Below, one piece after another: positions 1 through 64,000 of a stretch of 64,000 nucleotides of DNA. Origin of the DNA: an uncultured Actinomycetota bacterium (GTDB taxonomy: Bacteria > Actinomycetota > Actinomycetes > Actinomycetales > Dermatophilaceae); NCBI GenBank assembly GCA_963713345.1, contig CAVQLI010000008.1, forward strand, positions 530,606 through 594,605, read 5' to 3'. The notes under the pieces were generated by a model that did no database searches, had not been told where the DNA came from, and saw only the letters and a list, made by a program, of their open reading frames with translations. A program made the translations under genes and the position numbers. How positions within the stretch are numbered: the first letter of the stretch is position 1; each line of letters begins with the position of its first letter.

Positions 1-1
1 G

Positions 2-1060
2 ATCATCGCCCAGCCCCTCGCCGGCGCCCTCTCCGATGCGACCCGCAGCCGGTTCGGCCGCCGCTCGCCGTGGATCGTGTTCGGGGCGCTCGTGGCCGGT
101 GGGTTCACCATCGGACTCCCGCTCGCCGGCTCCTCGCTCGCGATGATCACGGTCACGTGGGTGCTCATTCAGGTCGGTGTCAACGCGGTCCTCGCGGCGG
201 CGCAGGCCATCGTGCCCGACCGGTTCGCGCCGTCACAGCGCGGCGCCGCCTCCAGCATGGCCGGCGTCGGTGTCACGGTCGGCAACGCGGTCGGCGCCGG
301 CATCGCCGGTGGTCTCGCCGTCCAGGGCCAGCTCCCGTATGCGGTCCTCGGCCTGCTGCTCCTCGTCGTCGCCGGGGTCTTCGTCCTGGTCAACCGCGAA
401 GCCTCGAACGTCGACGTCCCGCGGGCCGCGTTCTCCTGGAAGGCCTTCGCCAAGGGGTTCTGGGTGAGCCCCCGCAAGCACCCCGACTTCGCGTGGGCCT
501 TCGCAGCGCGGTTCCTCATGGTCATCGGCTTCGCCGCCGGCACCACCTACGGCCTCTACACGCTGCGCGACTACATCGGCCTGGACGAGGCCACCTCGAA
601 CGTCGTCGTCGCCCAGATGGCCGTCATCCTCCTGCTCGGCACGTTCATCTCCGCCGCCGTGAGCGGGAAGCTCTCGGACAAGAGCGGCCGCCGTAAGCCG
701 TTCATCGTCTGGGCCTCGGTCATCATGGCCGCCTCGTTCGTCCTGCCGCTCGCGTGGCCGACGGTGACGTCGATGCTCGTCTACTCCTTCGTCATGGGCC
801 TCGGGTTCGGCACCTACATCGCCATCGACCTGGCCCTGATGACCGAGGTGCTCCCGGTGTCGGTGACCGGCAGCGAGGACTCGGCGGGTCGCGACCTGGC
901 CATCCTCGGCATCGCCACGACCATCCCGCAGGCGATCACCCCCGGCCTGGCCGGTGCGCTCATCACGATCTTCGGCGGCTACCAGGTCACCTTCATCGCG
1001 GGAATCGTGTTCGTACTGCTGGGTATCGTGGCCATCATCCCGATCCGCTCGGTGCGCTGA
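2..1060 (+). CDS. MFS transporter (5' truncated by window edge)
   Basis: Frame open from position 2 (IIAQPLAGALSDATRSRFGRR, MFS motif A); second motif GKLSDKSGRRK; many hydrophobic helices. Confidence 0.9.
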   Translation: MIAQPLAGALSDATRSRFGRRSPWIVFGALVAGGFTIGLPLAGSSLAMITVTWVLIQVGVNAVLAAAQAIVPDRFAPSQRGAASSMAGVGVTVGNAVGAGIAGGLAVQGQLPYAVLGLLLLVVAGVFVLVNREASNVDVPRAAFSWKAFAKGFWVSPRKHPDFAWAFAARFLMVIGFAAGTTYGLYTLRDYIGLDEATSNVVVAQMAVILLLGTFISAAVSGKLSDKSGRRKPFIVWASVIMAASFVLPLAWPTVTSMLVYSFVMGLGFGTYIAIDLALMTEVLPVSVTGSEDSAGRDLAILGIATTIPQAITPGLAGALITIFGGYQVTFIAGIVFVLLGIVAIIPIRSVR

Positions 1061-1082
1061 CCCGCATACCCTGACCAGACCA

Positions 1083-1116
1083 GCCGGGCCCCTCGCCGCG
1101 AGGTGAGGGGCCCGGC
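1083..1116. other. Strong intergenic stem-loop (terminator or mRNA-stabilising hairpin)
   Basis: GCCGGGCCCCTC (1083-1094) is the exact reverse complement of GAGGGGCCCGGC (1105-1116); stem extends 3 more pairs and closes on a GCGA loop; no U-tract. Confidence 0.65.
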
Positions 1117-1135
1117 ACACTCCCGAAGGACGCCG

Positions 1136-1939
1136 ATGCCGCAGTTCCGCACCACCGACGACGTCACCCTGTCCTACACCGACGAGGGCGACGGCGTGCC
1201 CGTCGTCCTCGTGGCCGGCTTCCTCGCCGCGGCGACGAGCTGGCACTTCACCACCCGCGCGCTGGTCGACGCCGGGTACCGCGTCGTCGCCTTCGACCGC
1301 CGCAACCACGGCGGCTCCGAGGCACCGACGCACGGGCAGCGGCTCGCTCGGCACGGCAAGGACCTGCACGAGCTGCTCGACGCGCTCGGCATCGACGAGG
1401 CCTTCCTCGTCGGCGGGTCGATGGGTGCCAGCTCGATCTGGGCCTACTTCGACCTCTTCGGGTATGCGCGCTGCCTCGGCATGGTCTCGGTCGACCAGAC
1501 CCCGAAGATGCTCAACCGCGACGGGTGGGAGGGCGGCTTCTACGGGCTGACGGCCGACAACCTCGGGACGTTCTTCGACGCCGGCATCCCGCCGACCGGC
1601 CGCGGCGCGCGGATGGACAAGACCATCGCCGGGGTGACCGCGATCGCCGCCGCGACCGGGTCGAACCCGATGGGCGCCGACGCCGCTGCGCCGACCACGC
1701 TCCCGCTGCTGCGCGACCACGCGGCGGCCGACTGGCGCGACGTCGTTACCCGCGCGACCTGCCCGGTGCTCCTCGTCGCGGGCGCCGAGAGCCAGTTCTG
1801 GCCGTCCTCGCACGCCACCGACATGGCGGCGTTGAACGAGGACGTCGAGGCGGTGGTCCTGGAGGGCTGCGGCCACGCGGTGAACCTCGACGACCCCGAG
1901 GCGTTCAACGCGACGCTGCTCCGCTTCCTCGCCGCTTGA
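1136..1939 (+). CDS. Alpha/beta fold hydrolase
   Basis: DRRNHGGS motif, nucleophile elbow GGSMG, C-terminal GCGHAVNLDDP; ATG at 1136 after GAAGGA. Confidence 0.9.
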   Translation: MPQFRTTDDVTLSYTDEGDGVPVVLVAGFLAAATSWHFTTRALVDAGYRVVAFDRRNHGGSEAPTHGQRLARHGKDLHELLDALGIDEAFLVGGSMGASSIWAYFDLFGYARCLGMVSVDQTPKMLNRDGWEGGFYGLTADNLGTFFDAGIPPTGRGARMDKTIAGVTAIAAATGSNPMGADAAAPTTLPLLRDHAAADWRDVVTRATCPVLLVAGAESQFWPSSHATDMAALNEDVEAVVLEGCGHAVNLDDPEAFNATLLRFLAA

Positions 1940-2136
1940 CGGTGATCGCCACGACGCCACGGAGGTTCGCGAGCCCCGCTCCTGGGTAGGCCCGTCGCAT
2001 GACGCGTTTCGGCTACACCCTCAGGACGGAGCAGAGCGCTGGTCCAGGTCGGCGACGAGCCTGAGTGCCGGCGGCGGGAGATGCGGGGGGCATCCCCGCC
2101 GCCGGTCACTCGCCGACGGACCAGCCTGGCCGACGC

Positions 2137-3690
2137 CTACAGCGTCGAGTGAGTCCGGCGACCAGCGAGCAGCGTTGCGGCGACCGGCATACCGCGGAGC
2201 GCGCGTGCCGCATCGCCTGAGTCCGCAGCCGTACCAAGGGGATCGGCGTCAAGCAGCACGACGTCGCCTCGACTGCCCACTCCGAGCGTCGGCTGACCGT
2301 CGGTGCTTGCGGCCAGCGCCTCGGCCGGGTTGAGCGACTCGGCCGGGTTCCACGGCTCGCGCTCGTCGACCGAACGGTGCACGGCCGCCGCCATGGCCAG
2401 CCATGGGTCGAGCGGCGCCACGGGAGCGTCGGACCCGAGCGCGAGGACCACGCCGGCGTCGACCATCGAGCGCAGCGCGAAGCACCGGTCGGCCCGATCG
2501 CCCCACAGGCGCAGCGTCGTGTCGCGGTCGTCGAGAAGGTGCGCCGGTTGGACGCTGGCCCGCACACCGAGCCGCGCCATCCGGGGGAGGTCCTCGAGGC
2601 GCACCAGCTGGGCATGCTCGATCCCACCCGTGGCGCCGGTCGCCTCGAAGGCCTGCAACCCGAGGTCGACCGCAGCGTCGCCGATCGCGTGGAGGGCGAT
2701 CTCCAGACCGCCCGCATGCGCCGTGGACAAGAGTGCGGTCATCTCGTCGAGGTCGTAGTTCTGCTTCCCACGAGTGAGGTGACGCCCGTCGGAGTCGGGA
2801 TACGGGTCGCAGCACCGGGCCGTGCGGGTGTTGAGGGAGCCGTCCGAGATCACCTTGAACGGACCCATGGTCAACAGGTCGCCATCCACGGCCAGCCGGT
2901 CTCCCGTCCTGATGCCGGCCGCCAGCAACCCGTCGAGCGCGTCCGGGTAGACCGAGGCGCGCACCCGGACCAGATCGAGCGAGTTCGCGAACCGGCTCGG
3001 CCACTGCCGGTAGCTGCTCGGCATCTCGAGGTCGACGACGCCCGTGATGCCGCGCGCGGCGGCGGCGGCCATCGCCGACCGCAGCGCCGTCTCCCCGGCA
3101 CCGGACGCCTCGATCTCCTCCAGCACGGCGCTGATCGACGACTGGAGCCTGAACCAGTCGTTCTCCTCCAACGGTCCGGTCACCCCGGCCACCCCCAGCA
3201 GCCCGAGCGCCGCACTGTTCAGCCACCCGTTGTGGGCGTCGCCACTGGTGAGGATCACCGGGACGTCACCGGTGGCGGCGTCGAGCTCGACGACGGTACC
3301 GATCCGGTCCCACGCACCCGACCGGTAGCCGAAACCGGTGACCAGCCGGGGCCGTTCACCGGTCAGTCCCGCGAGGTGATCGGCCACCCGCCGCGTCACC
3401 TCGTCCGGACCGGTCGTCCCGGCGAGGTCGATGGTGGTGCGGGTCCGGGACCATGTCGTCAGGTGGACGTGGTGGTCCCACAGTCCCGGGACCGCCCACC
3501 GTCCCGCGGCGTCGACGACGTCCGAGACACCGACAGCCGGAAGGTCCCGACCCACCTCGGTGACCATCCCGTCGGTGATCCGCAGGTCGACCGGCCGGTC
3601 GTCGGAGCCGGCTGGACGCATCCCGGCTCCCACCGGGACCAGGCGCGCCCGACGGACCAGTACCGCATGGGAGGACCGAAGCCGGCTCAT
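2137..3690 (-). CDS. Amidohydrolase family 3 (YtcJ-like) metal-dependent hydrolase
   Basis: PGLWDHHVHL, KVISDGSL, LHAIGDAA, IEHAQL and GSDAPV motifs. Confidence 0.9.
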   Translation of the reverse strand: MSRLRSSHAVLVRRARLVPVGAGMRPAGSDDRPVDLRITDGMVTEVGRDLPAVGVSDVVDAAGRWAVPGLWDHHVHLTTWSRTRTTIDLAGTTGPDEVTRRVADHLAGLTGERPRLVTGFGYRSGAWDRIGTVVELDAATGDVPVILTSGDAHNGWLNSAALGLLGVAGVTGPLEENDWFRLQSSISAVLEEIEASGAGETALRSAMAAAAARGITGVVDLEMPSSYRQWPSRFANSLDLVRVRASVYPDALDGLLAAGIRTGDRLAVDGDLLTMGPFKVISDGSLNTRTARCCDPYPDSDGRHLTRGKQNYDLDEMTALLSTAHAGGLEIALHAIGDAAVDLGLQAFEATGATGGIEHAQLVRLEDLPRMARLGVRASVQPAHLLDDRDTTLRLWGDRADRCFALRSMVDAGVVLALGSDAPVAPLDPWLAMAAAVHRSVDEREPWNPAESLNPAEALAASTDGQPTLGVGSRGDVVLLDADPLGTAADSGDAARALRGMPVAATLLAGRRTHSTL

Positions 3691-5099
3691 GTGGCGAGTC
3701 TGCTCGGTCGGTCGGCGCCGGGCTCGGGCGCCCGCTCGTTCAGCTGCTCCAGGGAGTGGCCGGCCGTGGAGACCCCGAACACGAGCACGCCGACCACGCC
3801 CGCGACCAGGACCGCACAGGTCATCCCGAAGACCCCGGCGAAGCCGAGCGAGCTCGACGCGAAGCCGATGATGGCGGGCGCGCTGATCGAGCCGAGCCGA
3901 CCGAACGCGCTGGCCAGACCGGTCGCCGTGGTGCGGGTCCAGGTCGGGAAGAGCTCAGGGGTGTACGCGTAGGTCGCGGCGATGCTGCCGTTGAGGAAGA
4001 AGGACAGCAGGGCGCCGGACACCATGATCGTCGGCGGCGTCGTGCTCTGGCTCAGCCAGAACGCCGCGGCCGCGCCGCCGAGGAGGCAGACCGCGATGGT
4101 GCGCTTGCGGTCGAGCCGGTCGCTGAGCCAGGCCCCGGCGAAGTAGCCGGGGATCTGGGCGAGGTAGATGACCAGGGAGAAGTCGAAGCTCCGTGTCACC
4201 GTGATCCCCTGCTGGATGAGCAGCGTCGGGATCCAGGTGAAGAAGCCGTAGAACGCGAAGACATTGACGAACCAGATCAGCCAGACGACGGCCGTGCGCC
4301 GACGCATACTCGGGCCCCAGAGGAACCGCAGGCTCGCCGTCAGCCCGACCTTCGTCACGACGACGTCCGCGTCCGACGCGCTCCCGCTCACCGGTGGCAG
4401 CTCCGCTCCCGTCGCCCGCCGGACCTTGTCCTCGAACGCGGTCACCACACGTTCGGCCTCCGCCCGGCGCCCGTGGGCGAGAAGGAACCGGGGCGACTCG
4501 AGCAGCGACCGGCGCCACCACAACAGCAGCACGATCGGGACCGCCGTGACGACCTGCGCCCATCGCCAGCCGGCGTCCGTAGCCGGGACGACGAACCGGC
4601 CGAGGAGGGCGGCGGCGACGTACCCGAACGAGAAGAACCCGGCGAGGCAGCCGACGAACCAGCCGCGGCGGGCCGGTGGGACGAACTCGGAGAGGTAGGG
4701 GGCGACGATCACGCTCTCGGCCCCGATGCCCACCCCGGCCAGGATCCGCGCGGCCGCGAACACCTCGTAGGTCGGCGCAAGGGCCGCCACCATGGTGCAC
4801 ACCGTGTAGATCGCGAGCGCCCACATCATGATCGGTCGACGGCCGATCCGGTCTCCAAGCGTTCCCGCGACCAGCGCACCGACCAGGTAGCCGGCCGGGC
4901 CGGCCGCCGCGAGCAGTCCGAGCGCGCCGTTGTCGAGGTCCCACTCGCGCGCCATGCTCGGCAGCAGGAAGGCCACCAGGGCGTTGTCGGCGCCGTCGAA
5001 CGCGTAGCCGAGACCGCCGATGACCAGCAGGGCGTAGTGGGGACGGCCGAACGGGAGCCGGTCCATCCGGGCGAGCAGCGACATGGCAGGAGCCATCAT
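3687..5099 (-). CDS. MFS transporter (aromatic acid/niacin/SVOP-like)
   Basis: GTLGDRIGRR, YLSEFVPPARRG, ESPRFL and YTPELFPT motifs; overlaps the amidohydrolase start. Confidence 0.9.
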   Translation of the reverse strand: MMAPAMSLLARMDRLPFGRPHYALLVIGGLGYAFDGADNALVAFLLPSMAREWDLDNGALGLLAAAGPAGYLVGALVAGTLGDRIGRRPIMMWALAIYTVCTMVAALAPTYEVFAAARILAGVGIGAESVIVAPYLSEFVPPARRGWFVGCLAGFFSFGYVAAALLGRFVVPATDAGWRWAQVVTAVPIVLLLWWRRSLLESPRFLLAHGRRAEAERVVTAFEDKVRRATGAELPPVSGSASDADVVVTKVGLTASLRFLWGPSMRRRTAVVWLIWFVNVFAFYGFFTWIPTLLIQQGITVTRSFDFSLVIYLAQIPGYFAGAWLSDRLDRKRTIAVCLLGGAAAAFWLSQSTTPPTIMVSGALLSFFLNGSIAATYAYTPELFPTWTRTTATGLASAFGRLGSISAPAIIGFASSSLGFAGVFGMTCAVLVAGVVGVLVFGVSTAGHSLEQLNERAPEPGADRPSRLAT

Positions 5100-5102
5100 C
5101 GT

Positions 5103-5780
5103 CTAGACCCAGATCGCGCTGGGCCATCCGTCGCTGAACACCTCGGGCGGGTCGGGCAGCGAGTCGGCCTGCCCGGACAGCACCCGTCGTCCCGACCAGG
5201 CGACCACGGCGGCGTCCAGGACGTCGTCGACCGCGGCCCCGACCACGTTCACGTCGACCCCGATCCCCACGGTGGCGAGGAGATCGCGGCGTACCCGCTG
5301 CCCTTCTGCGGTCTTCTTCGACGCCGCCAGCGGCCGTCCCGCGATCCGCGCGAACGACACCTCGGGGTGCACCTCGACGATCGGGTATGCGCGGGCGAAG
5401 GCCAGCTTCTCGACCTGCCGGAGCTTCGGCCTGAGGTTGAACGCCTGCGTCGAGATCCCTTCACCGGCTCGTTCGCGGTTCACGGTGCTCGCCCGCGCGT
5501 GCGTGTCCGCGTCGAGAGCCGCCCGGACCGGGGTCATGAACACCGAGGAGCGGCGTGGACCGAGTTCCTCTCGCGCCAGAACGTCCGCCCGGCGTCGCGA
5601 TGCGTCCGGCAGCCCGATCGGCATGTCGACGGCCACGAGGCCGAGCGGTCCGAGAGCCGACGCCCAGGCGACGAGGCCGTCGATCGTGGGCCCGACGCAT
5701 ACCTCGGCGTGGTGAAAGGGTTCCAGCGCAACGCCCACCCAGCCAGTCCGGCAGGCGTCGGCCCCGAGCACCACCGTCAC
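5103..5780 (-). CDS. DUF429 family protein (predicted RNase H-like nuclease); start uncertain
   Basis: LGADACRTGWVGV, VAVDMPIGL, VEVHPEVSF and DDVLDAAVVAWS motifs. Confidence 0.8.
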   Translation of the reverse strand: MTVVLGADACRTGWVGVALEPFHHAEVCVGPTIDGLVAWASALGPLGLVAVDMPIGLPDASRRRADVLAREELGPRRSSVFMTPVRAALDADTHARASTVNRERAGEGISTQAFNLRPKLRQVEKLAFARAYPIVEVHPEVSFARIAGRPLAASKKTAEGQRVRRDLLATVGIGVDVNVVGAAVDDVLDAAVVAWSGRRVLSGQADSLPDPPEVFSDGWPSAIWV

Positions 5781-5885
5781 CAGCGCCACGCTAGCGGCCC
5801 TGGCGCCTTGGCGTGGTTGGGGATTCGGTCTGCTGCCGAACGGCCCCGGCCGGCTCACCGCGACCCGTGACCCTCATACTGAGGC

Positions 5886-6734
5886 GTGGACAGCGTGGTG
5901 CCTCCCTCACGTCGGATGTGGCGGCTGGTCGAGCCGATCCACGCCGTCACCTACTTCGGCCCGGAGGCCCTCGACGCGCTGGCCCGGGCCGGGTACCGCG
6001 GGTTCTGGATGGGCTACTTCGCGGGCCGCCTCGCCCCGTTGGGGTCGGTGGGTCCGTTGGTCGCGACCGCGGTCTGTTTCGGGTTCGCGCCGTCCCGCGT
6101 CGCGAGGGCGCTTCCCGACGCCTGGTCGTTCGCCCCACCTGACGACGCTCTGGGTGCTCGACTCAGCGGCGCCACCGCGACGCTTCGGCGGGTCGGCGGC
6201 GAGATACCGGGACTCGAGGCGGCGGCCGACCTGATCTGGGAGGCGGCGCTCCACGCGGCCACCGCAGGTCGAGTGCTGGCCGCGGCCAACCAGGGACTCC
6301 CTCGGCCGGACGACCCGATGGGCGCCGTGTGGCAGGCGGCCACCACGCTTCGCGAGCACCGCGGCGACGGGCACAACGCGGCGCTGGTGGCCGCCGGCGT
6401 GACGCCCGTGCAGGCCCACTGGCTCAAGATCGCGGCCGGCGAGAGCGAGGACCAGACCCTCGCCGTCAGCCGCGGCTGGCCCGACGAGACCTGGCAGCAC
6501 GGACGACAAGAGCTGCAGGTACGCGGCTTGCTCGACGCCGAGGGCCGGCTCGCCTCCGAGGGTCGGACCGCTCGCGAGGTGATCGAGGCCGAGACGGACG
6601 CCGCCGCCGCATCCCCGTGGGAACACCTGGGCGTCAGCAGGACCGACACGCTCGCCCACCTCCTGACACCGCTGACCGACGCCGTCCGGCGGTCCGGGAT
6701 CCTCCCGTTCCCCAACCCGATCGGGCTGTCCTGA
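5886..6734 (+). CDS. SCO6745-family protein
   Basis: RRMWRLVEPIHAVTYF, YFAGRLAPLG, LREHRGDGH and SRGW pattern. Confidence 0.8.
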   Translation: MDSVVPPSRRMWRLVEPIHAVTYFGPEALDALARAGYRGFWMGYFAGRLAPLGSVGPLVATAVCFGFAPSRVARALPDAWSFAPPDDALGARLSGATATLRRVGGEIPGLEAAADLIWEAALHAATAGRVLAAANQGLPRPDDPMGAVWQAATTLREHRGDGHNAALVAAGVTPVQAHWLKIAAGESEDQTLAVSRGWPDETWQHGRQELQVRGLLDAEGRLASEGRTAREVIEAETDAAAASPWEHLGVSRTDTLAHLLTPLTDAVRRSGILPFPNPIGLS

Positions 6735-6735
6735 C

Positions 6736-7497
6736 GTGGCCGGTCGTGCGAGGAGCTTCGGCGCTGTGGCGGAGGCATACGAACGCTTCCGTCCGGGCTA
6801 CCCCACCGAGCTCGTGGACCTCGTCCTCGCGTACGGAGGCCGGCCCCTCCGCACCGCCCTCGAGATCGGCGCCGGTACCGGCAAGGCGACGCGCGTCTTC
6901 GCCGACCGCGGCCTCCTCGTCACCGCCACCGAACCGGACGCCGCGATGCTCGACGTGCTGCGCCGGCACGTCCCTGGGACCGTCGTCACGGTCAACGCCG
7001 CGCTCGAGGACCTGCGCCCGTCCACGACCTACGACCTCGTCTACGTGGCGGCGGCACTTCACTGGACCGACGCCGAAGGGCGCTGGCCACGCATCGCCGG
7101 ACTGCTCCAACCGGGCGGCACCTTCGCCTCCTTCGGGGGGGCGATGCAGCTGGCCGACCCGACGGTGGAAGCGGCGGTCCATGAGGCCCGCCGCCCCTAT
7201 CTGGACACCGACGACGTCCCCTCACCGGACGGCACACCACCGACGGAGCCGATGCAGTGGCCGGGCACCGAGCTCGAACGCTCGCCCCAGTTCGACGACG
7301 TCCAGCAGCACGTCATCGAACGCCGAGCCACCCTGTCCGCGCGAGACTACGTCGGACATCTCTCGACCGTCTCGGCCTACCTCCAGCTAGCGGCGGACCA
7401 GCGGCGTGGCGCGCTCGAGCGCATCCTCGAGGTCCTTCCGGACCCGGTCGAGCTCACGGCGGACATCACCCTGCACCTCGCCAGACGCATCCCCTAG
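6736..7497 (+). CDS. Class I SAM-dependent methyltransferase
   Basis: SFGAVAEAYERFRPGYP and LEIGAGTGKAT motif I. Confidence 0.9.
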   Translation: MAGRARSFGAVAEAYERFRPGYPTELVDLVLAYGGRPLRTALEIGAGTGKATRVFADRGLLVTATEPDAAMLDVLRRHVPGTVVTVNAALEDLRPSTTYDLVYVAAALHWTDAEGRWPRIAGLLQPGGTFASFGGAMQLADPTVEAAVHEARRPYLDTDDVPSPDGTPPTEPMQWPGTELERSPQFDDVQQHVIERRATLSARDYVGHLSTVSAYLQLAADQRRGALERILEVLPDPVELTADITLHLARRIP

Positions 7498-7562
7498 CAC
7501 CTGCGGCGCGGTCACCCGGTGAAGGTGAACGCGCGGCCGCGCGGACCGTGGAGGGTGGCTCC

Positions 7563-8972
7563 ATGGCGGAGAGCGATGACGCGAGGCAGAACGCCCTTTC
7601 GGGGGCACTGGCGCAGGTCTCGATGGACGGCGAGCTTCCCCGCCGCGAGGACCTCTGGCGGGTGTTCGACGAGCTCGACTTCCAGATGGCGTGCCAGGTC
7701 TACCTCTGGTCGCTGCCGCTGGTGTCGTACGCGCAGTGGAAGAACCAGCACTACGAGGTGTTCGGGGCGACGAGCTCCGACCTGGTCCACTACGTCAGCT
7801 ACCGCGACCGACTCGGCTTGATCACGGCCAACGCGACCACCCCCTACATCCTCAACTTCTTCGACCTCAACGAGACCGGGCCCCTCGTCGTCGAGCTGCC
7901 CCCCGGTCCGACCGCGGGCGGCCTGTCGGACTTCTGGCAGCGCGAGTACGCGGTGATCGGCGAGATGGGTCCCGACGCCGGACGTGGCGGCCGCCATGTG
8001 ATCGTCCCGCCGGGTCACGAGCCTCCGGAGGTCGGTGAAGGCTGGTACGTCGAGCGGTCCACCGGGATGAACATCATGTTCGGGTTCCGCACCCTCGACC
8101 CTGACCCTCAGCGGGCGCAGGCGTTGGTCGACGCCGTACGCATCTACCCCTACGCCGATCGCGCGGACCCGAAGCCGACGAGGGTCATCTCGCCGGACGG
8201 TCGAGCCTGGTCCGGGGACCAGCCGCGCGGGATCGACTACTGGGCGCGGCTGCACGAGATCTACCAGGGCGAGGTCGTCGACGAGCGGGACCGGTTCTAC
8301 CTGGCCATGCTCAAGCAGCTCGGCATCCAGAAGGGCGTTCCGTTCGCCCCCGACGCACGGCGGACCGACCTGCTCACGCGTGCCACCGCCACTGGTGAGC
8401 TGATGGCGCAGGCCAACACCTTCGCCAAGCGGTTCGACGGGTCGCGGTACTGGCCGGACCGCCAATGGGACCTCGCCATCGTGCTCGACAACTCCGCCCA
8501 GCGCGGCGAGGACCACGACGAGCTGCTCGAGCGGGCGTCCTGGTTCTACGAGGCGGTCAGCTTCTCCGTCGCGATGAAGAGCCAGACCCCTGGCGCGGGC
8601 CAGGCATACCTCGGCTGTTACACCGACTCGGACGGGGCGTGGTTGGAGGGTGGCCGCGACTACCACCTGCACGTCCCGGCGAACCCGCCGGCCAAGCTGT
8701 TCTGGTCCGCAACGGTCTACGACGTGACCACTCGCTGCCTGATCGACAACGAGCAGCAGCGAGGAGACCGCGGATCCCGCGACCCGGACCTCGTCACCAA
8801 CGACGACGGGTCCGTCGACCTCTACTTCGGTCCCACCGCGCCGGAGGGCAAGGCGTCCAACTGGGTGCAGACCATCCCCGGCCGCCACTGGTTCTCGTAC
8901 TTCCGGCTCTACGGACCGCTCGAGCCCTACTTCGACCGCAGCTGGAAGCTGGGGAACATCGACCCGAGCTGA
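7563..8972 (+). CDS. DUF1254/DUF1214 domain protein
   Basis: ITANATTPY, VPANPPAKLFWSATVYD, DGSVDLYFGP, NWVQT and FRLYGP motifs; ATG at 7563 after GGAGGG. Confidence 0.85.
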   Translation: MAESDDARQNALSGALAQVSMDGELPRREDLWRVFDELDFQMACQVYLWSLPLVSYAQWKNQHYEVFGATSSDLVHYVSYRDRLGLITANATTPYILNFFDLNETGPLVVELPPGPTAGGLSDFWQREYAVIGEMGPDAGRGGRHVIVPPGHEPPEVGEGWYVERSTGMNIMFGFRTLDPDPQRAQALVDAVRIYPYADRADPKPTRVISPDGRAWSGDQPRGIDYWARLHEIYQGEVVDERDRFYLAMLKQLGIQKGVPFAPDARRTDLLTRATATGELMAQANTFAKRFDGSRYWPDRQWDLAIVLDNSAQRGEDHDELLERASWFYEAVSFSVAMKSQTPGAGQAYLGCYTDSDGAWLEGGRDYHLHVPANPPAKLFWSATVYDVTTRCLIDNEQQRGDRGSRDPDLVTNDDGSVDLYFGPTAPEGKASNWVQTIPGRHWFSYFRLYGPLEPYFDRSWKLGNIDPS

Positions 8973-9020
8973 TCGCGTCCCCCGGAGCTCTGCGGGCACG
9001 GTTCGGGTGATGCTGGACCG

Positions 9021-9397
9021 GTGACCGCCGACCAGCCCGAGCCGCTGCCCGAGTCCGAGTCCGACCACGAGGGCGCTGCGGCGCAGCCGGACCTGGCCAC
9101 CTGGTCGCAGTCGGTCGCCTCCTGGCGGCGCGAGGTCCATGCGCTCTACGCCGAGGTCCGCGCCGCCTCGGATCCCGCTGCCGCCCACGCCGGCTGGGTC
9201 CGAGCGGGCCACGCTCTTCGACCAGCCGCACGGTCAAGGGCGCCGATCTCGGTCGCGAGGAGGACGCCTGGGTCGTCGATCTCAACGTCGCCTACAACCC
9301 CTCCTGCGCGTACGACCCGCGATGGGCCTGCCCGCTCGCGCCCGCCGGCAACCGGCTCACCGCGGATGTCCCGGTCGGGGAGCTGGTCGGTACGTGA
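9021..9397 (+). pseudogene. Internally deleted, frameshifted DUF1684-family gene
   Basis: N-terminus SVASWRREVHALYAEVR is joined directly to the C-terminus TVKGADLG...VDLNVAYNPSCAYDPRWACPLAPAGNRL in another frame (TGA at 9395-9397); the middle is missing. Confidence 0.8.
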
Positions 9398-9509
9398 CTC
9401 TTGGCGTCGACGGCCGCCTTCTCTAGGCTTGACGACCGGATGTGGGGGGACGCACCCCGCTTGCTTCCGTCGTCGGTGGGGCGCCCCGATCACCTGAGAG
9501 GGGCCCGCC

Positions 9510-10220
9510 GTGACCTCCGCATCGTCACTGTCGACCGACGAGGTCGACGCCAGCCGCACCGGCATCGTCTCGGTCCAGGTGGGCCGCGCCCGCGACTACG
9601 AGTGGCTCGGTCGACGACTGCGATCGAGCATCGACAAGCATCCGGTGGCGGGTCGGGTCAGGGTGCTGGCCACCCGGCTCGACGGTGACGAGCAGGCCGA
9701 CCCCGAGCACCACGGCGGACACGACAAGGCGGTCTACGCCTATGCGTCGGAGGACCTGCGGTGGTGGGCTCAGGAGCTCGACCGCCCCGGGCTGGACCCG
9801 GGCGCCTTCGGGGAGAACCTCACGACGACCGGCATCGACCTGCGCGACGCGGTGATCGGAGAGCAGTGGCGCGTCGGGTCCGCCCTGCTCCAGGTGAGCG
9901 AACCCCGCACGCCCTGCTGGAAGCTCGGTATGCGGATGCAGGACCCGCGATTCCCGCGGGCCTTCGCGCGCGCCCGCCGACCTGGCGTCCTGCTCAGGGT
10001 TCTCGAGCAGGGGGAGGTGTGGGCCGGCGCCCCGGTGACGGTCACGCACACCCCGGACCACGGCATCACCGCGGCCGAGGTCTTCGCGCTCTACGTCGGC
10101 GAACGGCAGGACGCTGATCGGGTGCTGTCGGCGCCGGAGCTGGCCGCCCACTGGCAGCAGTGGGCGGGCCACCGCACGGTCTGGCACCTGAAGGACGAAC
10201 GCGAGCTGCGCGACGCCTGA
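9510..10220 (+). CDS. MOSC domain-containing protein (YiiM-like)
   Basis: DGDEQAD, HGGHDKAVYAY, GAFGENLTT and VSEPRTPCWKL motifs. Confidence 0.9.
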   Translation: MTSASSLSTDEVDASRTGIVSVQVGRARDYEWLGRRLRSSIDKHPVAGRVRVLATRLDGDEQADPEHHGGHDKAVYAYASEDLRWWAQELDRPGLDPGAFGENLTTTGIDLRDAVIGEQWRVGSALLQVSEPRTPCWKLGMRMQDPRFPRAFARARRPGVLLRVLEQGEVWAGAPVTVTHTPDHGITAAEVFALYVGERQDADRVLSAPELAAHWQQWAGHRTVWHLKDERELRDA

Positions 10221-10311
10221 ACCCGCGTCAGCTGAGTCGCCCTGATCGCTACGCTCGCAAGGCCGTCCTCAGCCCGCACCGTCGCCGAACCCGCCGTCCC
10301 CGAGGAGCCTG

Positions 10312-10860
10312 ATGCCCGTCGACCACGTCCCTGCCGGGTCCTCCGACGACGGCTTCGTGCGCAGCCCCAGCGGCGTGCTCGTGCCCGCCGTCATCGACCC
10401 GTTCCACCGGGCCCTGCACCACGTCGCACCCGCGGGACTCGTCGGGCAGACCACGCAGACGGCCGGTATGCGTCGGCTCGAGGCGATCAGCGGGAAGACC
10501 GTCGGCGCCCGCAACCTCTGGATGGGACAGACGCACGTCCCCGCTTCCACCGCCTCGGCCAACCATCACCACGGCGACTCCGAGACGGCGATCTACGTGG
10601 TCTCCGGGAACCCGGTCTTCGTCTTCCTCGACGTCGATGGCGAGGAACCGGTGGAGACCCGCATCGAGACCGGCCCGGGCGACTACGTCTTCGTCCCGCC
10701 GTTCGTACCGCACCGCGAGGAGAACCCGGACCCCGGAACCGAGGCGGTCGTCGTCATCGCCCGGACCACCCAGGAGGCGATCGTCGTCAACCTCGACCGC
10801 CTCGACTGGGCGCAGGTCGACCCGTCCACGCCCGGGACCGCGGGGCCCTCCGACTGCTGA
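10312..10860 (+). CDS. Cupin domain-containing protein
   Basis: HHHGDSETAIYV and GDYVFVPPFVPHREEN cupin motifs. Confidence 0.85.
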   Translation: MPVDHVPAGSSDDGFVRSPSGVLVPAVIDPFHRALHHVAPAGLVGQTTQTAGMRRLEAISGKTVGARNLWMGQTHVPASTASANHHHGDSETAIYVVSGNPVFVFLDVDGEEPVETRIETGPGDYVFVPPFVPHREENPDPGTEAVVVIARTTQEAIVVNLDRLDWAQVDPSTPGTAGPSDC

Positions 10861-11035
10861 GCCGCCGGACCTCCAGGTAGCGGTCCCAGCCCTCGCCGCT
10901 CGCAGGCGGGCGGCGGACATCTCGACGGGCACGCCGGCCAGGAACGACCGGTTTCGGGCCGATCCGGTGACTGGTGCCTGTCGAGCTGTCCGGGTGGAGG
11001 CTCAGGCGACCAGACCAACGAGAGCTCGGGCCTGG

Positions 11036-11404
11036 TCAGGCGCGGTCGTGGAGGGTGACCTGGTAGCCGTCGGGGTCGGCGAAGGTGAACGTGCGACCGA
11101 ACGGGCCGTCGATCGGAGCGGACACGATCGGGTGGCCGTCGGCGACGAGAGCGTCGTGGATGGCCTGGACGTCGGTGGCGTGGAGCCAGATCGCGGCACC
11201 GATGCCGGGCTGAGCAACGGACGCCAGATCGGTCCCGGGCACGACGTCTCGCAGCGCGAACGCGATCGGCGTCGTCTCGAAGACCACGGCATGGGGCGGG
11301 CCCGCCTGGGAGCGGACGAGGCCGAGGTACCGCTCGTAGAACGCCTGCGACGCGTCGAGATCGCGAGCCTGGAGGGAGATGAAATCGGGGCCGGTGGCCG
11401 GCAT
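11036..11404 (-). CDS. VOC (glyoxalase-like) family protein
   Basis: DLDASQAFYERYLG and PFGRTFTFADPDGY motifs. Confidence 0.9.
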   Translation of the reverse strand: MPATGPDFISLQARDLDASQAFYERYLGLVRSQAGPPHAVVFETTPIAFALRDVVPGTDLASVAQPGIGAAIWLHATDVQAIHDALVADGHPIVSAPIDGPFGRTFTFADPDGYQVTLHDRA

Positions 11405-11422
11405 GCTGATGCTCCTTCAGTG

Positions 11423-11468
11423 ATGTCAGTTATCTGACATACACAACTCTATGTCAGAATATTGACAT
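11423..11468. promoter_or_regulatory. Two palindromic operators in the divergent VOC/MarR promoter
   Basis: ATGTCAG-TTAT-CTGACAT (11423-11440) and ATGTCA-GAATAT-TGACAT (11451-11468); the second overlaps the marR start codon. Confidence 0.75.
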
Positions 11469-11919
11469 GAGTCAAGACGGAGTCGACCTGGAGACGTCAC
11501 TCGGCTACCTGCTGAAAGAGGCCTCGAGCGCTCTTCGCGCTGCGATGGAGGCAGTGCTGCGGCCGCTCGGAATGACCGTGACCCACTACTCCTGCCTCGA
11601 ACTGCTCGCACAGCGCCCAGGTCTGTCGAACTCCGAGCTCGCGCGAGGAGCGTTCGTGACCCGGCAGTCGATGAACGTCCTGCTACAAGCGTTGGAACGA
11701 GACGGCTACGTGACCCGGCCGGCGCAGGCGCCGGTCGGGAAAGTCCTCCCCACCCGGCTCACTCCCCGCGGTCGACGGAGCCTCGAGAAGGCCACCGTTG
11801 CGGTGCGATCCGTCGAGATCAGGATGCTGAGCGGCATGACGCAGGACGAGCAGTCGAGTGCGTTCAGAATCCTGCAGAGCATGATCCACTCCTTGCGGAA
11901 GGCCGAGGAAGATGCGTAG
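11467..11919 (+). CDS. MarR family transcriptional regulator
   Basis: SNSELARGAFVTRQSMNVLLQALERDGYV winged HTH; LTPRGR. Confidence 0.9.
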   Translation: MSQDGVDLETSLGYLLKEASSALRAAMEAVLRPLGMTVTHYSCLELLAQRPGLSNSELARGAFVTRQSMNVLLQALERDGYVTRPAQAPVGKVLPTRLTPRGRRSLEKATVAVRSVEIRMLSGMTQDEQSSAFRILQSMIHSLRKAEEDA

Positions 11920-11946
11920 GTCGCACGGAGTACCGGATGGTGGCCG

Positions 11947-12330
11947 ATGAACGGCGCCGCCGCCCGAGAGGTGCTCGACGTGCAACGGGTTGACGTGTGG
12001 GGCGCGATGCGGGCCAAGAGTCCCGAGGCGTGGATGCGGGTGCTGGCCGACGACTTCGTCCTCCGGACTCCCGGCGAGGAGGACCGAGACCGGCCGGCGT
12101 TCGTGGAGAGGATGACCTCGTTCCCCGGCGAGGTGGTGTCCATCGCGTGCCATGACCTTCGAGCGGATGCGTTCGGGACGGCGGTGGTCGTGACGGGGGT
12201 GCAGCACGCCGTCCTGCGGATGCCCAACGACGCACGATTCGAGGACTTCACGATGATGAGCAACGTCTTCGTGTCGCGCGAGGGCCGGTGGGTCATGGTT
12301 CTGGCGCATGCGTTGAGCCTCCCGATGTGA
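11947..12330 (+). CDS. NTF2-like (DUF4440) protein
   Basis: LADDFV, FGTAVVVTG and GRWVMVLAH pattern. Confidence 0.7.
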   Translation: MNGAAAREVLDVQRVDVWGAMRAKSPEAWMRVLADDFVLRTPGEEDRDRPAFVERMTSFPGEVVSIACHDLRADAFGTAVVVTGVQHAVLRMPNDARFEDFTMMSNVFVSREGRWVMVLAHALSLPM

Positions 12331-12587
12331 GCCCCTTCGATCACGTGCCGTGGGCGCGACGGTCGCCCGCTGACGTGCGGGACCCGCAGCGGCTGCCCGA
12401 GCCGTTCGTTCACCGACGGCGGTCCGGGCATACGCTCGCGGCACGCGCCCACCGATCCGAGGTCACCATTGCCCGATGGCATCCCAGGTCTGCACATCCC
12501 CGCTGGCGACGGCGAGGCTTGGTGGTTCCTGGCCACGCGGGTGACCGTGCTCGTCGACGCCCGCCGTAGTAGAGCCGCGCGCCACTA

Positions 12588-12601
12588 GCTTCCGGCCAGG
12601 C
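12588..12601 (+). promoter_or_regulatory. Degenerate rifamycin-associated element (RAE)-like motif
   Basis: GCTTCCGGCCAGGC matches 12/14 of the RAE core as I recall it (GCTTGCGGCAAGGC); about 60 bp upstream of rox. The consensus is from memory and needs checking. Confidence 0.4.
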
Positions 12602-12612
12602 GACTGACATAG

Positions 12613-14095
<1,483 letters not shown>

Positions 14096-14161
14096 TGGAG
14101 CGTCAGCAGCGGGCATCCCGCATACCGGCAGCGAGGCGAGCAGCGACGGCATGATGGGCGG

Positions 14162-15181
14162 GTGGATCGTGCTGGCGCCGAGTGCTCCCGGCTCTACTAC
14201 GAGCACCTCGTGGGGCCGGCCGTCGACGCCCGCTGGCCCGGCCTTCCGCGCGCCGCGGGCCGCCTGGGGAGTGGTTCGGATGTCCTCGGCCTCGACGACG
14301 CCGTCTCACGGGACCACGACTGGGGCCTGAGACTCAACCTTCTGGTGTCGGCGGACATGGCCGCTGACGTCGACGCGTACCTGGAGGAGACCCTTCCCGA
14401 GTCGTTCGAGGGCCTTCCGACCCGTTTCACCACGACATGGGACACCCACCGGCGGCATCGGGTGCAGGTGCAGGACGTGGCGTCCTTCGTGCACTCGCGT
14501 ACCGGCGTCGACCTGCGGGATCCGCTGTCGACCGATGACTGGCTGATGCTGACCGGTCAGGCGGTCCTGGAAGTGACGGCCGGTCCGGTCTTCGTCGACA
14601 CCGACGGTGCCCTGACCGCCGCCCGCGCAGCCCTGTGCTGGTACCCCGATGAGATGTGGAAGTACGTCATCGCGACCGACTGGGCTCGTCTCGCCCAAGA
14701 GCTGCCGTTCGTCGGGAGAACCGCGGAAGTCGGCGACGATCTCGGCTCACGGGTCATCACGGCCCGCCTGGTCGAGGTAGCGACGCACCTGGCACACCTG
14801 GTCGACCGGCGCTGGCCGCCGTACTCGAAGTGGCTCGGCACCAGCCTGACCCGGCTTCCGCGATCCCACGTGGTCGCCGAACCGTTGGCCCGAGCCCTGA
14901 CGAGCACGCACTGGCGCACGCGGGAGGACGGCCTGGTCGAGGCGGTGCGAACTCTCAGCCGTCTCCAGGCCGACGCCGGGCTGCCCACCGTCGACGATCC
15001 CGTCGAACAGTTCTGGGACCGGGCTTATCGAGGCATCCGCGTCGAGGTCGTGGAGGCGCTGGAGGAGTCCATCGACGACCCAGCCATTCGCGCCCTTCCC
15101 CGAGGGGTCGGCTCGGCGGACCAGTGGAGTCATAACGCCGACGTCCTGACCAACCCGTCCCGCCGACATCGTGTTCCCTGA
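14162..15181 (+). CDS. DUF4037 domain-containing protein
   Basis: GSGSDVLGLDDAVSRDHDWG, LEVTAGPVFVD, WYPDEMW and PPYSKWLG motifs. Confidence 0.85.
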   Translation: MDRAGAECSRLYYEHLVGPAVDARWPGLPRAAGRLGSGSDVLGLDDAVSRDHDWGLRLNLLVSADMAADVDAYLEETLPESFEGLPTRFTTTWDTHRRHRVQVQDVASFVHSRTGVDLRDPLSTDDWLMLTGQAVLEVTAGPVFVDTDGALTAARAALCWYPDEMWKYVIATDWARLAQELPFVGRTAEVGDDLGSRVITARLVEVATHLAHLVDRRWPPYSKWLGTSLTRLPRSHVVAEPLARALTSTHWRTREDGLVEAVRTLSRLQADAGLPTVDDPVEQFWDRAYRGIRVEVVEALEESIDDPAIRALPRGVGSADQWSHNADVLTNPSRRHRVP

Positions 15182-15215
15182 AGACGGTCAGCTGATCTCA
15201 CAGTGGGCCGGGGCA

Positions 15216-15608
15216 TCACACCGTAGAAGCGGCCTCGGACTGGTCGCCGGCCGGCACTCCGGCGCGGTGCGGGAACCGGTGCACCTCCTGCGGCCAGCCG
15301 ACCGCCATGGCGATCCGGCCGGCCCAGTACCGGGCCGCGGCGTCGTCGGCCACGTCCACGACCGCGAACCCGCCGAGATGCTCCTTGGTCTCCACGAACG
15401 GGCCGTCCGTGAACAGCGGCGTGCCGCCGCTCGGGTCCACACTGCAGACCACCGTCGACGCGTCCAGAGCGCCGTCACTGAAGACGAAGACCCCGGCGGC
15501 CGTCATCTCGTCGCACACGCCTCGACCGGCCCTGCCCGCTGCGCGGAGCTGCTCCAGCGTCAGGTCCGGAACCCACTCGTCGTTGAAGGCGATCAGGTAC
15601 AACGCCAT
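15216..15608 (-). CDS. YciI (DGPF) family protein
   Basis: FTDGPFVETKEHLGGF motif. Confidence 0.85.
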   Translation of the reverse strand: MALYLIAFNDEWVPDLTLEQLRAAGRAGRGVCDEMTAAGVFVFSDGALDASTVVCSVDPSGGTPLFTDGPFVETKEHLGGFAVVDVADDAAARYWAGRIAMAVGWPQEVHRFPHRAGVPAGDQSEAASTV

Positions 15609-15821
15609 GTCCACACTCCTCAGCTCACCGGGCACCCCGAACGGCTGCCCGTCACCCTCTCCACGAACGGGCACGCGCGAAAAGGACATCTCCGCCACAG
15701 CCATTCTCAGCTCGTCGTGACGTGGCCCTACCCGTCGAGGAGGCTTCCCGCGTGATCAGCGACGTCGGTCGCTAGGCATACCGTCGGCGACTGAAACCCC
15801 TCACGTCGAAGGAGAGCCGCG

Positions 15822-16211
15822 ATGAGGTTCATGTTGATGATGCACGTCGGGAGCGATGGCGGCAACGACACGAGCTGGGCCCCGGAGGACGTCAAGAACA
15901 TGATCGAGTTCCAGCGCGCGTTCGACGGCGAGCTCGAGGAGAACGGCGAGATGGTCTTCAACGCCGGTCTCGCCTGGCCCGACCAGGCCAGAATCGTCCG
16001 CTACGACGACGGAGCGCCGGCCGTCAGCGACGGTCCGTTCCCGGAGGACAAGGAGTTCCTCATCGGCTTCTGGGTCGTCGACTGCGTCGACGAGGAGCGG
16101 GCGTATGCCATCGCCGCGAAAGCGTCGTCGTCGCCCGGCCCCGGCGGGGTGCCGATGGGCATACCGATCGAGGTCCGCCCGCTGGCCGGCCCGCCGCCGG
16201 TGGACGCCTGA
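15822..16211 (+). CDS. YciI (DGPF) family protein
   Basis: SDGPFPEDKEFLIGFWVVD and IEVRP motifs. Confidence 0.9.
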   Translation: MRFMLMMHVGSDGGNDTSWAPEDVKNMIEFQRAFDGELEENGEMVFNAGLAWPDQARIVRYDDGAPAVSDGPFPEDKEFLIGFWVVDCVDEERAYAIAAKASSSPGPGGVPMGIPIEVRPLAGPPPVDA

Positions 16212-16220
16212 CGTCCTGTG

Positions 16221-16301
16221 GTCGTCCCGCACTCCGGCCATTCGGCCTCCCTGGAGTCCCCCGATGCGTTGTGGGAGACCATCGAGGCCCTCGCGCGCTG
16301 A
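16221..16301 (+). pseudogene. 3'-terminal remnant of an alpha/beta hydrolase gene
   Basis: Translates to VVPHSGHSASLESPDALWETIEALAR*, the catalytic-His C-terminus pattern, with no upstream body. Confidence 0.5.
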
Positions 16302-16335
16302 CGGGCTCGGGCCCGCATGGGCCCGGAGACGAACA

Positions 16336-16365
16336 AGGGACCAAGCCGCGGAGCGGCTGGTCCCT
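16336..16365 (-). terminator. Intrinsic terminator-like hairpin, probably the original tRNA-Ala terminator
   Basis: AGGGACC-A-AGCCGC-GGA-GCGGCT-GGTCCCT (13-bp stem, 1-nt bulge), followed by TTGTTC on the minus strand; just past the duplicated tRNA 3' end. Confidence 0.7.
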
Positions 16366-16373
16366 GGTCGTCA

Positions 16374-16416
16374 GTGGAGCTGCGGGGATTCGAACCCCGG
16401 GCCTTCTCATTGCGAA
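16374..16416 (-). repeat. att site: 43-bp duplicate of the tRNA-Ala 3' portion
   Basis: GTGGAGCTGCGGGGATTCGAACCCCGGGCCTTCTCATTGCGAA is identical to 25515-25557. Confidence 0.95.
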
Positions 16417-17025
16417 GGCGTTCCCGGCCCCATCGGTTACCGGTCTATGCGTTGCATGAGTTGCGCGCTGACCGCCACGGTGCCCCGGTGCCGTCCGCGG
16501 GGGGCACCGGGGGGGCACGCCAATCGCTCCCTGGCGGGCGGCCTGGTCACCGAAGAGGTTCGACCTTCGAACCTTGTGTTCCGTTGAAAGCCGCATTTCG
16601 CCCACGTCGAGCCGTCTGGACCGGCACGTCCATGACCTGAGGAGGCGTCCCACCAGTCGGTGCCACTTCGTCCCGCTGATTCAGCCGGTGCCGACACGTC
16701 CGCACCGGTTCCGACAGATCTCCGACAGACTCCTGCCACACCACCCGCGCGGCTGAAGCTGCGCCGCGGTACCTCACTGGTGTGGCCACGGCGGTCCTGA
16801 CGCCTAGCAATGCACGGGTCTGCCTGCCCAAGATCGACGCCGGCGGCAGATGTGCCCCACATCGCCAGTTAGACGCACCTCGACAATGGCTGGTTCGACC
16901 GCTATGCCGATGAGCGCGCATCTGCCAGGCGTTTTGTAGCCAGGCTTCGGGGCTGTAGAGCGAGAGCAGCCTGCTGGCCTCGGGGCGGGTCATACTGTTT
17001 GCATCCGAGCACGCAGAGGGCGCTC

Positions 17026-18813
17026 ATGGGCATCAGGCGCTACCTGAACTTCGACCTGCTCCTCGAGCAAGTGGGAGACGGTCGCTACCGGGCGCGCGTC
17101 ACCGAGTTCCCGCTGGACGGGACACCGCGCGTGCAATTCCAGCTGCCCTTCGACGCCCAGACGCTGGAGATCCTGCTCCTCAAGCTCGACCCGGGGCGCT
17201 CGGGCACTCGTCGGGTGGGGGCGACCAGCCACCAGCAGGCCGCCATGGATTTCGGCGGCCCGCTGTTCGAGGCGGTGTTCACCGGCGAAGTCGCCCTGGC
17301 CTGGCAACGCAGCCTCGACAAGGTGCGCGCCGTTGACGCCGAGGGACTGAGACTCCGGCTCCTCCTCGACGATGCGCCGGCCATCGCGGGTCTCCCCTGG
17401 GAGCTGCTGTACGACGCGCGCACGAACAGTTTCATCGCCCAATCCGAGCGCACACCGGTTGTCCGCTTCCTCGACCTGCCACACGCACCGCGCCCCATCG
17501 CCGTCGACGGACCCCTGCGGGTGCTCGTCGTGATCTCCTCCCCCATCGACCTGGTCGAGCTCGACGTCGAGGCCGAGTGGCGACGTATCCGCGATGCGCT
17601 CGAGCCACGGGTGCATGCCGGGCTGGTCGCCGTCGACAGACTGTCGAGCGCCACGGTCCCGAGCCTCGGAGCGTGGCTGCGCCGGCATCAGACCCATGTG
17701 GTGCACTTCGTGGGGCATGGCGACTTCGACGATCGATTGCGCGAGGGCGTCTTGTACTTCCAGGACGAGTACGGCCGAGGGGCCCAAGTGACGTCGTCTC
17801 TTCTCGGGCCCTACCTGCGCGACCACGATGCCTTGCGAATGGTGGTGCTGAACGCCTGCCGGTCCGCGAGGTCCGACGGCATCGATCCATTCGGTGGGAT
17901 GGCGCAGGGGCTGGTCCAGCAGGACGCTACGGCCGTCGTGGCGATGCAGTTCCCGATCAGCGACCGCGCCGCGGTGCGCTTCACCGGCGAGTTCTACGGC
18001 GCGCTGGTCGACGGACTGCCGGTAGACCAGGCGGTCAGCAGCGCCCGGAAGTCGCTGATGGCGGAGTACAGCGACGAATGGTCCACGCCCGTGCTCTACA
18101 TGCGCTCACCCGACGGCAACATCTTCGAGAACCTGCACGCCCCGGACAGCACGGATCCTCCGGCTGCGCTCACCGCGACCCTCCATCCGACACCGCCGAC
18201 GCTTCCCGCTGCCACGGCGGCACTCGGCGCTGCGCCCGTCGCACCGCCCTCGGGCGCACCATCGCCGAATCCAGCAACGCCGAACCCGTCGCCGCCTGTG
18301 GCGGCAGCCACCGGCGCGGATCTTCCCAGCCCATCTGCTGAGCCCATCGACGCACCGACGGAGCGGTCGGGTGCGCGTCGATGGCTGTCCGGTCGCCGGG
18401 GAGTGGCTCTGGCCGCAATCGCGGTCGTGCTACTGGTCGCGGGCTTCCTTGCCTGGCGCCATCAGACGGAAGCTGGTCACTCAACCACAATCCCGTCGTC
18501 ATTCGACGGCGTGTGGATAGGTACCGGATCGGACAGTTACGGCTCACAGGCGGAGTTCACAGCCAGGCTCGGCGATGGTCTGAGCATCGGCCGACTTGGC
18601 GGCCCTTCGGGCTGCCACCAAGGTCCGCTCCACGTGAGCGACGCGACCGACAACAAGCTGACGACGCGATTCGACCCGTATGGGACGGAGGGCTGCACCA
18701 ACTGGACGGTCGTATTCACGCATGACGGCGAGGACCTCCTCATGAAAGTCGACCCGGACAGCACTGAGAACAATCAGGCGGACTTCGAGATCAGGCTCAG
18801 CCCGTCACCCTGA
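17026..18813 (+). CDS. CHAT-domain (caspase-like) protease with Pro/Ala linker, one TM helix and an extracellular domain
   Basis: LPWELLYD, VVHFVGHG (His), VVLNACRS (Cys), VVAMQFPISDRAA, WSTPVLY; TM GVALAAIAVVLLVAGFLAW. Confidence 0.9.
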   Translation: MGIRRYLNFDLLLEQVGDGRYRARVTEFPLDGTPRVQFQLPFDAQTLEILLLKLDPGRSGTRRVGATSHQQAAMDFGGPLFEAVFTGEVALAWQRSLDKVRAVDAEGLRLRLLLDDAPAIAGLPWELLYDARTNSFIAQSERTPVVRFLDLPHAPRPIAVDGPLRVLVVISSPIDLVELDVEAEWRRIRDALEPRVHAGLVAVDRLSSATVPSLGAWLRRHQTHVVHFVGHGDFDDRLREGVLYFQDEYGRGAQVTSSLLGPYLRDHDALRMVVLNACRSARSDGIDPFGGMAQGLVQQDATAVVAMQFPISDRAAVRFTGEFYGALVDGLPVDQAVSSARKSLMAEYSDEWSTPVLYMRSPDGNIFENLHAPDSTDPPAALTATLHPTPPTLPAATAALGAAPVAPPSGAPSPNPATPNPSPPVAAATGADLPSPSAEPIDAPTERSGARRWLSGRRGVALAAIAVVLLVAGFLAWRHQTEAGHSTTIPSSFDGVWIGTGSDSYGSQAEFTARLGDGLSIGRLGGPSGCHQGPLHVSDATDNKLTTRFDPYGTEGCTNWTVVFTHDGEDLLMKVDPDSTENNQADFEIRLSPSP

Positions 18814-19092
18814 CGATCCCGGCAGCGTTGGCGGGCCATGATCGACAATGGCCTCCTTCGTGCGAGGCGGCGCTGCGTGGGTGACTGAGCTGGGGCGAGC
18901 CATTCGCGGCCCGGGTCCATTGCCCCGCAAGCTCGAGGGCGCGCAGCGCCCGCATTGCGTCAAAGCCGCGAGTCGGACGCCCTGCAACGCACTCTCATGC
19001 CGCGGACCGGTCATCCCGCGGGCAGGGCGAACGTGCCGATGAGCGGGGGGCGTCGTTGCGCCTCGAAGGGCGTGTCCGGGTTTGGTGCATTT

Positions 19093-19206
19093 CGGGATGG
19101 GTGAGGCCGAAGCGGCTAGGGCGGCGACGAGAGAGACGATCGTTGACAGGAACGCCAGACGCAGCCGGGCGCCGGGTTGGCTCTGTCGGGTGTCGCTGGT
19201 CACCAC
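19093..19206 (-). pseudogene. 5' remnant of an MFS transporter gene
   Basis: AFLSTIVSLVAALAASASPIP (first TM helix pattern of actinobacterial MFS), then unrelated sequence; start overlaps the AKR stop. Confidence 0.55.
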
Positions 19207-20162
19207 CAGTAGGCACGCTGCGTGGTGTAGGGCTGTTCGAGGCCGTGGATCTCCTCCTCGGTGAGGTGAACCTCAAGCGCGGCCGCAGCGTCGGGGAGGT
19301 GGTGTGGCTTGGTGGCGCCGACGATGGGCGAGGCGACGACGGGCTTGCTGAGCAGCCACGCCATCGCGATGTGCGCCATCGGGACGCCCCGCTGCCCGGC
19401 GACTCGTTGCACCGCCTCGACCACCGGTTGATCGATGTCGAGATCGAAACTCTTCGCGACCTGATCGACGCTGCCACGTTCAGACGTGGCACCCCAGGGT
19501 CGAGCGAGGCGACCTTTACCGAGCGGTGAGTAGGGGACGCAGCCGACGCCCATGTCGGCACACATGGGCAGCATTTCCCGCTCCTCTTCGCGTTTGAGCA
19601 GGTTGTACTGGTTCTCCATTGCCACGAAACGGGTCCCGCGGGTTCGGTCGGCGGCGTGTTGCAGCTTGGCGAACTGCCAGGCCCACATGGACGACGCACC
19701 GAGGTAGCGGACCTTGCCCGCCTTGACCACGTCGTGCAGTGCGGTCATGGTTTCCTCGACCGGCACGTCCGGGTCGAACCGGTGGATGTAGTACAGGTCG
19801 ATGTAGTCGGTGCCGAGCCGGCTCAGGGACGCGTCGAGCTGTTCCAGGATGGCTTTGCGGGACAGCCCTGATCCGCCGGGTCCGTCGTGCATCTTGTTGT
19901 ACACCTTGGTGGCGACAACGATGTCCTCGCGGCGGGCGAATCTGCGCATCGCGCGACCGACGAACTCCTCCGAGGTGCCGCCACCGTAGCCGTTGGCGGT
20001 ATCCCACAACGTGATCCCCAGTTCGACGGCCTGACGGAAGAACGGCTGCGACTCCTCCTCATCCAGAGTCCACTTATGGAACCCGCGCGCGCCGTAGCTC
20101 ATGCAGCCGAGGGCGATCCGGCTGACTCGCAGCCCGGTGTTGCCGAGGCGGACGTACTCCAT
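19200..20162 (-). CDS. Aldo/keto reductase
   Basis: VSRIALGCMSYG, WDTANGY, VVATKV, DYIDLYYIHRFD and GKVRYLGAS motifs. Confidence 0.95.
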   Translation of the reverse strand: MEYVRLGNTGLRVSRIALGCMSYGARGFHKWTLDEEESQPFFRQAVELGITLWDTANGYGGGTSEEFVGRAMRRFARREDIVVATKVYNKMHDGPGGSGLSRKAILEQLDASLSRLGTDYIDLYYIHRFDPDVPVEETMTALHDVVKAGKVRYLGASSMWAWQFAKLQHAADRTRGTRFVAMENQYNLLKREEEREMLPMCADMGVGCVPYSPLGKGRLARPWGATSERGSVDQVAKSFDLDIDQPVVEAVQRVAGQRGVPMAHIAMAWLLSKPVVASPIVGATKPHHLPDAAAALEVHLTEEEIHGLEQPYTTQRAYWW

Positions 20163-20259
20163 CGCGTAGCTCCTTCACCGTCGATCTGGTCGTGTTCTCC
20201 GCGGGTGGTCCGAGCTGGCGCCGGAGGTCGATCCGCTCAGTACCGCTGGGCCGGTCCGG

Positions 20260-20676
20260 CTAGTCCGACGACGCGGCGTATTCCTCGTCGCTGACGTGGG
20301 CGCCCCAGTGGGCGGCGTCGTGGTCGTCGTCGATCTCGTTGATGGCGAGGTGAACCATGAGCCGCGCCGGGGTGGCGCCGTGCCAGTGCTCCTCGTCGGG
20401 TTCGATGTAGATCCGGTCGCCGGGCCGGATCACTTCGACGGGACCGCCGCGGCGTTGGACCCAGCCGACCCCTTCGGTGACAAACAGACTCTGTCCGAGT
20501 GGGTGGCGGTGCCAGGCGGTCCGGGCGCCGGGCGTGAAGTGGACGAGGTTGGCCATGGCGCGTGACGGGGCGGCCGCGGTGGCAACGGTGTCGATGTACA
20601 CGTCGCCGGTAAACCATTCCGCCGGGCCTTTGACGGTCGCCGTTCCAGTGTCAACGGTGCTAGGCGTGATCTGCAT
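20260..20676 (-). CDS. Cupin domain protein
   Basis: GPAEWFTGDV, FTPGARTAWHRHPLGQ and EEHWHGA motifs. Confidence 0.9.
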   Translation of the reverse strand: MQITPSTVDTGTATVKGPAEWFTGDVYIDTVATAAAPSRAMANLVHFTPGARTAWHRHPLGQSLFVTEGVGWVQRRGGPVEVIRPGDRIYIEPDEEHWHGATPARLMVHLAINEIDDDHDAAHWGAHVSDEEYAASSD

Positions 20677-20744
20677 GGTGGGTCCTCTTCCCAGGGTAAG
20701 CAGTCGGGGCTATTGAGCGGTGTCGGCGCTGTCGGCAGGTGGGG

Positions 20745-22085
20745 TCATGGTGAGGTCTGCCCGGGTGGCTGTGTCGGGGTGGGCCGTGCGACCTCGGAGG
20801 GTCGGGCGAGGATCAGGAGCCCGATCATGGAGGCGCCGATGGTGGCGATCATGAGCACGGCTGTCGGGACGGCAGAGTGTTCGCCGCCGAGGCCGGCGAG
20901 TGGGGCGATCGTGCCGGCGGCGACCCATTGGACGAACCCGAGCAGCGCCGAGCCGGTGCCGGGATGTTCGGGGACCTCGGCGGCGGCCAGCGCGCCTCCG
21001 TTGGGGCCGATCAGTCCCTGTGCACTCATCAGGACGAAGAAGCACACCATCGCGACCGGCAGCGGGGTGTGAAACCAGATCGCGCCGATCAGCATCCCGA
21101 TCCCGGCGGCCAGGGCGGCGACCTGGCCGACCAGGATGACTTTGCGGGTGGCGACCCGGCCGGCGAGCCGGGCCGCGACGAAGGCGGCGACGGTCATGCC
21201 GGCGGCGTTGGCGGCGAAGTCGATCGAGTATCCGATCGGTGACATCCCGTTCATCGACTGGAGCACGAATGCCGACGTGGCCACGTACGCGAATACCGCA
21301 CCCATGGCCGACCCGGAGACGATCACGTACCCGATGTAGCGGCGGTTGCGCAGCACCTCCCGGCTCGCCGTCACGAACGTCCGCAGGCCGCCGGGGTGGC
21401 GGCTGTGTGGGGGCAGGGTTTCCGGGACCGCGACCAGCACGGCGACGATCATGAAGACGCCGAGCGCGGCGACGGTCCAGAACGACACCCGCCACTGCGA
21501 CAGCTGCAGAATCACCGCCCCTAGCAGCGGTCCGACGATGGGGGCGAGGCCGCCGACGGCGGCGATCACATTCAGCACCCGCACGAGCTGGGCACCGCGG
21601 GCGAGGTCGATGATGACGGCCCGGCCGATGACCATGGCCCAGCCTCCGGCGAAACCCTGAACGAGACGGGCTACGGCCAGTACTCCGATGGTGGGGGCCA
21701 GGGCGCACAGCACCGACGCGGCGGTCATGGCCACGATCGCGGCCAGCAGCGGCATGCGGCGGCCGCGCTGGTCGGAGACCGGGCCACCGACGAGCTGGCC
21801 GAGGGCCATCCCGATGAAGAACGTGGTCAGCGTCAGCTGCACCTGGGTGGCGGTAGCGGACAGGTCGGCCGCGACGGCCGGGAACGCCGGCACGTACATG
21901 TCGGTGGCCAGCGGCGCGATCGCGGTCAGGAACACCACCGTCGCGACCACGGCGACGCTGACCCTGGCCCGAATGTCGGTGGTCGGTGGGTGCGGGTGGT
22001 CGCCGAGGTACTCGCAGTCGGGGCAGAAGCCCAGGTGGTTGGGGATGCTGGTTCGGCGGTCGGTCACGGTGCGGGGCTCACTCAC
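20745..22085 (-). CDS. Bcr/CflA family multidrug efflux MFS transporter
   Basis: PLATDMYVPAFP, VQLTLT, GPVSDQRGRR and PETLP motifs; GTGA overlap with the upstream ADH stop. Confidence 0.9.
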   Translation of the reverse strand: MSEPRTVTDRRTSIPNHLGFCPDCEYLGDHPHPPTTDIRARVSVAVVATVVFLTAIAPLATDMYVPAFPAVAADLSATATQVQLTLTTFFIGMALGQLVGGPVSDQRGRRMPLLAAIVAMTAASVLCALAPTIGVLAVARLVQGFAGGWAMVIGRAVIIDLARGAQLVRVLNVIAAVGGLAPIVGPLLGAVILQLSQWRVSFWTVAALGVFMIVAVLVAVPETLPPHSRHPGGLRTFVTASREVLRNRRYIGYVIVSGSAMGAVFAYVATSAFVLQSMNGMSPIGYSIDFAANAAGMTVAAFVAARLAGRVATRKVILVGQVAALAAGIGMLIGAIWFHTPLPVAMVCFFVLMSAQGLIGPNGGALAAAEVPEHPGTGSALLGFVQWVAAGTIAPLAGLGGEHSAVPTAVLMIATIGASMIGLLILARPSEVARPTPTQPPGQTSP

Positions 22086-23104
22086 AGCTCCAGCAGCACC
22101 TTGATCGCACGGCGCTCGTCCATCGCCTGGTAGCCGGCGGCCGCATCGGCGAGCGGCAGCGTGAGGTCGAAGACCTTGCCCGGGTCGATAGTGCGGTCCC
22201 AGATGAGCTGGATCAGCTCCGGCAGGAATCTGCGGACCGGGGCGGGTCCGCCGTGCAGGTGTACGCCGGTGAAGAACAGGTCCAGACCGTTGAGCTGCAC
22301 TCCGTGGGCGACTCCGACGTAGCCGACATGTCCGCCAGGGCGGGTCGCGTTGATCGCCTGCCACATCGACTCCTGGGTGCCGACGGCCTCGACCACCGAA
22401 TGCGCGCCGTACCCTCCGGTCAGCTCCTTGACCCTGGCCGCCCCCTCGGCGCCGCGTTCCTCGATGTTGTCGGTGGCGCCGAACTCCCGCGCCAGCGCCT
22501 GCCGGTCGGCGTGCCGGCTCATCGCGATGATCCGCTCGGCGCCGAGCTGCTTCGCGGCCAGGATCGCCAACAGTCCGACCGCGCCGTCACCGACGACGGC
22601 GACCGTCTTGCCCGGGCCGGCGGCCGCGGCCACGGCGGCGAACCATCCCGTGCCGAGCACATCGGAGGCAGCCATCAGCGACGGGATGAGCTCGGCTTCA
22701 GGAACACCCGGGGTGGCGACCAGGGTGCCGTCGGCCAGCGGGATCCGCGCCAGCTCGGCCTGGGTGCCGACCGAGCCCATCATCACGTTGTGGACGCAGC
22801 GGGACTGGTACCCGGCCTGGCAGATCTCGCAGGTGTTGTCGGAGGCTACGAAAGACCCGACGACGTAGTCGCCGACCGTGATGGTGCCCACCTGGTCGCC
22901 GACCTGCTCGACGACGCCGAGGTACTCGTGCCCCATCGGCGTCGGCCCGCTCAGCGCTTCGACACCGCGGTAGGGCCACAGATCCGAGCCGCAGATGCAG
23001 GTGGCGGTCACCCGGATGATCGCATCGGTCGGCTCGACGATGATCGGGTCCTCCCGGACCTCAACCCGTACATCGCCGGGGGCGTGCATCACGACTCCAC
23101 GCAT
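22082..23104 (-). CDS. Zinc-dependent alcohol dehydrogenase family protein
   Basis: CICGSDLWPY, GHEYLG, CEICQAGYQSRC and VGDGAVG motifs. Confidence 0.95.
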   Translation of the reverse strand: MRGVVMHAPGDVRVEVREDPIIVEPTDAIIRVTATCICGSDLWPYRGVEALSGPTPMGHEYLGVVEQVGDQVGTITVGDYVVGSFVASDNTCEICQAGYQSRCVHNVMMGSVGTQAELARIPLADGTLVATPGVPEAELIPSLMAASDVLGTGWFAAVAAAAGPGKTVAVVGDGAVGLLAILAAKQLGAERIIAMSRHADRQALAREFGATDNIEERGAEGAARVKELTGGYGAHSVVEAVGTQESMWQAINATRPGGHVGYVGVAHGVQLNGLDLFFTGVHLHGGPAPVRRFLPELIQLIWDRTIDPGKVFDLTLPLADAAAGYQAMDERRAIKVLLEL

Positions 23105-23245
23105 TCGGTGATTCTCCTCACGGTCAGGCTCGCCTCGATTACTCACTACAGACAACCTCGTCACAGCACCGGGTGGGAGTCCCTATCGAAGGGTGTACCG
23201 GCAGGGCATCCCACCCGTAGGGCTGCTCGTCGTACCGTCGAGGCC

Positions 23246-24133
23246 ATGGACAACCGTGCCGAGGTCCGCGAGTTCCTCATCTCTCGACGCGCCAAGATCA
23301 CCCCCGCCGAGGCAGGGCTGCCCCAGATCGGGGCCCGTCGTGTGCCCGGCCTACGCCGAGGAGAGGTCGCCACCCTGGCCGGGGTCAGCGTCGAGTACTA
23401 CGCCAAGCTGGAACGTGGCGCCATCGCCGGCGTCTCCGCATCCGTGCTGGACGCGCTCGCGCGTGCCCTCCGCCTCGACGACGCCGAACGGGCCCACCTA
23501 TTTCACCTGGCCCACGCCGCCGACGGCACCAGCGCCGGCATGCGGCCCCGGCGACGCCCCACGAACCAGTGGACCCCGAGGCCCTCCCTGCAATGGGTCC
23601 TCGACCGGTTCACTGCCCCGGCGATCATCCGCAACGGACGAATGGACCTCCTGGCCACCAACCACCTCGGCCGCGCCATGCACGCGACCCTCTATGAGAC
23701 CGTCCCAGACGGTGTCGTACCTAACTTCGTCCGGTTCACGTTCCTGCACCTCGACGGCGCCCACGACTTCTACCCCGACTGGGAAACCGCCGCCGACACC
23801 AGCGTCGCCATCCTGCACACCGAAGCCGGCCGCGACCCCCACGACAAGCACCTACACGACCTCGTCGGGGAGTTGTCCACCCGCAGCGACGACTTCCGTC
23901 GCCGGTGGGGCGCCCACGATGTCCGCTACCACGGCGCCGGCAGAAAGACCTTCCACCACCGCGACGTCGGCGACCTCGAACTGGCCTACGAAAGCATGGA
24001 CATGATCTCCGACCCCGGCCTCACCCTCACCCTCTACGCCGCCGAACCAGCCTCGCCCAGCGCCAACGCCCTCGACCTGCTCGCGTCCTGGACCACGCCC
24101 ACCCTGACACCGTCCCCAGCCATCACTCCGTGA
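23246..24133 (+). CDS. XRE-family HTH regulator with MmyB-like ligand-binding domain
   Basis: EVREFLISRRAKITP, PGLRRGEVATLAGVSVEYYAKLERG and FHHRDVGDLELAYE motifs. Confidence 0.95.
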   Translation: MDNRAEVREFLISRRAKITPAEAGLPQIGARRVPGLRRGEVATLAGVSVEYYAKLERGAIAGVSASVLDALARALRLDDAERAHLFHLAHAADGTSAGMRPRRRPTNQWTPRPSLQWVLDRFTAPAIIRNGRMDLLATNHLGRAMHATLYETVPDGVVPNFVRFTFLHLDGAHDFYPDWETAADTSVAILHTEAGRDPHDKHLHDLVGELSTRSDDFRRRWGAHDVRYHGAGRKTFHHRDVGDLELAYESMDMISDPGLTLTLYAAEPASPSANALDLLASWTTPTLTPSPAITP

Positions 24134-24248
24134 CGACAGCTCAAGACGGACAGCAACCCTGACCCACTTCCAACGCCTGAGGTGTACTGACAGGACTTCC
24201 CACGACAGGGCGTTCCCTCCCCTGGCTGCGACTTCTAGCGTCGACACC

Positions 24249-24821
24249 ATGCCCGCCGATCAGTTGCCAACTCGCCCCTCCCCTGGACGGCTGACCCTAC
24301 TAAGCCTCGCCCTCACCGCAGTCCTGTCGACAGCCACCGCCTGTGCCAGCAGTCAAACCACCGCCGGAGGCGACTCAGCCCTCGCAGCCGGCACGAGCGC
24401 AGCCAAGCCACCATCTGCCCCGACTACCACTCCAACAGCGCCGACCGGAAAGGAAACCGCCCCCGTGACCACCCTCCGCATCACCGTCGCTGGCCAGACC
24501 GTCACCGCAACACTCAACGACACCCCCACCGCGCAAGACCTCGCCCGGCAGCTCCCCCTGACCATCACCCTCGACGACTTCAACAACGTCGAAAAGGTCG
24601 GCAAACTGCCCCGACCACTCACCATGGACGGCGTTCCCGCCGGTGCCGATCCCGACATCAACGACATCGGGTACTACGCACCATCAAACGGACTCGTCTT
24701 CTACTACGGCAACGTCGGCTACTTCAACGGCATCGTCCGCCTCGGCCGACTCCCCGCAGCCGACATGCAACTCATCCAACGCCAAGCCGGCAATTTCACC
24801 ATCACCATCCAACAGGGCTGA
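24249..24821 (+). CDS. Exported cyclophilin-like fold protein (probable lipoprotein)
   Basis: Hydrophobic signal ending TATAC; ATLNDTPTAQDLARQLPLT, NVEK, GDI-like NDIGYYAPSNGLVFYYG. Confidence 0.8.
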   Translation: MPADQLPTRPSPGRLTLLSLALTAVLSTATACASSQTTAGGDSALAAGTSAAKPPSAPTTTPTAPTGKETAPVTTLRITVAGQTVTATLNDTPTAQDLARQLPLTITLDDFNNVEKVGKLPRPLTMDGVPAGADPDINDIGYYAPSNGLVFYYGNVGYFNGIVRLGRLPAADMQLIQRQAGNFTITIQQG

Positions 24822-25031
24822 CCCGCGGGCCGACCGGCGCGCCGACTCACGACGCGCTCTCGCCCGCATGTCACTTACGCGACAACGAAGTCCTGACAGC
24901 CGAGCGGTGGAGAGCGGGCGGGGCCATACTCCTCGACTTCCGAGGTACGAGCGGCATCCACCAACCGCGCCCTGCGTGCCTACATTGGAGCGCTACGTCG
25001 CAGGTCCCGAGCCCTCTGCGCAATGCTCGCT

Positions 25032-25220
25032 CATGCCGCTGTCGGGGCGGGACGCCCGACCATCATGCCGCTGTCGGGGCGGGACGCCCGACCATCATGC
25101 CGCTGTCGGGGCGGGACGCCCGACCATCATGCCGCTGTCGGGGCGGGACGCCCGACCATCATGCCGCTGTCGGGGCGGGACGCCCGACCTATGCCGCTGT
25201 CGGGGCGGGACGCCCCACCA
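25032..25220. repeat. Tandem array of a 32-bp unit (4 perfect and 2 degenerate copies)
   Basis: Unit CATGCCGCTGTCGGGGCGGGACGCCCGACCAT starts at 25032, 25064, 25096 and 25128; degenerate copies at 25160 and 25191; no spacers; internal GTCGGG/CCCGAC inverted repeat. Confidence 0.95.
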
Positions 25221-25512
25221 TGCCGCCGCTACCGCCGATCGCCGTCCGCCCCGCCGCCGACCCTGACCCGACCCCACGTCGGCCCGCGATCCGTCCCTGC
25301 CGACGTCCTGATCCGACGACCCGACCCCCTACGCCACCGCTCCTAGGGCCCAGCGGAGCGTCGTAACCCGCCCCATGTACGGGACCAGCATCGCCCTTCT
25401 CACGGTTGTGAGAAGTGGTCAGGCGGGGGGCATCAAGGGGGCAGAGGCAAGTCTCACAGACGAAACCCTCGCCACCATGTCACCGTTTGCGCTGGTCAGA
25501 CGGGGTGTCGGT

Positions 25513-25588
25513 TGGTGGAGCTGCGGGGATTCGAACCCCGGGCCTTCTCATTGCGAACGAGACGCGCTACCAACTGCGCCACAGCCCC
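25513..25588 (-). tRNA. tRNA-Ala(CGC)
   Basis: GGGGCTGTGGCGCAGTTGGTAGCGCGTCTCGTTCGCAATGAGAAGGCCCGGGGTTCGAATCCCCGCAGCTCCACCA; cloverleaf, CGC anticodon, encoded CCA. Confidence 0.97.
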
Positions 25589-25756
25589 AAGTGCGGACCA
25601 CACGATAACACCCAGCGGCACCCGTCCGAGACCACGACCGAGGCACCCGGAGGCCTCGGGGGCCTGCCTCATCGGAGGGTTCGCCGCGTCGGCGACCGAA
25701 CTAGCGTGAGGAGCGCTCCCGACGCCGTGAGCAGCCCCAACCCTGGAGGGACGTCG

Positions 25757-26872
25757 ATGAAGACCAAGGCCGCCGTCGTGTACGAGTTCGGCAAACCGAT
25801 CGAGATCGAGGAGCTGGACCTCGACGGACCCAAGGCGGGTGAGGTGCTGATCCGCTACACGTATGCGGGTCTGTGCCACTCCGATGTCCACGTCGCGCAC
25901 GGCGACCTCGAGGCCCGCCTGCCGATGGTGCTCGGCCACGAGGGCGCGGGGATCATCGAGGAGGTCGGGCCCGGCGTGACCCGGGTCGCGGTCGGCGACC
26001 ACGTCGTCTGCTCCTTCATCCCGAACTGCGGTACCTGCCGGTACTGCGCCACGGGACGCCAGTCGATCTGCGACATGGGCGCGACGATCCTCGAGGGGTA
26101 CCTGCCAGGACCGCGCTTCCCCATCACCGGTCCGCGCGGCGACTACGGCGCGATGTGCATGCTCGGGACGTTCAGCCAGTACGGCGTCATCAGCCAGACC
26201 TCGTGCGTCAAGGTCGACGACGACCTCCCGCTCGACAAGGCGGTCCTCGTCGGCTGCGGGGTACCGACCGGATGGGGTTCCGCCGTCAACTCCGCCGCGC
26301 TCAAGGCCGGCGACACGGCGGTGATCTTCGGCGTCGGTGGCATCGGGATCAACGCCGTCCAGGGCGCCCGGCACGCGGGGGCCAAGAACGTCATCGCCAT
26401 CGACCCGCTGGAGAACAAGCGTGAGAAGGCCATGGAGCTCGGCGCGACCCATGCCTTCGCCACCGCCGAGGAGGCCATGCCGGTCCTCACCGAGCTCACC
26501 CGCGGCCAGATGGCCGACGCGGCGATCCTCACCCCGGGCCTGGTGACCTCGGAGATCGTCACCCAGGGGTTCCACTCGGTCGGCAAGGGCGGCGTGGTCG
26601 TCGTCACCGGGCTCAACAAGCTCATGGAGCAGACCATCGAGCTGCCCGGAACGATCCTCACCCTCTGGCGCAAGACGGTGAAGGGCAGCCTGTTCGGCGA
26701 CTGCAACCCGACGACCGACATCCCGAAGATCCTCGGGCTCTACCAGTCCGGCGACCTCAAGCTCGACGAGCTCATCACGCGTACCTACACGCTCGAGCAG
26801 GTCCAAGAGGGGTACGACGACCTCCTGGCCGGCAAGAACGTGCGCGGGATCGTGGTCCACGACCACTCGTGA
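25757..26872 (+). CDS. Zn-dependent NDMA-type (nicotinoprotein, Rxyl_3153-like) alcohol dehydrogenase
   Basis: AGLCHSD, LGHEGAG, CGTCRYCATGRQSIC, GCGVPTGWGSA, GVGGIG and GSLFG motifs; subfamily assignment from recall. Confidence 0.85.
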   Translation: MKTKAAVVYEFGKPIEIEELDLDGPKAGEVLIRYTYAGLCHSDVHVAHGDLEARLPMVLGHEGAGIIEEVGPGVTRVAVGDHVVCSFIPNCGTCRYCATGRQSICDMGATILEGYLPGPRFPITGPRGDYGAMCMLGTFSQYGVISQTSCVKVDDDLPLDKAVLVGCGVPTGWGSAVNSAALKAGDTAVIFGVGGIGINAVQGARHAGAKNVIAIDPLENKREKAMELGATHAFATAEEAMPVLTELTRGQMADAAILTPGLVTSEIVTQGFHSVGKGGVVVVTGLNKLMEQTIELPGTILTLWRKTVKGSLFGDCNPTTDIPKILGLYQSGDLKLDELITRTYTLEQVQEGYDDLLAGKNVRGIVVHDHS

Positions 26873-27786
26873 GCCTGACCGAGATCGACGAGTATGCGGG
26901 TCCGGCCGGCGTCGTCGGCCGGATCCGCGAGACCGAACTGCTCCGGGCGGCCCTCGACTGCGGCGCGCACGTCGTGCTCGAGGGCCCGCCCGGCACCGGC
27001 AAGAGCACCCTGCTGCGCGCCGTCGCCGCCTCGACCGGACGGCCGTTCCACTTCGTCGAGGGCAACGCCGACCTCACCCCGAGCCGGCTGACCGGTCACT
27101 TCGACCCGGCCCAGGTGCTGAGCCGCGGCTACCAGCCCGACGTCTACGTCGACGGACCTCTCATCGCGGCGCTCCGCGCCGGGGCGTTGCTCTACCTCGA
27201 GGAGCTGAACCGGGTCCCCGAGGAGACGCTGAACGTACTGCTCACCGTCATGTCGGAGGCCGAGCTGACCGTGCCGCGGCTCGGGACGATCCGGGCCGAA
27301 CCAGGGTTCCGGCTGGTCGCCGCCATGAACCCGTTCGACGCCGTCGGCACCGCCCGGATCTCCTCCGCGGTCTACGACCGGACCTGCCGGATCGCCATGG
27401 GATACCAGTCGGCCACCGAGGAGGAGCGGATCACCGCACTGCGCTCGGTCGTCGTCGACGACGTGTGGCGGGCCAAGGTCGTCGACCTCGTCCGCCGGAC
27501 CCGCGACCACTCCGACATCCGGGTCGGGTCGTCGGTGCGCGGCGCGATCGACCTCGTCAAGGTCGCGGCGTCGCTGGCCCGCCTCCGGGGCACCTCGACC
27601 GACGACTGGCGGGTCGGCCTCGACGCGGCCCTCGTCGCGCTCTCCGGCCGGATCCGCCTCTCGGAGTCCAGCCGCCGCGCGCCCGAGGCCGTTGTCACCG
27701 AGCTCTACACGAGCGTCTTCGGGGCCGACCCCGCGGCGGGAGACGACTCGCATACGGAAGAGGAACCCCCGCCGGGGGAAGCCTGA
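26869..27786 (+). CDS. MoxR-family AAA+ ATPase
   Basis: Walker A GPPGTGKS, Walker B LYLEELNR, AAMNP sensor, AVYDR; acidic/Pro-rich tail DDSHTEEEPPPG. Confidence 0.92.
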   Translation: MSLTEIDEYAGPAGVVGRIRETELLRAALDCGAHVVLEGPPGTGKSTLLRAVAASTGRPFHFVEGNADLTPSRLTGHFDPAQVLSRGYQPDVYVDGPLIAALRAGALLYLEELNRVPEETLNVLLTVMSEAELTVPRLGTIRAEPGFRLVAAMNPFDAVGTARISSAVYDRTCRIAMGYQSATEEERITALRSVVVDDVWRAKVVDLVRRTRDHSDIRVGSSVRGAIDLVKVAASLARLRGTSTDDWRVGLDAALVALSGRIRLSESSRRAPEAVVTELYTSVFGADPAAGDDSHTEEEPPPGEA

Positions 27787-28727
27787 GCCCGTCCCCGCCC
27801 GCGCGGCGGGACGGGCCGACCTCACCGCAGCGCAAGAACCGGGCCACCTCCCGGACCGTGGGCCGGGCCGAGCTGTCTCGACGCCCCAACTTCGCCGAGG
27901 TCTCCCCGGAGGTCGGCGTCATCGACGAGGAGGCCCTCGGCCGGCTGGCTGTGGAGGACCTCGACGCGGCCGTGACACTGCTGGCCGACATGGTCCACGC
28001 CACCGACGAGGTCCTGCGCGACGAGGCCCGCCGGCTTGCGGCGCGCCTCGTCCTCGACCGGGTGCGGCACGGACGGCCCGCCTCGACCGGGCTCGGTCGG
28101 CTGCGGAGCGTCCGGGCCGAGGAGGGTGCCGACCTCGACGTCGACGCGTCCCTCGACGCGCTCACCGACGCACGAGCCGCCGGCCGGCACCCGGACCTGC
28201 GCGACCTCCGTGCGCACGCCTGGGCGCGGCCCAAGCTCGCGGTCTGCCTGCTGGTCGACACCTCCGGGTCGATGGCCGGCGAGCGCCTCGCCACGGCCTC
28301 GCTCGCGGTCGCGGCGTGCGCGCTGCGCGCGCGGGAGGAGTATGCGGTGCTGGCCTTCGCGAAGTCGGTCACCGTCGTGCGCGACCTGCAGGACTCCCCT
28401 CGGACTGAGGACGTCGTCGACGCCACGCTGGCGCTGCGTGGCCACGGTCTCACCGGCCTGGCCGGAGCCCTGGACCGCGCCGCCGAGACCCTCAGCCGGT
28501 CCCGGGCGTCCCGTCGAGTGGTGGTGCTGCTGTCCGACTGTCGCGCGACGGACGGGGTCGATCCCGTGCCGGCGGCGGCGGGCCTCGCCGAGCTGCTCGT
28601 CGTGGCCCCGGAGGGTGACGCCGACGATGCCAGCGTCCTGGCCGCGGCCGCCGATGCCCGGCTCGCGCTGGTCAGCCGGCCCAGCGACGTCGTCGAGGCC
28701 CTGAACGAGCTGCTCCGAACCGGATGA
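27783..28727 (+). CDS. vWA domain protein (start unresolved; possibly translated as a -1 frameshift fusion)
   Basis: MIDAS LLVDTSGSM, LRGHGLT and VLLSD motifs; frame is -1 relative to the AAA+ gene; no SD-preceded start near the junction. Confidence 0.85.
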   Translation: MSPSPPARRDGPTSPQRKNRATSRTVGRAELSRRPNFAEVSPEVGVIDEEALGRLAVEDLDAAVTLLADMVHATDEVLRDEARRLAARLVLDRVRHGRPASTGLGRLRSVRAEEGADLDVDASLDALTDARAAGRHPDLRDLRAHAWARPKLAVCLLVDTSGSMAGERLATASLAVAACALRAREEYAVLAFAKSVTVVRDLQDSPRTEDVVDATLALRGHGLTGLAGALDRAAETLSRSRASRRVVVLLSDCRATDGVDPVPAAAGLAELLVVAPEGDADDASVLAAAADARLALVSRPSDVVEALNELLRTG

Positions 28728-28792
28728 AGCTACCCGGCCATCGGCTTGCTCCGGCGGCGCGCGGTCGAGCCGCACCGCATACGCTCGCAGGT

Positions 28793-29941
28793 ATGCCGAC
28801 GCCACCCGCGACGACCGACCCGCCGACCACGCGGGAGACGTTCGTGCCGCCCCTCGTGCGCGCGGCGAGCGAGTGGGCGTGGCGCTCCATCGTCATCGGC
28901 GTCGCGGCGATCGCCTTCCTCTACCTGCTCGGCTTCCTCAGCGAGGTGGTCATCCCGCTCACGGTGGGACTGCTCCTCTGCGCCCTGCTGTCGTCGATCC
29001 ACCTTCGGCTGGCCCGGGTCATGCCTCGGGGAGCCGCCGCCGGGGTGACCGTCCTCGGGACACTGCTCGTCATCGCGGGGCTGCTGGCCCTGGTGGGGAC
29101 GCAGATCTCGGGTGGGTTCGACTCCATGTCGGAGCAGGTCAGCACCGGGATCACGCAGGTCCGTGACTGGATCCGGGGCACCTTGGGGATCAGCGACGAC
29201 CAGTTCGGCCAGTACCTCGAGCAGATCAAGCAGTTCCTCTCCAGCGCCAACCTCGGGTCGTCCCTGAGCAAGGCCGGCGTCACCGCGGGTCACTTCGTCG
29301 CGGGCACCTTCATCGCGCTGTTCGCGCTGTTCTTCTTCCTCTACGACGGCCCGCGGATCTGGGCGTGGGTCGTCCGGCTGTTCCCGCGCGTCGCCCGTGA
29401 CCGGGTGGACTCCTCCGGCACCGTCGCGTGGGGGCAGCTCACCGCCTACACGCGAGCGACGGTGCTGGTCGCCGCGGTCGACGCCGTCGGGATCACCGCC
29501 GGCGCGCTGATTCTGCGGGTGCCGTTCGCGTTCGCCATCGGTGTGCTGGTGTTCCTGCTGTCGTTCATCCCCATCGTCGGCGCGCTCCTGAGCGGCGCGG
29601 TGGCGGTCCTCATCGCCCTCGTCGCGCACGGGCCGGTGACCGCACTGATCATGCTGGCCGTCGTCATCGGAGTGCAGCAGCTGGAGTCACACGTGCTCCA
29701 GCCGTTCATCCTCGGCCGGTCGGTGCGTGTCCACCCGCTCGCGGTCATCGCCGCCATCGCCACCGGCGCGATCCTCGCCGGCATCGTCGGCACGCTCGTC
29801 GCGGTCCCGGTCGTGGCGGTGGTCAAGGCTGTGGCCGAGCACCTGTTCCGGCACGACGACAACGACGACAGCGAGGAGGTCGGTGGGAGCCCGCCGGTCC
29901 TCGACGACGCCCCTGTAGCGGCCGGGGAGTCGCCCGCCTGA
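28793..29941 (+). CDS. AI-2E family transporter
   Basis: FFFLYDGPRIW, FLLSFIPIVGA, QQLESHVLQP and GRSVRVHP motifs. Confidence 0.9.
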   Translation: MPTPPATTDPPTTRETFVPPLVRAASEWAWRSIVIGVAAIAFLYLLGFLSEVVIPLTVGLLLCALLSSIHLRLARVMPRGAAAGVTVLGTLLVIAGLLALVGTQISGGFDSMSEQVSTGITQVRDWIRGTLGISDDQFGQYLEQIKQFLSSANLGSSLSKAGVTAGHFVAGTFIALFALFFFLYDGPRIWAWVVRLFPRVARDRVDSSGTVAWGQLTAYTRATVLVAAVDAVGITAGALILRVPFAFAIGVLVFLLSFIPIVGALLSGAVAVLIALVAHGPVTALIMLAVVIGVQQLESHVLQPFILGRSVRVHPLAVIAAIATGAILAGIVGTLVAVPVVAVVKAVAEHLFRHDDNDDSEEVGGSPPVLDDAPVAAGESPA

Positions 29942-29968
29942 CCGACGGCTGACTCTCCGGCCGGTCGC

Positions 29969-30379
29969 TCAGGCCTGCTGGCTGATGTTGACGAGCCAGC
30001 CGACGCCGTACTTGTCGGTGAGCTGGCCGAACTCGTCGCCCCACATCTGCTTCTCGAGCGGGGTGCTGACGTTGGCGCCCTCGGAGAGGCCCTGGAAGTA
30101 GCCGCGAAGAGCGTCGGCATCGTCGCCACTCAGGCTGACGGTGATGTTGGACTCGCTGGCCCGTCCGGGCATGAACGAGGGCGTGTCCGCGGCCATGATC
30201 GTGAAGCCGGCGTCGGTCTCGAGCTGGCCGTGCATGACGAGGTCGCCGTCGTCGCCCTCGGTGCCGAACTCCTTGAAGAGGCTGATGACGACCTCACCGC
30301 CGAGAACGCCCTTGTAGAACTCCAGGGCCTCGGCTGCGTTGTTGCTGAACTGCAGGTAGGGGTTGAGTCGCATAGACAT
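29969..30379 (-). CDS. VOC family protein (PhnB-like)
   Basis: LNPYLQFSNNAAEALEFY, VMHGQL and WGDEFGQLTDKYGVGW motifs. Confidence 0.9.
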   Translation of the reverse strand: MSMRLNPYLQFSNNAAEALEFYKGVLGGEVVISLFKEFGTEGDDGDLVMHGQLETDAGFTIMAADTPSFMPGRASESNITVSLSGDDADALRGYFQGLSEGANVSTPLEKQMWGDEFGQLTDKYGVGWLVNISQQA

Positions 30380-30494
30380 GGGTGCGGGGGCTCCTTCTGC
30401 TCGCCGGTTGCCCACTCGGGGCGGGTCACGACAGTAGACCCGCCGAGCACCGACAGACTCATCGCTCGAGCGAACCCGAGGTGAACGGCCCGCG

Positions 30495-31342
30495 TCAGCT
30501 GCCGACGCGCCGCCGCAGACCCGCCGAGACAACGTCGATGTCGTCGTCCTCGACCTCGATCGGCACCGGGCGGTCGTTCTCCGGCGCAGGCTCGGGCCGG
30601 TAGGCCGGCTCCTTGAGCGTGTAGGTCGGCGGCGGGACCGGGACGGGCTTCCACCCGCCAGGGGTCTCCTCGGCGGCCGACGGGGTTTGCGCGTCCTCGC
30701 GGTCGGCGGTCCGCGGTCGGAGCGGCGACGGTGCGCGTCGGGCGCGCGGTGGCGGAGACGCGGTGGCGGGCCTCCTCGAGGCGGCGCTTCTGCAGACGTT
30801 GGGCCTTGCGCGCCGCCTGCTCCTGGATCGCCGACACGCGCAGCCAGACGACCGAGCCCACGAGCGCCAGGAGGGCGATGCCGACACTCAGCCACTTGAG
30901 GACGTGGGCGACCGACAGGACGAGGGTGACCGGGACGGCGACGAGGGCCGCGAGGAAGAGGATCCCTCGCGCACGGCGCAGCGCCACCTGAGCGGCGGTC
31001 TTGTGCGGTACCAGCTCGATCGAGCGGAACCGGGTGCGCCGGCGGGAGGGGCGCCTCACCCCGGTGGCGAGCGCGCAGCGGCGAGCTGACGCTGGCGTGC
31101 TTCACGACGACCTCGGGCCGGGAGTCCTTGGCGGTGTCCGCGCCGGACCCCGAGGGAGTGGTCGCCTCGGCCAGCATCGTGGTCGGCAGCGGGGTGCGGC
31201 GTTCGAGGACGCGCATCGCCTCGCTGAACTTGTCGACGGACCGGGCGGTCGCGAGGTGTTCGCGGCGACGGACCCAGTGCTGGATCAGGTAGGCAACCCA
31301 GATCGCCACGATGACGAGGAAGATCAGGCTGCTGGGCTGCAC
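30495..31342 (-). CDS. sepX: Divisome protein SepX/GlpR-like; split by two frameshifts (about 31070 and 30720)
   Basis: N-terminal TM plus RSVDKFSEAMRVLERR, central TM pair and GWKPVPVPPPTY lie in three different frames; syntenic after the rimJ-like gene. Confidence 0.7.
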
Positions 31343-31445
31343 GGATCCGACGGTAGGCGGTGTCGGCGCGCGGATCTCGTACCCATAACGGTGTGTCGCT
31401 GATGTGTCGCGTGTGACGGGTGGGACGCCCCCTCCGAGTCGCCGG

Positions 31446-32075
31446 TCAGGGCTGGCGGGCGCGGGTCCAACGGTCGAGGACGCGGCCGCCCTGGAGGTCG
31501 TCGCTGGTGAGAGCGAAGGTCCGGTGGTCGCGCCAGCCACCGTTGATGTGGAGGTACCGCTCCCGAACCCCCTCGTCCCGGAACCGCAGGTGCTCGACGA
31601 CCCGCAGCGACGGCCCGTTCTCCGGGCGCACGTTGACCTCGACACGGTGCAGTCCGAGGGGTCCGAACGCGTAGTCGCAGAGCATGGCCAGCGCCCGGGT
31701 CGCGATGCCCTGGCCCGCGTGCTCCTCGGCGACCCAGTACCCCGCGGCACCCGACAGCAGTGAGCCGTGGACGATCCCGAACAGGTGCATCTGGCCCGCG
31801 ATCCGACCGTCCGCCTCGATGAGGAACGGCACGATCCGCCCGGCCCGGGCCTCCCGGTCGAGACTCTTGACGTACTGGCGGAAGGTGACGCGCCGGCCCA
31901 CGCCGTCGGGTGCGGTCGGCTCCCACTGCCCGACGTAGTGGAGGTTCGCGCTGCGCACCCGGTCCCACTCGCTCTTGTCGCTCTGGCGGAGCGCGCGCAG
32001 CGCGACCGCGGGCATCCTCGAGTCGCGCGACACGAGGGTCACCGGCCAGTCCTGGACCGGGCGCTCCAACATCAT
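31446..32075 (-). CDS. RimJ/RimL-family GNAT N-acetyltransferase
   Basis: GYWVAEEHAGQGIAT, GLHRVEVNVRPEN, EGVRERYLHINGGWRDH; synteny with moeA. Confidence 0.9.
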   Translation of the reverse strand: MMLERPVQDWPVTLVSRDSRMPAVALRALRQSDKSEWDRVRSANLHYVGQWEPTAPDGVGRRVTFRQYVKSLDREARAGRIVPFLIEADGRIAGQMHLFGIVHGSLLSGAAGYWVAEEHAGQGIATRALAMLCDYAFGPLGLHRVEVNVRPENGPSLRVVEHLRFRDEGVRERYLHINGGWRDHRTFALTSDDLQGGRVLDRWTRARQP

Positions 32076-32082
32076 GACGACC

Positions 32083-32566
32083 TCACCGGTGGTCACCGCC
32101 CCCGATCTGGTCGACCGCGTGACCGACGACCTCGGCCAGCACGGCGAGCGCGTCCTTCACGCCACCCGTCGACCCCGGCAGGTTGACGACGAGCGAGTGG
32201 CCGGCCACCCCGGCGAGACCCCGCGACAGCATCGCCGTCGGGACCCCCTTCCCCACCCCGGCCGCACGGATCGCCTCCGCGATCCCCGGGATCTCGCGGT
32301 CGAGGTGCCGTGCGCGTCATCTCCGGCGTCGCGTCGGTCGGAGAGATCCCGGTGCCACCGGTGGTGAGCACCACGTCCGGCGACACCGCGAGAGCCGTCG
32401 CCAGCGCCTCCGACACGGCCTCTCCGTCGGGCACGACCGTCGCGTCGTCGACGTCGTACCCCCACTCCCGCAGCGCCGCCACGATCAGCGGGCCGGTGCG
32501 GTCGGGGTAGACGCCGGTCGCCGCCCGCGTCGACGCGCAGATGACGACGGCCCGTCGCGCGGTCAC
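32083..32566 (-). CDS. mog: MogA/MoaB molybdenum cofactor protein; frameshift at about 32310
   Basis: YPDRTG, VPDG, VLTTGGTGISPTDATPE, then in the next frame DREIPGIAEAIR...MLSRG...NLPGSTGG. Confidence 0.85.
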
Positions 32567-33054
32567 GACTCCGCCCAGTCGCCGGACCGCCCACCCGATT
32601 TCGCGGTCACGCGCACGTCGGTGATCCGGGCGTGCTTGTCGACGGCCTTGACCATGTCGACCAGGGCGAGCGCTCCGACGCATACGGCGGTCAGGGCCTC
32701 CATCTCGATGCCGGTCCGGTCCGCCGTGCGGACCGTCGCCACGATGTCGACCCCGTCGTCGGCCACCGTGAGGTCCACCGCCACGGCGTGCACCGCGACC
32801 GGGTGCGCCAGCGGGACCAGCTCCGGGGTCCGCTTGGCCCCCTGGATCCCGGCGATTCTCGCGACCGCGAGCGCGTCGCCCTTCGGGACGTCGCCGGACC
32901 GCAGGGCGGCGACCGCCCGCGGTGACAACAGGACCCGTCCGGCGGCCGACGCCTCGCGGGCGGTGACGTCCTTCCCGCTCACGTCGACCATATGCGCGGA
33001 GCCGTCGGCACGGACGTGCGTCAGCCGTTCGCCCTCGAGCCGGCCGTCGCTCAT
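32563..33054 (-). CDS. moaC: Cyclic pyranopterin monophosphate synthase MoaC
   Basis: AHMVDVSGK, VPKGDALAVARIAGIQGAKRTPELVPLAHP, TGIEMEAL and KSGG motifs. Confidence 0.95.
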   Translation of the reverse strand: MSDGRLEGERLTHVRADGSAHMVDVSGKDVTAREASAAGRVLLSPRAVAALRSGDVPKGDALAVARIAGIQGAKRTPELVPLAHPVAVHAVAVDLTVADDGVDIVATVRTADRTGIEMEALTAVCVGALALVDMVKAVDKHARITDVRVTAKSGGRSGDWAES

Positions 33055-33058
33055 GACG

Positions 33059-34303
33059 TCATCCTGCCCCAGGTTCGTCGAGGAGCCACATGTCCACCAC
33101 GTCACCCGCCTCGACGCGGGTCGTCCTCGGCGGGGATGAAGACGAAGGCGTTGGCGCGCGCCAGGTCGGCCACGAAGTGCGACGCCTGGCCCCAGACCGG
33201 GTCGGCTCGCCACCCCTCCTCGGTATGCGTCGCCACGGCGCGCGCGACCTGCGCTCGGCCGGGCGGCGAGGAGAGGGCGTGCTCCAGCCGCGCGCTCAGG
33301 GTCGTCCGCTGCTCGAGGTCGCGGCCCATCAGCCGTCGCAGGGCCGGCCGGACGAACACCTCGAACGACACGTAGGACGAGACCGGGTTGCCGGGCAGCG
33401 CGAAGAGGGGCACGTTCCGGTCTCCGACGAGCCCGAAGCCCTGCGGCTTGCCCGGCTGCATCGCCACCTGGACGAAGTCGACGCCGTGGTCGCGCAGGGA
33501 CTCCTTGACGACGTCATAGGCGCCCATGCTCACCCCGCCGCTCGTGACGATCGCGTCGACGTCGTCGGCGAGGGCCGCGACCGCCGACAGCACCGCGGCC
33601 GGATCGTCGTCGACCGTCGCCTGGCGGACCGCGACCGCGCCGCTCGCGACGACGGCGGCCTCGAGCATGTAGGAGTTCGACTCGTGGATCTGCCCGGGCT
33701 GCAACGGTTCTCCCGGCGGGACGAGCTCGGCGCCGGTGGACACGATGGCCACCCGAGGCCGCGGCCGGACCAGTGCGTCGGCATGGCCGGTCGCCGCCAG
33801 CAGGGCCACCCGCCGCGCGTCGATCTCCATGCCCGAGGTGAGGACGACCTGGCCCTGCTTGACGTCCTCGCCGGCGGGCCGGACCGAGGTCCCGACCGGG
33901 GCACCGGCCCGGATCTCCACCGTCTCGGTACCGCCGTCGGTGTCCTCGACCTTGACGATCGCGTCCGCGCCGTCGGGCATCATCGCGCCGGTCATGATCC
34001 GCACGGCCTCCCGCGGCCCGACCGCGCGCGTGGCGACACCACCGGCCGCGACCTCGCCGACGACCGGAAGGCGAACGGCCGTGCCGGGCACGTCCGGGTC
34101 CGCGGCCGACACGTCGACCGCGCGCACCGCATACCCGTCCATCGCCGAGTTGTCGAAGCCCGGGAGGTCGACGAGCGAGGTCACGTCCTCGCAGAGGACC
34201 AGTCCGAGGCAGTCGGCCAGGGGAAGTCGGACCGGCTCCGCGGGGTGACCGCCGCGAGGATGGCGTCGCGATGCTCCTCCAGCGTCCGCACGTCAGCCGG
34301 CAC
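33059..34303 (-). CDS. moeA: Molybdopterin molybdotransferase MoeA (Glp); frameshifts at about 34245 and 33130
   Basis: PGFDNSAMDGYA, IMTGA, STGAEL, ITSGG-like VTSGGVSMG, MQPGKPQG and LPGNPVS motifs; both termini lie in shifted frames. Confidence 0.9.
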
Positions 34304-35720
34304 CCTCGAGCGTCGTCACCCCGGTCAGCCGGCGGCCGTCCGGGACCGTCGCGGGGGCCGAGGCCCGGACGGTCACGTCGCCGATGCACACGACGTCCGC
34401 GCCGAACGTCACGTCGCCCTCGACGCGCAGCGACGTGGCCTGGCGCAGGGACGGCGCGCCCTTGGCGAACCGCTGCTCGAACCCCGGCACCAGCTTGTAG
34501 GGCTTGTCCAGGTCGACGAAGGGATCGGCGTGGGTGATGACCGACACGATGTTGGACTGGTCGTCGAGCTCGAAGATGTCGGACCGGACGAGGAGCAGCT
34601 CGTTGGTCGTCTTGACCGGGCGGAACCTGGTGCGCGGCACGTGGATCGCTCGGGCCCCGTCGATCCGGGCGACCGCTCCGCCCATGGCGGTCTCGATCTG
34701 GATCACCTCCGTCGACGACGAGTCCGACGGGTCCACGGTCTTGCGGTTGACGATCACCGGCAGTCCGATGCCGGCCTCGCCCCGCTCGCGGCTCTGCGTG
34801 AGCAGCGCGTCGAGGGCGTGCAGGTCGACCCAGAGGCTGTTGGCGTGGAACGTCGTGTGCCGCGTGTAGTCCTGGAACTGCTCCTCGTCCTGCTTCTCCA
34901 CCATCGCGCTGTCGCGGAGCACCAGCTGGCCGTCGCTCTTGCGGACGGCGAGGTGACCGCCCTTGCGGTCGTTGACCGTCCGGTCGCAGACCTCCGCGAC
35001 GTAGGGCACGTCGTTCTCGACCAGCCACGCCGCGATGCGGGGGTCGCACGTCGCGCCGAGGTTGTCGGCGTTGGACAGGAAGACGTAGCGGAAACCCTTG
35101 TCCAGCAACGCCTTCAGCAGTCCGGTCGCAGCGAGTGAGAGATAGACGTCTCCGTGTCCCGGGGGGCACCACTCCAGCTCCGGGTCCGCGGGCCAGTCGA
35201 CCGGGGAGAGGTCGTCGGCGCGCAACTTGGGCTCGGCGCTCTGGAGGAAGTCCAGCGGCAGCCCCTCGAGCTCGAGGTCGGGGTATCGGCGGAGGATCGC
35301 CAGCGACTCGTCGCGAGTGCGGAACGAGTTCATCAGGATGAGGGGCAGCTGGACGCCGTACTCCGTGCGTAGCGCGAGCGTCTGCCGGGCGATGACGTCG
35401 AGGAAGGACAGGTCGTCCTTGACGACGAGCGCGGACTTCGGGCCGGTGATCCCCATCGATGTCCCGAGCCCGCCGTTGAGCTTGACCATCGCCACCTGGC
35501 GCAGCGCCGCAGCCATCGCGTCGTCGGTCGGGGCGTAGTCCTCCAGTGACGGGACATCCACCAGCGGGTCGATCGTGGACTCCGGGATCGTCCCCCCGGA
35601 CCCGGTGGCGATGACGTCCTCCAGCTCGGCGTAGCTCCGCTCGAAGGCGAGGACCGCCTCCTCGCTCTCGCCGTGCTGCACCATCCGCCGTCGTGCCTCG
35701 GCCAGCCCCGCAGCGCTCAT
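34293..35720 (-). CDS. UTP--glucose-1-phosphate uridylyltransferase, eukaryote-type (UDPGP family)
   Basis: VKLNGGLGTSMG, LMNSFRT, WCPPGHGD, SNADNLGA, KGGHL and RFRPVKTTNELLLVRSD motifs. Confidence 0.92.
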   Translation of the reverse strand: MSAAGLAEARRRMVQHGESEEAVLAFERSYAELEDVIATGSGGTIPESTIDPLVDVPSLEDYAPTDDAMAAALRQVAMVKLNGGLGTSMGITGPKSALVVKDDLSFLDVIARQTLALRTEYGVQLPLILMNSFRTRDESLAILRRYPDLELEGLPLDFLQSAEPKLRADDLSPVDWPADPELEWCPPGHGDVYLSLAATGLLKALLDKGFRYVFLSNADNLGATCDPRIAAWLVENDVPYVAEVCDRTVNDRKGGHLAVRKSDGQLVLRDSAMVEKQDEEQFQDYTRHTTFHANSLWVDLHALDALLTQSRERGEAGIGLPVIVNRKTVDPSDSSSTEVIQIETAMGGAVARIDGARAIHVPRTRFRPVKTTNELLLVRSDIFELDDQSNIVSVITHADPFVDLDKPYKLVPGFEQRFAKGAPSLRQATSLRVEGDVTFGADVVCIGDVTVRASAPATVPDGRRLTGVTTLEGAG

Positions 35721-35734
35721 ACGGCCAGCCTACG

Positions 35735-36313
35735 ATGGCCGGTGTGACCGTCGACGCGACGTCCACGGCCAAAACCGCCCTCCGCCGACGCCTCCGCGCG
35801 ACCCGCCGCCACCGGCTACCGGAGCGCGACGTCGAGGCCGAGGCGAGGGCTCTGGCCGACCGGGTGACCGCACTCGTCGAGGAGCGGACGCAGGGTCGGG
35901 TATGCCGCGTCGCCGCCTACGAGTCGCACCCCACCGAGCCGCCGACCCACCTCCTCGTCGACCGCCTGACCGCCGCCGGGTACGAGGTGGTCGTCGGTGT
36001 CACCCTGCCGGACCTCGACCTCGACTGGCGGGTCACCGGAACACCGACAACGTTGGGAATCAACGCCATCCACGCTGCGGAGGTGATCGTGGCCCCGGCC
36101 CTGGCCGTCGACCGGACGGGGAACCGGCTCGGTCAGGGCGGCGGTTCCTACGACCGCGCACTGGCCCGGCGGCACTCCGACGCGCTCATCGTGGTGCTGC
36201 TCCACGACGACGAGCTGCTGCCGGCCGACGCCGTCCCGGTGGATGCGCACGACATCGCCGTCGACGTCGTCGTGACGCCGTCGCGGGGGCTTGTCCGGCT
36301 GGACTCAGCCTGA
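35735..36313 (+). CDS. 5-formyltetrahydrofolate cyclo-ligase
   Basis: KTALRRRLRATR, APALAVDRTGNRLGQGGGSYDRAL and HDIAVD motifs. Confidence 0.92.
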   Translation: MAGVTVDATSTAKTALRRRLRATRRHRLPERDVEAEARALADRVTALVEERTQGRVCRVAAYESHPTEPPTHLLVDRLTAAGYEVVVGVTLPDLDLDWRVTGTPTTLGINAIHAAEVIVAPALAVDRTGNRLGQGGGSYDRALARRHSDALIVVLLHDDELLPADAVPVDAHDIAVDVVVTPSRGLVRLDSA

Positions 36314-38944
36314 CGACCCCTGAGGGCTGAGGATCAGCTCGTCCTCGCGCGCCTGCTCGACGGCACCCCGGCTGAACGGCCACGGGAACGTCTCCCCCGC
36401 CGCCCAGGCGTCGAGCTGGTCCACGTAGTGCGCGGAGTACGGGTGGCCGCTGGTCCCGGTCTGCGTCACCCAGGTGGACTCGTCGAAGTTGGCGAGGTTG
36501 ACGACCATCCGCATCGACGGCGCCCAGTTCACGTCGAAGTTGCCGGCCGAGACGTCCCAGCCGTTCGCGTTGACGATCGACGACCCACCGCCGAGCTCCA
36601 CGGGCCCGCGGTTGAAGATCCGCCGGACGATGTCCGGCACGGTCGAGCCGCCCAGCACCTGGTGCTTCTCGGTGAGCGTGTGCAGCTCGCCCCAGGACCA
36701 GGTGACCGGGTCCTTGCCGAGGTGCTTGGCAAGGTCCAGCCGAGCCTGTACCAACGCCCGGCGCAGCACCTCGTCGCGGGTCTCGACCACTCCTGGGGTA
36801 CGCCGGTCGTCCCACCATCCGTTGGTCGCGTCCTTGAGCAGGGTGATCATCGCGGCCATGTACCGACCGCCGCCGTCGGCCTGGAGGTCCTGGGGCAGCT
36901 CGTCGTTGAACGTGTACTCGACGATCCGCATCCACACGGCGTTGTAGTAGGCGGCGCGTACGGCGGACCGGCCTTTGTCCCCCGGCTGGAGGAAGTCCCA
37001 GTCGCCGAGCAGCGTCTGCGCCTGCTGGGTGAACTCGTCACCCGACAGGTCGATCTGCAGCAGGGCCTGGACGAGGGTCGGGGCGAACCCGTTGTAGGTG
37101 TCGTTCTGGATCTCGCTCATCCGCTCGGGCGAGATCTTGGCGCCCTGGCTGTCGCTCTGCTTGAGCAACGTCTCGATGCGCGAGCTGCGCCAGCCGTAGT
37201 CCCAGTCGGAGGTGAGGAACGGCACCTGTGGCCCGGTCGCCGACGTCACCTGGTTGTTCGCCGTGACGACGAAGCCCTCGGGTGGGTCGTAGGTCCACGG
37301 CAGCTGCTCGAAGGGGACGAAGCCCTTCCAGTCGTACTGGCTGTCCCATCCGGGGGCCGGCCAGTACCCGGGTGGGGTGTTGGGCACCGAGGTCGACCGG
37401 ATCGGGACGAGCCCCGGGGACTGGTAGCCGATGTGCCCGGCCGTGTCCGCATACACGAGGTTCTGCGAGGGAACGGCGAACTTGGTCGCCGCGGCGCGGA
37501 ACTCGGTGAAGTCTGTCGCGGCGTCCATGCCGAAGATGGCGTCCGCCGAGGTGTTCGGTGTCAGCCCGGTCCAGGCGAGCGAGACCGCATACGTGTCCTG
37601 CTGGGGCACCAGCCGCACGAGCGCGTTACGGCCGACCCGGCCGACGGAGTCGATGACGTCGGAGACGATCGGGCCGTGGACGGTCCGGCGGATCGGCAGC
37701 AGCACGTCGTTCCCGCCGGCCACCTTGATGGTCTCGGTGGTCGTCTCGAGCGGTACCTGCTGCCCGTCGCGGAGGTAGGTCTGGTCGGTGACCTTCTCGA
37801 GGTAGAAGTCGGAGACGTCCGGAGCCAGGTTGGTCAGGCCCCAGGCGATCGACTGGTTGTGGCCGATGACGACCCCCGGCATACCGGCGAAGGTGAAGCC
37901 CGAGACGTCGAACGGGCAGGCGGTGGAGACGGTCCGACAGTGCAGGCCGGTCTGGTACCAGATCCCCGGGATGGCGGTCCCCAAGTGCGGGTCGTTGGCC
38001 AGCAGCGGCTTGCCGGTCGTCGTCTTCGACCCGGCGACGACCCACGAGTTGGAGCCGATGCCGTCACCGCGGCCGAGGAGGGCCGGGATCGAGTCGAGCG
38101 CCGCCTGGGCGCTCTCGAACACTGCCGACGTGACCGAGCTGAGCGGGGCCGGCGACGGCGCAGGGGCGGCCGGGGCGCCGCCCTCGGTGAGCGCGGGGTT
38201 GACGGCACTGGCCGCCGGCACCGATCCCGCGGTCCACTCGTCGGACCCGAGGATCGGCGGGTGCCCGGCGATCGAGTAGTCGGGGAACAGCACGGCGAGC
38301 CGGTCCGGGGCCAGCGTGGTGCCCAGGCGGGCTCGCGTCAGCTCGTCCCCGTAGTTGCTGATGAGGTCCCAGCCCATCGCCTTGAGCCAGGCCAGCGAGT
38401 CGACGGCGGACCACTTCTCGACCGAGTACCCGGGGAACTGCTGGCCGAGCACGACGTACTCCAGCCCCATGTCGCTCGGGCTCTCCGCCCGGGCGATGTA
38501 GTCGTTGACGCCGTCGGCGTAGGCGTTGAGGTACTGCCGCGTCGCCGGCGAGACCAGCGCCAGCTCCTTCTGGGCGACGTTCCGCCAGCCCATCGTCCGG
38601 ACCACCCGGTCGGTCTCCAGGCCGGCCGACCCGACCAGCTCCGAGAGGCGTCCCGCCGTGACGTGACGCCGGAAGTCCATCTCGAAGAACCGGTCCTGCG
38701 CGGCCACGAACCCCTGCGCCCGGAACAGGTCGTCGGTGGAGTCGGCGTAGATCTGCGGGATGCCGTGGTGGTCACGGATCACCTCGACCCGACCGCCGAG
38801 GCCGTTGAGCTTGATCTCACCGCTCGTCTGGGGCCAGGACTGCCGGACGATGCCGGTGAGGACGACCGCGAGCGCGACGACGAGCAGTACCACGAGGATG
38901 AGCACGCCCAGCCCGACCCGCCGGGCCACCCTCGCACGTGCCAC
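36305..38944 (-). CDS. Penicillin acylase family (Ntn hydrolase) protein
   Basis: DHHGIPQIYA, AQDRFFEMDFRR, GSNSWVV (catalytic Ser), LANDPHL and PSMRMVV motifs. Confidence 0.95.
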   Translation of the reverse strand: MARARVARRVGLGVLILVVLLVVALAVVLTGIVRQSWPQTSGEIKLNGLGGRVEVIRDHHGIPQIYADSTDDLFRAQGFVAAQDRFFEMDFRRHVTAGRLSELVGSAGLETDRVVRTMGWRNVAQKELALVSPATRQYLNAYADGVNDYIARAESPSDMGLEYVVLGQQFPGYSVEKWSAVDSLAWLKAMGWDLISNYGDELTRARLGTTLAPDRLAVLFPDYSIAGHPPILGSDEWTAGSVPAASAVNPALTEGGAPAAPAPSPAPLSSVTSAVFESAQAALDSIPALLGRGDGIGSNSWVVAGSKTTTGKPLLANDPHLGTAIPGIWYQTGLHCRTVSTACPFDVSGFTFAGMPGVVIGHNQSIAWGLTNLAPDVSDFYLEKVTDQTYLRDGQQVPLETTTETIKVAGGNDVLLPIRRTVHGPIVSDVIDSVGRVGRNALVRLVPQQDTYAVSLAWTGLTPNTSADAIFGMDAATDFTEFRAAATKFAVPSQNLVYADTAGHIGYQSPGLVPIRSTSVPNTPPGYWPAPGWDSQYDWKGFVPFEQLPWTYDPPEGFVVTANNQVTSATGPQVPFLTSDWDYGWRSSRIETLLKQSDSQGAKISPERMSEIQNDTYNGFAPTLVQALLQIDLSGDEFTQQAQTLLGDWDFLQPGDKGRSAVRAAYYNAVWMRIVEYTFNDELPQDLQADGGGRYMAAMITLLKDATNGWWDDRRTPGVVETRDEVLRRALVQARLDLAKHLGKDPVTWSWGELHTLTEKHQVLGGSTVPDIVRRIFNRGPVELGGGSSIVNANGWDVSAGNFDVNWAPSMRMVVNLANFDESTWVTQTGTSGHPYSAHYVDQLDAWAAGETFPWPFSRGAVEQAREDELILSPQGSSG

Positions 38945-39072
38945 CCTGCGAGACTAGGACACCCGCGAGGCCCCACGAGGCAGGCGAGACCGTGACCGGC
39001 CAACGGTGATGGGATCGAGACGGACGACCGAGCACACGGACCGGCAGGACGACCCCTGAGGGAGGAGGCGAG

Positions 39073-40590
39073 GTGACCCGGCTGGCCCCCGTCCCGACCG
39101 ACTTCGTCCTCGACGACCTCACCTGGTCGCTGCTCATCGGCTCGGCGGTGCTGCTGGTGGCCGTGGCCGCGGTCCGCATCTCGGTCCGCTCCGGGCTCCC
39201 GTCGCTGCTGATCTTCCTCGGCATCGGGCTGCTGCTCGGCGAGAACGGCCTCGGGATCAGCTTCGACTCGGAGGAGCTGACCCAGGTCCTCGGCTACTGC
39301 GCCCTGGTCCTCATCCTCGCCGAGGGCGGACTGACGACGAGGTGGTCGGGCATCCGAAAGTCCGTGGCGCCGGCGGCGGTCCTCTCGACCGTCGGCGTGT
39401 TCGTCTCGGTCGGCGTGGTCGCCGTCGCGGCCCGTTACGTCCTCAACCTGGACTGGACGGTGGCGCTGCTCATCGGCGCGATCCTCAGCTCGACCGACGC
39501 CGCGGCGGTGTTCTCCGTGCTGAGGACCGTGCCGCTGCCCCGCCGGCTGAGCGGGATGCTCGAGGCGGAGTCCGGGTTCAACGACGCGCCCGTGGTCATC
39601 CTCGTCGTCGCGCTCGCCGCCCAGTCGGTCCCTACGGCGGAGCACGACCCCTGGTGGTACGTCCTGCTCGAGGCGGGCGTCGAGCTGGTCGGCGGGACGG
39701 TGATCGGGCTGCTGGTCGGCTGGGCCGGAGCGTGGCTCCTGCGACGCGTGGCGGGAGCCTCGTCGGCGCTGTTCTCCATCGGGGTCGTCAGCCTGGTCGT
39801 CCTCGCGTATGCGATCGCCGCCACCGTCCACACGTCGGGCTTCATCGCCGCATACCTCTCGGCCCTCGTGCTCGGGAATCTCGGGCTGCCGCACCGGGCG
39901 GCCGTGCACAGCTTCTCGTCCGCGCTCGGCTCGATCGCCCAGATCGGGCTGTTCATCATGCTCGGCCTGCTCGCCTCGCCGACCGAGCTGCCCGAGCAGA
40001 TCGGCCCTGCCCTCCTCATCGGGCTGGTCCTGCTGCTCGTCGCCCGGCCGCTGTCCGTGCTGGTCTCGCTGACGCCGTTCCGGATACCGCTGCGCGACCA
40101 GGCCTTCCTGTCCTGGGCCGGCCTGCGCGGCGCCGTCCCGATCGTGCTGGCGACCGTGCCGGCGACGCTGGGCACGGCCAATGCCGCCCGCATCTTCAAC
40201 CTCGTCTTCGTCCTCGTCATCATCTTCACCCTGGTCCAGGCCCCGACCCTGCCCTGGGTGGCCCGGCGGCTCGGGCTCGCCGAGTCGGTCCGCTCCGTCG
40301 ACCTCGACGTCGAGACCACGCCGCTGGAGACCATGGGCGCGGACGTGATCCAAGTGACGGTCGGGGAGAGGTCCCGGCTGCACGGCGTGGAGCTGTTCGA
40401 GCTCCGGCTGCCGCCCGGGGCGAACGTCACGCTGGTGGTCCGCGACGGCAAGGGGTTCGTGCCGCAGGGGCAGACCGTGCTCCGGCACGGCGACCAGCTG
40501 CTCGTCGTCAGCACGGCGGACGTGCGCCACAAGGCCGAGCAGCGGATCCGCGACGTCGACGAGGGCGGCCGCCTCGCGGGGTGGGCCTGA
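39073..40590 (+). CDS. Potassium/proton antiporter (CPA1, CvrA/NhaP2-like) with TrkA-C domain
   Basis: ILAEGGL, SSTDAAAVFSVL, EAESGFNDA and WAGLRGAVPIVLAT motifs. Confidence 0.92.
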   Translation: MTRLAPVPTDFVLDDLTWSLLIGSAVLLVAVAAVRISVRSGLPSLLIFLGIGLLLGENGLGISFDSEELTQVLGYCALVLILAEGGLTTRWSGIRKSVAPAAVLSTVGVFVSVGVVAVAARYVLNLDWTVALLIGAILSSTDAAAVFSVLRTVPLPRRLSGMLEAESGFNDAPVVILVVALAAQSVPTAEHDPWWYVLLEAGVELVGGTVIGLLVGWAGAWLLRRVAGASSALFSIGVVSLVVLAYAIAATVHTSGFIAAYLSALVLGNLGLPHRAAVHSFSSALGSIAQIGLFIMLGLLASPTELPEQIGPALLIGLVLLLVARPLSVLVSLTPFRIPLRDQAFLSWAGLRGAVPIVLATVPATLGTANAARIFNLVFVLVIIFTLVQAPTLPWVARRLGLAESVRSVDLDVETTPLETMGADVIQVTVGERSRLHGVELFELRLPPGANVTLVVRDGKGFVPQGQTVLRHGDQLLVVSTADVRHKAEQRIRDVDEGGRLAGWA

Positions 40591-40684
40591 CCGTCGGGAA
40601 GCGATTCGGGTCCCTGCGCGTTCCCCCCGTAGACTTCCGCGCGGCCTGACCTACGGCCGCCCAAGACCTGAGGAGACCACCCCC

Positions 40685-41074
40685 GTGCCGACGTATGCGT
40701 ATGCGTGCACCGCGTGCGGCCACGCCTTCGACGCGGTTCAGAAGTTCAGTGACTCCGCGCTGACCGAGTGCCCCGACTGCGGCGGGCGGCTGCGCAAGGT
40801 CTACACGTCGATCGGCGTCTCCTTCAAGGGCTCCGGCTTCTACCGGAACGACTCGCGCGCCTCGGGCAACGGCTCGGGCAACGGGTCCGGCACGACCAAG
40901 GGCTCCGACGGCGCGAAGCCGGCCGAGAAGTCGTCCTCGGACTCGTCCTCGCCGACGCCGTCGACCACGAAGGAGTCCTCGTCGAGCTCCTCGGGCGCCA
41001 AGGGTTCGTCGGGGTCGTCCGGCTCTTCGGGGTCGTCGGGGTCGTCGGGCAGCAGCACCGCCGCCGCGAGCTGA
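40685..41074 (+). CDS. FmdB family zinc ribbon protein
   Basis: MPTYAYACTACG...CPDCGG...FKGSGFYRND with Ser/Gly tail. Confidence 0.95.
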   Translation: MPTYAYACTACGHAFDAVQKFSDSALTECPDCGGRLRKVYTSIGVSFKGSGFYRNDSRASGNGSGNGSGTTKGSDGAKPAEKSSSDSSSPTPSTTKESSSSSSGAKGSSGSSGSSGSSGSSGSSTAAAS

Positions 41075-41184
41075 CCCGGTCGGGCGGCGTGGCCGTCCCC
41101 AGGGTCTGAGCGGATCGTCACGGCGTCCACAGGGGCGCTGACGCGCATACCGGGTCCGTCGACCACCCGCCTAGGGTCGTCGGC

Positions 41185-42018
41185 ATGACGGGTATGCCAC
41201 GGGCGGAGATCGGGGTCATCGGCGGCTCCGGGTTCTACGACTTCCTCGAGGGCGCCGAGCGCGTCCACGTCGACACGCCCTTCGGCGACCCGAGCGACGA
41301 CCTGGTGGTCGGTGAGCTGCGGGGCCGCCGCGTGGCGTTCGTGGCCCGGCACGGCAAGGGTCACCGGTTCCCGCCGCACCTGGTGCCCTACCGGGCCAAC
41401 CTCTGGGCGCTCCGCTCGCTCGGGGTGCGTCAGGTCCTCGCCCCGTGCGCGGTCGGCTCGTTGCGGCGCGAGCTGGGTCCCGGCACGGTCGTCGTCGTCG
41501 ACCAGGTCGTCGACCGCACCTGGGGACGGCCGCACTCCGTCTACGACCAGCTCGGTGCGGTGGTCCACGTCGGGTTCGCCGAGCCGTTCTGTCCGCGCGG
41601 CCGGCCGGTGGTCGTCGCGGCGGCGCGGCAGGCCGGGCTGGCCGTGGCGGACGGCGGCACGTTGGTGGTCGTCAACGGTCCGCGGTTCTCGTCGCGGGCG
41701 GAGAGCCAGTGGCACCAGCAGTCGGGCTGGAGTGTCGTGGGGATGACCGGGATGCCCGAGGCGGCCATCGCCCGGGAGCTGGCCCTGTGCTTCACCACCG
41801 TCGCCCTGGTGACCGACCTCGACGCGGGGGTCGAGGGCGAGTCGGGCGTGACGCACGAGGAGGTCCTCCAGGTCTTCGCCCAGAACATCGAGGGCCTCAA
41901 AGCCGTCCTCACCGACGCCGTCGAGGCCCTGCCGCCGGCCGAGTCCGACGAGGCGGCCACCTGTGGGTGCCGGCGTGCCCTGGACGGGCTCACCCTGCCG
42001 TTCGCGCTGCCGACATGA
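41185..42018 (+). CDS. mtnP: S-methyl-5'-thioadenosine phosphorylase
   Basis: IGVIGGSG, RHGKGH, YRANLWAL, GPRFSSRAES, GMTGMPE and TDLDAG motifs. Confidence 0.93.
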   Translation: MTGMPRAEIGVIGGSGFYDFLEGAERVHVDTPFGDPSDDLVVGELRGRRVAFVARHGKGHRFPPHLVPYRANLWALRSLGVRQVLAPCAVGSLRRELGPGTVVVVDQVVDRTWGRPHSVYDQLGAVVHVGFAEPFCPRGRPVVVAAARQAGLAVADGGTLVVVNGPRFSSRAESQWHQQSGWSVVGMTGMPEAAIARELALCFTTVALVTDLDAGVEGESGVTHEEVLQVFAQNIEGLKAVLTDAVEALPPAESDEAATCGCRRALDGLTLPFALPT

Positions 42019-42779
42019 GGGGCGTGGCGACGGCGGCCAAGCCGGCGGCATCGGCGGCATCGGCGGCGGCATCGGCGCCGGCTGCCGGTGCGACGGCCGG
42101 CGACCAGCGCGACCCGCCGTGGGGACGCACCCGGTGGGGACGCCCTCGGTGGGGGCCGGTCTCCCGTCGGCGGCGTTGGCGCCGGTCCCAGGCCGTGCAG
42201 CTGGTCGCCGTCGCACTGGTCGCGGTCGCCGGGTGGGTGACGGTGAGCGCCCTCCTGCCCGCGCCGGTCGATCCCGGAGTGGCGACGGTCGTGGCGGTCC
42301 ACGACGTGGCGCTCGGGTCGACGCTGACGGCGGCCGACGTGCGCGTCGAACGGCGGCGGGCCGACGAGCGACCGGCCGGCGCTCTCGACGACGTGAGTGC
42401 CGGGGTCGGTCAGGTGGTCTCGGGCCCGGTGCTGGCCGGCGAGATCGTCACGTCGGCGCGGTTCCGTGGCGCGACCCAGCTGGCCGGGCTGGCGCCGGGG
42501 TTCGTCGCCGTGAGCCTGCCGGTCGCCGACGGGGTGCTCCTCGGAACCCTTCGGCCGGCGGACATCGTCTCGGTGCTGGCCGCCGGGACGGGCCAACCGC
42601 TGGCCGCGGCGGCGAGAGTGCTGACGACCGAGCTCGCCGGGTCGGGCGTGCTGACGGCCGGTGCCGGCCAACAGGGACATCTCGTGGTCGCGGTGACCCC
42701 CGACGAGGCCCGCGCGCTCGCGGTGGCCATGGGCGCGGCGGGTGCTCCAGGCGGGTTCCTCGTCGCCGTCAGGGGGTGA
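42015..42779 (+). CDS. SAF domain (CpaB-like) protein
   Basis: TM helix then VVAVHDVALGSTLTAADV and GEIVTSARF; syntenic upstream of mscL. Confidence 0.8.
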   Translation: MRGVATAAKPAASAASAAASAPAAGATAGDQRDPPWGRTRWGRPRWGPVSRRRRWRRSQAVQLVAVALVAVAGWVTVSALLPAPVDPGVATVVAVHDVALGSTLTAADVRVERRRADERPAGALDDVSAGVGQVVSGPVLAGEIVTSARFRGATQLAGLAPGFVAVSLPVADGVLLGTLRPADIVSVLAAGTGQPLAAAARVLTTELAGSGVLTAGAGQQGHLVVAVTPDEARALAVAMGAAGAPGGFLVAVRG

Positions 42780-42916
42780 GTCACTCCGGTCGGACCCCAG
42801 TGCGCCAGCGAGCGGACGCGTTCATCCCGACGACACACGCCTTCGCTAGGGTCCAGATTTCCGGTTCAGGCTCCGAATGCACTTCCCTCGGTTACTTGGG
42901 GAAGGGAAGGAACATC

Positions 42917-43372
42917 GTGCTCAAGGGTTTCAGGGACTTCATCCTTCGCGGCAACGTGATCGACCTCGCGGTCGCGGTCGTCATCGGCGCCGCGTTCGCC
43001 GCCATCGTCACGGCCTTGGTCAACAACATCATCAACCCGCTCATCGCCGCCGTCTTCCAGGCACCGAACATCGCCGAGGTGGGCAACTTCACGATCAACG
43101 GCGCGAACTTCTCGATCGGCACGGTGCTCCAGGCGGTCATCAACTTCCTCTTCGTCGCTGCCGCGGTCTACTTCGTCCTGGTGGCCCCGATGAACAAGCT
43201 CATGGCCATGCGCAAGCAGGGCGAGGAGCCCCCGCCCGAGGCTCCCTCGGAGGAGATCCTGCTGCTCACCCAGATCCGCGACCTGCTCGGTGGCGCGGAC
43301 ACCACCGTCGTCGGTCCGCCCGCGGGCGCCCCAGGTCCGGACGACACCCCGCCCCCGGCGGCGGCGCGCTGA
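42917..43372 (+). CDS. mscL: Large-conductance mechanosensitive channel
   Basis: KGFRDFILRGNVIDLAVAVVIGAAF and EILLLTQIRDLL motifs. Confidence 0.97.
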   Translation: MLKGFRDFILRGNVIDLAVAVVIGAAFAAIVTALVNNIINPLIAAVFQAPNIAEVGNFTINGANFSIGTVLQAVINFLFVAAAVYFVLVAPMNKLMAMRKQGEEPPPEAPSEEILLLTQIRDLLGGADTTVVGPPAGAPGPDDTPPPAAAR

Positions 43373-43450
43373 CCACGTCGACCTGCCTCCGGCGGAGCGA
43401 GGTCAGCGTCCGAGCAGCACTTTCGCTCTACCCCACCGGGTAGCGCGGGT

Positions 43451-43499
43451 GATCGTGGTCGATCGTCGACCCCCTGGGGTCAGCTGATCGACCACGATC
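43451..43499. terminator. Long stem-loop downstream of mscL
   Basis: GATCGTGGTCGATC (43451-43464) pairs with GATCGACCACGATC (43486-43499); inner GACCCC/GGGGTC stem. Confidence 0.6.
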
Positions 43500-43599
43500 C
43501 GCCCCGGACCGGCCGGCTCCGCAGGGCTTGGGCCGGACCGGCCGGCTCCTCGCGCAGGGATCTTCACCACGTGTCTGCGCGGCGCTCTAGGGTGCGGAC

Positions 43600-43998
43600 A
43601 TGTTCGACCACGTGGGCATCCAGGCGGCTGACGTCGACGCGGCCGTCGCGTTCTATCTCAAGGTCTTCGGACCGATCGGCTTCACGGAGGCCGTCCGCCA
43701 TCCGGTGGGCGACTCCTCGGCCGTCGGGATCGCCGGCCGCAAGGGCTTCCCGGGATTCTGGGTCGGCCCCGCGGGCGGACCCGAGACCCGCGAGCTGCAC
43801 ATCGCGTTCAACGCCCTCAGCACCGACGAGGTCGACGCCGTGCACCGAGCCGCTCTCGACGCCGGTGCCGAGATCCTCCACGCGCCACGCATCTTTCCGG
43901 AGTACCACCCCGGCTACTACGCGGTCTTCGTCCGCGACCTCGACGGCCACAACGTCGAAGCGGTCCACCACATCCAGGGCGAGGCCTCCGGCGGCTGA
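43600..43998 (+). CDS. VOC family protein
   Basis: MFDHVGI, LHIAF, YHPGYYAVFVRDLDGHNVEAV motifs. Confidence 0.92.
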   Translation: MFDHVGIQAADVDAAVAFYLKVFGPIGFTEAVRHPVGDSSAVGIAGRKGFPGFWVGPAGGPETRELHIAFNALSTDEVDAVHRAALDAGAEILHAPRIFPEYHPGYYAVFVRDLDGHNVEAVHHIQGEASGG

Positions 43999-44021
43999 CC
44001 TGGGTCCGGCCAGGGATCAGG

Positions 44022-44061
44022 GCGGTGGATCGTCCCCCCTCTGAGGGGAACATTCCACCGC
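44022..44061. terminator. Hairpin between convergent genes
   Basis: GCGGTGGA pairs with TCCACCGC, with an inner CCCCT/AGGGG stem. Confidence 0.55.
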
Positions 44062-44104
44062 GATCCTCACGGCGCCCCCGTTGACGACCCGACCTGCCCG
44101 TCGG

Positions 44105-47100
44105 TCAGCCCCAGTGCGGCGGTCGCTGGTCGCGCAGCCACTGCTCGTGGGTGCCGTCCTCCCGCCGTTCGCCCCACCCGGCATCGGTGTCGTCGGTGGT
44201 CTGAGCCGTGGTGTCGGCCGGGTTGGCAACGTCCTGGGTCCCCCGCCGGAAGGCCCGCCTGCGCTGCCGCTTCGTGCTGCCGTCGGACGCCGACCCCTCG
44301 GACTCGGAGGCCTCGGTCGGCGACACCTCGGTACTCGACGCGTCCGGTCCGGACTCGTCGGTCTCCGCCCCTTCGGCGTCCGCCGGCGGTTCGGTCGTGC
44401 TCGAACCGACCAAGGCTCGCGCCTCCTCCCGGACCACCGTGACGATCCGGGCCACGTCGCGGGCCGGGTCCCGGTAGAGGTCCGTGCTCCACACCCGCAG
44501 GTGTCGCCAGCCCCGCCGCTCGAGCTCCTGCGGCCACAGGCGGTCACGTTCCCGCGTACCGCGCCACGTCGCATACCCCGGTCCGTCCCCGTCGACGGCG
44601 ACGAGCCACCGGTCGGGGTGACCCGGCACCGTGACGGCGAGGTCGACCCGGTGCGGGCCGGTCCCCACCCGCTCGCCGACGAGGAGGCCTTCGCGACGCA
44701 AGCGCTCGGCCAGCTCGGTCATCAGCGGGTCCGGCGCGGTCCGTAGGCCCTCCGACTCCTCGGAGGGCGCGGTACCGCCGGACGAGGCCGCCAGCAGCAG
44801 GTCCCGCAGTACGACCCCGCCCTCGCGGAGGCGGCTCTCGTCCAGCTCGTCCGGCGCGAGCGAGGACACGACGGTCAGCCGGCGCCGGGCGGCCGTGAGC
44901 GCAGCGCGTAGCTGTCGGTGAGCGTCGGGCGCGGACAACGCCGGGAACCGGTGCAGAACCCGCCCGTGAGCAGTCTTCCCGTAGCCCACGCTGAGCAGCA
45001 CGGCGTCGCGCCGGAGCCCGGCCGTCGCGCCCAGGGAGACCACGGCGACCGGCCGATCGGTCTCGACCCCGAGGTACGCCAGCACCTCCGGCTCCGCTGC
45101 AGCGTCGAGCGCGCCGACGGCGGTCGCGAGTGCCCAGCGGATCCGTTCGGCGTGACGCTCGGTCAGCGAGACCACGCCCAGCGACTCGTCCCGACGCTCG
45201 CGCGCGTGCTCCAGGACCAACGCGACGACGCGGTCGACCTCGGTGTCGGTCGAGTCGATCGTCGCGTCCTCACCGGGTTCGAGCGCGGCCCGGCCGTCGA
45301 CGACCTCCAGGCGGACCGTCGGGTCGAGGACCGGGCTGGGCGGGGCGACGAACGAGTCCGCATACCCGCTGCCCGCGACGCCGAGGAGGCGAGGGTCCGC
45401 ATACCCGTGCGTCCAGCGCAGCCGGTGGACCGGGAGCAGCGCGGTCAGGTCCTCGAGCAGGGACCGGGGTGCCGGACCCTCCTCGAGGGTGCCACCCGGA
45501 CCGGCGGAGAACCCGGTCGGCCAGGTCGCCTGCGGGTCGCCGACGGCGACGACCTGTCGGGCCCGCGACAGCGCGCTGACCGCGGCGGCGGTCGTCAGTG
45601 ACCCCGCGCCGGCGACGACCACGACGTCGAACCACGGGCCCGGCGGCAAGCGCTTCGCCGACCACCAGCGGGCTCATCGCCCAGCACGGCGCCGACCCCA
45701 GGAGCAGGTCGGACGCGGGGTCGAACGCCTGGTGCAGCGATGTCGGCCGCCCGGCGCGGTCGGCCTCGGCTCTCAGCATCGCCGCAGCGGTGCGGTTTCC
45801 CTCGAGGGCCGAGGTATGCCACGCGGCGGCCTCGACGCGGGTCTGCCGAGCGGTCGCCGTGAGGTGCTGCCGGTCGTCGGACGCGTAGCCCGCGGCGGCG
45901 GACCGCAGCCCGGTGCCGTCGTGCTGCCCGTAGCGCGGGTCGCTGTCGGTGACGTGGCGGGCAATCGACACCCACCAGATGTGCTCGAGCTCCGCGGTGA
46001 CCTCGTCGGCCTCGACGCCCCGCGCCGCGAAGTCGTCGACGACCTCGCCCATGCCGGCGGCCCGCAGGTCGTCGATCACGGGGACGACGGCCGGGAGCAC
46101 CGCGAGCCGCTCCGGTCGAGCGGCCAGGGCGGCCAGCCGGGTCCGCAGCTGCGACAACGGGGTCGTCGCCAGGTCACCACCAGAGGCGGTCGAAGCCAGT
46201 CGCTCACCGAGCCAGGTGAGGTCGGCGTCGAGCTCGTCGTAGGCGTCCTGCGCCTCGTCCAGCCGAGGCGAGATCTCCGGTCGGCCACCGGCCCCCACCA
46301 GGGCGTTCCAGGCGCTGCGCTGGGTCCGCGCGCGCACCAGTTCCGCGTGGAGGTCCTCGGGCGGATGGCCCGGCCGCAGCAGCCGACTCGCCAGGCGCCG
46401 TACACGGGACCGTGCCCACCAGCCGAGCTCGACGCCCTGGGCCTGCCGGTACTCACGGGTTCCGGTCGCCGCGACGTGCTCGTCGAGCGGGACGTCGAAG
46501 ATCTCCGGCCGGAACACCTCGAGGGTGTCCCGGACCCCCGCCATCGTCGTCAGCGTCGTCTTCCAGTCCTGGACGGTGCGCGCCGCCGGCAGGGAGGACT
46601 CCGCGAGGATCTCGTCGAGCGTGGTGGCCCGTGTGTCGAACCCGCCGTCGGCCAGGCGGGTCACGATCGACGACGCCCTGCTCACCTCCGCGTCGCTGGT
46701 GATCCGGGCGCCGTACCAGGGGTCGCCGGCCTCGCCCGACGACCAGGCCCCGACCGCCGCCGCTCCGGCCAGCTCGTCGGCCAGCTCGAGCAGCCGCTCG
46801 CGCGACAGCCGGGCCAGCGCGGCCCCGCGGATCCGCACCCGGGACGCCGGCGGCGGCTGACGCGAGCCCAGCTCGCTGATCGCGCACTGTGCCTCGTGGA
46901 CGCTGACCCCCCACGGAACCCGGACCTCGTGGAGTGCGGCCACATGGTCGCGGAGCGCGTCGCGCTGCGTACGCAACCGGCCTTGGAGCTTGCTGCCCTC
47001 GATGGGCAGGCGGTCGGCCCACGACTCGTCCACCCCGGGCGCTCCGACGAGCCCGACGAGCTGGGCCAGGGTGCCGCGGTGGTCGAACAGTCCGGCGCCG

Positions 47101-48206
47101 ACGTTCGCGACCAGCGACCCGAGCCCGACGGACTCGAGGCGGCGGCGGACGTCGTCGATCTCCGACCGCTGCTCCGCGACGAGCAGCACCGAGTTGCGCT
47201 GGCCGGCGAGGGCGGCCACGACGTTCGCGATGGTCTGGGTGGTACCGGTTCCGGACGCGGCGTGCACCACGACGTCCTCACCGCGGAGCACCGCCTCGAC
47301 CACCCCGCTCTGGGCCGCGTCGGCGTCGAGGACGATCCGCTCGCCGGCCGGGTCAGGATCGGGGTCGAGGTCGGCGGCCGGCTCGACCGGTATGCCATCG
47401 GTCGTGTCGGTCGGTTCCGACAGGGATCCCTCCGCGGCAGCGACGGCCCGCGCCGCCAGGGCCCCGATGACGGCATGCCCGGCCAGGCGCTCGGCCGACG
47501 ACGGCTCGGCCAGCTCGCCGAGGTCGCCGACCATGGCCAGCTTCCCGTGCGGGAACGTGCCCACGAGCATCCGCGGCGTGATGGTGAACCCCGGCAGCCC
47601 CTCGCAGAGGCGACCGAGGGCCGCATACACGGGGTAGGGGTCGAAGCCGCTGGTGACCGTGGCCATCGCCGCGAGCGACGCGGTGTCGAGGTCGATGCCG
47701 GCCGTGGACCGGAGGTACTGCTCGAGGACGGGGTTGACCTCGACCTCGTCGCCGAGGACGACGTCGTAGTCGCCGGCCGCGGCGTCGGTCGGCCGCAGCA
47801 CGCAGGACCGCAGCAGCACCGGTGCGTGCGGCGGGGTCGGCGCGCCCGGGTGCTCCCAGGTGGCCATGCCCGCCGCGAGGAACGACGTCTCCAGTCCGCG
47901 GGTGGCCGCGAGCGAGACCGCCCGGCCGCGGATGTCCGCGGCGCGGGCGCGAGCCTCCCCGAGCGCCGCCCGCTCGCGGACCAGGTCCGACAACCGCGTC
48001 GGCCGGCCGGCGAGGAGCATCGACACCCCGCCGGGATGCGCGGTGGTGAGGTCGAGCACCGCGTTCGGCTGCTCGACGTACCAGAGCAGGGTGTTGGGGC
48101 CACCAAGCGTGGACAGCTGCCGCCGCCAGCCGGCGAGAGCGGCCGCCACGGCCTCGGCCCGCTCGGGCGTGCGCGTGGCGTCGCTCTCGAACGGGCCCGG
48201 ACTCAC
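44105..48206 (-). CDS. DUF4011 - SF1 helicase-like - Vsr/MTES_1575-like nuclease-domain protein with degenerate motifs; frameshift at about 45652
   Basis: WRRQL...GGPNTLL N-terminus, CWAMSPLVV, HRLRWTHG, RRDAVLLSVGY, ALTAARRR, RERDRLWPQELERRGWRHLRVWS. Confidence 0.8.
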
Positions 48207-48243
48207 CCGCAGAGGCTAACCAACGAGAGCGGCAGCCCTCGGC

Positions 48244-49432
48244 TTACGGTCCGGCAGGGCGAGCCGGAAGATCTTGCCCCAGGTGGAGCCGACCTGCTTC
48301 CACAGCGGGCCGGTCGTGTAGGGCAGGCCGTAGCGCTCGCAGATCTCGCGGACCTGGACCGCCACCTCGGCGTACCGGTTGGACGGCAGGTCCGGGAAGA
48401 GGTGGTGCTCGATCTGGTGCGACAGGTTGCCGGTCATCAGGTGCATGGCCTTGCTGCCGGAGATGTTCGCGGAGCCGATCATCTGGCGGACGTACCAGTC
48501 GCCGCGGGTCTCGCCCTCGATCATCTCCTCCGTGAACGTGTCGGTCCCGTCGGGGAAGTGGCCGCAGAAGATCACCGCGTGGGCCCAGACGTTGCGGATC
48601 GCGTTGGCGGTGAGCGTGCCGAGCAGCGCCTGCACGAACGAACCGGTCAGCGCGGCGACGGCCGGCGTGGCGACATAGTCCTTGGCGAACTGGGTCGCGA
48701 TCTTGCGGCCCATGGCCTTGAGGTCCGCGCCGAAGGTCGGTCTTGGACTTCTTCCCCTCGGCGAAGTCCTGAAGCTCGAGGTCGTAGACGGCGATGCCCC
48801 ACTCGAAGATCGGCGCCAGCATCGCGTTGTAGAGCGGGTTGCCCAGGTTCCAGGGCTGCCACTCCTGCTTCGGGTCCATCCGCAGGAGGTTGTAGCCCGA
48901 CGTCGCGGTCCTTGCCGATGACGTTGGTCCACGTGTGGTGCAGGTCGTTGTGGGTGTGCTTCCACGAGGCGGCGGGCGTGACGAAGTCCCACTCCCAGGT
49001 CGTCGAGTGGATGTCGGGGTCGCGCATCCAGTCCCACTGGCCGTGCAGGACGTTGTGGCCGATCTCCATGTTCTCGAGGATCTTCGCGACGCTCAGCATC
49101 GCGACGCCGGCGACCCAGGCCGGCGGCAGGCTGGCGAAGACGAGGCAGGCGCGCCCGCCGATCTCCAGGCTGCGCTGGGTGCGGATCACGCGGCGGATGT
49201 ATGCCGCGTCCTTGGCGCCGCGGTCGGCCAGGACGGCGTCGCGGATGGCGTCGAGCTCGCGGCCGAGCTCGGCGACGTCCTCGTCGGTGAGGTGCGCGGC
49301 GGCGACCGGGCGGACCGCCGGGTGGCCCTCCTTGGCGAGGACGGGACGCCGGCGCAGGGTCTTCACATCCGTCGCCGCGGTGTCGGGCGCCGGAGCGAGT
49401 CGGGTCAGGGTGGTCATGGGCAGAGCAGTCAT
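48244..49432 (-). CDS. Acyl-CoA (fatty acid) desaturase, DesA3-like; frameshifts at about 48898 and 48742
   Basis: His boxes ENMEIGHNVLHGQWDW, HTHNDLHHTWTN and LSHQIEHHLFPDLP. Confidence 0.9.
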
Positions 49433-49443
49433 GGTGGTGCTCC

Positions 49444-50500
49444 TCAGATCTCGAGGTGGACGGGTCCCGCCGCAGCGGAGATACAGGTCTGGATGAGTTG
49501 GCCTTCGTCCCCGTGGACCTCGCCGGTGCGCAGGTCGCGCACCTGGCCGGCGAGCAGGGGGGTGAGGCAGCTCTGGCAGATGCCCATGCGACAGCCGCTG
49601 GGCATGACGACACCGGCGTCCTCGCCGGCTTCGAGGATGGGGGTCGAGCCGTCGACCTCGACTTCGCGGTCGGAGGCCTCGAAGGTCACGAGGCCGCCTT
49701 GGCCACCGGCACCGTCGAGCAGCACCGCGGCGAACCGTTCGACGCTGAGCTGGTCGGGCACGTTCGACGACTGCCACAGTGCGGTCGCGGCGTCGAGCAT
49801 CTCGGGAGGACCGCAGACGTATGCGGCGCGGCCCTTCCAGTCGGGGACCACGGTGTCCAGGTCGTCGGTCCGCGTCAGGTCGATGCGGCCGCGTTCGGTG
49901 GTCACCCAGTGGGCGACGCGGAGTCCGGGGTACTCGTCGCCGAGAGCCGGCGAGCTCCTCGCGGAACAGGGCGTCGTCGAGCGTCCGTGAGGAGTGCACG
50001 AGCACGACGTCGGCGTCACGACGGCGCCCGACGAGCGTGCGAATCATCGACATCACCGGGGTGAGGCCGCTGCCGGCGGTGAGCATGAGCAGGGGACGGG
50101 GGTGTTCGGGCAGGACGAAGTCGCCCTGCGGAGGGGCGAGGAAGAGCACGTCGCCCGGACGGGTCCTCCGGACCAGCGCCTCGGACACCTTGCCGTTGGC
50201 GGTGACCGTGATGGCGGGGTCCGCGCCGGACGGGGTGCTCAGCGAGTAGGACCGCCAGTGCCGCACGCCGTCGATCTCGACGCCGATCCGGGCGTACTGG
50301 CCGGCCTGGTGGGCCTGCCAGCCACGCCCGGGCCGGAAGTGGATGGTCGCCGAGTCCGGGGTCTCGGGGACGACGGCCGTGACGACGCCGCGGAGCTGGC
50401 GAGCCGAGCTCAGCGGGTTGACCAGCCAGAGGAAGTCCTCCGGTGCGCGCGGCGTCGTGAAGACCGACGCCACACGGCTCAGGGGACGGATCTTGCTCAC
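49444..50500 (-). CDS. Ferredoxin reductase partner of the desaturase (FAD/NAD-binding plus 2Fe-2S); frameshift at about 49950
   Basis: RHWRSYSL, TAGSGLTP, YVCGP and GCRMGICQSC...IQTC motifs. Confidence 0.9.
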
Positions 50501-50599
50501 CTATCCAGAGTGACAAGGAACCGACCCCCGGCGCTCCTATCGTGGCATACGATGTAACCCACGAAACTATTGCGCCGTGATAGACCCTAGGGCTTTGCT

Positions 50600-51796
50600 G
50601 TGACGATTACTCCACCAGACCCGCCGTGGTTAGCCGTGCCAACACAGATCAGTGAGATGCTACGGCCTCGGTTGACCGACGTCGTGGAGGAGGTCATCGC
50701 GGCGGTCGCCGTCGCCGTCCCCGCCTACGCACGACCCCTCGAAGGACGGTTCGGCGACGGGGTCCGGCAGGGCGTGGAGGTCGCCCTCGGTCGGTTCCTC
50801 GAGCTGCCCGGGACGACCGAACCGGCACTCACTCCGGACAGCCGGCGGGTGTATGCGGCCCTCGGGCGCGGCGAGGTCCGCCAGGGGCGCACCCTCGACG
50901 GCCTGCTCTCCGCCTACCGGGCGGGGGCCCGGGTCACCCTGCGCCGGATGTCGCGCGACGCCCTCGAGGCCGGGCTGGACACCGAGGCACTGGTGGCCCT
51001 CGGCGAGTCGATCCTCGCCTACATCGAGGAGCTGTCCGCGGCGAGCGCCGAGGGGTTCGCCTTCGAGCAGTCCGAACGCGCCGGCGAGATGGACCGCCGG
51101 CGGGTCGAGCTGCTCGAGCTGCTCCTGCACGGAACCGCCGACGACGTCGCGGCCCAGGAGGCGTCCGCGGCCGCCGGCTGGGTCCTGCCGAGTGCCCTCG
51201 TGGCGGTGACCATGCCCCTGGACGAGGCCTCCGGCGTCCGCTTCCAGCTGGGGTCGCGGGCGCTCACGATGGCCCGCGCCACCGACGCGGTGGCGCTGGT
51301 ACCGGCCCCGAGAACGGCCCGAGAGCGGACCGAGCTGGAGCGGGCGCTGCGCGGCCGGCGCGCGGTGATCGGTCCCGCCCGCGACTGGCGGCGCGCACCG
51401 GACTCGCTGCGTCTGGCCACCACCGCGGCGACCTCGCTCTTCCGCGGCCCCGGGCGGGACGAGGCCGACGAGAGTGCGCGGCCGGTGTGGGTCGAGGAGC
51501 ACCTCGCCGATCTCGTCGTCGGCGCCGAGTCGCAGGCGCTCGACGACCTCGCGGAGCTGCGGCTCGCCCCGCTGACCGGGCTGCGGCCGGCCTCGCGGCA
51601 GAAGCTGGCCGACACCCTGTACGCCTGGCTGCGCCACTGGGGCCAGCGCGCCCCGATGGCCGCCGAGCTCAACGTGCATCCACAGACCGTGGGCTACCGG
51701 CTGACCCAGCTGCGTGAGCTGTTCGGCGACGCCCTGGACGACCCGCAGGTGCGCTTCGAGCTGGAGCTCGTGCTGAGGGCTGGACGTGCCTTCTGA
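50600..51796 (+). CDS. PucR/CdaR family transcriptional regulator
   Basis: C-terminal HTH LADTLYAWL...LNVHPQTVGYRLTQLRELFG; divergent from the desaturase operon. Confidence 0.9.
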   Translation: MTITPPDPPWLAVPTQISEMLRPRLTDVVEEVIAAVAVAVPAYARPLEGRFGDGVRQGVEVALGRFLELPGTTEPALTPDSRRVYAALGRGEVRQGRTLDGLLSAYRAGARVTLRRMSRDALEAGLDTEALVALGESILAYIEELSAASAEGFAFEQSERAGEMDRRRVELLELLLHGTADDVAAQEASAAAGWVLPSALVAVTMPLDEASGVRFQLGSRALTMARATDAVALVPAPRTARERTELERALRGRRAVIGPARDWRRAPDSLRLATTAATSLFRGPGRDEADESARPVWVEEHLADLVVGAESQALDDLAELRLAPLTGLRPASRQKLADTLYAWLRHWGQRAPMAAELNVHPQTVGYRLTQLRELFGDALDDPQVRFELELVLRAGRAF

Positions 51797-51845
51797 GGGA
51801 GGAGGCGGCCGGGTAGCGTCAGAAATCCGCGCGCGGCAAAGGGGC

Positions 51846-53091
51846 ATGACGATGGACTGGGTCTCCTCGGTGATCTGGTGGCACTGCTACCCGTTGCGCT
51901 TCGTCGGCGCCGAGACGTGGGCGGACGAGCTCGCCGACGGCCACGTCGAGCATCGCCTCGGCCGGATCGCGGGTTGGCTCGACTACCTCATCGACCTGGG
52001 CGCGAACGGCCTCATGCTCGCCCCGATCTTCGCCTCGACGTCGCACGGGTACGACACGCTCGACTACTTCCGGGTCGACCCCCGCCTCGGCGACCTGGAC
52101 GATGTCGACGAGCTGGTCGGCCACTGCCGGGAGCGGGGCATCCGGGTGTGCCTGGACGGCGTGTTCAACCACGTCAGCCAGGACCACGAGATCGTCCGGC
52201 GTGCGCTGGCGGAGGGTCCGGACTCCGAACCGGGCCGCTGGGTGACGTGGGACAACGGGTACACGATCGGGTTCGAGGGCAACCTCGACCTCGTCGAGCT
52301 GAACTTCGCCCATCCGCCGGTGGTCGACTACATCGTCGACGTCATGTGCTTCTGGCTCGACCGGGGCGTCGACGGGTGGCGGCTCGACGCCGCCTTCGCT
52401 CCGGGCGGCGCCGCCTGGCGTCCGATCATCGACCGGGTCCGGGCAGGCCCACCCGGACGCCTGGATCGTCGCCGAGCTGATCAAGGGCGGCTACCCGGAG
52501 TTCGTGGCCGAGAGCGGCGTCGACTCGGTGACCCAGTACGAGCTGTGGAAGGCGATCTGGAGCTCGCTGAACGAGCAGAACCTCCACGAGCTCGAGTGGA
52601 CCCTGAAGCGGCACGCCGAGTTCTCGGCGTCGTTCCGGTCCCAGACCTTCCTCGGCAACCACGACCAGTCCCGGATCGCGACGCTGCTGAAGGACCTGCG
52701 CAACCTGCCGCTGGCCGTCGCGATCCTCATGGTGGTGCCGGGCGTCCCGACGATCTACGCCGGCGACGAGCAGGCGTTCACGGGCGCCAAGCTCGACCAG
52801 CCCCGTGGTGACGACCCGGTCCGGCCGCCGTTCCCGGAGACCCCCGCCGAGCTCCTGCCGTTCGGGGCCGAGACCCTGGCGGTCTACCAGGACCTCGTCC
52901 GCGTCCGCCGCGACCACCCGTGGCTCGTCGACGCCGGGCTCTCGACGTCCGACGTCTCGGACACGACGATGACCATCCGTCTGTCGTCGCGGGAGGGCGA
53001 GCAGCTGTCGCTGGCGCTGAACGCCGGAGACGAGCGCGCGGACGTCGGCGGCGTCGCCGTCGAGCCGCACTCCTACGTGATCGGGCCCTGA
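51846..53091 (+). CDS. GH13 alpha-amylase family glycosyl hydrolase; frameshift at about 52443
   Basis: SHGYDTLDYFRVDPRLG, LDGVFNH, DGWRLDAA, then FLGNHDQSRI and PTIYAGDE in the next frame. Confidence 0.9.
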
Positions 53092-53570
53092 CGCGAGGCT
53101 TCGGCGTGTCGGCGGTGCAGCTCGTGGATCTCGTCCTCCAGCTCGGGCGCCGGCCCCTCCACGACGACGCCGGGCGCAATCGCCTTGACCGGCAAGGGAT
53201 TCACCGGTGACGCGTTGGTGAAGCCGAGCTCGCGACGCCAGGCCACGAGCTGTTCCGTGGACGCGACGTAGACGATCCGGCCGAGCCCGACCCAGGCGTG
53301 CGCGGCGGAGCACATCGCGCAGTGCTCGCCCGAGGTGTAGACCGTGGCGCCGGCGCGCTCCTCGGGCGAGAGATAGGTCGCCGCCCAGCGGGCCAGGGCG
53401 AACTCGGGGTGCTGCGTCTGGTCGCCGGCCGCGGTGCGGTTCCGGTCCTCGGCGCAGACCACGCCGTGGGCGTCGACCAGGACGGAGCCGAACGGCTCGT
53501 CGCCGGCGTCAAGCGCCTCCCGGGCCAGCTGGACGCAGCGTCGCAGGTGGGTCAGGTCTCGTTCGTCCAT
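53073..53570 (-). CDS. Nucleoside deaminase (Zn-dependent, TadA/guanine deaminase-like)
   Basis: GDEPFGSVLV, QHPEF and YTSGEHCAMC motifs. Confidence 0.9.
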   Translation of the reverse strand: MDERDLTHLRRCVQLAREALDAGDEPFGSVLVDAHGVVCAEDRNRTAAGDQTQHPEFALARWAATYLSPEERAGATVYTSGEHCAMCSAAHAWVGLGRIVYVASTEQLVAWRRELGFTNASPVNPLPVKAIAPGVVVEGPAPELEDEIHELHRRHAEASRQGPIT

Positions 53571-54397
53571 ACCGCCCTCACTTCCTCGACGATCCGGGTG
53601 GCGTTCTCGATGGTGGCGGCCAGCTCGGCCGGTGAGGTACCCACGCTGCCGAGCACGCCGCATACTCGGCGTTCGAAATCCGTTGGCGCACATGGTAACC
53701 GGCCGGCTGAGGCGATGGCGCCCTTCTCGTTGACCAGCCAGCGCCGGTCGTGCGCGTGCAGGGCGTGCGCGCAGAGCAGCATGGCGCGGCTCAGGCAGAG
53801 GGCGACGTATGCGGCGTCGCCCCGGCTCGTGGCCTTGGCCGCGATCTGCAGGAGGAAGCCGGCCTCCCAGAGGTTCTGGGCGAGCGCGGCGCGCAGGGCA
53901 TCGGGGTAGGTGATGGCGTCGCGAAGGTCGGTGAGGTCGCCACTGGGGTCGGCGAGCACGACGGCCAGGGCGAGCTCGCCGACGTAGGCGAAGTCGGGTA
54001 CGCCGAGCGGGTGCCCGGTCTGGGAGTTCCAGTCGTAGGCGCCGCGGTGGGCTCGCGCCCACGCCTCCCGGACGCGGTCGACGTCGCGGTAGATCCAGTC
54101 GACGTGGACGCCGTCGACGACCAGCCAGCCGCCGCCGTCGACCCAGGGTCCCCACTCGCCGCGCTGGGTGACCTCCGCGTCCGGCCCCGCCACGTCGCGG
54201 GCTATGGCTCCGAGGGCAGCGGTGTCGAGGTCACCCTGGTAGTAGAGGCCGAGGTCGACGTCGGAGTCGGGGGTGTGCTCGCCACGGGCCCGGCTGCCGC
54301 CGAGGACGACTCCGACCACGCCCTCGACGGAGGTGAGGCGCTGCGCGAGCGCGGCCAGATCAAGGCCGTCGGGGACGGCGCCGCCGGGGAGAGTCAC
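53552..54397 (-). CDS. Nucleotidyltransferase domain protein (DUF4037-associated type)
   Basis: LGGSRARGEHTPDSDVDLGLY, GPWVDGGGW and VDWIYRD motifs. Confidence 0.85.
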   Translation of the reverse strand: MTLPGGAVPDGLDLAALAQRLTSVEGVVGVVLGGSRARGEHTPDSDVDLGLYYQGDLDTAALGAIARDVAGPDAEVTQRGEWGPWVDGGGWLVVDGVHVDWIYRDVDRVREAWARAHRGAYDWNSQTGHPLGVPDFAYVGELALAVVLADPSGDLTDLRDAITYPDALRAALAQNLWEAGFLLQIAAKATSRGDAAYVALCLSRAMLLCAHALHAHDRRWLVNEKGAIASAGRLPCAPTDFERRVCGVLGSVGTSPAELAATIENATRIVEEVRAVWTNET

Positions 54398-54404
54398 CCG
54401 AGGG

Positions 54405-54653
54405 TCACTCGTCGTCGGGGTCGTCGGGGTCGTCGGCCGGCGCTCCGCCCGGTGCGTCCGCAGGTTCCACGGGGTCCGTGGGGTCCTTCGGCCGGGGCTG
54501 GGGGATGCGGACGACGTTGTTCTCGAGGTCGACCTGGGTCTCGCCGTCACCCTCGTTGCCCGGGATCTTCGCCTCGATCTGCTTGCGGTCCATCTCCTCG
54601 CGGAGGTGGCGCTGCCCGGGGTTGAAGATCTCCCCGACGCCGCTCCAGCTCAT
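54405..54653 (-). CDS. Small acidic protein (DUF6191-like)
   Basis: EIFNPGQRH...R...GDG...VDL pattern. Confidence 0.6.
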   Translation of the reverse strand: MSWSGVGEIFNPGQRHLREEMDRKQIEAKIPGNEGDGETQVDLENNVVRIPQPRPKDPTDPVEPADAPGGAPADDPDDPDDE

Positions 54654-54731
54654 ACGGCGAGGCTAACCCGCGAGCGAGCCGGCGCATACCGGGTGCGAGT
54701 GGGCGCAGCGCGTCTGGGTACGTTCGAGAGC

Positions 54732-55589
54732 ATGAAGACCAGAGCCATCGGAGACCGGACCGTGTCGGAGATCGGGCTCGGGGCGATGCAGCTGTCGATC
54801 AGCGGCCGCCCGGACCACGACCAGGGAGTGGCGACGATCCACGCCGCCCTCGACGCCGGCGTGACCCTCATCGACACCGCCGACGCCTACTGCCTCGACG
54901 ACTCGGAGACCGGGCACAACGAGCGACTCATCGGTGCGGCGCTGCGGTCGTGGGGCGGCGACCCGTCCGACGTGCTGGTCGCGACCAAGGGCGGCCACGT
55001 CCGGCCGGAGGGCCGGTGGGAGGTGGACGGCTCGCCGGACCATCTGCGGGCGGCGTGCGAGGCATCCCTGACGGCGCTCGGAGTGGAGGCGATCGGGCTG
55101 TACCAGTTCCACCGGCCGGACCCGTCGGTCCCGTATGCCGAGTCGGTCGGCGTGCTGCGCGACCTGCTGGACGCTGGGAAGATCCGGATGGCGGGGATCT
55201 CCAACGCCAACCCGGAGCAGATCCGGGAGGCGCAGGAGGTCCTCGGCGGACGGCTGGTCAGCGTGCAGAACCAGTTCTCGCCGGCGTTCCGGTCGTCGGA
55301 GCCCGAGCTGCGGCTGTGCGACGAGCTGGGCATCGCGTTCCTGCCGTGGGGACCGCTCGGCGGTGCGTCCCGCGCGTCGGAGGTCGGGTCGCGGTTCTCG
55401 GCGTTCGCGGAGGTCGCGTCGGCGCACGGGGTGAGCCCCCAGCAGGTGGCCCTGGCGTGGATGCTGGCCCTGTCGCCGGTCGTCATCCCGATCCCCGGCT
55501 CGTCGCGCCCGTCCACCATCGAGGACTCCGTCGCCGCTGCGGACCTGCGGCTCACGGACGACGAGGTCGAGCGCCTCTCGGCCTCCTGA
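54732..55589 (+). CDS. Aldo/keto reductase
   Basis: IGLGAMQL, IDTADAY, VATKGG, LYQFHRPD and GKIRMAGISN motifs. Confidence 0.93.
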   Translation: MKTRAIGDRTVSEIGLGAMQLSISGRPDHDQGVATIHAALDAGVTLIDTADAYCLDDSETGHNERLIGAALRSWGGDPSDVLVATKGGHVRPEGRWEVDGSPDHLRAACEASLTALGVEAIGLYQFHRPDPSVPYAESVGVLRDLLDAGKIRMAGISNANPEQIREAQEVLGGRLVSVQNQFSPAFRSSEPELRLCDELGIAFLPWGPLGGASRASEVGSRFSAFAEVASAHGVSPQQVALAWMLALSPVVIPIPGSSRPSTIEDSVAAADLRLTDDEVERLSAS

Positions 55590-55747
55590 CCGGACGGCCG
55601 CCGTGATCGCGGGTCACAGTGCGCGTCACAGTGCGGCTGGTGCTGTCCTGACGACACCGCGCGCACTCTGACTCGCACTCTGCCCGGTTCCGGCCTCTCG
55701 CTGCGATGTCCGCGTCGGCTACCCTTCCTGCGGCGCCGAACGGTTCC

Positions 55748-55823
55748 GCCCTCGTAGCTCAGGGGATAGAGCACCGCTCTCCTAAAGCGGGTGTCGGCAG
55801 TTCGAATCTGCCCGGGGGCACCA
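55748..55823 (+). tRNA. tRNA-Arg(CCT)
   Basis: GCCCTCGTAGCTCAGGGGATAGAGCACCGCTCTCCTAAAGCGGGTGTCGGCAGTTCGAATCTGCCCGGGGGCACCA; CCT anticodon, encoded CCA. Confidence 0.97.
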
Positions 55824-55881
55824 CCACGTTACCGCAGGTCAGCGGCGGCTTCCCTGATCGCCCGCTGCGACAATCTCGACG

Positions 55882-56352
55882 GTGAGCGTGAGGCAGTTCG
55901 ACGCGGTCGTCGCCGATGGCGGTCGGGGCCGCGTGATGGTTCCGGTTCCGTTCGACCCCGACGCCGAGTGGGGCGCCAAGACCCGGCATCCGGTCGGCGG
56001 GACCATCAACGGGAAGCGCGTCCGCGGCGTCGTCGAGGCGCACGAGGGAGTCCAGGGCTTCCTCGTCGGCGTCGCTTGGCTTCGCGACTGCCCGTTGGCG
56101 GCCGGTGACAAGGTGTCCGTCGAGCTCGCCCCTGAGGGCCCGCAGCGAGCGGACCTCGCCGACGACGTCGCCGCGGCGCTGGAGGCGAACCCGAAGGCCG
56201 GCGAGTTCTTCGACGCCCTGGCCCAGTTCTACCGGCGCGGGTACCTGCGGTGGATCGACGGCACCACGCGCCGACCGGAGGTCCGGCGGGAGCGGATCGC
56301 CAGGATGGTCGAGCTGCTGGAGTCCGGCGTCAAGGACTACCGCAGCTCCTGA
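55882..56352 (+). CDS. DUF1905 plus YdeI/OmpD-associated domain protein
   Basis: HPVGGTING, DDVAAALEANP, FFDALAQFYRRGYLRWI and RRERIARMVELL motifs. Confidence 0.85.
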   Translation: MSVRQFDAVVADGGRGRVMVPVPFDPDAEWGAKTRHPVGGTINGKRVRGVVEAHEGVQGFLVGVAWLRDCPLAAGDKVSVELAPEGPQRADLADDVAAALEANPKAGEFFDALAQFYRRGYLRWIDGTTRRPEVRRERIARMVELLESGVKDYRSS

Positions 56353-56888
56353 GACCCAAGGCGGCCGACTCGGGTAGCCCGAGACTCCCCGTCCGGTCGG
56401 TTCTCCACTCCACACCTGGTCGCCGACCCGACCGCCACCGCCAGTCGGCTGCCGGGCCCTGAAACCGCCAATACCCGTACAGAACCATAGAATTCGGCTC
56501 CAACGCGCTGTCCGATTTGAGTCCCTATACCCCTCCGTTGCGCGGGTTTGACTCTGCGCACGGCACCAAGGTCCACTCATCCTCCGAAGGCCGCGCGCAG
56601 CCCCTCCGCAGGCCTCGGTGACCCTCGCAAGAGTTAAAGATTGCGTTTGGGCTGGGTCTTGCCCCTTTGTGCGGTATGGCGCAGTGGTGTAGGAACGAAG
56701 GCAGGTCCCCTCACGATTGAGCCGTCAACATGGCTTGAGTGGTGACTCGCATCACGCCGGATCACATAAAGCCCCTCCACCTCCTGAGTAATCGGCCTGA
56801 CCTCGGTGGGTTCTGCCCGCACCGTCACGCATCGGGGCCGCTCAGTTGACGTCGTCGCGCCGGTTACCGCCCCCCATCGGAGGTACCT

Positions 56889-59078
56889 ATGCTTCGCCGT
56901 CGTCCGCTTTCGCCTGCCCGCGTCCGTTCGCTGCACCCTGCCGCTCGAGTCCTTGCCGGTCTGGCCGCCACCGTGGTGGTTGTCGGCCTCAGCCTTGCTA
57001 CGACGGCTGAGGCCGCGCCACCAGGAGTTGCGCCACCAGGATCCGCGCCGGCTGCCGTGGTTGCACCGGCCGCGGCGGCCGGACCGGGGGGCTTCACCTC
57101 GGTGGCGCCGACGCGCGTACTCGACACCCGCATGGGCGTCGGCGCGACCCGGGCCGCGGTGGCCTCGGGAGCGACGGTCACCGCCAAGGTGACCGGCGTC
57201 GGCGCCGTGCCGGCGTCGGGTGTCTCGGCTGTCGTGGTGACGCTGGTCGCGACTGACTCGTCGGCGGCGGGATACCTCACCGGGTATGCGAGTGGCGGGA
57301 CCCGACCGTCGACGTCCAGCGTCAACTTCGACGCCGGAGACACCGTCTCCAACCTGGCCGTGCTGCCGGTCGGGACTGACGGACGGATCGCGCTCTACAA
57401 CGGCTCCCCCGGCTCGACGCACATCGTGGCCGACGTCGCCGGCTACTTCGCCTCCGGCACGCCCGGCGCTGCAGGCTTCGGATCGGTCGCTCCGGCCCGA
57501 GTCCTCGACACCCGGACCGCCCTCGGCGCTCCTAACGCACCGGTGCCCGCCGGCGGCACCGTGACCCCTCGCGTCCTCGGCACGGGCGGGGTCCCGTCCT
57601 CGGGAGTGGCGGCGGTCGTCGTCAACCTGACCGTCACCGAGGCCGAGCAGAGCGGCTACGTCACCGGGTACCCGAGCGGCGCGGGACGCCCGCTGGCCTC
57701 GAGTGTCAACTTCGACGCCGGCCGCACGGCCGCGAACCTCGCCGTCCTGCCCGTCGGCGGTGACGGGCGGATCGCCCTGTACAACGGCGCACCGGGCGCG
57801 GCGGAGTTCGTCGCCGACGTCAGCGGCTACTTCATGAGCGGGACGCCGACCGTCGGCGGCTTCGGCGCGGTCGTCCCGACGCGCGTGCTCGACACACGGC
57901 TGGGCCAGGGGGCCAGCAGGGCCATGGTGTCCGGCGGTTCGACCCTCGCGGTGAAGGTGACCGGCATCGCTGGTGTCCCGTCGTCCGGCGTCGCCTCGGT
58001 CGTCGTCAACCTCACGGTGACCGAGCCTTGGGCGACCGGGTACATCACCGGGTACGCGAACGGCAGCCAGCGACCGCCGACCTCGAACGTGAACTTCGAG
58101 GCCAAGCAAACGACCTCCACGCTGGCGGTGCTGCCGGTCGGAACGGACGGCCGGATCGCGCTCTACAACGGCGCGCCAGGCGCGACACAGCTGGTCGCCG
58201 ACATCGCCGGCTACTCGCTCGGCGACGCCGTCGCCCCACCCGTCTCGGCCCCCTCCACCTGCCCGGTCGGCCAGCGGAACGTGCCCGGTGGGCCGGATCC
58301 ATGGGGTGGCTGCTTCCCCGGCCCCGGCAACGCGGGGGTCCCCGCCGGGACCGCCCTGACCGCATACAGCGGCTCGTTGCGGATCACGACCCCCAACACC
58401 GTGATCGACGCCAAGTCGATCACCGGCCGACTCGTCATCGCCACGAGCGGGGTCACCATCACCCGGTCGAGGATCAGCAACGGCATCGAGAACGCCGGCG
58501 GCTCCCGGTTCACCGTCACCGACAGCCTCATCCTCGGTGCGACGCCTGACGACAAAGCCCTCGACACCGACCACTTCACGGCGGAGCGGAACGAGATCAA
58601 GGGCGGGAACTCGGGCGGCTGGTGCAACGACTGTGTCGTGCGGAACAACTGGATCCACAACGACATCCGGTTGGCCTCGAACGACCCGCACCACCTGAGC
58701 GCCTACCGGATGGACCAGAACGGGCAGTTCCTCCACAACACCCTCGCGTGCGAGTCGGCGCCGACGCCCGCCGGTGGCGGCTGCTCCGGAAACCTCACGG
58801 GCTACGGCGACTTCCAGACCGTGCAGAACAACCTCATCGCCAACAACCTGTTCGTCGCGAGCACGAACATCTCCTTCTGCAGCTATGGCGGGAACTCGGG
58901 CGGCAAGCCGTACCCCAACGGCAACAACGTCGTCTTCCGCGACAACATGTTCCAGCGAGGGTCCAACGGCAAGTGCGGAGCGTATGACCCGATCGGCGAC
59001 TTCGACCCGAACCAGCCGGGCAACAGTGCGCTGAACAACCTCTGGGACGACGGGAGCCGCCTTCCCGACCGGCCATGA
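56889..59078 (+). CDS. Secreted protein: three 128-aa repeats plus Cys-rich right-handed beta-helix-like domain
   Basis: Signal peptide ending AEA-A; repeats (F.SVAP.RVLDTR...VADVAGY) at an exact 384-nt period (57093, 57477, 57861); Asn-ladder C-terminus. Confidence 0.85.
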   Translation: MLRRRPLSPARVRSLHPAARVLAGLAATVVVVGLSLATTAEAAPPGVAPPGSAPAAVVAPAAAAGPGGFTSVAPTRVLDTRMGVGATRAAVASGATVTAKVTGVGAVPASGVSAVVVTLVATDSSAAGYLTGYASGGTRPSTSSVNFDAGDTVSNLAVLPVGTDGRIALYNGSPGSTHIVADVAGYFASGTPGAAGFGSVAPARVLDTRTALGAPNAPVPAGGTVTPRVLGTGGVPSSGVAAVVVNLTVTEAEQSGYVTGYPSGAGRPLASSVNFDAGRTAANLAVLPVGGDGRIALYNGAPGAAEFVADVSGYFMSGTPTVGGFGAVVPTRVLDTRLGQGASRAMVSGGSTLAVKVTGIAGVPSSGVASVVVNLTVTEPWATGYITGYANGSQRPPTSNVNFEAKQTTSTLAVLPVGTDGRIALYNGAPGATQLVADIAGYSLGDAVAPPVSAPSTCPVGQRNVPGGPDPWGGCFPGPGNAGVPAGTALTAYSGSLRITTPNTVIDAKSITGRLVIATSGVTITRSRISNGIENAGGSRFTVTDSLILGATPDDKALDTDHFTAERNEIKGGNSGGWCNDCVVRNNWIHNDIRLASNDPHHLSAYRMDQNGQFLHNTLACESAPTPAGGGCSGNLTGYGDFQTVQNNLIANNLFVASTNISFCSYGGNSGGKPYPNGNNVVFRDNMFQRGSNGKCGAYDPIGDFDPNQPGNSALNNLWDDGSRLPDRP

Positions 59079-59122
59079 CCGATACCGCATAAGGGTCCGG
59101 GCCGCCCACGCATACTGGTGAG

Positions 59123-60112
59123 GTGTGGGGGGAACGCGTGGGCCTGGCCGTCATCGCCGCCGTCCTCCTGTCCCTCACCGCGTGCACCGCCAGCCCACCG
59201 GCCGGTCCCACCGTCACCGGGACCGACGGCCGCGTCACGACGGCCTCCCCTGCCGTGCCGCTCGCGGACCACTGCGCCGTCGCCACCCCCAACACTCCCG
59301 GCGGGCCGGACCCGTGGGGGGGCTGCTTCCCCGGGCCGGGCAACACCGGGGTCCCCCAGGACGTCCAGCTCGTCGAGTACGACGGCCCGACCACGATCCT
59401 CGACGACAACGTGACCATCGAGGGGAAGATCGTCAGGGGGAGCCTGGAGATCGGTGGCGCCAACGTCACCCTTCGGAACTCCAAGCTGCTCGGGTCGATC
59501 ACGACGCTCGACGAGCAGTTCCCCAAGGCCTCGTTCACCCTCGACTCCGTCACCATCGACGGCCATGGGGTCGAGGGCAAGTCGGCCGTGGGCACGAACA
59601 TCACCGTGAGGCACAGTGAGATCACCGGAAGCGGGAGTGGCGGCGTCTGCGCGAGCTGCACCGTCGAGGACTCGTGGTTCCACGACGAGTGGATCCCGCC
59701 GACCTCACTGGACCACATGAGCGCCTACCGGATGGACCGCCACACGACGCTGCGGCACAACACCCTGTCCTGCGACTTCGACCCGACCGGCATGAACCCG
59801 GAGGCCGGCTGCTCGGCCGGGCTCACCGGCTACCCGGACTTCAACGCGGTCGAGTTCAACACGGTCGACCGGAACCTCTTCGTCGCGAACGCGAAGTCGG
59901 CGTTCTGCGCCTTCGGCGGGTCCTCGAACGGCAAGCCGTTCAGCGGGTCCACCAACCACATCGCCTTCACCGACAACGTCTTCCAGAAGGGCGCCAACGG
60001 GACCTGTGGGAGCTACGGCCCGATCACCGACTTCGACCGGAACGCCCCGGGCAACGTCTGGTCCGGAAACCGTTGGGACGACGGCACATCGCTGGACCCG
60101 CCGGCCGAGTGA
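59123..60112 (+). CDS. Lipoprotein carrying a paralogous beta-helix-like domain
   Basis: Lipobox LTA-C; shares PGGPDPWGGCFPGPGN, SAYRMD, LTGY.DF, NLFVA and N.WDDG with the upstream gene. Confidence 0.85.
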   Translation: MWGERVGLAVIAAVLLSLTACTASPPAGPTVTGTDGRVTTASPAVPLADHCAVATPNTPGGPDPWGGCFPGPGNTGVPQDVQLVEYDGPTTILDDNVTIEGKIVRGSLEIGGANVTLRNSKLLGSITTLDEQFPKASFTLDSVTIDGHGVEGKSAVGTNITVRHSEITGSGSGGVCASCTVEDSWFHDEWIPPTSLDHMSAYRMDRHTTLRHNTLSCDFDPTGMNPEAGCSAGLTGYPDFNAVEFNTVDRNLFVANAKSAFCAFGGSSNGKPFSGSTNHIAFTDNVFQKGANGTCGSYGPITDFDRNAPGNVWSGNRWDDGTSLDPPAE

Positions 60113-60167
60113 GGGCGAGTGGCGGCCGCGTGACGTCCCCGACGGCCGACGCTCGTAGCATCGACCC

Positions 60168-60953
60168 ATGCCGGGGTACGTACTGGACCACCACCTTCAC
60201 GGCGAGGGTGCACGCCTCGCCCTGATGTCACGCCTGCTCGACCCGATGCACCGCCGTTACATCGAGGCGCTCGGCATCGGCCCGGGGGCGCGCACGCTGG
60301 AGGTCGGGTTCGGCAACGGCTCCGTCTCGTCGTGGTTGGCCGAGCTGGTGGGCCCGACCGGGCAGGCCGTCGCCGTCGACATCGACCTGTCCCTCGTCGA
60401 CCAGAACACCGCCCCGGCGAACCTCGACTACCTCCAGGCCGACATCGTGGCCGGCCCGGTCGACCCCGGGACCTTCGACCTCGTGACCGCGCGCGCCGTC
60501 CTGCACCACGTCACCGACGTCGACGCCGCCATGCGGAACCTCGTCGCCAGCCTTGCTCCGGGCGGGGCGATCCTGCTCATCGAGCCGGACTTCCTGCCCG
60601 TCAGCATCGCCGAGCCCGCCGAGGTGCACCGCTTCTGGGAAGGCTGGCTGACGTGGTCGCGGGAGCAGGGCATCGACTACTTTCTCGGCCGCACGCTGAC
60701 CAGCCGGCTGGCCGCCCTCGACATCCAGGACATCGCGGGTACGGCGGAAACCGCTGTCTACCAAGGCGGTTCGCCGTGGGCCACCTACTGGGTCGACACG
60801 GTCGACGAGCTCCGATCCGGCCTGGTGGAGTCCGGCGCCCTTACGGACGACCTCGTCGATCACTTCCTGACCCAGTGCGCCGACCCCTCCTGGTGGACGC
60901 AGACCATCGCCTTCACCGCGGCCCACGGCCGGGCGGCTACTCCAACGAGCTGA
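60168..60953 (+). CDS. Class I SAM-dependent methyltransferase
   Basis: LEVGFGNG, AVDID and FDLVTARAVLHH motifs. Confidence 0.9.
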   Translation: MPGYVLDHHLHGEGARLALMSRLLDPMHRRYIEALGIGPGARTLEVGFGNGSVSSWLAELVGPTGQAVAVDIDLSLVDQNTAPANLDYLQADIVAGPVDPGTFDLVTARAVLHHVTDVDAAMRNLVASLAPGGAILLIEPDFLPVSIAEPAEVHRFWEGWLTWSREQGIDYFLGRTLTSRLAALDIQDIAGTAETAVYQGGSPWATYWVDTVDELRSGLVESGALTDDLVDHFLTQCADPSWWTQTIAFTAAHGRAATPTS

Positions 60954-61329
60954 CGTCGTCCGGCACGTCCACGGCGTGCTGCTTCAACGCGGCGAACGGC
61001 ACGACGGCCAGCACCGCCTCGTTGGTGGCGGCCAGCACGACAGGGGCGGCCACTCCCTCGTTGTAGGCGCGGGCCCAGTTCGGTGCGGTGACGCACCACC
61101 GGTCGCCGGGGTTCAGGCCCGGGAAGCGGTACTGGGGCATGGGGGTCGAGAGGTCGTTGCCGATGCTGCGCTGGTGCTCGAGGAACTCGGCCGTGACGAC
61201 CGCGCAGATGGTGTGGCTGCCGATGTCCTGCTCTCCCGTGTTGCAGCAGCCGTCCCGGAAGAACCCGGTCATCGGGTCGGTACCGCACGGTTCCAGGTCG
61301 CCACCGAGGACGTTGCGCTCTGCCACCAC
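60937..61329 (-). CDS. DUF2237 family protein
   Basis: NVLGGDLEPCGTDPMTGFFRDGCC, GNDLSTP and PGDRWCV motifs. Confidence 0.92.
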   Translation of the reverse strand: MVAERNVLGGDLEPCGTDPMTGFFRDGCCNTGEQDIGSHTICAVVTAEFLEHQRSIGNDLSTPMPQYRFPGLNPGDRWCVTAPNWARAYNEGVAAPVVLAATNEAVLAVVPFAALKQHAVDVPDDVSSLE

Positions 61330-61374
61330 ACCAGCATGGCCGCATCGGTATGCGCGCAGTAGCCCGTATCGGAG

Positions 61375-61851
61375 TCAGCCCATCGCCGCCGCCCGATCGG
61401 CCGGCATACCCGGTCCCGGCCGCGCCACCACCGAGGCGTCGCCGTCCAACCGTCCACAGCGGTCGCAGACCACCTCCTGGGTGACCGAGCCGCCGCAGTC
61501 CTCGTGCGCATACCGGATCGGTGGTCCGTCGGGCGCGGCCCACCGGTCCCCCCACGCGGTCAACGCGATGAGCGCGGGCGCGAGGTCGCGGCCCTTCTCG
61601 GTCAGGACGTACTCGAACAGCTCGGGCCGCTCGGAGTAGCGGTGCCGCCGCATGATCCCGGCCTCGACGAACCCGTCCAGGCGGTCCTGCAAGACGTTGG
61701 TCGCGATGCCGAGGCTCCGCTGGAAGTCGCCGTAGCGCGTCGAGCCGGCGAACAGGGCGTCCCGGACGATGAGGATGCTCCACCGCTCGCCCACCACCTC
61801 CAGCGCCCGCGCGATGGAACAGACCTGCGCGTCGTACGTCCGGCCGAGCAT
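61375..61851 (-). CDS. HxlR-family winged-helix regulator
   Basis: CSIARALEVVGERWSILIVRDAL, GIATNVL and EYVLTEKGRDL motifs. Confidence 0.92.
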   Translation of the reverse strand: MLGRTYDAQVCSIARALEVVGERWSILIVRDALFAGSTRYGDFQRSLGIATNVLQDRLDGFVEAGIMRRHRYSERPELFEYVLTEKGRDLAPALIALTAWGDRWAAPDGPPIRYAHEDCGGSVTQEVVCDRCGRLDGDASVVARPGPGMPADRAAAMG

Positions 61852-61872
61852 GTCGCCGATGGTACCCAGCCA

Positions 61873-61924
61873 CTTGCGTGATGCAAGCACATCATCTAAC
61901 CTGCAACTCATCAGTTGCAGTTTA
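61873..61924. promoter_or_regulatory. Palindromic operators in the divergent HxlR/SRPBCC promoter
   Basis: CTTGC-N5-GCAAG (61873-61887) and CTGCAACT-CATC-AGTTGCAG (61901-61920). Confidence 0.65.
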
Positions 61925-61946
61925 ACGACGATCGAGCGAGGACACC

Positions 61947-62435
61947 ATGACCGACCAGAGCTTCACCACCACCTTCTCCGTCGACCGCAGCCCGCGGGAG
62001 GTGTTCGACGCCATCAACGACGTGCGCGCCTGGTGGTCGGCGGAGGTCGAGGGCCCGACCGACGTCGAGGGCGAGACGTTCACCTTCCGGGTCAAGGACC
62101 TGCACCGCTCACAGATCCGCGTCTCCGAGCTGGTTCCCGGCGAGCGCGTCGTGTGGACGGTCCTCGAGAACTACATGAGCTTCGTCGAGGACCAGACCGA
62201 GTGGGTCGACACGCAGATCCGCTTCGACCTGACGAAGCGCGACGGTGGGACCGACGTCCGGTTCACCCACGTCGGACTCCTGCCGGACCACGAGTGCTAC
62301 GCCGTCTGCTCCACGGCGTGGGACTACTACCTGCGCGAGAGCCTGCCGAACCTCGTCACGACCGGTGAGGGCAAGCCGGAGGGCAAGCCGGACGACGCCC
62401 TGCGCGGGCCGGAGCCGAGCCTCGTCACCGGGTAG
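61947..62435 (+). CDS. SRPBCC (AHSA1/START-like) domain protein
   Basis: EVFDAINDVRAWWS, EWVDTQIRF, FTHVGL...ECYAVCSTAW and SLPNLVTTGEG motifs. Confidence 0.9.
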   Translation: MTDQSFTTTFSVDRSPREVFDAINDVRAWWSAEVEGPTDVEGETFTFRVKDLHRSQIRVSELVPGERVVWTVLENYMSFVEDQTEWVDTQIRFDLTKRDGGTDVRFTHVGLLPDHECYAVCSTAWDYYLRESLPNLVTTGEGKPEGKPDDALRGPEPSLVTG

Positions 62436-62456
62436 CTGATCGCCGGTTCGCGGGAG

Positions 62457-63002
62457 TCACCTCGGGACGCAGCGCATCTCGACGATGCCCGAGCCGAAGA
62501 CTCGGGTGTCGGCGAGGTCCAGCTCGGAGCGGGCACTTCCCGCAAGGGCCACGGGAGTCCCGCCCCCGAGCAGCACCGGGTTGACGGCGAACCGGTACTC
62601 GTCGATCAGCCCGTGGGCGCTGAGCGTGCCGGCGAGGTTCGCGCTGCCCATGAGGACCGCAGCCCCGCCGTCGCCGCGCCGCAGCTCGCCTACGGACGCA
62701 ACGGGATCGGTGTCGACCCGTGCGTTCGGCCAGGCCGTTTCCCGAGCGGTATGCGAGAAGCCCACCTTGTCGAGGGCGTTCATCCGGTCGGCGACCGGTC
62801 CCTCGGCCGACGGCCAGTACTGCTCCATGCCGGCGAAGGTGAGGCCGCCGAACAGCAGCGTCTCGGCCTGGTCGAGCAGCTCGACGGAGTAGTCCAGCCA
62901 CTCCTCGTCCGCCCGGAACCAGTCGATGGTCTCGAACCCGGTACCCGGCGCGGCCGAGTACCCGTCCAGGGAGCTCATCACGGACCAGATCACGCGTCGC
63001 AT
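62457..63002 (-). CDS. Dihydrofolate reductase-family (RibD C-terminal) protein
   Basis: SSLDGY, LLFGGLTF, GSANLA and LIDEYRFAVNPVLLGGG motifs. Confidence 0.9.
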   Translation of the reverse strand: MRRVIWSVMSSLDGYSAAPGTGFETIDWFRADEEWLDYSVELLDQAETLLFGGLTFAGMEQYWPSAEGPVADRMNALDKVGFSHTARETAWPNARVDTDPVASVGELRRGDGGAAVLMGSANLAGTLSAHGLIDEYRFAVNPVLLGGGTPVALAGSARSELDLADTRVFGSGIVEMRCVPR

Positions 63003-63012
63003 GGCCGCCCCC

Positions 63013-63882
63013 TCACGCGGTCTTGCGCGTGTCGGCCCAGGCCTCGTGCGCGGTGCGCACCGAGGTCCAGAGGGCGATGAGCGCTTCAGCCGGGACGTCG
63101 TCGTCGAAGGAGAGGTCGAACTCGCCCTCGAGCACGTCGAGCCACTCGTGGAGGCTCTCGCACGTCCGCGTCGTGACCATGTCGCCGTCCCGCCGGGTGA
63201 GGACGCAGCCCCGCATGACGGTGGTCCCGGTCGCGTGACGCCGCTGCGCGGTGACGGTCTTCGCGAAGCCCGACTCGGGCGACGTGGAGTTGTAGAGGTG
63301 CCGCGCCGCGAAGACGTCCATCGCGACCGGCTCGTCGACGAGGCTCACGCCGGTGAACGAGCCGGACGGGTCGTGCGTCAGGTGCCAGTCGCCGACGCCC
63401 TCGGCTCCGACCTCCGCCATCCCGAAGCGCGTCGGCCCCTGCGCGACCACGCCGTCCACGAGCGGCATCGGGTCGTACAGCGCGTCGCCGAGACCGGCGT
63501 CCACCCACCAGCGGCCGCCGGGGTTGTGGTCGGTCGGCAGCCCCTCGACGACCAGGGCCGCGTGGTTCCGCAGCGTCGACTCGTTCGGACCGCCCGCCTC
63601 GTGCACGCCGGCCACGTTGACGGAGACCTGGTAGCCCAGCGCCGTCAGCAGCGTCCGGAACGCCCCGTTGAGCTGGTAGCAGTAGCCGCCGCGCCGGCTG
63701 GTGGCCACCCGCCGCGTCGACTCGGCCGCGTCGATCCCCCAGCCCTGCGCCAGGTGGATCCAGAACGTCTCGTAGGGAACCCGCTCGACGTGCGCGCGGT
63801 GCAGCCGGGTCAGGGCCTCGGCGGACGGCGGCTCGGCCTCGACGCCGAGACGGTTCAGGTATGCGGCGGTGATGGTGTCCAT
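63013..63882 (-). CDS. Arylamine N-acetyltransferase family protein
   Basis: HVERVPYE; catalytic triad Cys (RRGGYCYQLN), His (NHAAL), Asp (VDAGLG). Confidence 0.9.
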   Translation of the reverse strand: MDTITAAYLNRLGVEAEPPSAEALTRLHRAHVERVPYETFWIHLAQGWGIDAAESTRRVATSRRGGYCYQLNGAFRTLLTALGYQVSVNVAGVHEAGGPNESTLRNHAALVVEGLPTDHNPGGRWWVDAGLGDALYDPMPLVDGVVAQGPTRFGMAEVGAEGVGDWHLTHDPSGSFTGVSLVDEPVAMDVFAARHLYNSTSPESGFAKTVTAQRRHATGTTVMRGCVLTRRDGDMVTTRTCESLHEWLDVLEGEFDLSFDDDVPAEALIALWTSVRTAHEAWADTRKTA

Positions 63883-64000
63883 GTCGTCCTCCTCGAGTGC
63901 TTCCGTTGGGACGACTCTGACGCAGTCGTGGTCCGCCGACCAGGTCCACTCGGACACCGCTTCGTCGGACCAATTCCCCGGACACGGTGCCCGCAACTAG

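Follow-up and report, generated by a model that had tools for sequence, protein, structure and literature searches.

A candidate -1 ribosomal frameshift linking an AAA_5 ATPase to a vWA domain beside an NDMA-dependent alcohol dehydrogenase gene in Actinomycetota

Introduction

In a 64,000-nucleotide stretch of DNA from an uncultured bacterium of the Actinomycetota (hereafter, the window), the gene of an AAA+ ATPase ends within a second reading frame, which encodes a vWA domain and lies in the -1 register. The locus thus raises the question of whether the two frames are separate genes or one gene that is decoded in two ways. An earlier note on this DNA had favored the second reading, with a programmed -1 frameshift at a G run. 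From the sequence analysis presented here, in which the junction was compared among about 70 homologous loci across the phylum, we consider it probable that the AAA+ and vWA ORFs are one recoded gene.

The locus and its predicted products

The features of the locus are listed in Table 1. The alcohol dehydrogenase (ADH) scored 518.8 bits against TIGR03989 (cut-off 440), its stop codon overlaps the start of the AAA+ gene in the sequence GTGA (26869-26872), and in nearly all orthologous loci the AAA+ gene has an ADH gene directly 5' of it. The ATPase has AAA_5 as its best Pfam match (E = 2.6e-27) and an intact Walker A motif, GPPGTGKS. Its closest PDB chains are midasin AAA domains and, among bacterial ATPases, NorQ and CbbQ; midasin AAA domains are best by sequence (E = 4.7e-40), with NorQ at 4.7e-14 and BchI at 1.3e-4. 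The C-terminal tail, ...DDSHTEEEPPPGEA, is acidic and Pro-rich.

Table 1. Coordinates of the features of the ADH-ATPase-vWA locus in the window.
Feature	Coordinates	Strand	Match or remark
NDMA-dependent (nicotinoprotein-type) Zn alcohol dehydrogenase	25757..26872	+	TIGR03989, ADH_N, ADH_zinc_N
Predicted short product, 305-aa AAA_5 (MoxR/NorQ/CbbQ-like) ATPase, zero-frame ORF	26869..27786	+	PF07728
SD-like GGAAGAGG	27756..27763	+	10 nt before the shift site
Candidate shift site G_GGG_GAA	27774..27780	+	In register with the AAA+ frame
-1-frame part of the predicted long product, 316 codons and stop	27777..28727	+	VWA_2, VWA; AlphaFold; Foldseek
Zero-frame stop TGA	27784..27786	+	One codon past the heptamer, within the 6-nt spacer GCCTGA
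Candidate stimulatory hairpin	27787..27816	+	Starts 6 nt after the heptamer; 12 bp (9 bp, bulged C, 3 bp)

The vWA frame is open from 27465 to 28727, and its part downstream of the shift site begins with a linker of some 27 residues, followed by a helical and a vWA/MIDAS domain. The AlphaFold model of these 316 residues has a pLDDT of 92.4, with residues 1-27 as coil and the vWA fold at 109-316, and the best structural matches of the vWA part are NorD chains from NorQD complexes (Foldseek E = 3.6e-10). The MIDAS motif is DTSGS, and D161, S163, G164 and S165 are invariant among 39 homologues. The predicted long product has 303 + 316 = 619 aa, with ...EEEPPPG followed at the junction by GSLSPSPPAR. 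The ORF coordinates therefore agree with the earlier sizes of 305 aa and about 619 aa; the open -1 frame across the junction, the acidic Pro-rich tail and a first GTG (27858) without SD, all part of the same description, were likewise recovered. This GTG is the first canonical start 3' of the junction and is not preceded by a purine-rich stretch. For the short stretch from the stop to the conserved vWA core, the window's GC3 is 0.96; across loci, GC3 of this stretch did not separate the frames. The window's genome is a 14-contig assembly of 92% completeness.

Elements of the junction in the window

The SD-like element, the G5 run and heptamer, the 6-nt spacer with the stop and the 12-bp hairpin are all present as the earlier note had listed them. 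The G5 run occupies 27774-27778, and the AAA+ codons across the site are CCG GGG GAA GCC TGA. After a -1 slip, the P-site GGG would re-pair perfectly on GGG, and the A-site GAA would meet GGA, with a G-U at the middle position. It is because of this imperfect A-site re-pairing, already pointed out in the note, that the heptamer is non-canonical; it is also the least canonical of its family. A near-cognate CTG (27783) overlaps the AAA+ stop, 4 nt past the G run.

The duplex of the SD-like GGAAGAGGA with the 16S 3' end is weak (-8.2 kcal/mol) and falls in the top 21% of background blocks. Among the ADH-linked loci, about 19 of 26 have an anti-SD complementarity of -10 kcal/mol or stronger, usually at positions -15 to -5 relative to the heptamer. 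Judged by this predicted pairing, the SD-like stretch of the window is a weak form of an anti-SD-complementary element, of which its relatives have stronger versions.

The hairpin, folded as 27781-27822, has a stability of -25.7 kcal/mol (z = -2.4; 3 of 200 shuffles were equally stable). The stability of a wider region of 101 nt was ordinary for its G+C content in comparison with shuffles (z = -0.6), the rank of the 55-nt MFE within each locus was unremarkable in these G+C-rich genomes, and Rfam contained no family matching the junction region. Of the RNA-structure tests, the positional one alone is informative.

The mechanism suggested by this arrangement is the following. Most ribosomes would read CCG GGG GAA GCC and terminate at the TGA, releasing the NorQ/CbbQ-like ATPase. 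A minority would be stalled at the shift site by the hairpin 6 nt downstream, perhaps with the help of an SD-like contact upstream, and these paused ribosomes would slip one base back on G_GGG_GAA into the -1 frame. The shift product of about 619 aa would then comprise the ATPase, a flexible Pro-rich tether, the helical domain and the vWA/MIDAS domain. That ribosomes shift at this site we infer from the sequence. In E. coli, heptamers of the V_VV.A_AA.R class, to which G_GGA_AAA and C_CCA_AAA belong, rank with the most efficient, all-G heptamers shift poorly without a strong stimulator (0.018% for G_GG.G_GG.U), and G runs can serve as an SD for weak initiation at a nearby non-AUG codon (PMC4066793).

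Frequency of comparable ORF ends in the same genome

As a background set, 3,526 coding-like ORF ends of the window's own genome were used. An in-register heptamer within the last five codon pairs was found at 36 of them, seven of these together with a hairpin of 6 bp or more; four ends, the window locus included, combine heptamer and hairpin with a -1 frame that stays open for 200 codons or longer. The three others are one with a non-coding-like composition of the -1 frame, one plain GTGA overlap, and one with a GTG two codons past the stop, which is probably a start. With four comparable ends among 3,526, the pattern at a single locus is rare, not decisive, and the weight of the frameshift case lies in the comparative evidence, not in the window alone. 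Two further MoxR-like genes of the same genome have plain GTGA overlaps with a start codon and without a heptamer.

Conservation of the junction across Actinomycetota

A single-protein search gave 4 loci, and genome searches supplied the rest of the comparison, from which 51 split and five fused loci were counted (56 in all). In every one of the 51 split loci, the vWA frame lies at -1 and the end of the ATPase gene carries a slippery heptamer in register. The heptamers of the 56 loci are G_GGA_AAA (30), G_GGG_GGA (15), G_GGG_GAA (7), C_CCA_AAA (3) and A_AAA_AAA (1), so that the homologous place holds a canonical heptamer in 49; the form identical to that of the window occurs in L007-L011 and L030. 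Elsewhere in the same AAA+ genes, in-register X_XXY_YYZ sequences were found at 21 of 8,160 codons. The order of heptamer, one codon and stop is that of most Actinomycetes loci, and in some loci the zero-frame stop lies 9-14 codons downstream, with heptamer and hairpin still together. The residues encoded by the heptamer vary (GE, GG, GK, PK) and the XXXYYYZ-G pattern is constant; at the level of these alignments, selection at the junction is on nucleotides, not on residues.

A perfect stem of at least 5 bp begins 3-9 nt past the heptamer in 52 of the 56 loci, and at exactly 6 nt in 33. Its 5' arm has 24 distinct sequences, e.g. GCCCGCC, GCCCGTCG, GCGCCCC, CGCCCGAG, GCCCC and CGCCGCC. A covariance model found the cassette once per locus, with E values down to 3e-12 (3.7e-4 for the window). 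In the stem of the G-type clade (22 sequences), 99.2% of the cells are paired and a C-G to U-A double change is seen in five sequences; within the close clade, four of the six basal pairs are invariant and the base of the stem changes little, so that formal covariation rests on one pair. The loci are related, and the conservation counts are therefore not independent.

The alignment of homologous junctions, with the -1 offset, the in-register heptamers and a hairpin 3-9 nt further on, thus lends support to the frameshift reading. The earlier note had named homologues with an SD-led vWA start and no slip site or hairpin as one of the observations that would speak against it; the opposite was found, namely five heptamer types and no conserved start.

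In the five in-frame fusions (L031-L034 and L065), G_GGA_AAA is retained in all five and the hairpin in four. The -1 frame of these loci closes after 2-8 codons, and a slip would therefore yield a short form. A close relative, P0007, was also considered as an in-frame fusion and rejected: on its contig, the reading frames of the ADH, AAA+ and transporter genes are broken in several places, and the apparent fusion is indel noise of a long-read assembly, not evidence.

Alternative explanations

The two frames might be separate genes, the vWA frame being initiated at CTG 27783 through the G run acting as an SD, by re-initiation following termination, or at GTG 27858, which we regard as unlikely. 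In its favor, four-base stop/start overlaps at a -1 offset are common, the two MoxR-like genes with GTGA being examples in this genome, and in E. coli a G_GG.G followed by G acted as an SD for weak initiation at a nearby AUA (PMC4066793). All seven G_GGG_GAA loci retain the CTG at the stop. The annotated start of many homologous vWA proteins is an 'MSPP' that aligns to this CTG, and some homologues annotated 'MSPP...' have GTG exactly at its position. A GTG, ATG or TTG lies between the junction and the conserved vWA core in 28 of the 51 split loci, so that independent initiation could take place there. Against this explanation, the C_CCA_AAA heptamer is not SD-like, the heptamer-hairpin pair is intact where the stop has moved 9-14 codons downstream, GTG 27858 has been retained by the closest relatives only (L006-L008), and the in-frame fusions need no start at the junction, yet keep the heptamer. 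In 23 of the 51 split loci the vWA frame reaches its first conserved vWA residue without an ATG, GTG or TTG. Nor does the junction hold a conserved start codon: from locus to locus, the vWA-frame codon over the stop varies between CTG, GTG, GTA and CTA, and the loci with TAG or TAA have GTA or CTA, which are not start codons. Ordinary ATGA-type stop/start coupling was rejected on similar grounds, with CTG, GTA or CTA at this place in most loci together with the conserved heptamer. The stretch from which the vWA frame can be entered is often short, a -1-frame stop lying at most 40 nt upstream of the heptamer in 30 of the 51 split loci, and in L017-L028 only 16-19 nt are open to a shift.

Slippage of RNA polymerase on the G run, by which some mRNAs would gain one extra G and encode the fusion, would give the same two proteins as the ribosomal route, and we consider it very improbable. 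Runs of 5-6 G are present at the site in the window and in 21 relatives, and some chelatase frameshift sites are long A runs whose efficiency rises with length (PMC3711429). Nevertheless, the strict codon register and a hairpin at 6 nt typify ribosomal frameshifting. Moreover, in the 30 G_GGA_AAA and three C_CCA_AAA loci the longest homopolymer has 4 nt, which is too short for productive transcriptional slippage. Hardly credible, finally, is an artifact, either an assembly error hiding a sixth G in a plain fusion gene or a decaying gene with a vWA pseudogene. The 14 contigs and 92% completeness of the assembly would allow for an error, as would the indel noise seen in close long-read metagenome relatives (L005, L008, L031, L003). 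The missing G that the earlier note had offered as an alternative is contradicted by assemblies of six other genomes, which have the same G5-AA junction and -1 vWA frame, and by the -1 offset in 51 of 51 split loci; decay is at odds with a vWA frame intact over 316 codons, invariant MIDAS residues and a confidently predicted fold. A -1 ribosomal frameshift hence remains our preferred reading.

Comparison with known systems

The closest precedent in logic is fs-chlD of the Mg/Co chelatases (Antonov et al. 2013, PMC3711429; Kuznetsov et al. 2022, PMC9227772; reviewed in PMC5009743), and the first two of these papers bear out the earlier note's statement that chlD frameshifting yields a short and a long subunit. 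In both systems a -1 site in the AAA+/vWA linker leads, or here would lead, to a short AAA+ and a long AAA+-linker-vWA protein; both are usually annotated as two adjacent genes, have natural in-frame fusions in other species and are followed by an RNA structure. The comparison drawn in the note thus stands as to the two-subunit logic, and the locus is an analogue of fs-chlD, not a member. Its ATPase module is of the AAA_5 (NorQ/CbbQ/midasin-like) and not of the ChlI/BchI type, reaching 39 bits against TIGR02031 (cut-off 499.55) and matching PF01078 over residues 15-52 only. No CobN/ChlH (PF02514) match was found in the 92%-complete genome, whereas control genomes gave matches. The conserved partner is instead an NDMA-dependent alcohol dehydrogenase, and the shift sites are G-rich or G_GGA_AAA, unlike the A_AAA_AAR or poly-A sites of fs-chlD. 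By these sequence comparisons, the gene is not chlD.

The dnaX gene of E. coli, with its tau/gamma frameshift, has an SD-like element about 10 nt before the heptamer A_AAA_AAG and a hairpin about 6 nt after it, and its long and short AAA+ forms co-assemble. In layout, the junction described here resembles this three-part cassette, and the fused loci L031-L034 share the dnaX polarity, in which the shift gives the short form. The window differs in its reversed polarity, in which the shift would give the long form, in its heptamer G_GGG_GAA, and in an unrelated protein family and function. With orfA-orfB of IS3/IS911 it would share a shift to the long fusion, and the zero-frame stop likewise lies just past the heptamer; orfA-orfB shifting is stimulated by a downstream structure and an upstream SD, and heptamers of low efficiency are tolerated (PMC4066793). 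Unlike those mobile elements, the present locus is part of a chromosomal metabolic operon.

As regards the proteins, the nearest families are NorQ-NorD and CbbQ-CbbO, MoxR-class AAA+ proteins with a vWA adaptor, each an operon partner of its client enzyme. NorQ-NorD and CbbQ-CbbO are separate polypeptides with their own starts, whereas in the present case recoding would link the adaptor covalently to an ATPase subunit, with an alcohol dehydrogenase as the client. Midasin/Rea1 also has AAA_5 and MIDAS/vWA on one polypeptide, joined by an acidic linker that is long and flexible; this giant protein is eukaryotic, contains six fused AAA modules and involves no recoding. Genomic linkage and the analogy to NorQD and CbbQO make the NDMA-dependent alcohol dehydrogenase the likely client, which the module may remodel or load. 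Short and long forms may co-assemble in one AAA+ ring, in which case the efficiency of frameshifting would set the number of tethered vWA adaptors per ring. Our literature search on frameshifting in the AAA_5 ATPase-vWA family returned nothing relevant, the actinobacterial 'chlD' set of Antonov 2020 lying outside the comparison.

Implications

Tentatively, and with slightly less than even confidence, we suggest that an ancient cassette, found across the Actinomycetota, determines the proportion of free and vWA-tethered subunits in a NorQD-like ring serving mycofactocin-type (nicotinoprotein) alcohol dehydrogenases, and that its heptamers have been rewritten under G+C pressure. If so, the slip site has been kept in both polarities, yielding the long form from split genes and the short form from fused ones, which would mean selection for two products. 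G_GGA_AAA, G_GGG_GAA and G_GGG_GGA would then be versions of one signal, rewritten under G+C pressure and still functional, and the non-canonical site of the window would be functional with high-G+C actinobacterial ribosomes. These loci would thereby offer natural G-only and non-canonical heptamers for the study of frameshifting in high-G+C bacteria. Hundreds of actinobacterial pairs annotated as 'AAA ATPase' and 'vWA protein' would be mis-annotated as two genes, the vWA calls often being truncated or extended. The chlD-type logic of two subunits from one gene would reach a second AAA+ lineage, NorQ/CbbQ-like and with a different client, which suggests that the tethering of a vWA domain to a fraction of the ring subunits is a recurrent design. 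Finally, the finding would point to an uncharacterised maturation or reactivation factor for the nicotinoprotein alcohol dehydrogenases of the mycofactocin system.

The locus and the elements of its junction

The genes flanking the junction were characterized together with their products. From its sequence, the ATPase is assigned to the MoxR/AAA_5 class, and its closest solved structures are the midasin AAA modules, NorQ and CbbQ, BchI being far weaker. The -1-frame part, modelled with 39 homologues (pLDDT 92.4), consists of about 27 residues of coil, a helical domain and a vWA fold, whose MIDAS D-x-S-G-S is invariant among these homologues; its best structural matches are the NorD chains of NorQD complexes, with the MIDAS domain of Rea1/midasin ranking next. 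The upstream gene encodes an NDMA-dependent Zn alcohol dehydrogenase (ADH; TIGR03989, 518.8 bits versus a cut-off of 440), which directly precedes the ATPase gene in nearly all orthologous loci, and the mycofactocin maturase MftC is encoded in the same genome. The ADH ORF (25415-26872) is too long for this enzyme, homology and the likely start (MKTKAAV...) beginning at 25757, and its first 114 codons (25415-25756) are probably not translated. Adjacent genes overlap at two points: the stop of the ADH gene and the start of the ATPase gene share a GTGA (26869-26872), and the vWA stop shares an ATGA (28724-28727) with the start of an AI-2E transporter gene, which is retained in the closest relatives only. 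The four genes are probably co-translated from a single transcript.

Features of the ATPase-vWA junction in the window
Feature	Position	Strand	Basis or remark
AAA_5 ATPase ORF, 305 aa	26869-27786	+	
SD-like GGAAGAGG	27756-27763	+	sequence inspection
G5 run	27774-27778	+	sequence inspection
Heptamer G_GGG_GAA	27774-27780	+	in register of the ATPase frame; codons CCG GGG GAA GCC TGA
ATPase stop (TGA)	27784-27786	+	within the 6-nt spacer
Hairpin, 9 bp + bulged C + 3 bp	27787-27816	+	sequence inspection

All the junction elements listed in the earlier note were found where it had placed them. Relative to the ATPase ORF, the vWA frame lies at -1, and it is open over the junction. The heptamer is indeed non-canonical, as had been claimed: the P-site tRNA re-pairs perfectly, and the A-site GAA on GGA has a G-U at the middle position. 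The hairpin has a stability of -25.7 kcal/mol (z = -2.4, local fold), and the folding of the wider region is nothing unusual for such a G+C content.

Conservation in homologous loci

About 70 homologous loci were gathered from the genus, class and phylum, and in each it was determined where the ATPase frame ends and where vWA homology starts. The proposed -1 offset and slippery motif are both conserved: the vWA frame is at -1 in 51 of 51 split loci, and all 51 carry a slippery heptamer in the ATPase register at the end of the ATPase variable tail. When five fused loci that keep the heptamer are added (n = 56), the types are G_GGA_AAA (30), G_GGG_GGA (15), G_GGG_GAA (7), C_CCA_AAA (3) and A_AAA_AAA (1). 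Elsewhere in the same ATPase genes, an in-register X_XXY_YYZ occurs at just 21 of 8,160 codons. The encoded residues vary by locus (GE, GG, GK, PK) while the nucleotide pattern is constant, and the following base is G in every case. G_GGG_GAA, found in the window's genus and in one further locus (L030), is identical in seven loci with equal hairpin spacing, the remoter of which have a vWA identity to the window's of just 49-59%; it reads as an intermediate in a series GGGAAAA, GGGGGAA, GGGGGGA.

Of the 56 loci, 52 have a hairpin with a perfect stem of 5 bp or more that begins 3-9 nt past the heptamer; in 33 of these the distance is exactly 6 nt. Across the loci the hairpin is kept with 24 different stem sequences. 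The basal stem is almost invariant inside the G-type clade, where 99.2% of cells are paired and five sequences show a single double change, from C-G to U-A. When searched with a covariance model built from the cassette, each locus gave one match. Most ADH-linked loci also have an anti-SD-complementary stretch, chiefly between -15 and -5 relative to the heptamer; GGAAGAGG in the window represents a weak form of this element.

A second, paralogous family of AAA-vWA pairs with no ADH next to them (L036-L039; vWA identity 33-38%) shows G_GGA_AAA, four codons and a TAG within the hairpin loop; because its members carry this heptamer and hairpin, a frameshift-type layout appears to recur in a second gene context. 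The cassette G_GGG_GGA GCG TGA with hairpin GCCCGC/GCGGGC is also present in a cultured organism with a complete genome, Rhodococcus sp. X156 (CP034766.1; L075, 1455-1535), where the vWA gene is annotated as starting at a GTG overlapping the stop, and where the downstream genes encode a subunit of 2Fe-2S ferredoxin type and one of a molybdenum hydroxylase (aldehyde oxidoreductase-like).

ATPase and vWA share one frame in twelve loci. G_GGA_AAA persists in five of these (L031-L034, L065), four with the hairpin, and their -1 frame closes after 2-8 codons, so that a slip would yield the short ATPase, as in dnaX and opposite to the polarity of the window. In the other seven, no heptamer of the five family types is present (three lack any in-register heptamer; four have other G/C-type heptamers only and no hairpin); these look like plain fusions. 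Such a polarity flip is what selection for two products per gene would leave.

Access to the vWA frame and alternative explanations

The codon of the vWA frame that overlaps the stop is mostly CTG, with GTG in a few loci; with a TAG or TAA stop, the codon reads GTA or CTA. Of the 51 split loci, 23 have no ATG, GTG or TTG anywhere from the upstream -1-frame stop to the first conserved vWA residue. The -1 frame is shut at most 40 nt upstream of the heptamer in 30 loci, and in L017-L028 the frame can change only within 16-19 nt, namely the heptamer and spacer. In the window, the first canonical start past the junction is GTG 27858, and the claim that it lacks an SD agrees with our finding of no purine-rich stretch upstream of it. 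An ordinary ATGA stop/start overlap was our initial reading of the -1 offset, as many homologues are annotated with an N-terminus 'MSPP...' that lines up with CTG 27783 of the window; this reading was dropped on the DNA evidence. Independent vWA initiation at this CTG is still a minor rival for the G_GGG_GAA clade, because all-G heptamers shift weakly in E. coli unless the stimulator is strong, and G runs may act as SD for weak non-AUG starts nearby (PMC4066793).

Transcriptional slippage across the family is unlikely, since homopolymers at most sites are no longer than four, and a G missing from the assembly is excluded by the identical junction in six other genomes. A 407-aa database 'fusion' protein of a close relative (P0007) was rejected as an artefact of long-read assembly indels. 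Several frame breaks inside single genes (ADH, ATPase, transporter) were seen in long-read metagenome assemblies of close relatives (L003, L005, L008, L031).

To assess chance occurrence, 3,526 coding-like ORF ends of the window's genome were scanned for three features: a heptamer in register close to the stop, a hairpin with 6 bp or more, and a -1 frame that stays open over a long stretch. Just four ends combine all three, the window's site among them. One of the others has a downstream -1 frame that is not coding-like; the remaining two, C6:137565 (+) and C9:147279 (-), have coding-like long -1 frames, heptamers C_CCG_GGG and G_GGC_CCG and hairpins of 6-7 bp, one of them is an ordinary GTGA overlap, and in the second a GTG, probably the start of the next gene, follows two codons after the stop. 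Because of these three comparable ends, the window's pattern taken alone is suggestive, not decisive. Two other MoxR-like ATPase genes of this genome (C10:179893-183402 and C14:384435-387905) have a plain GTGA overlap with the next gene's start codon and, in contrast to the window, no slippery heptamer at their ends.

Relation to known systems

The earlier note's frameshift reading is supported by comparative genomics: we consider it quite probable that the window's junction is a -1 programmed frameshift, and the probability for the family as a whole would be higher still. As the note had stated, -1 frameshifting between AAA+ and vWA modules is known from chlD ('magnesium chelatase'), where it is reporter-validated at A-rich sites with an efficiency of 10-63% (PMC3711429, PMC5009743, PMC9227772). 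The window locus would share this working principle; however, its protein falls far below the ChlD model cut-off, its ATPase is NorQ/CbbQ-like, CobN was not found in a search of its genome and its conserved partner is an alcohol dehydrogenase, and for these reasons it is not a member of the frameshifted chlD genes. Our literature search found no description of frameshifting in the ADH-linked NorQ/CbbQ-like family. The window locus would be an added case of a known kind of recoding, with some fraction of ribosomes predicted to shift. The short and long forms may co-assemble, and the ATPase-vWA module may act on the neighbouring dehydrogenase.
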